From: Acidobacteriota bacterium
GTDB lineage: Bacteria; Acidobacteriota; UBA890; WLXD01
NCBI GenBank assembly: GCA_963666215.2
Contig: CAXWPL010000001.1
Span: 160,001-224,000 of the forward strand
Length of the DNA stretch: 64,000 nucleotides
Direction: 5' to 3'
The notes under the pieces were generated by a model. That model was not told the origin of the DNA. It did no database searches and saw only the letters and a list, made by a program, of their open reading frames with translations. Below are positions 1 through 64,000 of this stretch, in pieces (the stretch's first letter is position 1; every line of letters starts with the position of its first letter). The position numbers were made by a program, and so were the translations under genes.

Positions 1-16045: not shown

Positions 16046-16177
16046 CCACCTCGCATTTGATATGCCCCTGGTTGCCGTTGCCAGGCGCTAACGGCCAATG
16101 CCCTTGTCGGCAGCTCGCCACCCACGGATCGTGATCCGTCGCCAAGTCCGCTCCTGCCCGAGCTGGTTCTGTGCTCG

Positions 16178-17485
16178 TCAACCACCATCTCGCACCCCGA
16201 GAACGCGTTCGAAAATGTGATCGACGTTGGCCAGCGAGGCCTCCAGATCGAACACCTCGGCAAGCTCGCGATCGTCCACGACCTCGCCGAGCTCCTCGTC
16301 GGCGGCCAGGACGTCGCGGAAGGCCTCGCCACTCTCCCAACACCGCATAGCGGAGCGCTGCACGATTGCGTACGCCTGCGTGCGGATCACGCCGCGCGCG
16401 ATCAAACGCTCCAACAAACGACTCGAGAACACGAGCCCATTGGTGAGTTCGAGATTGCGCTGCATGTTCTGCGGATACACGCGCATTCCCTCCACCACGC
16501 CCGCGAGTCGATGGGTCATGAAATCGACCAACAAGCACGCATCCGCGAGCGCTACACGCTCGGCCGACGAATGCGAGATATCGCGCTCATGCCACAGCGC
16601 GATGTTTTCGAAGCCTGTTCCCGCGTAGGCGCGCACCAAGCGAGCGAGCCCCACGAGGTTCTCGCACTTGATCGGATTGCGCTTGTGGGGCATCACCGAC
16701 GAGCCCTTCTGACCAGCCCCGAAAGGCTCCTCGACTTCTCGGATTTCAGTTCGTTGCAAGCCTCGGATCTCGGTTGCCACGCGCTCGATGGCCGCGGCGG
16801 CCAGAGCCAAGACCGATAGGAGCTCAGCGTGGCGGTCGCGTGGCACGACCTGAGTCGAAACCGGCTCGATCTGCAGGTCCAGAGTGCGGCAGGCGAGCTC
16901 TTCGACGCGAGGATCGACGGTGTTGTACGTGCCTACGGCGCCGGAGAACTGACCGAAGCTCACCATCTTGCGAGCCCGCTCGAGACGCTCGCGGCAGCGC
17001 CGGAACTCCTCGTACCAGCCGAGTACCTTGAGGCCGAAGGTAATCGGCTCGGCATGGATGCCGTGGCTGCGCCCAACCATCGGCAAGCTCTTGTGCTCCT
17101 GGGCCAGGGCTCGCAGCACCTCCAACAACCGATCCCACCCTACGAGGATCAGATCTATCGACCGCCGACAGCGCAGCGCCAGCGATGTATCGAGCACGTC
17201 CGACGACGTCAGTCCAAGGTGGAGGTAGCGCGCAGCGTCGCCCACCTGCTCTTCGATCGCCTCGAGAAAAGCGATGACGTCGTGGCCTGTACGGCGCTCG
17301 ATCTCGAGCACACGCTGCGCGTCGGGTGGCGCGGCTTGGCGAAGGGTCACGATCGCTTCGGCCGGTACTGTACCGAGCGTCGCCATGGCTTCGGCAGCCG
17401 CGAGCTCCACCTCGAGCCACGAGGCGTAAATCGCCGACTCGTCCCAAAGGCGAGCCATCTCCGATCGCGTGTAGCGGGAGATCAT
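16178..17485 (-). CDS. purB: Adenylosuccinate lyase
   Basis: MISRYT start, HDVIAF, GRSHGIHAEP, GSSVMPHKRNP. Confidence 0.96.
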   Translation of the reverse strand: MISRYTRSEMARLWDESAIYASWLEVELAAAEAMATLGTVPAEAIVTLRQAAPPDAQRVLEIERRTGHDVIAFLEAIEEQVGDAARYLHLGLTSSDVLDTSLALRCRRSIDLILVGWDRLLEVLRALAQEHKSLPMVGRSHGIHAEPITFGLKVLGWYEEFRRCRERLERARKMVSFGQFSGAVGTYNTVDPRVEELACRTLDLQIEPVSTQVVPRDRHAELLSVLALAAAAIERVATEIRGLQRTEIREVEEPFGAGQKGSSVMPHKRNPIKCENLVGLARLVRAYAGTGFENIALWHERDISHSSAERVALADACLLVDFMTHRLAGVVEGMRVYPQNMQRNLELTNGLVFSSRLLERLIARGVIRTQAYAIVQRSAMRCWESGEAFRDVLAADEELGEVVDDRELAEVFDLEASLANVDHIFERVLGVRDGG

Positions 17486-17814
17486 CGAGCTCTCGTCGCG
17501 GCGACTCGTAGCGCCGTGTGACGGTGAACGAAAAGCGGACTGGGCGTGGTGACTCGCGGCAGAGAACGATGCGAGTCGGGGGCGTCGACCCCCCCTGACG
17601 TCGCCATTCTAGGACCACCCGCCGCCGGGCGCGAATCGGTTACTGGAAACCGGCCTGTTGAGACGTCGGGCGGGCCGCCCGAGGCGCCTGGGGAACCGGT
17701 AGAGCTTGGCCGTATCGACCCGGGCACAGGGTCTCAGGCCGGCCGCCGACAGCCGCGGCAGGCGGGGCGACAGCCGCCGATCAAGCCATCGAGCGCCCGC
17801 CGAGATTCGCAGAA

Positions 17815-19170
17815 TCAGCCGGGAGACCTCATCGGCTGCGCCCGCGATACGTCGTGGAGCTCGGGCGCCGCGTCGAAGCCCAGCGACTCGAGACGACCGC
17901 TGAGATCCGAGGTGATGTCGGTGTCGGCGTCACGCCCACACAACACGCCTACCGACAACGCCGCCGGGTCGAAGAGCTCGCGACCCAGTGCCTGCACCTG
18001 CTCGAGGCTGACGGCGTCGATCTCGGAAAGGATCTCCTGTAACCCGATTGACCGGCCGAACGAGATCTGCTGGCGCGCCAGATTCGACATGCGGCTGGAG
18101 CTATTCTCGAGGCCGAGCATCATGCTGCCCTTGACGTGATCTTTCACACGCGTCAACTCTTCGCTCTCGATCGGCCGATCGCACAGCGCTTCGAGCTCGG
18201 AGGCGACCAATTCGAGCACCTTGCCCACCGCGTCGCGCCCGGTCGCCGCCGAAATCCACACGTAGCCGGCGTCCGCGTAAACGCCAATGCTGGAATAGAC
18301 GTTGTAGGCGAGCCCATGCTCCTCACGGATCACCTGGAACAAACGCGACGACACGCTGCCGCCGAGCAGCGTGTCGAGAAGGTGAAGGGCGTATCGGTCG
18401 GTGCCATTCGCCGAACGCCCGGGGCCTGCGACGTAGAGGTGCGCCTGTTCGAGATCATGGCGCGTGAGCAGCATGCAGTGGCGACTGGCAACCGGCGCCT
18501 CAGTCTTCTCAGGTGGCGGTGAGGCCTCGCGTCCTCCAAGAAGCCGATCCGCGAGGACCGTGAGCGCCTCGTGGTCGACGTTGCCGGCGGCGGCCACGAT
18601 CAGCTCAGAAGGACTAACGCTCTCGAGGTAGGCGCGCAGCTGTTCGGGGCGCAGAGCGGTAACGGTCTCGCGCGTCCCCAGGATGGGTCGGCCTAGCCCA
18701 TGTCGAGGCCAGAATCGCGCGGCGAAACGCTCGTAGAGAACCTCCTCTGGAGAGTCGTCAACGCCGGCGATCTCCTCCAGAATCACTCCACGCTCGATCT
18801 CCATATCGTTGCTTGCGAGGCGAGGATCGCCCACGAGATCGGCAAGAAGCTCGAACGCGCGTTGCAGGTTCTCGTCGAGGACCGTGGCGTAGTAGCAGGC
18901 GTGCTCCTTGGCGGTGAACGCATCCAGTTGCCCGCCCATGGCGTCGATCTCCAGCGCGATGTCGCGCGCCGAACGCGAGACCGTGCCCTTGAACAACATG
19001 TGCTCGAGGAAATGCGCAGTGCCGCCGAGCTCGGCCGCCTCGTCGCGCGACCCGCGGGTAATCCACAGGCCAAGAGAAACCGAACGCACCGCGGGCATGC
19101 GCTCGCTGACCACGGTGACACCGTTATCGAGCACAGTTGCACGGCCCACACGGGCGAATGTCTCGGTCAT
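17815..19170 (-). CDS. M16-family (pitrilysin-like) zinc peptidase
   Basis: GSRDE..G.AHFLEHMLFKGT (HXXEH) and SSRLFQVIREEHGLAY. Start set at MTETF. Confidence 0.92.
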   Translation of the reverse strand: MTETFARVGRATVLDNGVTVVSERMPAVRSVSLGLWITRGSRDEAAELGGTAHFLEHMLFKGTVSRSARDIALEIDAMGGQLDAFTAKEHACYYATVLDENLQRAFELLADLVGDPRLASNDMEIERGVILEEIAGVDDSPEEVLYERFAARFWPRHGLGRPILGTRETVTALRPEQLRAYLESVSPSELIVAAAGNVDHEALTVLADRLLGGREASPPPEKTEAPVASRHCMLLTRHDLEQAHLYVAGPGRSANGTDRYALHLLDTLLGGSVSSRLFQVIREEHGLAYNVYSSIGVYADAGYVWISAATGRDAVGKVLELVASELEALCDRPIESEELTRVKDHVKGSMMLGLENSSSRMSNLARQQISFGRSIGLQEILSEIDAVSLEQVQALGRELFDPAALSVGVLCGRDADTDITSDLSGRLESLGFDAAPELHDVSRAQPMRSPG

Positions 19171-19237
19171 GCCGGTGGGCGCTCTGACGTTAGCAATGCT
19201 CGGTGACTCACCACCGCCGCGTGTACAGCTGGTTGCG

Positions 19238-20155
19238 CTAGGCTTTCCCGAGTAACCACAGCATGATCGCCTTCTGCGCGTGCAGCCTGTTCTCCGCTTG
19301 ATCGAGCACCACCGAAATGTCGGAGTCGAGCACCTCGTCGGTAACCTCCTCGTTACGGTGTGCCGGCAAGCAATGCATGAAGCGTGCGCCGGCGTTGGCC
19401 TGCGACATGAGCTTGGTGTCCACCTGGAAGCCCTCGAATCGCGCCAGCTTCTCGGCCCCACCTTCCTGGCCCATCGAGACCCACGTGTCGGTGTAGACGG
19501 CGTCGGCACGGGACACCGCAACCATGGGATCGGTGCCGACTTCTATCGTGGTGCCGGCAGCGGAGGCCATCTCCTGGGCGCGCGCCACAATCCCGGCGTC
19601 GGCGGGGTGCTCGGCGGGCGTGGCGACCGCGACGTTCACTCCGAACAGCGGCCCGGCGAGCATCAGCGAGTGCGTCATGTTGTTGCCGTCGCCCACGTAG
19701 GCGAGCTTGAATCCACCGAGATCGCCGAACTGCTCGCGCAGCGTGAGGTAGTCGGCCATGACCTGGCACGGGTGCAGCAGGTCCGAGAGTCCGTTGATCA
19801 CCGGCACGGTGGCATTCGCCGCCAGCTGCTTGATGTCGTCGTGAGCGAAGACCCGCGCCATCATGATGTCGAGGTAGCGGGAAAGCACGCGCGCGGAGTC
19901 GGGAATGGTCTCGCCACGCCCGAGCTGCAAATCGCTCGACGACAAGAACAACCCCGTGCCGCCCAGTTGGCTGATGCCGACCTCGAACGAAACGCGCGTC
20001 CGAGTGGACGGCTTCTGGAAAATCATGCCGAGCGTGAGACCGGCACAGGCATCGCGGAACGATTCCGGCCGTTGCTTGACGTCGGAGGCCAGTCCCAGCA
20101 GCCAGGCCAAGTGGTCGGCGTCGTGATCGGCGACGGAAATGAAGTGGTCGAGCAT
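19238..20155 (-). CDS. arcB: Ornithine carbamoyltransferase (catabolic by context)
   Basis: PSTRTR, HPCQ, SMG and HCLP motifs. Adjacent to carbamate kinase. Confidence 0.92.
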   Translation of the reverse strand: MLDHFISVADHDADHLAWLLGLASDVKQRPESFRDACAGLTLGMIFQKPSTRTRVSFEVGISQLGGTGLFLSSSDLQLGRGETIPDSARVLSRYLDIMMARVFAHDDIKQLAANATVPVINGLSDLLHPCQVMADYLTLREQFGDLGGFKLAYVGDGNNMTHSLMLAGPLFGVNVAVATPAEHPADAGIVARAQEMASAAGTTIEVGTDPMVAVSRADAVYTDTWVSMGQEGGAEKLARFEGFQVDTKLMSQANAGARFMHCLPAHRNEEVTDEVLDSDISVVLDQAENRLHAQKAIMLWLLGKA

Positions 20156-20267
20156 CGTTCGGTCTCCTGCGGCTGGCTACGTCAGCCTTGACGGGTTTGC
20201 TTGGCGGCTTCGAATAATCTCGAAGAGTGTTGGCCGGGGACGGTCCCCGTTGCCGGATAGCTGAGCT

Positions 20268-21413
20268 TCAACGTTCGGGCTTCGTCTCGAGAGCCCGAGA
20301 GTCGTCGGAATGCACTCGGGTGCCAGCATCGCCGACCATGGCCTCGCTGAGGCAGCTTGCCGAGGTGATCAGAACCTCGCTGCGGGTTCGCTCGGCGAAG
20401 TCGGCGGCGGCCGAGATCTTCGGGCCCATGCTGCCGGGCGGGAATTCACCCGCTGCCACGCGCGCACGCGCCTCTGAAACACCCAGGTGCTGCATGCGGC
20501 GCTGACGTTTCGTCCCGAAGTCGGAGTAAACCGCGTCGACAGCCGTCAGCGAAATCAGCAAACCAGCGCCCACTGCTTCGCCCACGAGCGCGGCCGTGTG
20601 GTCCTTGTCAACAACGCCGTCGACGGCGCGCCACGCTGGCGCGTGGAAACTGCCGCTATCTCCTGACATGCCCGTGTGAACTTCGGAATCGGCGCTCGTT
20701 CGCAGCGGTACCCGCCGCCGAACACCGGCGAGCACACCGCTCGGCAGCTCGAGCCCTTCGCCCGAGCGCACCAACGGAATGCCGCCACCGCCACCGGCGA
20801 TCACAACCGCGCCAATCTCGACGAGCTGTCGAACGAGGTCGGCGTTGAGCAATCGAAGCGGGCGCGGCGACGGCACGACTCTTCGCCAGCCCCGTCCAGC
20901 ATCGGAGATCATCTTCCAACCCCAGTCCTGCTGCAGCGTCGCCGCCTGCTCTTTTGAATAGAAGGGGCCGATCGGCTTGGTTGGCGCCCTGAGCCCGCTG
21001 TCATCGGCGTCGACTTCCACGAGGCTCAACACCGCGGCCACCGACCGTTCGGCACCCCGGCCAGCAAGCGCGTTGCGGACCCCGAGCTCGATGAGGAAGC
21101 CCATGCTTCCCTGTGTAGCCCCGACGTGCCCGGCCAGGGACATCGGCTCGACCTCCGTGGCCGAGTAGCGGTCGCGCAGCAAAGCAGCGCCGACCTGCGG
21201 GCCGTTGCCGTGCACCAGCACTAGCTTGGTCTCGGTGCCCAGCGCATCAAAAACCCTCTCGACGGCTTCACGGGCAAGCTGCGCTTGGAACAACTCCGAC
21301 TCGTTGCCGCGCGGACTGAGCGCGTTGCCGCCGAACGCCACGACCACCGGGCCGCCAGCCGCGGCGGCCACGCACCCGCCCACGCTCGGATGCAGAGCGC
21401 CTGCGTCACGCAC
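20268..21413 (-). CDS. arcC: Carbamate kinase
   Basis: AFGGNAL, HGNGPQVG, PTKPIGPFY, WRRVVPSP, GGGGIP, DKD, GSMGPK. Start uncertain. Confidence 0.93.
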   Translation of the reverse strand: MRDAGALHPSVGGCVAAAAGGPVVVAFGGNALSPRGNESELFQAQLAREAVERVFDALGTETKLVLVHGNGPQVGAALLRDRYSATEVEPMSLAGHVGATQGSMGFLIELGVRNALAGRGAERSVAAVLSLVEVDADDSGLRAPTKPIGPFYSKEQAATLQQDWGWKMISDAGRGWRRVVPSPRPLRLLNADLVRQLVEIGAVVIAGGGGGIPLVRSGEGLELPSGVLAGVRRRVPLRTSADSEVHTGMSGDSGSFHAPAWRAVDGVVDKDHTAALVGEAVGAGLLISLTAVDAVYSDFGTKRQRRMQHLGVSEARARVAAGEFPPGSMGPKISAAADFAERTRSEVLITSASCLSEAMVGDAGTRVHSDDSRALETKPER

Positions 21414-21438
21414 GCCGATGCTTCAGCTGTCCGGGCTC

Positions 21439-22765
21439 TCAGCCGGCCGACTCGACGAACTTCGCCAGCGGCTCGGACAGCGTCGGGCTGCCGATCTCCT
21501 GCAATTCGTAGGTAACGCGCAGCGCCGGCACGTCGATGTTCACAAGAGCGCGAAGGTCGATCGGCGTTGCGATGACCACGAGGTCGCACGGGGTAGCGTT
21601 GATCGTCGCCTCGAGATCGCGGATCTGCTCGTCGCCGTATCCCATCGCCGGGATCACCACCTCGGTCTGCGGGTACTGCTCGAAGGTTTCCGCGATGCTT
21701 CCGACGGCGTAGGGATGAGGATCCACGAGCTCCGCGGCCCCGTGCTTCATCGCCGCCATGACCCCGGCACCGTACTCCATCTCCCCATGAGTGAGCGTCG
21801 GTCCGTCCTCGATGACGAGCACCCGCTTACCCGAAATCTGCTCGGCTCCCTCGACAAACAGCGGCGAAGCACCGTCGACGACTGTCGCACCTGGATTGAC
21901 CTCGCGAATGTTGTAGCGAACCTCGTCGATGCCTTCTGGGGCCGCGGTATCGATCTTGTTGATCACCACCACGTCGGCGCGACGCAGGTTGGCCTCACCG
22001 GGGTGGTGGGTCATTTCATGGCCTGGCCGGTGAGGATCGACGACGACGATCTCGAGGTCCGACTTCACCAGTGGAAAGTCGTTGTTGCCGCCGTCCCAAA
22101 CGATGATATCGGCCTCTTTCTCGGCCTCGGCGACGATCGCTCCGTAGTCGACACCGGCGTAAACAACAACGCCTCGGCGAATGTGGGGCTCGTACTCCTC
22201 GCGTTCCTCGATGGTGCACTCGTGGGTGTTCAAGTCCTCGAGGGTCGCAAAGCGCTGAACCCTCTGCTTGACCAGATCGCCGTACGGCATCGGATGGCGA
22301 ATCGCCACCACCCGCCTTACCCATCCCCTGCAAGATCTCCACGACACGCCGTGTCGTCTGGCTCTTGCCGCAGCCGGTGCGGACGGCGCAAACCGACACG
22401 ACGGGCACCTGCGACCCAACCATGCCGTGCTTGGCGCCGAGCATCCGATAGTCGGCGCCAGCGGCGATGACACGCGAGCCCAGATGCATTACGTCCTCGT
22501 GGGAGACGTCGCTGTAGGCGAAGACAGCCTGGTCGACATCGTGATCCTCAATCAACTGCTCGAGGTCGTCCTCGGCGTAGATCGGGATACCGTCGGGGTA
22601 CAGATCGCCGCACAACTCGGCAGGATACGTGCGGCCGTCGATGTCGGGAATCTGCGTAGCGGTGAACGCGACGACTTCGTAGCGCTCATTGTCGCGGAAG
22701 TAGACGTTGAAGTTGTGAAAATCGCGACCGGCAGCACCCAGAATCAATACGCGTGAGCGTTCCAT
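21439..22765 (-). CDS. arcE: P-loop protein of the cDPGS-like/COG2403 family, probable arginine synthetase; 1-nt frameshift near 22315
   Basis: GAAGRDFHNFN, VVAFTATQIP and AVRTGCGKSQT lie in one frame; RHPMPYGDL, TIEEREEYEPH, WDGGNND, EDGPTLTHG and PAMGY in the next. Removing one G from AAGGCGG restores GKRVVAIRHPMP. Confidence 0.8.
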
Positions 22766-22884
22766 AGAGAAAGAGTCCCCTTGAGCGATGAAGTGACGGA
22801 GTCCGGACCGCGTCGTCAGGGGAACACGGAACCCGCCGCGTTCGGGACACATGCGGCAGAAGGCACGGGAACGCGTCGCGTACC

Positions 22885-22914
22885 ACGTTAGCACCGGCCG
22901 AGAAATGGGGTCAA
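22885..22914 (-). promoter_or_regulatory. Candidate sigma70 promoter of the arcE-arcC-arcB operon
   Basis: TTGACC-18 bp-TAACGT with extended TG. Confidence 0.5.
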
Positions 22915-22961
22915 ACGAGCCCTCCGATCGCTGAGATCGTCTCGGCATATGTCTCGATGGC

Positions 22962-23522
22962 CTATTCGAGACGGTGTACGAGCCCACCGGGCCAGACAGC
23001 ATAGCGTCCCAGGCAATCAGCCGCACCACGCCGGAACCACGCACGCGCCTGAGCGTCGACGAGCAACCCGGCGACGCCGGCAATCGGCTCGAGCTGACGC
23101 GCTGCGCCGCCAGGGCCAACCACGAGGGAGATTCGCACGGCGACACCGCGACCCAAGATTGTCGTGCTCGGCGTCGAGGTGAGCGGAGGTATCGGGAAAT
23201 GGCGCAGCGCCGCGTCCAGCGCCGGCGGTGAGGCAGAGGTCAGCACGCCCGCAGCTCCGGCGCCGTTACCGTTCAGCAGCTCGACCGCCGCTGCGGTCGG
23301 GACCAGTCGCGCATCATCGCCAATCAGGCGCTCGATCTCCAGAAGAGTGGCGCCGCAAAGGGCCCGGGCTTGCGCGCCGTCAGCGTCGTAAGCGCCGGCT
23401 TCGTAGGCAACAAACGTCTCCGCCAGCAACATTGCCAGCAACACAGACATCGTGGCGGTGGCGGCCACAACCGTCAGTAGGGCGGCTCCCGAGTGCGTGC
23501 AATCACGGGCAGTGTCAGCCAC
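22962..23522 (-). CDS. PilX-like minor pilin
   Basis: SG|AALLTVV hydrophobic N-terminus without Glu5. Last gene of the minor pilin run. Confidence 0.55.
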   Translation of the reverse strand: MADTARDCTHSGAALLTVVAATATMSVLLAMLLAETFVAYEAGAYDADGAQARALCGATLLEIERLIGDDARLVPTAAAVELLNGNGAGAAGVLTSASPPALDAALRHFPIPPLTSTPSTTILGRGVAVRISLVVGPGGAARQLEPIAGVAGLLVDAQARAWFRRGAADCLGRYAVWPGGLVHRLE

Positions 23523-24366
23523 CGATGCGAACCGATCTCCGTACGACGCGTAGTGTCTTCAGCGACCCTGCGGACGTCTCCGACGTGCCCGGTAGGCCGA
23601 GCGTCATGGAGATCTCCAAGTCCAGCAGACGGGCTGGAACGTCGCCGCTGACCTGTAGAACCTGCATCGACCAGCTCGAAAACCCGTCCGCGAGCGGCTG
23701 CCACGGGCCCGCGCCGTTCCGACGACGCAGGCTGAGTGTCGCCAGCGGGCCCACGCTCACGCCTTCAACGACCGCGTATTCCCGCAGCACCAGCGGCTGC
23801 AGCGCCCGCGGCACTCCCCATGCGTCGATCGAGCTTTGCTCGTCACCCCAGGTAATGAGCAGCCTCGACAGGCCGTCGATCGCTACGACTCGTCCCGCCG
23901 GAGCCGGGCTCGCGACCGGGTGACCCGGTTGTCCGAGAGCCGCCACCATGCCGACGACGACGACCTGCGGCAAGGGACGAGCGGTGAAGAGGTTCGCGCC
24001 GGCCAGCGCAACCTCGAGCGTCGGGCCGTCTGGGACCAGCAGTCGCAGCGACTGTCCGCCCGCGGCTACAACCGGGACCCGAGTGCCCTCGAACGTGATC
24101 GAGGCACTCCCCTCCAATCCGTCACCAGCTCGCTCCACGTCGGCAACGACGGCAGCGAGCGTCGCACGAGCGAGCGAGGTAGCAGCCAGCCGCCTCTCCA
24201 ACGTCGCAGCGGCCGAGCCGCCGCCCACGACGAGAGGCAGAATCGCCGCCGCGAGCAGCCCGGTGCACGCCGTCGCCACCAGCAACTCGAGCAGGCTCGT
24301 CCCGTGCACGCGCTCGTCGGCACACGCCACTGACGCCACCGCGCCGCCCGTTTCAGATTCGCCCAC
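23515..24366 (-). CDS. PilW-like minor pilin
   Basis: HG|TSLLELLVA prepilin site and DVERAG motif. GTG start next to the upstream stop. Confidence 0.65.
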   Translation of the reverse strand: MGESETGGAVASVACADERVHGTSLLELLVATACTGLLAAAILPLVVGGGSAAATLERRLAATSLARATLAAVVADVERAGDGLEGSASITFEGTRVPVVAAGGQSLRLLVPDGPTLEVALAGANLFTARPLPQVVVVGMVAALGQPGHPVASPAPAGRVVAIDGLSRLLITWGDEQSSIDAWGVPRALQPLVLREYAVVEGVSVGPLATLSLRRRNGAGPWQPLADGFSSWSMQVLQVSGDVPARLLDLEISMTLGLPGTSETSAGSLKTLRVVRRSVRIGG

Positions 24367-24367
24367 C

Positions 24368-24841
24368 TCAGCGCGCCACCAAGAGCACCGCGTGAGCAGC
24401 CGTGGCGCCCGGCCCAGTCGGCTCGGAAATACCCGAGGCACGTGGTCCGCACGCAGCCTCAACACGGAACCAGAGGAGCACACCCTGCTGCACGAGCTCG
24501 ACCCGCCGCCAGCAACGCGGGGCTCGGCAGTCGAGTTCCTCCGTCGGCGAGACTGCGGCCACGTCGTCGACTGTGGCGAGGGCGCCGTCAGGGCCAGCTG
24601 CCCCGATCGGCTGCCAACCAACAGGATAGACAAGCGCGGGATGCGCGGCAGCGGCGGCGCTCTGCGCGCCTTCGAGAGCGCAGGCGGCATCCTCAGCGCG
24701 CGCAACGCGCTCCACGGTGGCGGTCAACACCGAGCCGATCGCGATCAGTCCCACACTGAGCAGCGCCAGGGCGACAACCACCTCGAGCAGGGAGAAGCCG
24801 CCGCGTTCGAGGTGCGGTGACGCCAACCTCCATCGGGCCAT
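24368..24841 (-). CDS. PilV-like minor pilin
   Basis: RGG|FSLLEVVVALALLSVG class III signal. Start uncertain. Confidence 0.7.
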   Translation of the reverse strand: MARWRLASPHLERGGFSLLEVVVALALLSVGLIAIGSVLTATVERVARAEDAACALEGAQSAAAAAHPALVYPVGWQPIGAAGPDGALATVDDVAAVSPTEELDCRAPRCWRRVELVQQGVLLWFRVEAACGPRASGISEPTGPGATAAHAVLLVAR

Positions 24842-25059
24842 CGCCCGTTGCAACGAGGCGCTCGGACCCGTTCGGGTCGGAGGTCGAGACGATGGGCGGT
24901 GGCGGCGAGGCCAAGTTCGATCGGCAACGGGATTGCGCATGACAATCCCTTTAGATGGTCACCGCCCGTCGCTTTCCTGGGCGCTGGGATGGCGTCGGAG
25001 AATCAATCATCAAACCGAGCGCAAACACCGCCGCGTCGATGCTCCTGCTCCAGGCCGTG

Positions 25060-25599
25060 CTAGTAGCCGTAGGCCCACATCGAGACTTCGACCCGTCCCG
25101 TCGCTCGATTGAACTCGACCTCGAAGGTGTCGCCGATCGAGTTGCTCAGGTACACCGCGTCGGTGGCGGCGGTGCTGTCGCCGAGCGTACCGTCGGGATG
25201 GAAGAACAACTCGGCGCCGGGAACGTCGATGGGCCCGCCAGAAGGTCCGCCGCTGAACGTAACCCCGAAGGGCAACCCTCGCGGGACAGCGTCGAGCAGC
25301 GTCCCGGTGGCGGCGTCGCCCTCGAATAGGCTGAAGGTCCCCGCGCCCACGTTGAACGCGATCGAGAATTCATCGCTCTGGCTGACGGCGCGCATGCGTT
25401 GCAGCTGTATGGTCGTGGCGATCTCTTGTGCGGCTGAGCGCGTGCGATAGCGATCGAGCCACGACTGCATGGCTGGCAGGCCGATCACTACGAGAATTCC
25501 GATGACCGCCATGGTCACGATCAACTCGATCAAGGAAAAGCCGCGCTGGCCGCCGCCAAGCGTGGAGCTCCACTTCGTCCGGGCGCGAAGCACGCTCAT
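25060..25599 (-). CDS. FimT/FimU (GspH-like) minor pilin
   Basis: QRG|FSLIELIVTMAVIGIL, RMRAVSQ, FFHPDG, TGRVEV. Confidence 0.85.
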   Translation of the reverse strand: MSVLRARTKWSSTLGGGQRGFSLIELIVTMAVIGILVVIGLPAMQSWLDRYRTRSAAQEIATTIQLQRMRAVSQSDEFSIAFNVGAGTFSLFEGDAATGTLLDAVPRGLPFGVTFSGGPSGGPIDVPGAELFFHPDGTLGDSTAATDAVYLSNSIGDTFEVEFNRATGRVEVSMWAYGY

Positions 25600-25971
25600 G
25601 GTACCGCCTCCTATGGATCATCCACCCACGCTGTGGAGGCGCGGCATACGACGTCACCGGTCGTATCTGCCTCCCAGCCTCATACTCGAGGCGAGTGTAG
25701 GCAGCGGCATGCAACGCTCCGCAGGCAAAAGCAACCCTCGGCAACACCTTGCCGGACAAGGGCAGAAGCCCGCGGTCGAGGCGGGCTAGCCCCGGACGAG
25801 TCGGGCAGATCGTGGAAGGTCCCGGCCGATTACGGAGACGCGCACCCAGCGAGGGCCTGCCAAGGACAGCGCGAACTCGCGACCGTCGTATCGAGGCAAG
25901 CGACGGCCAGGCGAGGCCAAGAGGTCAGCCGTTGAGATGCCCCGACGCCGGTTCGCGTCGCGTCGCTGGAC

Positions 25972-26754
25972 TCAAACGACGGGGGCGAATGTGGCGACGT
26001 ACCAGCGCAGAATCTCGGGACCGTAGGCGTCGACGATGACGGCGCCCATTGCCAGGAAGGTCCCGAAGGGCAGCGCGTACTCCCAACCGCGGCGACTGAG
26101 CTTGATCACCAGCACGCCAATCAGGCTACCGGCCAGCGAGCCAATGAAGATCGTCGTGAGCGCACCCTTCCAGCCAAGGAAGGCACCGATAAGCAACATC
26201 ATCTTGATGTCACCCATCCCCATCCCCTCGCGTCCTCGCATCTTGAGGTAGAGGTACGCGACAGCGTAGAGCACTCCCCCTCCAAGTAACGCGCCCAGGA
26301 TCGACTCGAGTGGCACTCGCCGCGGATCGGCGAACGAAAGGGCCAGCCCCAGGAGGGTACCCGGGAGCGTGATGATGTTGGGCAGGATTCGGTGGTCAAT
26401 GTCGATGAGCGACAAGACCAGCATCGTGTAGCCAAAGAGCGTGCTTGACGCCGCGCTCCATCCGGGCCCCCAGCGCCACAGAGCGAAACCGAGGATCAAC
26501 CCACCGGCGAGCTCAACGAGCGGATAGCGCACGGATATGGCTATGCCGCAGTCGCGGCACTTGCCGCGCAGCGCGAGCCAGGAAAACAGCGGCAGATTGC
26601 GGTACCAGGGGATCGGCGCCTTGCAGCTCGGGCACGCGGACCGCGGCACGATGTTGGCACCCAGCGGAACACGATGAATCACCACGTTGAGGAAAGAGCC
26701 GAACAGCAGGCCGAACAGGAAGCCTGTGCCCACGAGTACGAGGCCCGGGCTCAA
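25972..26754 (-). CDS. pilD: Prepilin peptidase/N-methyltransferase
   Basis: GSFLNVVIHR, two CxxC motifs, RYPLVEL, DIDHRILP, GMGMGDIK, PFG. Confidence 0.95.
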   Translation of the reverse strand: MSPGLVLVGTGFLFGLLFGSFLNVVIHRVPLGANIVPRSACPSCKAPIPWYRNLPLFSWLALRGKCRDCGIAISVRYPLVELAGGLILGFALWRWGPGWSAASSTLFGYTMLVLSLIDIDHRILPNIITLPGTLLGLALSFADPRRVPLESILGALLGGGVLYAVAYLYLKMRGREGMGMGDIKMMLLIGAFLGWKGALTTIFIGSLAGSLIGVLVIKLSRRGWEYALPFGTFLAMGAVIVDAYGPEILRWYVATFAPVV

Positions 26755-27632
26755 CGGTCGGCCCTGCTCTGCGAATCACGCGGATCGGCAACGCGACCGG
26801 TTACCGGATCGTACGAATAGCGGGCGCCGGCGGGCGTCACCGGCAGGCCCGAGATGTAGCCGGTCTGCAGAAGATTCTCGAGCGCTCCAGGGGGTCTTCC
26901 CCGGTCGGTCCGATACTGAGCGATCGCCGCCTCGAGGGCCCCCATGTCGATCTCGATCTTGAGATCGTAGGTGTGCTGCCAGGCGATGTCGACAACACGC
27001 TCGTCTCCGTCGGCCGTAGCCGCGTCATGGATCTCGAGCCACATCGACAAAGCTCTCGTCTTGTCGCCGGCGTACTCGTTCATGCCGGCCAAGATGCGAC
27101 GCAGCGTCGCGGGGGAGCCGGGAACCGCGAGAGCGAGCTCAAAGTACTCCGAGGCCCGCGCGAAGTCCTCGAGGTCGAGCCAGCAGTAGTAGCCGGCCTC
27201 CATCGGCAGCAGCCATTCACCCGGGTTCTTCGCGGCACCCTTGTCGAGCAGGTCGAGCGCCAACTCGGGGTCGGACATGTCGGTCGCCATCACCAGAGCG
27301 CCGGTCAGGTAGGCGTCGAGGAAAAGCGGATCAAGATCGGTGATGACGTTGAAGATGCGCCAGATATAGCGTCGGCCCTCAGCGCTTCGATGGTGCCCGT
27401 AGTACTGCAGGCTCCACAGGTAAATCCCGTCGGCCAGAACCGTCTGAAAGCCGAGGCTGGTGGCCTGCATGTACTGCCCGCTCGGCAAGAACAGGAGCGA
27501 ATCTTCAATCGGCCAACGCCCGCGGCGGAAGTCAATTGAGCGCTGCGGCAGCACCCACCCGCCAACACAGAGCACCAACAGCGCCCAGAGGCCGATCGTG
27601 CGAACCACCTCACCGGGCCGAGCGGCGCTCAT
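26751..27632 (-). CDS. Membrane-anchored TPR protein (PilG/XapA-like) with pilin-like C-terminus
   Basis: N-terminal TM, TDLDP.F, TPR-like helices, and a C-terminal segment AIAQYRTDRGRPP..L..LLQTGY. Confidence 0.65.
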   Translation of the reverse strand: MSAARPGEVVRTIGLWALLVLCVGGWVLPQRSIDFRRGRWPIEDSLLFLPSGQYMQATSLGFQTVLADGIYLWSLQYYGHHRSAEGRRYIWRIFNVITDLDPLFLDAYLTGALVMATDMSDPELALDLLDKGAAKNPGEWLLPMEAGYYCWLDLEDFARASEYFELALAVPGSPATLRRILAGMNEYAGDKTRALSMWLEIHDAATADGDERVVDIAWQHTYDLKIEIDMGALEAAIAQYRTDRGRPPGALENLLQTGYISGLPVTPAGARYSYDPVTGRVADPRDSQSRADR

Positions 27633-28399
27633 ACGAGATCACGACGGCGAAACAGAATGGCTGCCAGCGTCAGCATGCCCGCCGTATAGGCGGCGGCATA
27701 GGCGGTGGCGTCGAGCACGTAACCGGGCGCCAGTGGCAGCTCGTAGACAACGCGGCTGCGAACGTTGAACGTCTCGAGGTCGGGAATCCCGTAGTAGAGA
27801 ACCGTCACGAGTACCCGAGTCAGTGGCGAGGGCACGCGCGCGGCGAAGTCCGCGAACCCCCACGATAGGTGGCCCACCACGTAGGTCGCCAACGTGAAGA
27901 CCGCGGCCAGGATGGGGGTCGTGAAGCTGGAGAACACGAGCGCCACAGCGGTGACGATCGACAGCTCCAGGTAGGTGAGCACGATCGCCGGCAGCAGGTG
28001 CGTCGGCGCCACGCCGCCCTTCGACCACACCATGCCGAGATAGAACACGGACATCAGGCCAAGCACCACGCCCAACGTCATCATCAAGCCGATGTACTTG
28101 CCGAACAGGAATTGCCAGCGCGCGACGGGCTTGGCCAATACGGCGTAGATCGTGCGCTTCTCGACCTCCTTGTGGACCAGGGTGATGCCAATGAAGACCG
28201 CGATCAGCATCCCGAAGACGGCAAGCGCCGCGAGGCCGACGTCGGTGACAATCTTGAGCTCGCTCCCCACGGTCAACCACGACAGCACGGTGGACGAGGC
28301 CATCAGCAGAACCGCGAACATCACGAACAGGACGAGGATCCGGTCGCGGACAGCTTCCCTGAAGGTGTGTACCGCGATGGCAGACAGTCGATCGATCAT
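27629..28399 (-). CDS. ABC transporter permease (PilI-like)
   Basis: TFREAVRDR, EVEKRTIY.VLAKPV.R..F.FGK, multiple TMs, FRRRDL end. Confidence 0.88.
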   Translation of the reverse strand: MIDRLSAIAVHTFREAVRDRILVLFVMFAVLLMASSTVLSWLTVGSELKIVTDVGLAALAVFGMLIAVFIGITLVHKEVEKRTIYAVLAKPVARWQFLFGKYIGLMMTLGVVLGLMSVFYLGMVWSKGGVAPTHLLPAIVLTYLELSIVTAVALVFSSFTTPILAAVFTLATYVVGHLSWGFADFAARVPSPLTRVLVTVLYYGIPDLETFNVRSRVVYELPLAPGYVLDATAYAAAYTAGMLTLAAILFRRRDLV

Positions 28400-29340
28400 G
28401 CGGTCGACTCCTCAGCAAGCTCGCCAGAGTCGCTCGCGCGCACCGCATCAACGAAGTATTCCTCCAGCGTCAGCCTGTGGGGTGTTACGAGGACAACGCG
28501 ACCACCGCTCCCCTTGACCGCGTCGAGCCAGTTCCCGAGGCCCTCCTCAGATTCGAAACGGTAGTACGAGCGCTGGCCCTGTCGAGCGTGCAGCGGAAAC
28601 TCCTGTAATGCCGCCTGATCGGCGTCCTCGCACGCCGCCTCCCAATAGCGCACCTTCTCCTCGAGGAGCTCGTCCACGGAGCTCTCGCGCACGATACGCC
28701 CGCCGAACAGGAGCCCCACTCGATCGCAAAGCGCCTCCGCATCGCCCAGGATGTGGCTGGAAAAGAAGATCGTCGTGCCGTGGTTCTTGAGGTCGACGAT
28801 GATGTCCTTGATGTCGCGACGGCCGATCGGATCGAGCCCGCTCATCGGCTCATCGAGTATGACGAGCTCGGGCTCGTTGATCAGCGCCTGGGCGAGACCG
28901 ATGCGCTGCAGCATGCCCTTGGAGTACTGCCTGATGGGGTTGTCGGCGCTGGCGGTCATGCCGACGGTCTCGAGCAGCCTTGCCGTGCGCTTGCGACGCT
29001 CCGCAGCTTCGATTCCGAACAGGCGGCCGAAATAGTCGACGAGCTCGCGACCTGTCAGATGCGGGTAGAAGTAGGGTTGCTCGGGCAAATAGCCCACGAG
29101 CTGCCGGGCTTCTGGCCTTGCTCCTCCAACCCCAAACAGCTCGATGTCGCCCTCATCGGGCGTGAGCAGCCCGAGAAGACACTTTATCGAGGTGGTCTTG
29201 CCCGCCCCGTTCGGGCCGAGAAACCCATAGACTTCGCCGCGCTCGACGGTGAGCGTGACGTCATGCAGAACACGTCGCTTGCGCAGCCAAAAGCCGTGCG
29301 GCAGTGACTTGGCTACGTGGCGAAAACGAACGATCGCCAT
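28396..29340 (-). CDS. ABC transporter ATP-binding protein (PilH-like)
   Basis: GPNGAGKTT, YSKGMLQR, LDEPMSGLD. Confidence 0.93.
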   Translation of the reverse strand: MAIVRFRHVAKSLPHGFWLRKRRVLHDVTLTVERGEVYGFLGPNGAGKTTSIKCLLGLLTPDEGDIELFGVGGARPEARQLVGYLPEQPYFYPHLTGRELVDYFGRLFGIEAAERRKRTARLLETVGMTASADNPIRQYSKGMLQRIGLAQALINEPELVILDEPMSGLDPIGRRDIKDIIVDLKNHGTTIFFSSHILGDAEALCDRVGLLFGGRIVRESSVDELLEEKVRYWEAACEDADQAALQEFPLHARQGQRSYYRFESEEGLGNWLDAVKGSGGRVVLVTPHRLTLEEYFVDAVRASDSGELAEESTA

Positions 29341-29510
29341 CGAGAACCACCCCTACGCGCTGGCGTTTCGGAGAGGCGCACAAGCGCCCTATCGCGCGCA
29401 ACAAGTCCACCCACTCGTCGGCACCGAAACGCGACTCATTTTCGAACACTAGCCTATCAAAACCCACCGCAGATTGCGGTCGGAAGACACTGCTGCGGCC
29501 GATCTCCGGC

Positions 29511-29550
29511 AAAAAGAAAGCCGGGCTCCCGAGAAACGGGAGCCCGGCTT
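29511..29550 (-). terminator. Intrinsic terminator after the pilin gene
   Basis: 14-bp perfect stem AAGCCGGGCTCCCG/CGGGAGCCCGGCTT followed by a U-tract on the minus strand. Confidence 0.88.
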
Positions 29551-29578
29551 CTGTCCAGCGCCTAGCTATGCCAGGTGC

Positions 29579-30004
29579 TTACTGACCCGTCGGAGCCTGC
29601 GTGAACTGCCCGTTCGTCAGGATGAGATCGGAGGTGTACGGATCGTTGATCCACGGCGACGGCGGCGCGGGGCCCGTGGCACCGTCGGAACCGTTCGACG
29701 TCAGCGTGTACGTGACTCCACCGGCGTACGTCCAGGCGGTACCCCAGCCGTCGGCGGCCGGCGTGACCTGCATGTAGGTCGGCTGCAAGTTCGCCAGGGC
29801 CGTCGGATACGTGCCGAGATCGACTCGGTAAGTCCCGTTGGCCGTGGCGATGTTGCGCATGTCAGCCATCGTGCGACGCTGACGGCCACGGTCGATGGCG
29901 TCCAACAGCTGCGGCACCGCAATCGTCGCGATGATGCCGATGATCGCGACAACGATCAGCAGCTCGATGAGAGAGAAACCGCCTTCTTGGCGCTTGAGGT
30001 TCAT
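29579..30004 (-). CDS. Major type IV pilin with GspG-like head (pilA position)
   Basis: EGG|FSLIELLIVVAIIGIIA, DGWG, SNGSDG. Has its own sigma54 promoter and terminator. Confidence 0.85.
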   Translation of the reverse strand: MNLKRQEGGFSLIELLIVVAIIGIIATIAVPQLLDAIDRGRQRRTMADMRNIATANGTYRVDLGTYPTALANLQPTYMQVTPAADGWGTAWTYAGGVTYTLTSNGSDGATGPAPPSPWINDPYTSDLILTNGQFTQAPTGQ

Positions 30005-30094
30005 CTGGATCCTCCCGTGGGGCGCTGCCCCGTTGTTGTCGCCCGACCGAATCCAGCCGGGAACGCATTATCAATCATTCTTGCCCCCAAAAAG

Positions 30095-30111
30095 AGCAAG
30101 CAACATGCCAA
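30095..30111 (-). promoter_or_regulatory. sigma54 -24/-12 promoter of the pilin gene
   Basis: TTGGCATGTTGCTTGCT fits TGGCAC-N5-TTGC. AT-rich IHF-like tract upstream (TAAGTCGTTGAGA near 30196-30208). Confidence 0.85.
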
Positions 30112-30296
30112 CCATTGCATAAACTCGACATAGGATGGAAGAAATTATTTATACACATTATTAATCACTTCGAGATATGCATGTAAAGTGTTTGTTCTCA
30201 ACGACTTAGATACGATAGAGCCTTTTCTTTCGATCGCCTCACACGCGCGGGCAACGCTCATGCGTCGAGGTACTCCGGAGGTGGCGCCTGACGAGT

Positions 30297-30345
30297 TGAC
30301 GTTTTCTGTCAGTTCCGAGTGACAAGAACCGTCATTTGTCACTCG
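30297..30345. promoter_or_regulatory. Candidate PilR upstream activating sequences
   Basis: Two TGAC-N7-GTCA palindromes (30297-30311, 30320-30334) and a perfect 10-bp inverted repeat CGAGTGACAA/TTGTCACTCG. Confidence 0.55.
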
Positions 30346-31798
30346 TTGTCCCCGCCGCGTGCTCCCACCGCGGCTCCGACCGGGAGGGCTGGGGCTCCAG
30401 CTTCTTGAGGTAATAGCGAAACGACCGGAAGGAAATCCCGAGAAGCTCAGCTGCGCGGGTCTGCACGCCGTCTGCGCGCTCCAGCGCTTGCAACATCAGA
30501 TCGCGGCGCACATCCTCGAGATGCGCATCGAGATCCAGCCCGTGAGCGGGCATCGAAAACGCGGCTGCCGCTCGACGAGCGCTGGCGGCATCGGCGGCGA
30601 CCGGAGACTCGGCGGCGGCCAGCCGCACGAACGCCGGTAGATCCTCGAGCTCGATCGTCGCACCGCGAGCCATCGTCACCGCGTGACGGACCGCGTTCTC
30701 GAGCTCTCGCACGTTGCCCGGCCAATCGTAGGCGCACATGTAGCGCGTGGCTTCAGCCGAGAAAGAAGTCGCGCGGTCACCAGCTTCGGGACGCAAATCA
30801 GCCAGGAAATGTTCAATGAGCAGGACTAGGTCGGTCGGTCGCTCGCTCAGAGGCGGGAGATCGATCTGAATGACGTTCAGGCGGTAGTACAGGTCCTCGC
30901 GGAAGGTGCCGCCAGCGATCTCGGTGCGCAGCTCCTTGTTTGTGGAAGCAAGCACACGAACGTCGATCGCGCTCTCGACCGTGGATCCCACCCGACGGAC
31001 CCGGCGATCCTCGAGAACTCGCAGCAGCTTCGGCTGCATTTCGAGAGGCATATCGCCGATCTCGTCGAGCAGAATCGTGCCGCCTTCCGCCGCCTCGAAC
31101 AGGCCTTGTTTGTGGCGGTCCGCTCCGGTGAAGGAGCCCTTGACGTGCCCGAACAGCTCGCTTTCCAACAACTGGGCCGGCAGCGCCGCGCAGTTGATCG
31201 TCACGAACGGGGCAGCCGCACGATCGCCGTTGTAGTGAACGGCGCGCGCGACGAGCTCCTTGCCGGTGCCGCTCTGCCCGGTAATCAATACCGTCGAAGT
31301 CGAGCTCTTGACGCGGTGAATCAGGTCGAAAACTCGCTGCATCGCGCGCGAGGCACCCACAATGTTGTCAAAGCGATGTCGATCGGCGAGCTCGTCTTTC
31401 AGAAAGAGGTTCTCGCGCTGCAGCGCCCGACGCTCGACAGCGCGTCTGACTCGCAATTTCAGCTCGTGAAGATCGAACGGCTTGGTAATGTAGTCGTGGG
31501 CGCCGAGCCTTAGCGCCTCGATCGCCGAGTCGGCGGTAGCGTGCGCCGTGACCAGAATCACGTCGACATCGGGCACCTGCATGCGCAGCTGCCGCAGGAG
31601 CTCAATGCCCCCCATCCCTGGCATGCGTATGTCGGAGATGACAACATCGAAGGGCTGCTCGGCGACCGCCGCCAGCGCCGCTTCGCCGCTAGCAGCCGTC
31701 TGAACCTCATACCCCTCGCCACGGAGGGCTATCGCGAGCATGTCGCGCATGCTCCGCTCGTCGTCAACAACCAAGACTTGCTTCAACTCGACCCCCAT
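30332..31798 (-). CDS. pilR: sigma54-dependent response regulator PilR
   Basis: REC domain, [31 protein letters not shown], Fis-type HTH ([12 protein letters not shown]). Confidence 0.88.
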
Positions 31799-31913
31799 GG
31801 CCTGGGCGTAATCGCGCGCCGCGGCTGAAGCGGACACTGACAATATACGGAGACGGTCACGCCACCGGCCAATGCCGGATTTCCTGCCAACCGAGCTCGC
31901 CAACGAGGGGGCT

Positions 31914-33803
31914 TCACGCAGCGTCCAGCATTGCCGGCGACACGCCCACCGATGTCTCAGAGAGCGGCGCCTCGGCATCGGTTGCTGTGACTACCCGAGC
32001 GGCGCCATCCGCAGGGCCGAACAGCATGGCGAAGTGAGTGCCTCGCCCTGGGCGAGAGCGCACCTCGATTCGCGCGCCGTGCTGTTCCAGTATCCGATAG
32101 ACAATCGACTAGACAATCGACAGCCCGAGCCCCGTGCCCGCGGCGGAGCCAGAGACGAAGGGACGGAACAGGCGGTCGATCTCGCCAACGTCCATGCCGC
32201 ACCCGGTGTCTTCGAACTCGACCCGGGCGCCCTGCGGCTGGCGCACCACTCGTAGGCTCAGCCGACCTCCATCCGGCATGGTCTGGATGGCGTTTCGCGC
32301 CAGGTTCCAGAAGACCTGCTTGATCCGATCGGCGTCTGCGAGGACGAACACCGGCTCGATGTCGGCGTCGTCTGGGACCTCGAGCACCAGGCGATGATCG
32401 GGTAGCAGCTCCGCGGAGTTCTGCAGCAGGGCTACCGTTTCGCGGGCCAGGCGAACGATGTCCACATCGACAGGGTCCAGTCGTTTTGGCCGGGCATAGT
32501 CAAGAAACTCGTCGATGATGGTGGAAAGGCGCTCTGACTCCCGCGTCACGATATCCATCAATTCGTGCGCCGGGGCGGTATCGAGCGGAATCTCACCTCG
32601 GCGTAGCATCTGCAGCGAGCCCGAGATCGACGCCAATGGGTTGCGTATCTCGTGCGCCAGCGACCCCGCCATCCGCCCGAGCAAACCCATCCGCTCGTGC
32701 AGCCACAGCAGCCGTTCCATGCGCTTGACCTCGGTCAGGTCCTGAAACATGAAAATCAACCCGCCGTTCATCGGGCTCCCCTGCTCACCCTCGACTTCAG
32801 TCGAATCGCGGCGTGGCCGATCGATCTCGCTGGCGCGCGTCACACTCATGCCCACTACGCGATGCGCCTCACCCTCGGGCTCGATTCGATGCTCGGCGCG
32901 GATGACTTGGTTGTCGTCATCGAGGCACCCATGCAAATCAAGGAGAAACTGCCTGTCGGAACGGAACGCCTCCCACGCCGGCCGACCGACGAGCTCAGAC
33001 TCGGCCAGCCCTGTAATGCGTTCTGCCGCGCGATTGGTGGCAACCACGAGCCCGTCTCGGTTGGTGGCGATCAGGCCGCTGCTCATCCCCGCGAGCAGCT
33101 GATGGTTGAGTGCTTCCAGCGCCTCAACGGCATACCGCTCCTGATCCAGCTGGCGATGTGCGGAGCGCAGGTGTTCTGCGACTCCAGAGGACACCCAGGC
33201 GAGCAGCGCCGTACCAACGAGCAATCCGAAAACACGAAGCGTGACCTCGGCCCCGCTCACAACCGGCGACGGAGCACCGATCTCGAACTCCCACGCAGGG
33301 AGGCGCCCCGATGCGATGAAGTGCGCCATCAGCCCGTAGGCCGCCGTAGACAGCGCGGCAATCGCAACAGCCTGCGGCCGCGTGGCAAGCGCGCCGGCGC
33401 CCCAGGCAATCAGCAGATACAGCAGCACGAACTGCGATCGAACCCCACCCATGTAGTACACCCAGAGGGTCGCTAGCAGAACGTCGATGGAAAGCTGGAA
33501 TGCGATCCACCCCGACCCCACCGGTCGGCCACCGTACGCCAGCGCGTAGAGCAGACCGGAGGCGTAGATCAGCGCGATCAGGGAAAGCAGGGGAGCTAGC
33601 GAGAACTCGGTCCCGACGAGCAGCTGAAAGTACAGAACCGGCGCCAGAAACGCGGTGGCGACGGTGCTGCGAACCAACAGCAATAGCCGCTGGCTCGAGT
33701 GGCCAGCCAGCGGACCGCCACTGGCGGCCATCCCTGTCCCACCCATCGCGCGTGCTGCAGCTGGAGCGTCTTGCATTGGCAGGCCCCTTCCTTCCCCCCA
33801 CAC
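31914..33803 (-). pseudogene. pilS: Sensor kinase PilS interrupted by an in-frame TAG at 32109-32111
   Basis: TM region, PAS, AHEIRNPL, N/D/G boxes. The frame continues past the stop as SIVYRILEQHGARIEVRSRPGRGTHF to TGA at 31914. Start uncertain. Confidence 0.85.
32098..32121. repeat. 12-bp perfect tandem duplication TAGACAATCGAC x2
   Basis: Read directly from the sequence. Confidence 0.95.
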
Positions 33804-33805
33804 GT

Positions 33806-33816
33806 GGGGGGGGGGG
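33806..33816. repeat. G11 homopolymer just upstream of pilS
   Basis: CACGT-G11-AACG. Confidence 0.9.
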
Positions 33817-34035
33817 AACGAGCCACGAGCCGCGCTCAGGTCGCGGCTCGCGTTGTCGTCCTGCCTCCCACTGGGATTCTATCGTCCCTGGCTCGCGACG
33901 CGTCCGGGCCGACCCGTCAGGTCGGCCGCGCTTGCACACGTCGGCGCTGCGTAGCGGACGAAATGGCTGGCGGTCGGAGTCACGCCCCAGCGACCCCGAC
34001 CGCCCTTTTCTCCGACGAGCCTCGTCTCGAGGCGT

Positions 34036-35235
34036 TCAGATCTTGTTGATCAGGTCGAACATTGGTAGGTACATCGAGACCACGATGCCGCCAATCACCA
34101 AGCCGAGGAACACGATCATCACCGGCTCCAGCAGAGACATCAAACCCTCGACCGCGGTATCGACCTCTTCTTCGTAGAAGTCGGCGATCTTGCTGAGCAT
34201 GGTGCCCAGCGCGCCCGTCTCCTCGCCTACCGCGATCATCTGCGTGACCATTGGCGGGAAGGCACCCGAGCTCTCGAGCGGCTCCGCCAGCGACTTGCCT
34301 TGCTCGATGCTGTCGCGCGTTGTGAGAACAGCGTCCTTGACGATGCGGTTGCCGGCAGTGTTGGCGGTGATCGTCAAGCTCTCGAGGATCGGCACGCCCG
34401 ACGACACCAATGTAGAGAGGGTGCGGCAGAATCGAGCCACGGCGATACGCCGCATGATCATGCCGATGACCGGCGTCTTGAGAATCAGCGAGTCGATCAG
34501 CAACTCTCCGCTGTCGGTCTTGTAGTACTGCTTGAGCGAGTAGATGGTGCCCATGATGCCGGCAACCACGAACGGGAAGTAGGCGGCGATGAAGTTCGAC
34601 GCCATGATGACGATGCGCGTTGGCAGCGGCAGCTGAGCGCCCAAGCCGGAGAACAAGGCCGCGAAGGTCGGAATGACCTTCCACAGAATAACCAGGACAA
34701 CCAAAACGGCCACGCTGACGATGACGATGGGGTACATCGAGGCAGCTTTCACCGCCGACTTGAGCTTGACCGCCTTCTCGATATAGGTGGCCAGCCGCCG
34801 CAGGATGATGTCGAGAATACCGCCGGCCTCGCCTGCGGCCACCATGTTGCAATAGAGATCGGTGAACACCTGCGGGTGCTGGCGCAGCGCGTCCGCAAGG
34901 TTGGCGCCGCCCTCCATCTCGCCGCGAACCTGATCCAGAATCCGGCCAAAGCCCTCGTCGTCAGCCTGCTTCGAAAGGATGTCGAGACACTGCACCAGCG
35001 GCAACCCGGCGTCGATCATCACGGAGAACTGCCGAGTGAAAACCGAAACCGCCTGATGGCTGACTTTCGACTTCTTCTTGAACAGCGAGAAGCCACTCTT
35101 GACCGGCTGCACCTTGGTAACTCGGATGCGCTTGCGACGCAGCTGCTGCGACACCGCATCGGCTGAGTCTGCCGTGATGGTGCCCCCTGTCGACTGACCG
35201 TTCCGACCGATCCCAGACCACTCGAAATTCGCCAT
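34036..35235 (-). CDS. pilC: Type IV pilus platform protein PilC
   Basis: FTRQFSVMIDAGLPL, AGEAGGILD, MYP, GEETGAL, EPVMI, MYLPMF. Confidence 0.95.
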   Translation of the reverse strand: MANFEWSGIGRNGQSTGGTITADSADAVSQQLRRKRIRVTKVQPVKSGFSLFKKKSKVSHQAVSVFTRQFSVMIDAGLPLVQCLDILSKQADDEGFGRILDQVRGEMEGGANLADALRQHPQVFTDLYCNMVAAGEAGGILDIILRRLATYIEKAVKLKSAVKAASMYPIVIVSVAVLVVLVILWKVIPTFAALFSGLGAQLPLPTRIVIMASNFIAAYFPFVVAGIMGTIYSLKQYYKTDSGELLIDSLILKTPVIGMIMRRIAVARFCRTLSTLVSSGVPILESLTITANTAGNRIVKDAVLTTRDSIEQGKSLAEPLESSGAFPPMVTQMIAVGEETGALGTMLSKIADFYEEEVDTAVEGLMSLLEPVMIVFLGLVIGGIVVSMYLPMFDLINKI

Positions 35236-36437
35236 TATCTACCGCGATTGCGCGACGGACGCATGCGCGCCGGCGCGTTTCCCCCGGGTCCGCCAGGCGG
35301 ACGGGGTTCTCGCTGAAGCGTCTCAGAAAGGTCGCGCGGGTCGCTGCTCGCAGCGAGGGCCACCTCGGGGCTGATCTTGCGCTCCACAACCAATCGCGCC
35401 AGATCTTGGTTGAACGTCTTCATGCCGTGCCCAGCCTGTCCGGACTGCATCGACGACATGATCTGGTGGATCTTGCCCTCGCGGACCAAGTTACGAATGG
35501 CTGCGTTGGGAATGAGAACCTCCTGTACGAGGACCCGTCCCCTGCCCGAGATGTGCGGCAGCAGCGTCTGAGAGATCGCTCCTTGGAGAGTGAACGACAA
35601 TTGCGTGCGGATCTGCGATTGCTGCTCAGGCGGAAAGATGTCGATGATGCGGTTGATCGTCTGGATTGCCGAGTTGGTATGCAGCGTGCCAAACGTCAAG
35701 TGGCCGGTCTCGGCGAGCTTCAGCGCCAGACTGGTGCTCTCGAGGTCGCGCAGCTCACCAATGAGCACGCAATCGGGATCCTCGCGTAACGCCGAGCGCA
35801 TGGCCGCCGCGAAGGAGTGTGTATCGGCGTTGAGCTCGCGCTGGTTGACGATGCAGTTCTTGTGATCGTGCAAGTACTCGATCGGATCCTCGATCGTGAT
35901 GATGTGGTGTTTCTTGGTCTCGTTCACCAGGTCGATCATGGCGGCGAGGGTGGTGCTCTTGCCGCTGCCGGTGGGACCGGTAACCAGCACCAGGCCGCGC
36001 GGCAGGTTGCAAAGGTCCTTGAAGCCTTGTGGCAGCCCGAGCTCATCGAACGACGGGATCCGCCACGGAATCACGCGCAGCGCGCCTGCCACCGAACCCC
36101 GCTGCATGAAGACGTTGGCTCGGAAGCGGGCCAGGTCCTTGACGCCGAACGAGAAGTCGATCTCGAGCTTGTCCTCCATCGCGGCGCGCTGCTCGTCGCT
36201 CATCACCGCGTAGAGAAGCCCCTGCGCGGTCTTCGGGTCGAGCGGCGCGTAGGGCATCGGACTCAAGCTTCCGTCGATCCGTACCTGGGGCGGCACTCCC
36301 GCCGTGATGTGAAGGTCGCTTGCACCCAGCTCGACCATCTGCCGGAGAAGCTCGGAGAGATCGGGCACTGACCCACCGTGAGAGATCTGCGCGTTCGGAT
36401 CCCAGGTGACCGCACGTGCCGCTCCACTCATGGACAT
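35235..36437 (-). CDS. pilT: Retraction ATPase PilT
   Basis: ASDLH, GPTGSGKSTT, TIEDPIE, LREDPD, AIRNLVRE motif. Confidence 0.95.
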   Translation of the reverse strand: MSMSGAARAVTWDPNAQISHGGSVPDLSELLRQMVELGASDLHITAGVPPQVRIDGSLSPMPYAPLDPKTAQGLLYAVMSDEQRAAMEDKLEIDFSFGVKDLARFRANVFMQRGSVAGALRVIPWRIPSFDELGLPQGFKDLCNLPRGLVLVTGPTGSGKSTTLAAMIDLVNETKKHHIITIEDPIEYLHDHKNCIVNQRELNADTHSFAAAMRSALREDPDCVLIGELRDLESTSLALKLAETGHLTFGTLHTNSAIQTINRIIDIFPPEQQSQIRTQLSFTLQGAISQTLLPHISGRGRVLVQEVLIPNAAIRNLVREGKIHQIMSSMQSGQAGHGMKTFNQDLARLVVERKISPEVALAASSDPRDLSETLQREPRPPGGPGGNAPARMRPSRNRGR

Positions 36438-36788
36438 CCGCGTCCTCTCCTGGCCGTATCTCGGGGTGGCATGTCACGCATACCATTCGATGTCAAAACG
36501 TCATATACCGATCTCGACCACATCTACGAAGATTATTCGTATGCTTTTCATCGCTAAACAATAGTATTAACCACTATTAGATAATTTTGATCACACTGGA
36601 TCGAATCGTATGTGTGCGGGTGCACCGCCGCCGTCACCACGATGAGACGGGCGCCAACGGGTCGTTTCCGGCCGGCGGCTCGATTGCCCCGACGCGGCTA
36701 CCCGCAGCCGAGAGTCCATCGAAGGATGTGGCGCGGCGTAGAGGTGGTGCGGGCGCTGGACAGCCGCGGGTGAGGGTGAAGCGACTTC

Positions 36789-37826
36789 CTAGGCGCGAGC
36801 GACCCGAATTTCGCCGTTACGGCGCTCGACGTACCAGTCGGCCGTGCGCGCCAGCCCGTCGCGGAACGACATCCGCGGCTCGTAGCCGATGAGCTCGGTG
36901 GCGCGATCGATTGCCGCCATCGAGTGCTGCACATCACCTGCTCGTCGGGCCGTGAATTCGGGCTCGATGTGGGTTCCCAGGTAATCGTTGAGCGCGGCAA
37001 CGAGATCGAGAAGGGTAGCGCTCTCTCCGACCCCGATGTTGATGGCCTGCCCGGCCGCGTCATCCGTTGCCGCCCCGAGATCATCAACGTTGGCAGCGAG
37101 CAGGTTCGCGGCCACAACGTTGTCGATATACGTGAAGTCGCGCGACTGCGTGCCGTCGCCGAAAATCAGCGGCGACCGCCCGTCGAGCATGCACGCGACG
37201 AACTTGGGGATCACCGCGGCGTAGTCGGAAGCCGGATCTTGACGCGGCCCGAAGACGTTGAAGTAGCGAAGCGCCACCGTCTTGATGCCGTACTCACGGT
37301 GCCAAATTGCCAGGAGCTCTTCGCCCGCGAGCTTGCTGAGCGCATAGGGAGAAAGCGGCGTAGGCGTCATGGTCTCGATCTTCGGCAACGTGGGGGTGTC
37401 GCCGTAGACCGACGACGAACCCGCCATCACGAGCCGCTTTACGCCCGCCTCACGACAAGCCTCGAGCAGGCGCGACGTCCCCTCGATGTTGACTCGGAGA
37501 GTCGCGGCCGGGTCAAGAAAAGAGCGCGGCACGGAAGCAATGGCCGCCTGATGGAAGACGGCATGGACACCATCGAGCGCGCTACGGTAGGCATGCGAGT
37601 CGAGAATGCTCGTTTGCAGCAGCTCGAGGTTGGTGGCTTCGCCGATGCCCCACGCCGTGCCCGACTTACTTCTTGCGAAGCCCAGCTCATCGGCGACGTC
37701 ACTCAGGTTGTGCACATAGCCGCTGAAAAGATCGTCGACGACAACAACCCGATGGCCGCGCTGCAGCAACGCCGACACGATGTGCGAGCCAATGAACCCT
37801 GCGCCACCAGTTACCAGATACTTCAC
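36789..37826 (-). CDS. NAD-dependent sugar epimerase (WbpP/GalE-like extended SDR)
   Basis: [35 protein letters not shown] start overlaps the pilB TGA. Confidence 0.9.
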
Positions 37827-38285
37827 AGTGTCGTCTCCCGGAGAACCTCTTCGACCGAGGTAACCCCCTGCCAAATCTTCACGAGGCCGCTCTCGCGCAA
37901 GGTGATCATCCCTTCCGCGCGAGCCTGTACCTTGAGCTCGGCGTTGTTAGCACCGTTGAGGATCAACTCGCTCATTCGACCGCTCAGCTGCATCACCTCG
38001 AACAGCGCGACGCGGCCCTTGTAGCCGGTCTCGTTGCATTTGTCGCAGCCCATCGGGTGGTACACCGTCACCGCCATCGCTTCCTCGGCGGCAAAGCCTA
38101 CCTCCATCAAGGCTTCCGGATCGCAAGGCGCCACCTCGCGGCACTGCGAGCACAGCCGTCTCACCAGGCGCTGAGCAACAATCAGCTGCACCGATGACGC
38201 CACCAGAAAGCGCTCGACGCCCATGTCGATCATGCGGTTGATCGTGCTCGGTGCGTCGTTCGTATGCAGCGTCGACAGCACTAGG

Positions 38286-39328
38286 TGTGAGTTCTAGGTA
38301 GGTTGTTCACGAACTCACCCCTGAGAGCCGAGCGATCGGCGGTGTCATGCCGATGCCGGCGTGGGGGCGGTGACGATTGTAGTGGTTGAGCCAGGGCCGT
38401 AGAGCTCGAGTACGTCGAGCTGAGGTCTGGTAGCAGGTGCCGTAGGCCCACTGCTCCTTGAGTGTGCGGATGAAGCGTTCGGCTTTGCCGTTGGTTCTGG
38501 GGGTGTAGGGCCGGGTGTAAATGTGCCGGATCTCGAGTTGATGGCATAGGCGATTGAAGCGCTTCGAGACGTAGCCAGGCCCGTTGTCTGTCATCACTCG
38601 GCGCACCGCTACTCCCATCGAAGCGAAGTGCTCGACGGCTCGCTGCAGGAACGCTGTGCAGGTGTGTTGGTCTTCGGCGGGCAGCACTTCGACGTACGCC
38701 ACCCGAGAGTGATCGTCGATAGCGACGTGGGCGTTCTCCCAGCCGACGCCGTAGGCCCGCTTGGAGCGGTCGCCGTGGATGCGGTGTCCAGGTCGCCGGA
38801 TACGGGCCAGTTTCTTCGTATCCAGGTGCAGTAGGTCACCGGGGTGCTCGTACTCGTAGCGAACGATCTCGGGCTTGGGCTCGAGCGCATCAAGCTTGGC
38901 GAGTCCGAGCCGCTTCAGCCACGCCGAGACGGTCGAGCGCGGCACAGCCAACCTTCGGCTGATCTGCCAGGCCGTCAGTCGCCGCCGACGTAGCTTGTCG
39001 ATCTGCCTCACAACTCCAGCGCTTGTTGCGTGCGGACAGCACGTCGGCCGGCTTGATCGATCGAGCAGCCCGGCCTCACCTTCTCGCTCGTATCTATCCA
39101 GCCACTTGTAAACCGTTCGAGCCGACACGCCGAGCGCCGCCGCCGTTTCCGTCACGGGCTCCGCCCGCTCCCGGACTCGGCGGACCATCTCTCGGCGTAT
39201 ATACGGCATCGTGCGGGCGTTACCATGCAGCTGCATCGGGCGCTCCTTCTGAGGTCGTGGAGTCTTTTGAACAACCCCATTGATCTCAGAAGTGAGCCCC
39301 GATGTGAACAACCTACTTAGAAAACACA
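38286..39328 (-). mobile_element. IS481-family element, 1043 bp
   Basis: TGT..ACA ends, 25-bp TIRs with 3 mismatches, and a 6-bp TSD ACTAGG (38280-38285 and 39329-39334; NCTAGN). Confidence 0.95.
38307..39236 (-). CDS. IS481-family transposase
   Basis: MQLHGNAR start, HTH, PGDLLHLDTK, IDDHSR, TDNG, TNGKAERF. Confidence 0.93.
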   Translation of the reverse strand: MQLHGNARTMPYIRREMVRRVRERAEPVTETAAALGVSARTVYKWLDRYEREGEAGLLDRSSRPTCCPHATSAGVVRQIDKLRRRRLTAWQISRRLAVPRSTVSAWLKRLGLAKLDALEPKPEIVRYEYEHPGDLLHLDTKKLARIRRPGHRIHGDRSKRAYGVGWENAHVAIDDHSRVAYVEVLPAEDQHTCTAFLQRAVEHFASMGVAVRRVMTDNGPGYVSKRFNRLCHQLEIRHIYTRPYTPRTNGKAERFIRTLKEQWAYGTCYQTSARRTRALRPWLNHYNRHRPHAGIGMTPPIARLSGVSS

Positions 39329-41036
39329 ACTAGGTGGCCCGTCAGCGCGGCCTTGATGGCGATATTCGCGGTCTCGGCGTCGCGGATCTCACCCACCAGG
39401 ATGATGTTCGGATCCTGCCGCAGGAATGCGCGCAGCGCCGCCGCAAAGTTGAGTCCCACCTGCTCGTTGATCTGCACCTGGTTGATGCCGACCAGGTTGA
39501 ATTCCACCGGGTCCTCGGCGGTCATGATGTTGGTACCGATCTTGTTGATGTTCGAGAGCGCCGAGTAGAGCGTGTTCGTCTTTCCCGAACCGGTCGGTCC
39601 GGTAACCAACACGATGCCGAACGGAAGCTCGATCGCCGCTCTGAAGGCATCGAGTGACGATTTCTCGAATCCCAGGTCGGCGAGATTGAGCTTCAGGCCC
39701 TCGGGGTCGAGAAGACGCATGACGATCTTCTCCCCCCAGATCGTCGGCACGGTCGAGACGCGTAAGTCGAGCTCGCGCGTACGGTCGTCCAGCTTCACAC
39801 GAATCTTGATGCGACCATCCTGTGGCCTACGCCGCTCGGAAATGTCGAGCTCACTCATGATCTTGATGCGAGACGCGATTGCCCCCTGCATGGACTTCGG
39901 CGGTCTCATCACCTCGTACAGCACGCCGTCGATGCGGTAGCGGACGCGCTGAATTTTCTCGTACGGCTCGATGTGGATATCCGAGGCGTCGCGCCGCAGC
40001 GCGTCGGTGAGCAACAAGTTGACGAGCTTGATGACCGGCGCATCACCACCTGCTTGCGACAGCGACTCGAGGTCGATGTCCTCCTCTTCGACGATGTGGA
40101 GCTCACCGGGCCCGCGAATTTCGGCCTCGATGTCCTCCATCATCTGGCGCATCTTGGCTTCTTGCTCGTCGCCGTAGCACCGCCCCATCGCCTCGGTAAT
40201 CGCGCGCTCCGAGGCCACCAGAGGTTCGACCCGTCGGCCAGTGGCGAACTCGATGTCGTCGATGGCCACCACGTCGGTGGGATCGACCATAGCCAGACTG
40301 ACCGACTGAGAGTCGGCGGCGAGCGGCATGACCAGATAGCGCCGCGCCATGTCCTGGGGCACCAGGATCAGGATCTCGGGAGGTATCTTCGCGGCCTCTA
40401 CATTCGCTGCTGGCACGCCGAAGTGTGTCGACAGGAGCCCGATAAGGTCTTGTTCGCTGATCAGCTCGAGAACAACAAGGAGGTGTCCTAGCCGCTCGCC
40501 CGTCTCCTGCTGCATTTGCAGGGCACGCTCGAGATCCTGTTCGGAGACGAGTCCGCTCTCGATGACGATGCGCCCGAGACGCGCGCTCGAGTGTCGCCGA
40601 ACCGGATTGTTCCCCGAGCCGGAAGTGGTCGCAGTTCGCTCGCTGGAAGCCACGTCTCGCCTATTCTCATATCCCGACGTTCCGCCGACCGACTATCGGA
40701 GGCGCAACACGCCGAGAATCCCCTCGCCCCTGTTGGACGGACACAAGGGGCCAGAAGCCGCCGACACACCGCGCGAACGGACGCCGCCTGACCTCTAGCC
40801 GCTCAATCGAGATCAGCTTACCGAGACAGCCCTACACCACAAAGCACTAATTTCTTCTTCAAAGCGTGCAAATACATCGCCCTACATAGCATAGCGTCTT
40901 CGTGCCTATACACAACTGCTTGTGGCCATGCCCGACAGCCCTGGCCCACAAGTGGACCGAGGACGCAGAAAAATGGGCCGCGAGCGCCCCGCGCTCACGG
41001 CCCATGCAGAGACCTGAAATTCGATCGTGCTGGTCG

Positions 41037-41495
41037 CTAGCCGCGCAACGCTGCCGCCAAGTCGGCCAGATAGTTGTCCACCCCCGCGGCAAGCTCGTAG
41101 GCGGCTTGTGGATCGCCACTACCGCGTAACGCAGCCAACACCTGCTGATCGCGATCAAGAACCAGCTGGCGCGCCGAGGCGACCCCGGCCGCCTTGCGCT
41201 GAGCGCTCGGCCGTCCGACAGGCGCTGAGCTCTTCTTCCGCCGTCCGTTCACGGGTTTGGCCTTCGGAGCAACAGCGGCAGCTGCCTTGCGGCGACGACC
41301 AGCCGGCGACTTCTTCTTGGCGCCGGCCTTCCTTTTCAGAGGCAGCATGTAAATGGCGTTGAACGACCTCTTCTGCATACCACGCGTGCTGCGATCGGCG
41401 GCGCCGGCGGCGGCCATGAACTCATCTAGCATCGCGTCTTTCTTGCGCTTGTATAGCGCTTCAACCGCCGCAGCGGCTTTTTGACTCTTGGGCAT
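41037..41495 (-). CDS. Small basic Lys/Arg/Ala-rich protein, possibly nucleoid-associated
   Basis: Helical N- and C-terminal parts around KRKAGAKKKSPAGRRRKAAAAVAPKAKP. GGAG upstream of the start. Confidence 0.65.
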   Translation of the reverse strand: MPKSQKAAAAVEALYKRKKDAMLDEFMAAAGAADRSTRGMQKRSFNAIYMLPLKRKAGAKKKSPAGRRRKAAAAVAPKAKPVNGRRKKSSAPVGRPSAQRKAAGVASARQLVLDRDQQVLAALRGSGDPQAAYELAAGVDNYLADLAAALRG

Positions 41496-41703
41496 TCCGG
41501 ACTCCAAACTGGTGCTTGAAACAAGAAAATGGTCGAGTGCATGCTAATTGATTAACCGACCGTTGCCAACGGCGCGGCGGACGCTCCACATGTTGATCGC
41601 GGCGTGTAAACTCGCCGCACGCGTCCAAAGAAAGCTCGGCGGGCATGAATGATCGGCCCCGGAATCGCCGTGCACAATCGTGAAGCGGTACCGAAGCCGC
41701 TGA

Positions 41704-42489
41704 CTATGAGCCCGAGCCAGCGAGGAACAGCCATTCGCTGTAGCGAACGCGCTTACGGTATATGCGCACGCTGTCCTGCTGCGAATAGGAGCCCACTCCT
41801 ATGATGCCGTTGGACGCTCCTGGACCGGTTGTCGAACCGGAGCCCGTGAAACCCTGACCGCCGAGACCGCGCGATTGGCCGAAGCCAGTGGAGCGGCCCG
41901 ACGTACTACCGGCGTTCTCGAACATATTGGGCCGTCCAGTCTGTGTCGCGGCTCCTGAGCCTCCAAAACCGGTCGCGGACCCTCCGATGCCAATTCCGAC
42001 CCCGTCGACTGCTTCGGCGAAATTCCCGAGCAGCAGATCAATCGTTCCGTCGACAAGATCTTGGTTACGGAACACCCGCCACTGGCCGTCGGCAACCATC
42101 GGATCGGGATACAGCTGCCGGATGCAATTGGCTTCGATGAGCTCATCCAGTTGCTCCGGTGCATCGCCTCCGGATTCCGCCTGAAAGCACTGTAGCGCTC
42201 GCACGTACTGCTGGCCTCTCCAGATCAACTCCTGTTCCTTCGCGCGCCGGTCAACTGCGACGATCGAAGTCACCACCAGCCCGAGGGCAACGTTGACCAC
42301 TGCCACCGCGATCATGAGCCCGACCAGGGTGTAGCCGTCGGCACGACAGACCGCGTCGTCTACATGGCGCAGATGCCATCGCCTCACCGTGATTGAAAGA
42401 TCACCATTCGGCATACGGAACCCCGTTGAGCCCTTCGCCCTCGGCACCCGACCAGAGCTCCCAGATGCCGGCCGGCTGTCCCTGATCAA
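41704..42489 (-). CDS. Pseudopilin-like T2SS protein with Gly-rich loop
   Basis: DG|YTLVGLMIAVAVV, KEQELIWRG, IRQLYPDP, IIGVGS..YSEWLF. True start probably nearer 42414. Confidence 0.75.
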   Translation of the reverse strand: MIRDSRPASGSSGRVPRAKGSTGFRMPNGDLSITVRRWHLRHVDDAVCRADGYTLVGLMIAVAVVNVALGLVVTSIVAVDRRAKEQELIWRGQQYVRALQCFQAESGGDAPEQLDELIEANCIRQLYPDPMVADGQWRVFRNQDLVDGTIDLLLGNFAEAVDGVGIGIGGSATGFGGSGAATQTGRPNMFENAGSTSGRSTGFGQSRGLGGQGFTGSGSTTGPGASNGIIGVGSYSQQDSVRIYRKRVRYSEWLFLAGSGS

Positions 42490-42823
42490 CCATCATCCAC
42501 GGCGCGAACTCAACCTGCCAGGTGTCGGAAGCCTTCGTAATCGGGTCCACCGGGATGCTACGCAGATAGCCCTCTTCAACAAGGGCCTCGAGCGCCGGTG
42601 GATAGAGCCCCTTGTCGGTGACGTACTCCTCTAGTGAGCTTCGCATCCGCTGAAGATCCTCCAGCAGAACGGCTTCGCGCGCCCGCAGTGTGGCGTCCTG
42701 ATACGCAGGCAAAGCGTAGACAACGAGGATTCCGATTATCGCCATCACGACGATGAGCTCGAGCAACGAGAAGCCGTGCTGCCGGCTACTCCAACACCCG
42801 TCGACGCAGCGGTCGTCAGTCAT
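42401..42823 (-). CDS. GspG/PulG-like pseudopilin
   Basis: HG|FSLLELIVVMAIIGIL, AREAVL, YLRSIPVDPIT, G.PYAEW. Confidence 0.88.
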   Translation of the reverse strand: MTDDRCVDGCWSSRQHGFSLLELIVVMAIIGILVVYALPAYQDATLRAREAVLLEDLQRMRSSLEEYVTDKGLYPPALEALVEEGYLRSIPVDPITKASDTWQVEFAPWMMVDQGQPAGIWELWSGAEGEGLNGVPYAEW

Positions 42824-43937
42824 CTTCGACCTCCGTCCAGTCGAGCACCGCAGTCAGAAACCCGTGGTCACGGGATTCGATGCGTTGATAGAGCGAATCG
42901 AGGTCTCGCCAGGAGGCAACGCAAGAGATCAGCTGCTCGGCTGGCAGCTCCTCGCTCAAAACCATGTCCAACAGGTAGGCGACGTTCCGCTGCGCAGTAA
43001 AACGAATGTCCCGCGGATCAACGTCGACATCGGGTGTATAGCCGCAGGCAATGAGGCTGAGTTGCTTTCGATAGAAATATGCCGGGTCGAGCGGATTGTA
43101 GTCAGGCCGCGGTTGACGCCGTCCAGGGAAGCCCAGCACACAGACGGTTCCTCCAGGCCGCGCCAACTCGAGAGCGGCGCGCCAATCGGCCCAAAGCTCG
43201 CTCGTCGTGACAACTATGTCGACGCCCGTGCCGCGTGTGGCGCGGTCGAGATCCGACCTCCACGCCGGCTTCGAGGCCGCAGCACCGCGCGCGTTGAGAC
43301 GCCCGCCGACCGCAGGCTCGTCTGCCTCGCTGAACGACGGCTTTTCGTAAGCCCCCGCGGCGCCGAACTCGAGCGCACGCTGGCGATTCTCAGGTTGGTT
43401 GCTGAAGCCGAAGACGCGCGCGCCGAATCGACTCGCCACAGCCACCGTCGCCAACCCGAGCGTACCGAGTCCGAGAACAGCGACATACTGACCCGGCTTG
43501 AGATCTCCACGCAGCAGCGCGCTGTGACCCTGGTGAAACAGATAGGTCGTCGAGGCTCGAACGAGTTGATCCTCGGTATAGCCCTCCATCACCTCGGGCA
43601 GCTTGAATAGAATCTCATCCTCGTCGCAGACGAAGTGGCTGCGATGCGACTGCAACGTCAAGATCAGATCGCCTGGCGCCAGTGCCGTGACCCACTCGCC
43701 CGTGGCAACAACGCGTGCGAGGTTGCAGTAACCGACCACTCGCGAGTGTGTGCGGTCGGGGCGCAGCGGCCGGAGACCCTCGTAGGCGGCAAGCTCGGTG
43801 CCGGGCGAGATCGCGGTGTACAACGTCTGTGCGGCAATCTCCCGGAACCCGAGTCCTTCGAGCACCAGCGTCTCGCGCCGGACCTCTAGTCTTCGAGGCT
43901 CGACCACGTGTACAACGCGTGCATCTACGCTCCTCAC
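42816..43937 (-). CDS. MDR-family (zinc-binding alcohol dehydrogenase-like) oxidoreductase
   Basis: AISPGTE, VGYC, GLGTLG Rossmann motif, GVDIVV. Confidence 0.8.
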   Translation of the reverse strand: MRSVDARVVHVVEPRRLEVRRETLVLEGLGFREIAAQTLYTAISPGTELAAYEGLRPLRPDRTHSRVVGYCNLARVVATGEWVTALAPGDLILTLQSHRSHFVCDEDEILFKLPEVMEGYTEDQLVRASTTYLFHQGHSALLRGDLKPGQYVAVLGLGTLGLATVAVASRFGARVFGFSNQPENRQRALEFGAAGAYEKPSFSEADEPAVGGRLNARGAAASKPAWRSDLDRATRGTGVDIVVTTSELWADWRAALELARPGGTVCVLGFPGRRQPRPDYNPLDPAYFYRKQLSLIACGYTPDVDVDPRDIRFTAQRNVAYLLDMVLSEELPAEQLISCVASWRDLDSLYQRIESRDHGFLTAVLDWTEVEDD

Positions 43938-43952
43938 GCTGTTGAATCCGCG

Positions 43953-44927
43953 TTACCAGTCACGATAGTTCGTCCCGTCAATCGCTTTGGCCAGGCTCTT
44001 GGAGTACACGTCGAAGACGTTGCCTCCACACCACAACCGGTCGGCCGGAGGCTCGCCGTAGCAGCGCAGACCCCAGTCATCTTTCCCGGTCAGCGGGTCT
44101 ATCGGCATACGGCGCAACAAGATCAGTTTCAACGGCTGTCCGTCGGGGCCGACGATCGGCTCCGACGGTGCATCGCCGGCGGCGTCGGTGCCGCCAGGGC
44201 CCACGGCGCCGAACCCGGAAGCGCGGCCAAAGCCGCTCTGGGCGCTCTGCCCGCTCTGGCCCAGCGATCCGGTACCGCCTCTCGAAGCTGAGCTCGCTTG
44301 CCGCATCTGAGCCAACCGATCGGCAAACCTACTCGAAAGTTGCCCGCCGCCAGCCGCGTTCGCTCCACCAAAGCCGCCGGGAGTCGAGCGCACGTCCGCG
44401 CCGCCGCCCCTCGCGCCAGGGCCCCCCAGCCCGAAGCCGCGACCACTCGGGCCACCCGGAGAGAGGCCCGTGCCCGCGCTTCCGACGCCGGCCAAACCGC
44501 CACCACCCTGTTCTTCATCCTCGGCCAGTTGCTGCTGCAAGCCTCCCGTGAGTCCAGCCCCGGTCGACGAGTAGACATCTGACACCTGCGGCGCCACAGG
44601 CGGCATCTGGGCGACTAGCGCGACACCTTCCACCAGGACCTCGAGTGACGGAGGATACCCGTGCATCTGTTCGTCGACCTCGATAAGGCCGGCCTGCGCG
44701 GCATCGTGATAGCGATCGATCGCGTCGCGCAAGATCCGTAAGTTCTGGCGGAGCCTGTACTCCTCTGAGCGCTTCACGCTCCAGCGCGCCAGGGGCAATG
44801 CCGCGGACGCCAACAGCCCGACGATGGCGACGACAATCACCATCTCGATAAGAGTGAACCCTCGACTGGCCGCGGAATCGCGCCGGCGGAGGGAACCGCG
44901 CGACACGCTGCGCCGGCACCGCATCAT
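43953..44927 (-). CDS. GspG/PulG-like pseudopilin with about 160-aa Gly-rich insertion
   Basis: RG|FTLIEMVIVVAIVGLL, YPPSLEVLVEGV, LRRMPIDPLTG..WGLR, DVYSKS..DGTNYRDW. Confidence 0.85.
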   Translation of the reverse strand: MMRCRRSVSRGSLRRRDSAASRGFTLIEMVIVVAIVGLLASAALPLARWSVKRSEEYRLRQNLRILRDAIDRYHDAAQAGLIEVDEQMHGYPPSLEVLVEGVALVAQMPPVAPQVSDVYSSTGAGLTGGLQQQLAEDEEQGGGGLAGVGSAGTGLSPGGPSGRGFGLGGPGARGGGADVRSTPGGFGGANAAGGGQLSSRFADRLAQMRQASSASRGGTGSLGQSGQSAQSGFGRASGFGAVGPGGTDAAGDAPSEPIVGPDGQPLKLILLRRMPIDPLTGKDDWGLRCYGEPPADRLWCGGNVFDVYSKSLAKAIDGTNYRDW

Positions 44928-47098
44928 GGCGTCCCCGACACGCGCACCCTGGAGGGGGACGGCGACACCGGAATCGGCCGGCCCTCGGAATTGCGCAGCA
45001 CCGACGACGCGAAGCGAATGTCGCTTTCTCCCGCGGCGATCGCCTCGAAGGTGAGCGTGGCGAGCGTGCCACTCGCAAGCACTCCGCCACCGTCCCCCAC
45101 GCGGCCGATGCCAATCGCCACACTCCCCTGCTGTCCGCCGACGGCCTGGAAGCTGGTTCGAGCTCCATCGCTACTGAGCACGGAGCCTTCCGTTGCCTCG
45201 ATAAAGCGCAACGCTACGGCGTTGTAGCTAATTCGCAGTCCGGCATTGTTGATCTCGGCCGATCCGGAGAGATTGATCTGCACGCTGAACCGCTGGCCAA
45301 CGGTGGCGGTCAGGATCGCCGGCGTGATCGAGATATCGACCGGGTCGACCGGGTCGACGCCACCTGCCCGGTCGCCCTGGTTGTTCTGGCCACGGCCGCG
45401 GCTGGAGCCCCGACCGCCACCAGTCGAGCCGCCGCCGACATTAGCCTCGGTGCCTACATAGACCGTTTCGAGATCCTCGGCCCTGATGTCCGCCATGCGA
45501 ATGATGTGCGGCGTGATCGCCAACACGATGTCGTTCTGGCTTACCTGCTTCTCGGTCGACGTGAAGATGTTTCGCAACAACGGAATGCTTGACAACACCG
45601 GAATACCGCGAAGCACCGTGCGCTCGTCGTCCCTCAGCAGCCCGGCGAGCAGGTTGGTCTCACCTTCGAGCAACCGCAGAGTCGTCTGCAGGCTTCGAGT
45701 CGAGAATATCGGCAACTGCTGCGGTCCGGTCTCACCGATTACCGACGAGACCTCGATCTCGAGCTGTAGGGTCACCTGATTGTTGTGATGCACTCTTGGC
45801 GTGGCACTGATCCGAATACCAACGTCGCGGTATTCGGTGGTCGAGATCGGAATCACATCGCCGCCCGAAGTGTTCTGCGGGTTGAACGTGGTCGACACCA
45901 CGGGACGTTGTTCGCCAACGAGCATCGACGACAGCTGGCCGTCGGAAGCCCGCAGTTGCGGGTTGGCGATGAGCTTGAAGTCGGTGTTCTCGCGCAGGAA
46001 CTGATACCGCAGTGACGGCACGGTGATGAACACGTCCTGTTGCGTGATGTTGCCGAGATCCTTCAGGGCAAGCCCGACATCGGTCTGGCTCACCGAAGCG
46101 ACCGTAGCAAAGCTCGACAGCGACAGCCCATACTGATCGAGCAGCGCGCGGTTGACTTCGAAGATCTCGACGTCCAAGAGTACCTCGCCGCGCGCTTTGT
46201 CGATCGAGCCGATGATGCGCTCGGCGAGCTCGACAACCTCCGGCGTGTCTCGAATAGTGACCACGTTGAGCTCGGGGTCCTCAGCGACCAGCCGCGCCTG
46301 CAAGATCGTCCGTAGCGTGTTGGCCACCACCTCCGCCTGCGCGTTCGACAGGTAGAATGTCCGCATCACCTGCGTTGTGTACTGTCGGCGTTTGTTTTGG
46401 TTGTCGGGCGCGATCAGAATCGTGTTCGACGACATGACCCGGTAGAAGTGGCCATACGTCAAGGTGATAATCGCGAGGGCCTGCTCGAAGGGGGTGTTTT
46501 CCAGGAAAAAGGAAGTCTCCTCGTTGTCAACATCAGGATCGAACAGCACATTGATACCGGCGAGCCGACCCATCGCGCGGTAGATCTCCTTGAGAGTCGC
46601 GCGCCGGTAATCGAATGTCATCGCACCGGTAGTTCGCGGCTCCAGCATCGGAGTAGGCGACGCGGCCGTGCGTGCGCTCTCGACCGCGTCCTCCAGAGAG
46701 GTGCGGCGTGAGCGTCGGTCGCGTTCTACATCTTCGAGCTCTTCACTGACGTTGCGCAGATCGATCGCCGCGGCCTCATTGGTGGGGTCGAGCCGTACCG
46801 AGAGCTCGAGCTCGAGTTGGGCGCGCTTCAGATCGCCCACACGATGCTGCTTGAGCCCCTCCTGCCGATGGAACAACGCCGCGTTCGTGCGCGCCATCAC
46901 GAGCTTGGATCGGGCCTCTTGATTGTCGGGGTTCTCGTTGAGCACTTCCTGGTATTGGGCGATCGCGGCATCCCAATCACCTTGCCGACTGAGAGCGTCA
47001 CCGCGACGTAGCATCTTGCCGGATGCACAACCGCTCATCGCGATCGCGGCGGCAAGCAGCAGCGTCGCCGAGAGGATCGAAGGCTGTTTCTGACTCAT
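44924..47098 (-). CDS. gspD: Secretin (GspD-like) with lipoprotein signal, TPR N-terminus and cohesin-like C-terminus
   Basis: AMSG|C lipobox, TPR helices, RTFYLSNA, ANPQLRA, YRDVGI, GETNLLAGL, ITPHIIR, and a beta-rich cohesin-like tail. Confidence 0.88.
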   Translation of the reverse strand: MSQKQPSILSATLLLAAAIAMSGCASGKMLRRGDALSRQGDWDAAIAQYQEVLNENPDNQEARSKLVMARTNAALFHRQEGLKQHRVGDLKRAQLELELSVRLDPTNEAAAIDLRNVSEELEDVERDRRSRRTSLEDAVESARTAASPTPMLEPRTTGAMTFDYRRATLKEIYRAMGRLAGINVLFDPDVDNEETSFFLENTPFEQALAIITLTYGHFYRVMSSNTILIAPDNQNKRRQYTTQVMRTFYLSNAQAEVVANTLRTILQARLVAEDPELNVVTIRDTPEVVELAERIIGSIDKARGEVLLDVEIFEVNRALLDQYGLSLSSFATVASVSQTDVGLALKDLGNITQQDVFITVPSLRYQFLRENTDFKLIANPQLRASDGQLSSMLVGEQRPVVSTTFNPQNTSGGDVIPISTTEYRDVGIRISATPRVHHNNQVTLQLEIEVSSVIGETGPQQLPIFSTRSLQTTLRLLEGETNLLAGLLRDDERTVLRGIPVLSSIPLLRNIFTSTEKQVSQNDIVLAITPHIIRMADIRAEDLETVYVGTEANVGGGSTGGGRGSSRGRGQNNQGDRAGGVDPVDPVDISITPAILTATVGQRFSVQINLSGSAEINNAGLRISYNAVALRFIEATEGSVLSSDGARTSFQAVGGQQGSVAIGIGRVGDGGGVLASGTLATLTFEAIAAGESDIRFASSVLRNSEGRPIPVSPSPSRVRVSGTP

Positions 47099-48357
47099 TG
47101 GCTTTTTCTCTTCTTGTTGGCCTTCTCGGTATTCCCTCGAGTACGAGCCTCGTCGAACGTATTGCCGGTCTGTTCTTTTTCTTCCTTGCGCAGCGAGAGG
47201 CGCGTTCGTAGCCCGCCAGCCTCGAGCACAGCGTGGATCATGCCCACTTCGGTCACGCGATAGCCGTCGGGCAACAGATCGCCGGCGGTTACCACGTGGA
47301 CCTGCGTCTCATCCACCAACGTCGCGTAGAACAAGCCATCGGTGCGCACCACTCCGACCAGCGTGTGCGGCATCACCGGGCTGGGCGCACTGTCGCCGCG
47401 ACGGCGGTCGTCGCGAGCACGGGATTCGCGCTCGGCTTCGGCCGCGCGTTGCCGCTGCGCCTGGGCAATGACCGTGGCGCCAAAAGCGAACAGATTGCGG
47501 TTCGACGCGAGTACTTCACTGGCCCCCGCCAACGTGTCGAGCCGATCGAGATCGAGATCGAAGATGCCGGCCTCGACGGGAATCGTCGGCAGCTCCGCCA
47601 GCTCGTCGCGCAATCGTTGTGCGGTGGCCAGCGCACTCGCCGCGTCAACCGGGTTATCGCCTCCGCCGTCGCCGAGCGCGGCCGGGGTTGAGCCGTTGAC
47701 GGTGCTGGGGCCGGCGAGCTCGTCGTTGACCTCGGCGCTGGTGTCGATGACGACCGGATCTTCTGGTAGCTCACCGGCGCGAGCGTAAGCCGGGTCGATG
47801 AAAGCGGTCAGGCTGAGCTGCAGCTGCAAGATACCAGCGGCCTGCCCCTGAGGCGGGGTCGACAAGGCGACACGTTCGACAAGCATGAAGCTCGGGCCGG
47901 TGAGCAGATCGTGCAGCACTCGTCGGATGGACGAGTACGAGCCTCGTACCGGCGCGTCGATCTGCAGCTGCACCAGCGCCAACTCGTTCGCCGGCTGCGG
48001 CTGATAGCCAATCCGGTCGTTCTCGAGCCCGGCCGCGTCGATCGCCGAACGCAACGTCGAGACGACGTCGGCCGTGGTGCCTGAAGCGCGACCCACCCGG
48101 TCGCGCAACTGCTCCAACTCCGCCTCCGCACCCAGAATTCGACCGTACGAAAGCCGCGCACGCTGCAGCGCCGGATCTACCGTCGCTCGCGCTCGCTGCA
48201 CGTCCTGCGCTGCCGCTGACGTCACCGAAGCGGCCGCCCAACGCGGCCGCGTCCAGCCGAAATAACCAACGACATTGGCCGCGACAAGCGCCACCACGAG
48301 AACAATCGGTAGGCGGATCGCGCGCCAGGCGCCCCCGAGCCGAAGGTCGAAGCTCAC
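47095..48357 (-). CDS. PilO/GspM-like protein with extra C-terminal PilP/GspC-like domain
   Basis: N-terminal TM, PVRGSYSSIRR..L, RNLFAF, LVGVV....AGDLL. Confidence 0.6.
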   Translation of the reverse strand: MSFDLRLGGAWRAIRLPIVLVVALVAANVVGYFGWTRPRWAAASVTSAAAQDVQRARATVDPALQRARLSYGRILGAEAELEQLRDRVGRASGTTADVVSTLRSAIDAAGLENDRIGYQPQPANELALVQLQIDAPVRGSYSSIRRVLHDLLTGPSFMLVERVALSTPPQGQAAGILQLQLSLTAFIDPAYARAGELPEDPVVIDTSAEVNDELAGPSTVNGSTPAALGDGGGDNPVDAASALATAQRLRDELAELPTIPVEAGIFDLDLDRLDTLAGASEVLASNRNLFAFGATVIAQAQRQRAAEAERESRARDDRRRGDSAPSPVMPHTLVGVVRTDGLFYATLVDETQVHVVTAGDLLPDGYRVTEVGMIHAVLEAGGLRTRLSLRKEEKEQTGNTFDEARTRGNTEKANKKRKSQ

Positions 48358-48953
48358 CGCGAGCCCCCCGATCCACCGCCCGCCGTGTTTTGACTCAACA
48401 AGTAGCGCGCGCCAAGGGTCATGCGGTATAGCCCGTCCGGGCCACGTTCCTCTCGCGTCGGGTAGATCTCCGTGAAGGCGGGCTCGGCTTCCAAAGAAAG
48501 TAGTAGATCCTGCAGACGCGCTGGATCGTCAGCGGCCGCCACCATCGACACGCGCACGTCGCCACCTCCCTCGACCGCCGGCTGTACTAGCTCGAGCCGC
48601 ACGCGATCGGGCAGCAGGCCCTCGAGGTCGTTGAAGATGTCGTCCCAAGGAATGGCTCGCCAGGAAATAACCGCGTTGCCGATTTCCACTGCGGCCGCCG
48701 CGGCGCGCCCTCGGCTCACGTCAGCCACTTGTTTGAGGTCCTCGACCTCGGCCTGCCAAGCATCCACCTCGGTAGACCTGATGGTCATCGCCCTGCCGTC
48801 TGTTGGCTGAGACGGCCACGAGAGCCAAGCCACAAGCAGGCCGTGCATCAACGTCACAGCGGCCGCGGTTGCCGCGACACCGCGCAGCCAGCGCCGTACG
48901 CGTCGCACGTTCTCGACCGGCGCGGTGGCGAGATTCACCGGCAAGTGCTTCAT
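48354..48953 (-). CDS. PilN-like protein
   Basis: VNLATAP motif, TM, PW..IFNDLEGLLPDRVRL. Confidence 0.7.
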   Translation of the reverse strand: MKHLPVNLATAPVENVRRVRRWLRGVAATAAAVTLMHGLLVAWLSWPSQPTDGRAMTIRSTEVDAWQAEVEDLKQVADVSRGRAAAAAVEIGNAVISWRAIPWDDIFNDLEGLLPDRVRLELVQPAVEGGGDVRVSMVAAADDPARLQDLLLSLEAEPAFTEIYPTREERGPDGLYRMTLGARYLLSQNTAGGGSGGSR

Positions 48954-49020
48954 CGGTCGTTGCTCCCCGAGCCTGTGTGCCCGGGGCGGCTCTGCAGCAG
49001 CCGCAAGCTCATATTCGTCG

Positions 49021-49989
49021 TCATCCGCGAAGGGCCCCCAGCAGAGCGTCGGTGTGGTCGAACCTCCGAGCAGACCAACCAAGTCCATCGCAACACTCGA
49101 TGGCCGCGGCACTCCAATCGTCGCTGCCGCACACCCACACGTCGTCCACACTCATCTCGAGCCGCTCAGCGATGAACCGCTGCAAGGAAGGCAACTCCTG
49201 TCCAAGCCGAGCTGCCGGCACGCGAGCCCTCCAGGAACGATGAAAGCGCGGCACATCGTCCGCCTCCACCATGCAGGCGAGGGAGCCGTCGGCGTCACAG
49301 AGAATGAGTCGTCTTGTCGAAGAGCCTGCCGATTCCCTCGGCAGCCCATTCATACCGTCGCGGCCACCTCCTGATCGGGCGCCGCTCGAGGCGTGCGACA
49401 CCGCCGCCGAGGCTGCCAGCGTCCATGGAACGACGCGCCCGACGGTCCAGCCAACCTCACCCAACAGGCCTTCGTACTCGTCGATAAGCGCCGCTTGTGA
49501 GCCAATCGAAAGCAGCCAGTCGGTTGGCGCCGGATCTGCGATTGCAGCGCCGTCGGTGGCCGCGTCGGCAAGAGGCTGGCCAGACAACACGGCCCAATCC
49601 ACCCGGGCATCACCCTCGTCCAGCGGCAACAGATCGCGAAGCACCCATCGCGCCATCACCTCGCCCTCGCGATGGTTCGGCACCCCACCCTCGAGCGGCG
49701 CAGACGCCACCTTGGCCGTGGCGTCGGAGAGAACGAGCGCGACGAGCTCCGGATGCTTGGCAAATCCGCGGTCGCGCGCGGTCGCCACCATCTGCCGGAA
49801 CGCCGGTAGAACAACAGCGCGATCGGCGATGTTGGGGCTCTTGAGCCCTGGTCGCAAGGCTCCTTCAGGGAGCTCCACGTCGGCGATGTGCGTCACCTTC
49901 AACGTGCCGTTCCCCTGCGCCACGACCAGGCGCAACCGATCGGCTCCCACAGCCACCGCAACGCGCTCGCGTCGCCCGAACCAACTCAT
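49021..49989 (-). CDS. PilM/GspL-like cytoplasmic protein
   Basis: ELPEGALRPGL..PNI, IDEYE.L....G. Lies between the ATPase and PilN-like genes. Confidence 0.65.
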   Translation of the reverse strand: MSWFGRRERVAVAVGADRLRLVVAQGNGTLKVTHIADVELPEGALRPGLKSPNIADRAVVLPAFRQMVATARDRGFAKHPELVALVLSDATAKVASAPLEGGVPNHREGEVMARWVLRDLLPLDEGDARVDWAVLSGQPLADAATDGAAIADPAPTDWLLSIGSQAALIDEYEGLLGEVGWTVGRVVPWTLAASAAVSHASSGARSGGGRDGMNGLPRESAGSSTRRLILCDADGSLACMVEADDVPRFHRSWRARVPAARLGQELPSLQRFIAERLEMSVDDVWVCGSDDWSAAAIECCDGLGWSARRFDHTDALLGALRG

Positions 49990-50025
49990 CGGAGAAGTCT
50001 CCCTCTACTGATCACAGGCGCCCGG

Positions 50026-51693
50026 CTAGTCAACAAACGTCACCTTGTTGATCTCACGCAGCGTTGTCACCCCAGCGCGGACCTTGTCGAGCGCCGAGTC
50101 GCGCAGGAACGTCATCCCCTCGAGCGCCGCTTGCCTCTTGATCTCGGAGGCCGGCCGCGACTCGAGGATCATCTCGCGCACGGCGTCCGACAAATCAAGA
50201 AGCTCGGCAATGACGGTGCGCCCGTGGAACCCGGTGCCACGGCAATCGCCGCAGCCGGTGCCCTCGAACAGAACCACCCCCTCCAAGTCTTCTGGACCCA
50301 ACCCGGATTCCTCGAGCAGCTCCGGAGTCGGTTTCACCTCGACCCGACAGCGCGGGCAAATTCTTCGAACCAACCGTTGCGCTAGGACGCAGTTGAGCGC
50401 TGAGACGAACTGGTAGGCCTCGACCTGCATGTTGAGCAAACGACCGATGACATCGACAACGTTGTTAGCGTGCACCGTGGTGAAGACAAGGTGCCCCGTC
50501 AGCGCCGATTGGACGGCGATATTGGCCGTCTCGGGGTCGCGGATCTCGCCGACCATGATGATGTCGGGATCGTGTCGCAGCACCGACCTCAGCCCGCGAG
50601 CAAAGGTGAGGCCCTTCTTTTCGTTGACAGGAATCTGTGTGATTCCTGGCAGCTGATACTCCACGGGATCCTCGATCGTGATGATCTTCTCTTCCTCGCT
50701 GCGAATCTCCGACAGGCAGGCGTAGAGCGTGGTTGTTTTGCCTGAGCCGGTCGGACCGGTAACCAGGAACATGCCGTAGGGCTCGCGGCTGTACTTGCGG
50801 GCATTGCGCAGCTGACTCTCTGTAAACCCCAAGCTGTCGAGCCGGAGCTCCGTGAATTCCTCCGACAGGTACCCCTTGTCGAGAATACGAATCACCGCAT
50901 CCTCACCGTGGATCGACGGCATGATCGAAACGCGGAAGTCGACCCGCCGGCCCTGCAGGTTGAGCTTGAAGCGACCGTCCTGTGGGACCCGCTTCTCGGC
51001 GATGTCGAGATCGCTCATCACCTTGATGCGCGAGATGATCGCGTCGTGATGGCGGAGCTCGATCGGGTCGAGTGCCTGATACAGAACGCCGTCGACGCGG
51101 TACTTGATCCACACCGAGTGATCGCGCGTCTCGATATGAATATCTGAGGCACGACGCTGCAACGCATTCAGCAGTGCCGAGTCGACGAGCCTGATAATCG
51201 GGTGACTCGCGTCGGTCGCGAGGCTGGCGAGCGTCAGACCCTCATCGTCCTCGGCATCGGCTTGCGTGCGCGCATCGGGCTCGAAGCGCTGCGTTACGGA
51301 GGCCAGAATACGCTCGCCTGCTCCCGCCCGTCTCAGCGCCCGCTCGACCGCGTTGGGAGCCGCCGCATTGACTTGAATAGGCGCGTCGAGCAGTCCCTCC
51401 AGCGCGTCGACGGCGCCCATATCCGCAGGGTCGGCAAGCGCCACCACGAGGGTCGCCGACTCGTCGTCACGGCGCGAAAGAGGAATGAAGGTGTGTCGAA
51501 CCATGAGCTCGATCGGTACTTGATCGAGGAGCGCGCTGTCGAGGATCACGTCGTCGAGATCGACGAAGGGGACGCCGAGCTCGAGCGCGCGGCGACGGGC
51601 AAGAGCGTCGAGCGCGGAGCCGCCACGAACCGAAGTGCCTCCGGAGAGCAACTCGCCCGACTCAACCGCATTGTCGACTCCGCTCGCGCTCAT
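50026..51693 (-). CDS. gspE: GspE/PulE-family secretion ATPase
   Basis: RASDIHIE, PQDGRF, GPTGSGKTTTLY, TIEDPVEY, LRHDPD, tetracysteine motif. Confidence 0.93.
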   Translation of the reverse strand: MSASGVDNAVESGELLSGGTSVRGGSALDALARRRALELGVPFVDLDDVILDSALLDQVPIELMVRHTFIPLSRRDDESATLVVALADPADMGAVDALEGLLDAPIQVNAAAPNAVERALRRAGAGERILASVTQRFEPDARTQADAEDDEGLTLASLATDASHPIIRLVDSALLNALQRRASDIHIETRDHSVWIKYRVDGVLYQALDPIELRHHDAIISRIKVMSDLDIAEKRVPQDGRFKLNLQGRRVDFRVSIMPSIHGEDAVIRILDKGYLSEEFTELRLDSLGFTESQLRNARKYSREPYGMFLVTGPTGSGKTTTLYACLSEIRSEEEKIITIEDPVEYQLPGITQIPVNEKKGLTFARGLRSVLRHDPDIIMVGEIRDPETANIAVQSALTGHLVFTTVHANNVVDVIGRLLNMQVEAYQFVSALNCVLAQRLVRRICPRCRVEVKPTPELLEESGLGPEDLEGVVLFEGTGCGDCRGTGFHGRTVIAELLDLSDAVREMILESRPASEIKRQAALEGMTFLRDSALDKVRAGVTTLREINKVTFVD

Positions 51694-52982
51694 CCCACCA
51701 CCTGTACGATTCGGAACAAGGGCAAGTACAACGACAGCAGGATACTCGCCACGATCAACCCCATGATGACCAGCATTGCGGGCTGGATCAGGCCGACCAT
51801 GGTCGTGACCTGGCGCTGCAGCACCTCGTCGTAGGTCTTGGCCACGTGCTCGAGCATCGTTTCGAGCGAGCCGCTCGATTCACCTACCTGAACCATCTCG
51901 AGGCCGAGCGGCTCGAGCAGGCCTTGTGTCTCGAAGGCGAGATGCAAGCTCGAGCCTTCGGTGACGCGCTCGGCCACGTTCTGAATGCGACGACGATAGG
52001 CTCGGTTCGCGGTTCCCTCGGCGGTAACCCGCAGGGCGCGCACCAGCGGGGCACCGCCGCGGAGCAGGGTCGACAGCGTGCGCGCCGTCTCGAGCCCCAG
52101 ATAACGCAGGCGAAGGTGGCCGAGCCCGGGGACCCGGAGCTTGGCCGCGTCGAGGATGTCACGACCCGCGTCGGTTCGAGCCCAGCGACTGAAGAGCGTG
52201 CCACCTCCCACGGCTGCTGCGAGCAGCAGCAGCCCGTACGCGCTCAAGAAGTGAGAAAAGCCCACCAGCATCCGAGTCGTCAACGGCAGCTCGGCATCCG
52301 AGGCAGAGTAGAAATTTGCGAATCGCGGGATCACGAAGATGATCAGGATCATGACGACGATCGCCGAGATGACCAGCAGCACGAGCGGATAGATCATCGC
52401 GGCGGTTACCTGCAGGCTCAAGGCCCGCGAGCGCTCCAGGTGTTCGGTGTACCGCCGGATCGGTGTAACCACATCGCCGCTGGCCTCTCCGACCTCGAGC
52501 GATGTCACGAACAACTCGGGCAACCCGACACGCTCGATCTCTGGACGGAAGGCTCCGGAGAGGCTTTCCCCGGTTGCCACCCCGGCGCGCACCCGGTCGA
52601 GCATGCTGCCGACCACGCTGCCTGAGCGGCGCGTCCTCAGGATGTCGATGCAGCGGAGCAACGGTAGGCCTGCGCCAATCAGCGCGGCGAGCTCTTGGTT
52701 GAGAAGCAACAGGTCAGATGTCGCCACGCGAGCGCGGCGCTCGAACCAGCCCCGCTGTTCTTGCGCTCCGGAATGGCTATCTCTCCCGCCGCGCGGCTTG
52801 GTCAGCGCGTGCCAAATACGCCGCCCGAGCGCAAAGCTGCCGGAGGCATGCTCTTCGACCTCGAAAACCTGAAGGCCCTCGTTCTCGAGAAGCTCGCGCG
52901 CCGCATTCGGCGATGCCGCCGACACCAACCGCGCGGCCAGCGCGCCCTGCGTCGTTCCGACGCGACAGCGAAAATCGCCCAT
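51690..52982 (-). CDS. gspF: GspF/PilC-family platform protein
   Basis: NQELAALIGAGLPL, GEASG, MIYP, GESSGSL, LYLPLF. Confidence 0.92.
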   Translation of the reverse strand: MGDFRCRVGTTQGALAARLVSAASPNAARELLENEGLQVFEVEEHASGSFALGRRIWHALTKPRGGRDSHSGAQEQRGWFERRARVATSDLLLLNQELAALIGAGLPLLRCIDILRTRRSGSVVGSMLDRVRAGVATGESLSGAFRPEIERVGLPELFVTSLEVGEASGDVVTPIRRYTEHLERSRALSLQVTAAMIYPLVLLVISAIVVMILIIFVIPRFANFYSASDAELPLTTRMLVGFSHFLSAYGLLLLAAAVGGGTLFSRWARTDAGRDILDAAKLRVPGLGHLRLRYLGLETARTLSTLLRGGAPLVRALRVTAEGTANRAYRRRIQNVAERVTEGSSLHLAFETQGLLEPLGLEMVQVGESSGSLETMLEHVAKTYDEVLQRQVTTMVGLIQPAMLVIMGLIVASILLSLYLPLFRIVQVVG

Positions 52983-52999
52983 TGCAGTCGGCGCGCCCG

Positions 53000-54064
53000 C
53001 TAGCGCTGTGCCGTGGCGGCAGGATCGCCGTCCGCCGCGGGCAACAACCGGAGCGCCACAACCAAAGAAGTCACCTGCTCGCCAATGTCCGGGAAGCCGA
53101 TCACGAAGATCTTGCCAGCTTCCAGTCGCAGACTCCCGCCCTGTGACTGACCGGCACCGATGAGCGTCACATCGTTCAGCGAGCCGTCGGAAGCAACGCT
53201 GAAGCGCAACACGTAGCCGGGCGCGAGCTCGGCCTCAATCGGTTCCGACAGCTCGGTCAAGGCACCAGCCTCGCCCTGCCAGCGACCGAGGAGGGCGTAG
53301 TCGACGAACGGCAATGTGCCGCGCAGGCGAGCGCGGACGTCGGCAATGGCAGAGCCGCCACCGGCTCCAAGGAAAGTCTCCCCAACGAGGGCGTCAGCCG
53401 GCGCAGATCCCGTGTAGCCGCGCAGCAGCCTGACGTCCAGACGACGGCTTGCCAACGATGGCGGACTGTCGGCTAGGTCGCCGCGCCGTTCGATGGGCGC
53501 CGATTCGGCCACTATGCGGACATCGGACGGCGAACGGTCACCGTCCAGACCAACCGACCCGCCGGCTCCGGCGGCGTCATCGGCGCGACGTTCTGCCTCC
53601 GGTAAAAGCAACACCAACTGATCGGGATCGTTGTCCTCCGACGTGAGCAACGGCTCAACCTCGCCCCGCTCGGCGGCTTCGGACGCGCTGGGACCCGTGC
53701 CGCCCGTCGCTGCGCGACTGTCAGGCTGGGCGCCCGCGGCGAGCGATGAGCCGCTCGGCACTGCCGGCGTGGTGGGGTCGTCAAGCAAACCCGAGAGCAC
53801 GAGCCCGGCGCCGATGAGCACTACAGCCAGCGCCCCGGCGGCAAACGCGTATCGAGTGTGCGTGAAGACCGGCGTGCGTCCGCGGCCGAACGGCCACCAG
53901 GTGGCGCGATCGTCAACCGGCGGCTGCAGCTCCCTGGCCAAACGCTGCCAAGCTCGACGGCTGTCGAGCTCAGCGGTCGACCGCCCCGCAAGGTTGCGAA
54001 AGACATCTTCCGGGCCCGAATCGCCGTTCTGGTCGCTGTGAAATCCGTTGGGACCTTCGCTCAT
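53000..54064 (-). CDS. Single-pass membrane protein, anti-sigma-like
   Basis: GGAGG RBS, short cytoplasmic AWQRLAREL helix, one TM, low-complexity linker, C-terminal globular domain. Confidence 0.55.
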   Translation of the reverse strand: MSEGPNGFHSDQNGDSGPEDVFRNLAGRSTAELDSRRAWQRLARELQPPVDDRATWWPFGRGRTPVFTHTRYAFAAGALAVVLIGAGLVLSGLLDDPTTPAVPSGSSLAAGAQPDSRAATGGTGPSASEAAERGEVEPLLTSEDNDPDQLVLLLPEAERRADDAAGAGGSVGLDGDRSPSDVRIVAESAPIERRGDLADSPPSLASRRLDVRLLRGYTGSAPADALVGETFLGAGGGSAIADVRARLRGTLPFVDYALLGRWQGEAGALTELSEPIEAELAPGYVLRFSVASDGSLNDVTLIGAGQSQGGSLRLEAGKIFVIGFPDIGEQVTSLVVALRLLPAADGDPAATAQR

Positions 54065-54276
54065 GACTCCTCCTGGATCTTTCATACGGAGCCGACGCTG
54101 CGAACGTCCAACGCCGTTCCACTGACGACCCGTCGGGGCGAGCGCGCTACCCGTCGATTCGAACGCCACTCGGCTCGATGGGCGTACAGCCGACGGCCCG
54201 CCGTGCAAACGAAGTAGGAACCTGCAGAGTCGGGTAACCTCGTGCGAGAAGGATTCCGCGCTCAGGAGAAGAAACC

Positions 54277-55029
54277 ATGACAGCCGAACGCGCCGCAGGC
54301 ACCACCGGAGCTGCCGGCGCGGATGGCGGCGAGTTGGCCGACGCGACCCTCGGAGCCAACCCGTCGCCCGAACGATCACGGATGAGGTTGCTAGGGAGCC
54401 GCAGGGGTGTGGGATTAGCGGCGGTCGCGGCGCTTCTGCTGCTCTTGACCGCACCGAGCTGCCTGGGAGCGATCGGCCACTGGCTCGTGGTGTCGGACGA
54501 GCTGGCGCCCGCTGAGGCGATTTTTGTTCACGCCGGCCGAGTGCCGTTTCGTGCCATCGAGGCGGCGCGCATCTACAACGACGGCTTCGCCCCGGAAGTC
54601 TGGCTGGCGGACATCGCGCCAACGATGGAATCGGCGGCGCTGGCTCGACTGGGTATCGAGCGCCACGAGTCCTGGTTCTACAACAAAAAGGTTCTCGAGG
54701 CGATGGGGGTGCCCTCGGAGGCGATCCGTCGGCTCGACCAGCCGGTGCTCAACACCTACGACGAGATTCAGTCGGTTGTCGGCGAGTTGCAACGCTTGGG
54801 CGCCCGCCGGGTCATTCTCGTGACCTCGATGCAACACACGCGGCGAGTACGGGCGGTCTGGCGAGCCCTGGCCGACGATCAGGTGTCGGCCATCGTCCGC
54901 CCCACGCGACGCGACTCCTTCGACCCCGACGGATGGTGGCGCAACACCACCGATATCAAAGCGGTCTTCGTGGAGCTTGTTGGCCTGGTCAACGTAGGGT
55001 TGGGGTTCCCCTTGCGCCCTGAGCAGTAA
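54277..55029 (+). CDS. YdcF/ElyC-like (DUF218) envelope protein
   Basis: GHWLVVSD, AIFV.AG, NTYDE, ILVTS..HTRR. Confidence 0.82.
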   Translation: MTAERAAGTTGAAGADGGELADATLGANPSPERSRMRLLGSRRGVGLAAVAALLLLLTAPSCLGAIGHWLVVSDELAPAEAIFVHAGRVPFRAIEAARIYNDGFAPEVWLADIAPTMESAALARLGIERHESWFYNKKVLEAMGVPSEAIRRLDQPVLNTYDEIQSVVGELQRLGARRVILVTSMQHTRRVRAVWRALADDQVSAIVRPTRRDSFDPDGWWRNTTDIKAVFVELVGLVNVGLGFPLRPEQ

Positions 55030-55061
55030 AGTGGCCCCGGCCCGGCGCATCGAAATCCGTC

Positions 55062-56984
55062 TCAGGACGCGGTGGAGTCCTCCAGCAATTCTTTCGGAGG
55101 CCCGAGATTGGCTTCGGGAAGGATTTCTGCAAAGAGATCTCGCACCATCTGATGGTCGGCGCTGGTTGACAGGGCGCGAAGCCTGTCCAGCGCCGAGGCC
55201 ACGTGGTGCGGCGGCAATGGCGGGATCCTGCCGATGAAGATCTTGGGATGACGAGTCTTCGCCAGTTCCTCGGCGTCGTGACCGATCTCCTCGAAGAGCT
55301 TCTCCCCCGGTCTGATACCGCTGAACTCGAGGGCGATATCCACGTGCGGCACGAAGCCGTGCAGCGAAATCATGCGCTCGGCCAGGTCGACGATGCGCAC
55401 AGGCTCACCCATGTCGAGAACGAAGATCTCGCCACCCTCGCCCATCGCCGCCGCCTCGAGAACCAGGTGGACGGCCTCCGTCACGGTCATGAAGTAACGC
55501 CGCATCTCCGGGTGCGTGACCGTCACTGGCCCACCGGCGTCGATCTGTTCGGCGAAGATCGGCAACACCGACCCGGCCGACTCCAAGACGTTGCCGAAGC
55601 GCACGGCGACATATCGGGTATCGAAGCGCGAGTCCAAATCCTGTATCGCCAGCTCGGCGAGACGCTTGGTCGCGCCCATGACCGAGGTCGGGAAAACTGC
55701 CTTGTCCGTGGAGATCAACACAAACGTCTCGACACCGGAACAACCCGCCCGCTCGGCGAGCGTGTGGGTGGCGAGGACGTTGTTGCGTACGGCCTCAGCG
55801 GCGTTCGACTCCATGAGCGGCACGTGCTTGTGGGCCGCCGCGTGGACGATAATCTCGGGCCGAAGCTCCCGGAAAAGGTACTCAACGCGGTGGGGGTCGC
55901 CAATATCGCCGACGATTGCCGAGATATCGGTGTCAGTGGAGCGAGCCTGAAGCTCGCGATCAATCTCGAAGAGAGCGTTCTCGGCGCGTTCGACGAGCGC
56001 CAGGCTATGGGGTCGAAAATGGACGATCTGACGCGCCAGCTCGGCGCCAATCGAGCCCCCGGCACCGGTCACCAGCACGCGCTTGCCGCTCAGGAAGTGG
56101 TCGAGACGGTCGCGATCGAGACGCAGCGGCTCACGTTGGAGCAGCTGCTCTGGATCGACCTGACGGAAGCGGCTGATCTCCAGATTTCCCTGCAGAAGCT
56201 CGTAAAGGCCGGGGACCTTTCGCACTCGCAATCCTAGCTGGCCGGCGAGCTCTCCGACCCGTCGAACCACCGCCGATTGCGGCTCGGCGATCGTAATCAC
56301 GAGCTCCTGGATCTCGTGCTCTCGCACCAGTCGCGGCAGCTCGTGCGTCGTGCCGAGAACCCTCACTCCATTGATGACCATGCCGCCCTTGAGCGGATCG
56401 TCGTCGACAAAGCCAATGATCTGAACGGCCACGTCGCCGCGGTTCTGGATCTCGCGGGCAGCCAGGATCCCGGCACGGCCCGCGCCCACCAGCAGCACAC
56501 GCCTGAGCTGTTGGTGCGAATCCTGCCGCCGCCGTTCTGTGCTCTCGAACAACATCCGCCGCGCCACCCGCACGCCCAGGAGGCCGAGAAACGCCAACGC
56601 GGCATTGATGAAGATCACCGAAAGCGGCACGCGCCAGGCCTGGAAAGTCGGCGGCAGTAAGACGCGCAGGATCAACAGCGGCACCGCCGTAAACAGCATC
56701 GCACGGCCGAACGCGGGTAGATCCCGTAGACCCGTGTAACGCCAGACGAAAGTCTGCGCACCAGCGACGACCAGTCCGGCGAACTCGAGGGCCAGCACGA
56801 TCGGGAGCTGCGTCACCATGGAGCGAAAGTTATTCGCCGGGACCGCGAAATCGAAACGCAGCTGGTAGGCAAACCAAAATGAGGCGGCCAGCACCGAGAA
56901 GTCGGTCAGGAGCAGAGCCCACCGGCGTGGAGAGCGCATGTTCAACCGCGGCGCGGTGCTGAGCAGCGAAGGGGATGGGCTCAT
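55062..56984 (-). CDS. Nucleotide-sugar 4,6-dehydratase (PglF/CapD/WbpM family)
   Basis: N-terminal TMs, GAGRAG, TGAGGSIG, HAAAHKHVP, STDKAV..MGATK, RFGNVL, RPGEKL. Confidence 0.93.
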   Translation of the reverse strand: MSPSPSLLSTAPRLNMRSPRRWALLLTDFSVLAASFWFAYQLRFDFAVPANNFRSMVTQLPIVLALEFAGLVVAGAQTFVWRYTGLRDLPAFGRAMLFTAVPLLILRVLLPPTFQAWRVPLSVIFINAALAFLGLLGVRVARRMLFESTERRRQDSHQQLRRVLLVGAGRAGILAAREIQNRGDVAVQIIGFVDDDPLKGGMVINGVRVLGTTHELPRLVREHEIQELVITIAEPQSAVVRRVGELAGQLGLRVRKVPGLYELLQGNLEISRFRQVDPEQLLQREPLRLDRDRLDHFLSGKRVLVTGAGGSIGAELARQIVHFRPHSLALVERAENALFEIDRELQARSTDTDISAIVGDIGDPHRVEYLFRELRPEIIVHAAAHKHVPLMESNAAEAVRNNVLATHTLAERAGCSGVETFVLISTDKAVFPTSVMGATKRLAELAIQDLDSRFDTRYVAVRFGNVLESAGSVLPIFAEQIDAGGPVTVTHPEMRRYFMTVTEAVHLVLEAAAMGEGGEIFVLDMGEPVRIVDLAERMISLHGFVPHVDIALEFSGIRPGEKLFEEIGHDAEELAKTRHPKIFIGRIPPLPPHHVASALDRLRALSTSADHQMVRDLFAEILPEANLGPPKELLEDSTAS

Positions 56985-57198
56985 GACCTATCGAATCCGG
57001 GAAACTAGCTGGCGGTCCGACACTCTTGCTTCGCCTCCTACCACGGGATTGCTGGTCGTCTAGATCGCCGATTATAGTGGACGCTTGGCCGTTCCTGGAC
57101 GCCTGAGCACAGCCCCAGCCAACGTGAGCGGCCAACTGCGGACCCTCGAGCGCACGTCGGCGAGGCGGGTTCGAGCGAGGCTGGCACGTTACGACGAT

Positions 57199-58335
<1,137 letters not shown>

Positions 58336-58363
58336 CGAGTGAGCGTAACGCGTGTGCCGGTGT

Positions 58364-59146
58364 TCACCGCGCCGCTCCAACGTTGTCGTTGGAGGGCTGC
58401 GTCCCGAACTTCCGTAAATACTCGGGGTAGCGCTCGGCGATCCCCTTTCGGAGGGTCTTTCGAGCGAGGGCGACGTGGCTGCGTACCGTCGAAAGGCTGC
58501 AACCGAGAATCTCGGCGACCTCTCGGGCATCGATTCCCTCGATAATGCGGAGGGCGAAGGCCGCCCGCTGTTGAGGAGGCAACCCGTCAGCCAGATCGTC
58601 CCACACCGCTTGGACCTCGGCGCTTCGCGCCGGCAGACTCACGTCGGATGATTCGCTCGGCGCGGGCACGGCCTCCAGCGTCACAGCCGCGGGCCCGGCG
58701 TTCTCGTCGGATGCGTCGCGCAGCGGCACGCGCCGCCGCGCCTCGGTTCTGCCTGAGCGCCAGCGATCGATGGCCTTGTTGGTGGCGATGCGTGTAAGCC
58801 AGGTGTCGACAGCGAAATCGGTGCGATAGGTCGAAGCGCTCTTCCATAGCGCCAGGAAGGTCTCCTGCAGCACCTCCTCGGCGGTCGCCGCGTTGCCGAC
58901 AATCTGGTAAGCAACGAGATAAACATGGCGATGCTTGCTCTCGAAGAGCACCTGGAAAGCAGCCTCGTCGCCTTGGGCGACGGCGGCCAGCAGCGCGGCG
59001 TCGGCGACGCGCGTCGGGCTCGGCTCGGCTTCAGCTTGGCCGAGCGCCAACTCCTGAGGCTGCTCTGGCTGTTGCCTCCGCTCAGGTCGCTCTGGCTCGC
59101 AGACCGACGAGCCGCGGCCCACAAGCCCACCCTCGCGCTCTCCCAT
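58364..59146 (-). CDS. ECF RNA polymerase sigma factor
   Basis: GDEAAF, AEEVLQETF, TWLTRIATN (region 2); LPPQQR, EVAEILG...STVRSH (region 4). Confidence 0.9.
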   Translation of the reverse strand: MGEREGGLVGRGSSVCEPERPERRQQPEQPQELALGQAEAEPSPTRVADAALLAAVAQGDEAAFQVLFESKHRHVYLVAYQIVGNAATAEEVLQETFLALWKSASTYRTDFAVDTWLTRIATNKAIDRWRSGRTEARRRVPLRDASDENAGPAAVTLEAVPAPSESSDVSLPARSAEVQAVWDDLADGLPPQQRAAFALRIIEGIDAREVAEILGCSLSTVRSHVALARKTLRKGIAERYPEYLRKFGTQPSNDNVGAAR

Positions 59147-59152
59147 GTGACG

Positions 59153-60181
59153 CTAACGTTCCGCGGCGTGAGCTAGCGAGGGCACCTGGATGACTTCCGT
59201 CTTGCGTCCGAAGATCATCTTGCCCGCGCTCGTCTGCAACACCGACTTTACCTGCAGCTCGATCGTGTCGCCGCGGTCGTCGCGGGCATCGTCGACCACG
59301 ACCATCGTGCCGTCGTCGAGGTCCCCCACCCCCTGTCCAGCCTCCTTGCCCTCCTTGCCCTCCTTGACGATATAGACCGACATGCGCTCTCCCGGCAGGT
59401 AGGCCGGTTTGAGAGCCTGCGCCAGCTCGTTGACGTTCAGGGTTTCGACACCGCGCACGCGTGCCACCTTCTGCAGGTTGAAGTCGTTGGTGACGACCTT
59501 CGCGTCCAGCTCCTTGGCGAGCTGCACCAACTTCAGGTCCACCTCCGGGATTTCCGGGAAGTCGGTCTCGGAAACCTGCAACGTCAACCCAGGCATCTTC
59601 TGCAAGCGCTGGAGAATGTCGAGGCCGCGGCGCCCGCGGTTGCGCTTGAACGCGTCGGTTGAATCGGCGACCTGTTGCAGCTCGCCAATGACGAAGTGAG
59701 GCACAACCAGAACACCGTCAATGAATCCCGCTTCGGCCACCTCCGCGATGCGGCCGTCGATGATCACGCTGGTGTCGAGCAGCTTGTACCAGCGTGACTC
59801 GCCACGGTCGCCGAACCAGCTCTTGATCGCGCCCGCGGTGATCCACTCGCCCTTCTTGGCGCCAACGATCACTCCCAGGTAGCCGAAGATGAGCAAAGCG
59901 ATGATCTGCAGGACCGTCCGGCCGCCGTCAGAGATCTGAATCAGTCGCGCCAGCAAGCCGAGTCCGAGCGCGAACAGCAACCCCAACGCACCACCCAGGA
60001 GCCCGCCGACGAGGACATTCGACGGCAGGCTGCGCAACTTGACCTCCACGGCAATCGTCGCCGCCGACAAAGCCAGCCCGATCACCAGCCCATTGTTGGG
60101 CCCGATCTCCCAGGGCTCGGCGAAGTAGCCGCGCGCGCCGCAAAGCACCACGAATAGTGCGCGAACCAGCATCGTGCCCAT
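59153..60181 (-). CDS. PIN/TRAM-domain membrane protein (YacL-like)
   Basis: LDTSVIIDGRI, RGRRGLD, TNDFNL, GQGVG.LDDGTMVVV, LQTSAGKMIF. Confidence 0.92.
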   Translation of the reverse strand: MGTMLVRALFVVLCGARGYFAEPWEIGPNNGLVIGLALSAATIAVEVKLRSLPSNVLVGGLLGGALGLLFALGLGLLARLIQISDGGRTVLQIIALLIFGYLGVIVGAKKGEWITAGAIKSWFGDRGESRWYKLLDTSVIIDGRIAEVAEAGFIDGVLVVPHFVIGELQQVADSTDAFKRNRGRRGLDILQRLQKMPGLTLQVSETDFPEIPEVDLKLVQLAKELDAKVVTNDFNLQKVARVRGVETLNVNELAQALKPAYLPGERMSVYIVKEGKEGKEAGQGVGDLDDGTMVVVDDARDDRGDTIELQVKSVLQTSAGKMIFGRKTEVIQVPSLAHAAER

Positions 60182-60304
60182 GGAAAGACGGATGCTCCTG
60201 ATGGAGTTGGGGGAATCGGCATGCGCGCTCGCTCGTGAGACTTACTCGTGGGGCGCGCACGGAGAGATTATAGACGCCTACGGCGCTCCGTCTCCGAGCA
60301 CACG

Positions 60305-60337
60305 AAAGGCCGGAGAGCACACGCTCCCCGGCCTCCC
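60305..60337 (-). terminator. Probable terminator after hsp20
   Basis: GGCCGGGGAGC-GTGT-GCTCTCCGGCC followed by TTT on the minus strand. Confidence 0.6.
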
Positions 60338-60356
60338 AACGTGCGGGCTCGACGGC

Positions 60357-60821
60357 TCAGTTCACTTTGACGGCAATCTTCTTGGGCTGGGCGGCCTCGA
60401 CCTTCGGCAAGACGATCTCCAGCACGCCGTTCCTGAAGTTGGCATCAATCGCATCCTGATCGACGAGGTTCGGAAGGCCGAACATGCGGTGGAAGCTGCC
60501 GTAGCGGCTCTCCAGGCGGCGGTAGTGTCCCGCGTTCTCCTCGTTCTCGAGCTTCTTCTCGCCCTTCAGGCTCAGCCGGTTGTTCTCGACGGTGATCTCC
60601 ACCTCTTCCTCCGACAGTCCGGGAAGCTCGGCGCGGATCCGGATCTCAGTGTCGTTCTCGACGACATCCATCGGTGGCGCCCAGGTCGACGCGCTCTGGT
60701 TATCGGATCCCTCCGACTGATCTCGACCGGCGAGAGCGCCGCCGAGCACGCGATCGAGCTGGCCGGCGAGGTTGGCAAAGCCTGTGAGGTCATGAAACGG
60801 GTCGTAGCGACGGACGAGCAT
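60357..60821 (-). CDS. Hsp20/alpha-crystallin small heat shock protein
   Basis: WAPPMDV.E, AELPG, YGSFHR.F.LP, NGVLEI.LPK. Confidence 0.95.
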   Translation of the reverse strand: MLVRRYDPFHDLTGFANLAGQLDRVLGGALAGRDQSEGSDNQSASTWAPPMDVVENDTEIRIRAELPGLSEEEVEITVENNRLSLKGEKKLENEENAGHYRRLESRYGSFHRMFGLPNLVDQDAIDANFRNGVLEIVLPKVEAAQPKKIAVKVN

Positions 60822-60937
60822 GTTAGCTCCCTCCTCTTGATGTGGTGACAGTGCGCTTGCCAGCCGACCCGAGATCAAGCCGTGTCTATGTGGTAGACCC
60901 GTGCCGTACCGGCGATTTCTTGAACTGATATCTCAGG

Positions 60938-60966
60938 ATAATAAAATCTTAGTCTCTTACTGTCAA
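60938..60966 (-). promoter_or_regulatory. Near-consensus sigma70 promoter of hsp20
   Basis: TTGACA-17 bp-TATTAT. Confidence 0.82.
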
Positions 60967-61102
60967 GTCTTATCAGCACAGATGCGGAGATCTTGACGCG
61001 GGCGTGAGTCGAGGCGAAGTGGAGATCCGAAAGCCGCACGAACCGTTTTGTACCCGCCGCTCGTCACGAAGCCGGGGTGGCGAGCGACGAGCTCGCGACT
61101 CG

Positions 61103-62017
61103 CTACGGATGTGCCAGAGACTCGAGATACGCGGCGACAGATTCACGCCAAGGGGGCAACGGCCGCAATCCGAGCTCACCAGCGCGCTCCGAGCCGAGCG
61201 CCGTGTAGGCGGCGCGCGGCGCCGCCGCGCCGTATTCAGCCGCCGTCGTCGGGCGCACAAGGGAGAGCACGCCGGCGGCTCTGAAGGCCTGCCGAGCCAG
61301 CCGATACCAGGAGCACTCGCCGTCGCCGGCGACGTGGAAGAGCCCCGTGGCGCCGCACCCGAGCAGGTACCAAATGCCGGCCGCCAGATCGGTGGCACTC
61401 GTAGGGCTGACAACCTGGTCGTTCACCACGAGAGTGGGCTCGCCACGCAAAGCGCGCGCGTACATACGCTCGACGAACGATCGGTTGCCGTGTCCCGTGT
61501 GCGGTCGACCGAAGACGCAGGAAGTCCGGATCACCATATGTACGGGCGACGCCGCCAGCACCAAGTGTTCGCCAGCCAGCTTCGACGCGCCGTATACGTT
61601 CAGCGGCTCAGCCCGGTGGCTCTCGAGAAAGGGCCGTCGGCGCGGGCCGCTGAATACATAGTCGGTCGACAGGTGCACCAGACGCGATCCGACCGCTCTG
61701 CAGCCTCGCGCCAGGTTGCCGGCGGCAATCGAGTTGACGCCGAACGCCTCCTCCGGCTCGGTCTCGCAACGGTCTACGGGCTGGAAGACCGTGCAGTTGA
61801 TCACGGCGTGCGGTCGCAAACGCTGCAGCGCCTCGTTGACCGCAACGGCGTCACGGATGTCGAGATCGTCGCGGCCCCAGGCGAGCACCGTCGCCGGATC
61901 GCGCCCGGCAGCCGCGGTGGTCTCTACGAGGGCGTGGCCCGCCTGGCCAAGGGCACCAAGAATCAGGACCGCGGGGCGCTCCGCCGGGACTCTCCTTCCC
62001 ACTTCTGAGTCGGCCAC
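61103..62017 (-). CDS. rmlD: dTDP-4-dehydrorhamnose reductase
   Basis: GALGQAG, HLSTDYVF, PLNVYGASKLAGE, VNDQ..SPT. Confidence 0.88.
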   Translation of the reverse strand: MADSEVGRRVPAERPAVLILGALGQAGHALVETTAAAGRDPATVLAWGRDDLDIRDAVAVNEALQRLRPHAVINCTVFQPVDRCETEPEEAFGVNSIAAGNLARGCRAVGSRLVHLSTDYVFSGPRRRPFLESHRAEPLNVYGASKLAGEHLVLAASPVHMVIRTSCVFGRPHTGHGNRSFVERMYARALRGEPTLVVNDQVVSPTSATDLAAGIWYLLGCGATGLFHVAGDGECSWYRLARQAFRAAGVLSLVRPTTAAEYGAAAPRAAYTALGSERAGELGLRPLPPWRESVAAYLESLAHP

Positions 62018-62024
62018 TCCGACC

Positions 62025-63512
62025 TCAGTAGCGGAACGAATAGCCGCCGCCGAGAAAAACCTGCCGCAGGTTGTCGCGCAGCAAGTCGTCCCAGCCGCCG
62101 GTCACGAAGAAGCGCCCGAACACAAGGTACTGAGCTCTCAGCTTGACGTGCGGGTCGGGATCGCGCCCGAGGTCCCATGCCTCGGCCGACAGGCGCAAGC
62201 GATTATCCGGCCCGAAGTAATCGATCCCGAAGCCCGCCTCGCTCTCTACAACGCCGCCTCGGAACTGCCAGTTGTTAACGCGCTGAGCCAAAACCGCACT
62301 GAAAGTGAAGCCCTCCTCGCGAACGAGCTGGCGCTGGATGGTGCGATCGAGGACGAGGCCGAAATCGTCCAGGGTCTCCGTGACGGTGTTGATTTCGGTG
62401 AAGCCACCGATGTTGTCGTCCACCAGGTGAAAGATCGCGGCACGGTCCGATGCCTCTCCGAGCTCCACCCGCAGGCCGAAATAGTTCCGCGTCGAGTCGC
62501 TACGTTCGTAGAACTCCGAACGCAAGTTGAAGCTGAAGCGTGCCTGACCGACGCGGCGAAAGAAGATGTCGCCGGCGGCCAGCGTGTCGTCGATGCTCTC
62601 GAGCGCATCGTTGAGCTTCCGGACCGTGTTGGGCTCGTTGACGATCTGCGCGAAGCTGCCCTCGCCGCGACTCATCTTGGAGAGGATCTCCTCGAGATCG
62701 GTGGCCGAGCGGTTCAGCGTTTGGGTCACCTCACGCAATCCGTTCGCGGTTTCGCCGATGTTGCCATCGTTGGCGTCGATCAGAGTGCTCACGTCGGCCG
62801 CCAGCTGGCGGAATTCGGCAACCATATCGGGAAGCGAATCAACCAGTTGCGTCGACAGCGTGTCGAGATTCGCCACCACGCCGTCGAGTCCAGCGAAGCT
62901 GTTGGCGAGAATCGGCCGGTTTTGAATGAGCATGTCACGCAACTCGCCGGTGAGCCCCTGGACGTTGACCAGGATGTCGCGCAAAGTCGCCTCGCCTTCC
63001 GCGGTTCCGAGCACACGGCTCAACGCGTCGGTCGTGCTCTTGAGGTCAGCGGCGATGCCGCCAACCACGGTAACGAGCTGGTCGACGGAAGCGGGCGCGC
63101 CGCCTTTGATACGGTCGTTGTCCCCGACGACTCGGCTGGTCGGCGAGCCCGGCCGAATCTCCAGGATTCGGTCACCCAACATGCCGGTGGAGCCGACCAC
63201 CGCGAGCGCATCCTCGTAAACTCGCACGTCGCGGCGGATCCGCAGCGTCACTTCCGCGAAACCATCTGCGGTGAGGCCGACGCTTTCGACGCGCCCGACG
63301 TTCACACCGGCGAGCTGTACAGGATCATCTACGCGCAGACCGGCGACGTTGGAGAACCGCACGCTCACGGTGTACGTCTGGTCGAGATCGAGCCGGCCGA
63401 GGTTCTCGATTCGAATGACGAAGAACGCGAGCGCGGCGACACCAACGAGGACGAGGATGCCGACGCGGGCTTCGGTATTCACGGAGAACCCTCCAGGCTG
63501 CGGGTCGGGCAT
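62025..63512 (-). CDS. MlaD/MCE-family protein with coiled coil and beta-rich C-terminus
   Basis: EARVG, F.NVAGL....V.LAGVNVGRV, GMLGD..LEI.PG. Start may be 63482. Confidence 0.88.
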   Translation of the reverse strand: MPDPQPGGFSVNTEARVGILVLVGVAALAFFVIRIENLGRLDLDQTYTVSVRFSNVAGLRVDDPVQLAGVNVGRVESVGLTADGFAEVTLRIRRDVRVYEDALAVVGSTGMLGDRILEIRPGSPTSRVVGDNDRIKGGAPASVDQLVTVVGGIAADLKSTTDALSRVLGTAEGEATLRDILVNVQGLTGELRDMLIQNRPILANSFAGLDGVVANLDTLSTQLVDSLPDMVAEFRQLAADVSTLIDANDGNIGETANGLREVTQTLNRSATDLEEILSKMSRGEGSFAQIVNEPNTVRKLNDALESIDDTLAAGDIFFRRVGQARFSFNLRSEFYERSDSTRNYFGLRVELGEASDRAAIFHLVDDNIGGFTEINTVTETLDDFGLVLDRTIQRQLVREEGFTFSAVLAQRVNNWQFRGGVVESEAGFGIDYFGPDNRLRLSAEAWDLGRDPDPHVKLRAQYLVFGRFFVTGGWDDLLRDNLRQVFLGGGYSFRY

Positions 63513-63563
63513 CTCGCGAGCGAGACGCGAGTGTTCCGTAGCATAGCGGCTGCGGCGAGCGGA

Positions 63564-64000
63564 CTACAGTCCAGTGATCGGACCCTCGGCGCTGCCGTGA
63601 ATGAACTGCTGTATCACGGGGTTGTCGCTCTGCTGAATCTCCTCGGGCGTGCCGATCGCCTCGATCCTACCCTTGTAGAGCATGGCGATGCGGTCGGCGA
63701 TCTTGTAGGCCGACACCATGTCATGCGTGATCGTCAGCGACGTCACGCTCATGCGCTCGCGCAGCCCGATGATCAAATCGTTGATCTGGTCGGCGAGAAT
63801 AGGGTCGAGCCCGGTGGTCGGCTCGTCGTACAGCATCACGTCGGGGCCCAACGCGATCGCCCGAGCCAACCCGACACGTTTCTTCATACCGCCGGAGAGC
63901 TCCGACGGGGCCTTCTTCTCCGCGCCCTCGAGTCCTACCCAGCGCAGAACCTCGGAGACGCGATCGGCGATGCGCTCGGCATCCCACTTCGTGTGCTGTC
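63564..64000 (-). CDS. MlaF-like ABC ATPase (5' part outside the window)
   Basis: ELSGGMKKRVGLARA, YDEPTTGLDP, ITHD. Confidence 0.88.
   Translation of the reverse strand, partial: QHTKWDAERIADRVSEVLRWVGLEGAEKKAPSELSGGMKKRVGLARAIALGPDVMLYDEPTTGLDPILADQINDLIIGLRERMSVTSLTITHDMVSAYKIADRIAMLYKGRIEAIGTPEEIQQSDNPVIQQFIHGSAEGPITGL

Follow-up and report, generated by a model that had tools for sequence, protein, structure and literature searches.

A known arginine synthetase gene cluster, probably being lost through a frameshift in arcE, in an acidobacterium

The 64,000-nucleotide stretch of DNA from an uncultured acidobacterium analyzed here (contig CAXWPL010000001.1, positions 160,001 to 224,000; henceforth the window) contains three co-directional genes on the minus strand, in this order a P-loop gene of the arcE family, a carbamate kinase (CK) gene and an ornithine carbamoyltransferase (OTCase) gene (Table 1). 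The preliminary description had claimed such an arcE-arcC-arcB set, with arcE in the slot usually held by arcA, and the three genes are indeed there; of the limits it gave, 19238 coincides with the end of the OTCase gene, but 22914 lies about 150 nt beyond the arcE start codon, the ATG at 22765, which we placed from homologs of 435–446 aa. The P-loop gene spans two reading frames (ORFs 22016-23146 and 21439-22473), and skipping one base near 22315 joins its two pieces (22765-22316, 150 aa, and 22314-21442, 291 aa) into a protein of 441 aa. A scan for promoters and terminators returned no promoter-like sites and three terminator-like sites, where chance alone predicts 2.1; on the coding strand between arcE, arcC and arcB it returned no terminator-like sites.

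Table 1. Coordinates of the features at the arcE-arcC-arcB locus (positions within the window)
Feature	Coordinates	Strand	Description and basis
arcE, both pieces	22765-21439	-	441 aa by read-through
arcE N-terminal piece, aa 1-150	22316..22765	-	ORF, read-through translation, ortholog identity; holds Walker A loop RTGCGKSQ, aa 129-136
arcE frameshift site	22311..22316	-	extra base in AAG-G-CGG; codons compared with those of 10 relatives
arcE C-terminal piece, aa 151-441 and TGA stop	21439..22314	-	rest of P-loop domain and C-terminal domains
arcC, carbamate kinase	20268..21413	-	Pfam AA_kinase, NCBIfam models, alignment A1
Carbamate kinase insert, 39 aa in-frame, aa 222-260	20634..20750	-	alignments; between GGGGIP loop and xDKD motif
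arcB/argF, ornithine carbamoyltransferase	19238..20155	-	short PRK00779 type, 305 aa; Pfam, NCBIfam
M16-family peptidase	17815..19170	-	Pfam Peptidase_M16, M16_C; start position, synteny
Pseudopilin-like ORFs and prepilin peptidase, upstream	22962..26754	-	Pfam N_methyl, A24_N_bact, Peptidase_A24; synteny

The arginine synthetase pathway of Thermococcus kodakarensis, composed of ArcE (TK2200), ArcB and ArcC, was described by Michimori, Yokooji and Atomi in 2024 (PMC11032458), and the Discussion of that paper lists both Hyperthermus and Pyrodictium among the holders of arcE homologs. The read-through protein of the window's lead gene (P0001) has at least 8000 homologs, the best of which are 78–80% identical and 435–446 aa long. 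It is 48% identical to P0433 from Hyperthermus butylicus (435 aa, one gap, E 2e-148) and 43% identical over the full length to P0469 from Pyrodictium occultum; the comparison with the archaeal family members was made through these two proteins, which we assume to be the homologs meant in PMC11032458. The N-terminal piece, with its Walker A loop GCGKS, is 75–77% identical to the corresponding region of orthologs from the same family, and the C-terminal piece is 79% identical to them and shows a partial match to Pfam cobW (E 9e-6). Two observations could be taken to indicate a true cyclic 2,3-diphosphoglycerate synthetase (cDPGS): the NCBI labels on relatives, and a structure model with pLDDT 94 (of P0010, an intact ortholog with 78% identity that stands in for the window's read-through protein), whose best Foldseek match is cDPGS 8oru (E 1.6e-18), followed by LpxK 4ehy (E 2e-8), the structure superimposed on the TK2200 model in PMC11032458. 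However, the identity in the cDPGS alignment is only 16%, and the true cDPGS structures reach only 29–34 bits against P0001 and P0433 (for P0001, 29.3 bits, E 3.7e-6, restricted to aa 204–329), as opposed to the 43–48% identity to the archaeal proteins of the arcE type; moreover, the gene shows linkage to arcC and arcB both in the window and in eight relatives. We give the cDPGS assignment practically no chance: the lead gene is a member of the ArcE family, with predicted arginine synthetase activity, as had been proposed from the sequence at the outset. The accompanying remark that ArcE is easily missed holds as well, as Pfam and NCBIfam contain no model naming the family and the public records of relatives read "predicted GTPase" or "cDPGS". 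A cluster search with P0010 found only "putative GTPase" clusters, and cluster look-ups together with a Thermoproteota-seeded search returned proteins from Hyperthermus, Pyrodictium and Ignisphaera but none from Thermococcus.

The CK reads 381 aa from a GTG at 21413, or 367 aa from a GTG located 14 codons downstream, as in the database call P0135. It matches Pfam AA_kinase (E 1e-23) but stays under the NCBIfam cut-offs (TIGR00746, 266.9 vs 358.25 bits; NF009007, 262.6 vs 266), and its match to TIGR00746 falls into two stretches split by the 39-aa insert. The motifs GGNAL, HGNGPQVG, GGGG and DKD are invariant in alignment A1. An origin of the insert from paired compensating frameshifts was ruled out, since it keeps the frame and recurs in shortened form in the four nearest database homologs (P0136, P0137, P0138 and P0140; 56–61% identity). 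The OTCase scores above the curated cut-offs (NF001986, 404.9 vs 306 bits; TIGR00658, 378.4 vs 280.85), and both OTCace_N and OTCace of Pfam match. As it is the only OTCase above the family cut-off in the genome, it most likely supplies ArgG and ArgH, taking part in the conversion of ornithine to arginine with carbamoyl phosphate from carbamoyl phosphate synthetase (CPS), while the CK could still turn carbamoyl phosphate into ATP during citrulline breakdown; we infer these present roles from the sequences.

An intact reading frame for the whole ArcE enzyme is absent from the window. One extra base follows Lys150 (codon 150), so that the frame is lost 13 residues past the Walker A loop and this loop is cut off from the rest of the enzyme. 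All ten relatives inspected by codon-level comparison are in frame at this site, where they read GK-x-VV-x-[IV]-RHP. The preliminary description asked for the frameshift to be corrected, but the insertion is present in DNA from several samples: assembled contigs of all four runs, from four studies, carry the extra base and have no indel relative to the window at the site, although the sample of run X1, and perhaps those of X5 and X9, could be the source of the genome assembly. The contigs covering the site differ from each other by 0–5 base changes, hence at least three haplotypes carry the extra base. The base changes within arcE number only three, two of which are missense (H253Y and E215K). 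At 21783, a second 1-nt deletion turns up in the contig of run X9 and may be an error (depth 3.5, single contig). Because the extra base occurs in the contigs of all four runs and the relatives inspected are in frame, arcE is here most likely a recent pseudogene, from which ribosomes would make a 150-aa N-terminal stub with a tail of about 100 residues in the wrong frame, but no full-length ArcE. On balance we favor the view that the cluster represents the arginine synthetase pathway (arcE, arcC, arcB) with a recently inactivated arcE.

Against a pseudogene speak the conserved residues and the open C-terminal frame, as a working gene would look alike. arcE retains each of the 54 family-conserved residues, its C-terminal frame of 291 codons is open, the gene shows no decay apart from the single insertion, and its terminal branch in a quick tree without outgroup measures 0.14, compared with 0.17 and 0.13 in the sister sequences. 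The kept residues and the branch length indicate that a loss would be recent. The same features would also fit a fully functional operon that gains two ATP per arginine via ArcE, OTCase and CK, the frameshift being an assembly or sequencing error or a variant living side by side with an intact allele. Both pieces of arcE are 75–79% identical to intact orthologs, the CK and OTCase genes are intact and adjacent, and contigs drop rare variants and cannot reveal minority alleles, so an intact minority allele of arcE may exist. Nevertheless, one error shared by four independent assemblies is improbable, and the occurrence of the extra base in four studies and on several haplotypes makes a functional operon unlikely in our opinion. 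Still less likely is a bypass of the break, in which ribosomes would either slip by +1 at AAG-G or initiate anew at the GTG of V152/V153, the latter yielding a two-piece enzyme, although the two arcE frames overlap and are open from 22473 to 22016, GTG codons and the purine-rich AAGGCGG lie directly at the site, and the neighboring sequence is well kept. The shift is not conserved, as the ten relatives are in frame and the breaks in the arcE of G012 are located elsewhere, the site has no slippery run, stop or rare codon, the split would divide a single P-loop domain and separate Walker A from the remainder, and the N-terminal piece would bear the out-of-frame tail. A programmed frameshift in particular was judged unlikely from the in-frame relatives and the absence of a slippery motif. 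It is thus quite improbable that the insertion is decoded by a +1 shift or a GTG restart and that ArcE synthesis is conditional in this lineage; if it were, the conserved residues kept on at least three haplotypes would reflect continued selection. The loss of arcE function, which we infer from the interrupted frame, remains our preferred explanation.

The rest of the genome provides the metabolic context of this probable loss. Neither arcA nor arcD was found above cut-off in a six-frame search of the whole genome including the window (best 24.5 vs 489 bits and 94.9 vs 591 bits, respectively), nor in a Pfam scan of 44 window ORFs (77 window ORFs reach 200 aa or more; a GC3 filter kept 60, of which 41 were scanned together with three shorter ones), and the earlier statement that the window contains no arcA or arcD can be extended to the genome, which is however 91.7% complete, so that a second arcE, an arcA or another OTCase could sit in the missing part. 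On the other hand, the genome contains argG (479 bits), argH (290 bits) and carB (1489 bits), with argG and argH next to each other, as well as four matches to the arginase family and one DDAH-like protein. The suggestion that the route might run in reverse and bypass ArgG and ArgH thus describes something this organism does not need, and it is doubtful that two ATP per arginine would be gained here, as proposed, since arcE as it stands cannot yield a full-length enzyme. A former biosynthetic role, in which ArcE would have made arginine from citrulline, NH3 and ATP in place of ArgG and ArgH, would be in line with the reversibility of the enzyme, which according to PMC11032458 can support growth of T. 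kodakarensis on citrulline, and with the short type of the cluster OTCase. We regard it as very improbable, given the presence of argG and argH side by side; in the Discussion of PMC11032458, genomes that possess both are read as having a catabolic ArcE. Of 20 relatives, 19 yielded no argC, nor did this genome, and the acidobacterial order seems to be without it. The lack of argC combined with the retention of OTCase, ArgG, ArgH and CPS points to ornithine salvage rather than de novo synthesis.

Comparison with relatives suggests how the cluster was assembled. In G003, G011, G024 and G012, the M16 peptidase gene and purB come immediately after arcE, and on the left side of arcE the pseudopilin-like ORFs and prepilin peptidase are conserved in four relatives. 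From the arcE-M16 adjacency we suggest that this lineage built the cluster by insertion of arcC and arcB, as a pair, into the space separating its resident arcE from the M16 gene, and that arcE would have broken afterwards. Around the pair, a search for mobile-element borders found only short repeats at chance level, and GC content (0.65–0.68 throughout) shows no anomaly; neither result gives a sign of recent horizontal transfer. Of 40 relatives, 14 yielded no arcE, and in G012 the gene is in three pieces; on these grounds, and with the arginase matches and the DDAH-like protein in the genome, arcE appears dispensable.

The novelty initially seen in this locus is weak, as the 2024 publication of the pathway already reports it as widespread among bacteria, the Discussion of PMC11032458 listing arcE homologs across many bacterial phyla including Acidobacteria. 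The locus adds little to the knowledge of the arginine synthetase, and its modest value lies in three points. The frameshift, which looked correctable, is real in the DNA and warns against inferring a two-ATP pathway from gene content alone. The locus illustrates how an operon may be assembled, with arcC and arcB inserted by a resident arcE and the lead gene broken afterwards. The pattern of ornithine salvage, with argC missing, frames the purpose of ArcE in these bacteria. All in all, a known arginine synthetase pathway is probably being lost in this acidobacterium.

Among known systems, the cDPGS of Methanothermus fervidus (PDB 8ork, 8oru) shares with the window's lead gene a distantly related fold and a public annotation label, but differs from it by the low similarity (29 bits, 16% identity) and the genomic context. 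The arginine deiminase pathway (arcA-arcB-arcC) likewise has OTCase and CK as its lower half, whereas the window's genome has no arcA or arcD above cut-off; in the same-family relatives G001, G003 and G005, an arcA-like gene adjoins a CK. The T. kodakarensis pathway, as presented in PMC11032458, comprises the same three enzyme families, including a P-loop protein of about 440 aa that is remote from cDPGS and has an LpxK-like core, with arcE linked to arcC and arcB in a genome without arcA. The acidobacterial copy departs from it by the one-base insertion in arcE, owing to which a full-length enzyme is not expected, by the 39-aa insert in CK, and by the presence of argG, argH and CPS, which T. 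kodakarensis lacks. The Acidobacteriota genomes G031, G034 and G036 have the same order of arcE, arcC and arcB, and their arcE is 68–70% identical to that of the window but in frame, although one TAG is recorded within the match in each of G031 and G036. Compared with theirs, the window's CK is only 37–39% identical overall (42–45% in the N-terminal part) and its OTCase 52–59%, and here the arcC-arcB pair would have been inserted beside the resident arcE.

The preliminary description placed an arcE-arcC-arcB operon without arginine deiminase at 19238..22914. Our analysis confirmed a cluster of three genes, all in the same direction, on the minus strand of the window between 19238 and 22765; its outer end was drawn too far, as the lead-gene ATG that is backed by homolog lengths lies about 150 nt inside 22914. 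The spacer between arcE and the carbamate kinase (CK) gene is 25–67 nt, that between CK and the ornithine carbamoyltransferase (OTCase) gene 112 nt, and the next gene, encoding an M16 peptidase, follows OTCase after 67 nt. A purine biosynthesis run lies downstream on the same strand. OTCase scores 404.9 with NF001986 (cut-off 306) and 378.4 with TIGR00658 (cut-off 280.85). CK stays below the NCBIfam cut-offs (TIGR00746: 266.9 vs. 358.25) because the match falls into two parts. It carries a 39-aa in-frame insert (aa 222–260) between the GGGGIP loop and the DKD motif; as a shorter form of it is present in the four nearest database homologs (56–61% identical, 349–373 aa) and the CK motifs are invariant across the alignment, the insert, judged from the alignment, is a trait of the lineage and not damage.

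Coordinates of the cluster and of other features discussed (window positions unless a genome and contig are named)
Feature	Location	Strand	Details
arcE, residues 1–150	22765-22316	-	first of two frames
arcE, residues 151–441	22314-21442	-	second frame
CK	21413-20268	-	381 aa from GTG; Pfam AA_kinase E 1e-23
OTCase	20155-19238	-	305 aa; above curated cut-offs
purN-, purM-, purF-, purL-, purQ-, purB-type run and tyrS-type gene	7746-17485	-	
Mutator-family transposase	203-1463	+	two overlapping ORFs, profile positions 32–169 and 187–377
IS481-type transposase against PilB/T2SSE-type ATPase ORF	38310-40653	-	transposase 38310-39329; ATPase profile positions 3–240 of 370 only
arcA-like gene directly next to CK, same-family relatives	G003:C2:831108-833268; G001:C2:34920-37068; G005:C27:5140-7291		
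arcE in three pieces, relative of the same order	G012:C6:214772-216083		breaks near aa 80 and aa 245
DDAH-like or small amidinotransferase-fold protein, own genome	L002 1237-2073 = G000:C5:742422-743258	-	279 aa; 4-hydroxyproline epimerase adjoins
Arginase-family match, own genome	G000:C5:891241-892119		one TAG inside

None of the Pfam or NCBIfam models covers the lead gene, for which partial P-loop matches alone were obtained (cobW, E 1.5e-5; LpxK, E 0.0011). A word-indexed search returned at least 8000 homologs at E <= 0.001 (all 8000 candidates scored), the best among the matches listed being 78–80% identical and 428–465 aa long; where named, they are called "predicted GTPase", "GTPase" or [quoted passage not shown]. 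In a full HMMER scan with P0010, an intact ortholog, 3670 cluster representatives passed E <= 0.001 and 643 passed E <= 1e-30. One of the representatives, P0274, is from a Thermoproteota MAG, and when used as a seed it retrieved proteins from Hyperthermus butylicus, Pyrodictium occultum and Ignisphaera aggregans. The 441-aa read-through protein (P0001) aligns with that of H. butylicus over 435 aa at 48% identity (E 2e-148), interrupted by one gap of one residue, and shares 43% identity with that of P. occultum. In their Discussion, Michimori et al. 2024 (PMC11032458) list Hyperthermus and Pyrodictium among the genera with arcE homologs and Acidobacteria among the bacterial phyla that hold them; the paper also describes the similarity of ArcE to cDPGS as low and "putative GTPase" as the annotation of some homologs. 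Neither P0001 nor the Hyperthermus protein scores more than 29–34 bits with solved cDPGS structures, which speaks against a true cDPGS. The AlphaFold model of P0010 (pLDDT 94.1) has cDPGS 8oru as its top structural match (E 1.6e-18, 16% identity), followed by LpxK of Aquifex aeolicus, including 4ehy (E 2e-8); it was also 4EHY that the authors of PMC11032458 superimposed on their model of the Thermococcus kodakarensis arginine synthetase TK2200 (section "Prediction of the Reaction"). Membership of the lead gene in the ArcE family, as proposed earlier, is supported through the Hyperthermus and Pyrodictium proteins, which we assume to be the homologs of the paper, and through the text of the paper rather than the TK2200 sequence. 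In the introduction of PMC13260591, ArcE homologs are again described as widespread and as complementing ArcA. Only the 2024 paper came up in a full-text search combining "arginine synthetase" with "Acidobacteria"; its supplementary cluster and phylogeny figures may already show such operons.

P0001 results if one base is skipped after the Lys150 codon AAG, 13 residues beyond the Walker A loop. At this site all ten relatives inspected have G-K-x-V-V-x-[IV]-R-H-P in one frame, and the window reads GGT AAG G CGG GTG GTG GCG ATT CGC CAT CCG, i.e. the length of the relatives plus one base; the N-terminal frame meets a stop at 22016 after about 100 codons out of frame. We compared the window over 19200–22900 with contigs from four public runs, each of a different study, bearing in mind that X1, X5 and X9 are possibly the source of the window DNA and that rare variants are lost from contigs. 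One contig of X1 covers the whole stretch with no differences, one of X5 does so with two, one of X4 (19756–22900) has the identical two, and one of X9, at depth 3.5, has five and also lacks 1 nt at 21783. At 22311–22316 all four align to the window without insertion or deletion. The extra base is thus present on at least three haplotypes, which makes a one-off assembly error unlikely. Long decay is counted against by the retention of 54 of 54 invariant or near-invariant family residues and by a terminal branch of 0.14 in a quick tree (sisters 0.17 and 0.13), where P0001 and its same-family orthologs form a clade (SH-aLRT 95). Base changes among the run populations are few: three in arcE (one silent, H253Y and E215K), one replacement in CK (M104R) and one silent change in OTCase. 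From these comparisons we consider it fairly likely that arcE here is a recent pseudogene, and the gene is a further, probably broken, member of the ArcE family. Elsewhere in the window, the Mutator-family transposase is one more frameshifted gene or possibly a case of programmed shift, and the PilB/T2SSE-type ATPase gene looks truncated by the IS481-type element.

Searches of 40 relatives gave an arcE match in 26 and none in the other 14. The arcE breaks of G012 lie at positions other than that of the window and reflect either independent disruption or assembly error; one TAG also lies inside the arcE matches in G031:C165, G036:C9 and G022:C249. Six-frame family searches of the own genome (4.65 Mb, 5 contigs, 91.7% complete) found neither arcA (best 24.5 bits) nor arcD above cut-off, in agreement with the claimed lack of arginine deiminase. 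The only OTCase above cut-off and the only carbamate kinase are those of the cluster; carB scores 1489 bits, and argG (479 bits) and argH (290 bits) lie side by side on contig 5. The same searches found no argC or argJ, and among 20 relatives from the family and order 19 likewise gave no argC. OTCase, ArgG, ArgH and CPS are present; together this points to ornithine salvage, not de novo synthesis. Four arginase/agmatinase family matches and the DDAH-like protein (Pfam ADI 66.8 bits, under all curated equivalog cut-offs), itself a possible alternative source of citrulline, make routes from arginine other than ArcE plausible. Because ArgG and ArgH are present, a reversed ArcE route bypassing them is unnecessary, and the Discussion of PMC11032458 reads ArcE as catabolic in genomes with both. 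The cluster is confirmed and the ArcE assignment supported. Two findings weaken the suggested ATP gain and the metabolic proposal as a whole: a frameshift seen in the contigs of all four runs, and a genome that holds ArgG and ArgH. The arcA-like genes of three same-family relatives score 476–483 bits, slightly below the cut-off of 489; one of these genomes, G003, also has arcE and hence both routes.

Fifteen arcE loci of relatives, each with 6 kb flanks, were compared. CK or OTCase is next to arcE in four (G030, G034, G020, G032); the six same-family loci have neither beside it. Four relatives (G003, G011, G024, G012) have arcE between pseudopilin/prepilin-peptidase genes and M16 peptidase plus purB, with flanks as in the window and the M16 peptidase gene immediately after arcE. 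The window arcE is 78% identical to orthologs of the same family, and the tree also places it among these. The window OTCase is 52–59% identical to short OTCases in or near arcE-CK/OTCase clusters vs. only 35–37% to the 334-aa OTCase that its own family and order have, and the identity of CK to full-length CKs of relatives does not exceed 47%. Most simply, these patterns are read as vertical inheritance of arcE and insertion of an arcC-arcB pair at its side; the putative insertion borders have no repeats and no GC shift. When genome-wide matches are combined, three relatives that belong to other families of the phylum (G031, G034, G036) have the complete gene order arcE-arcC-arcB of the window, and in five relatives besides these three (G030, G020, G032, G035, G021) arcE adjoins CK or OTCase.
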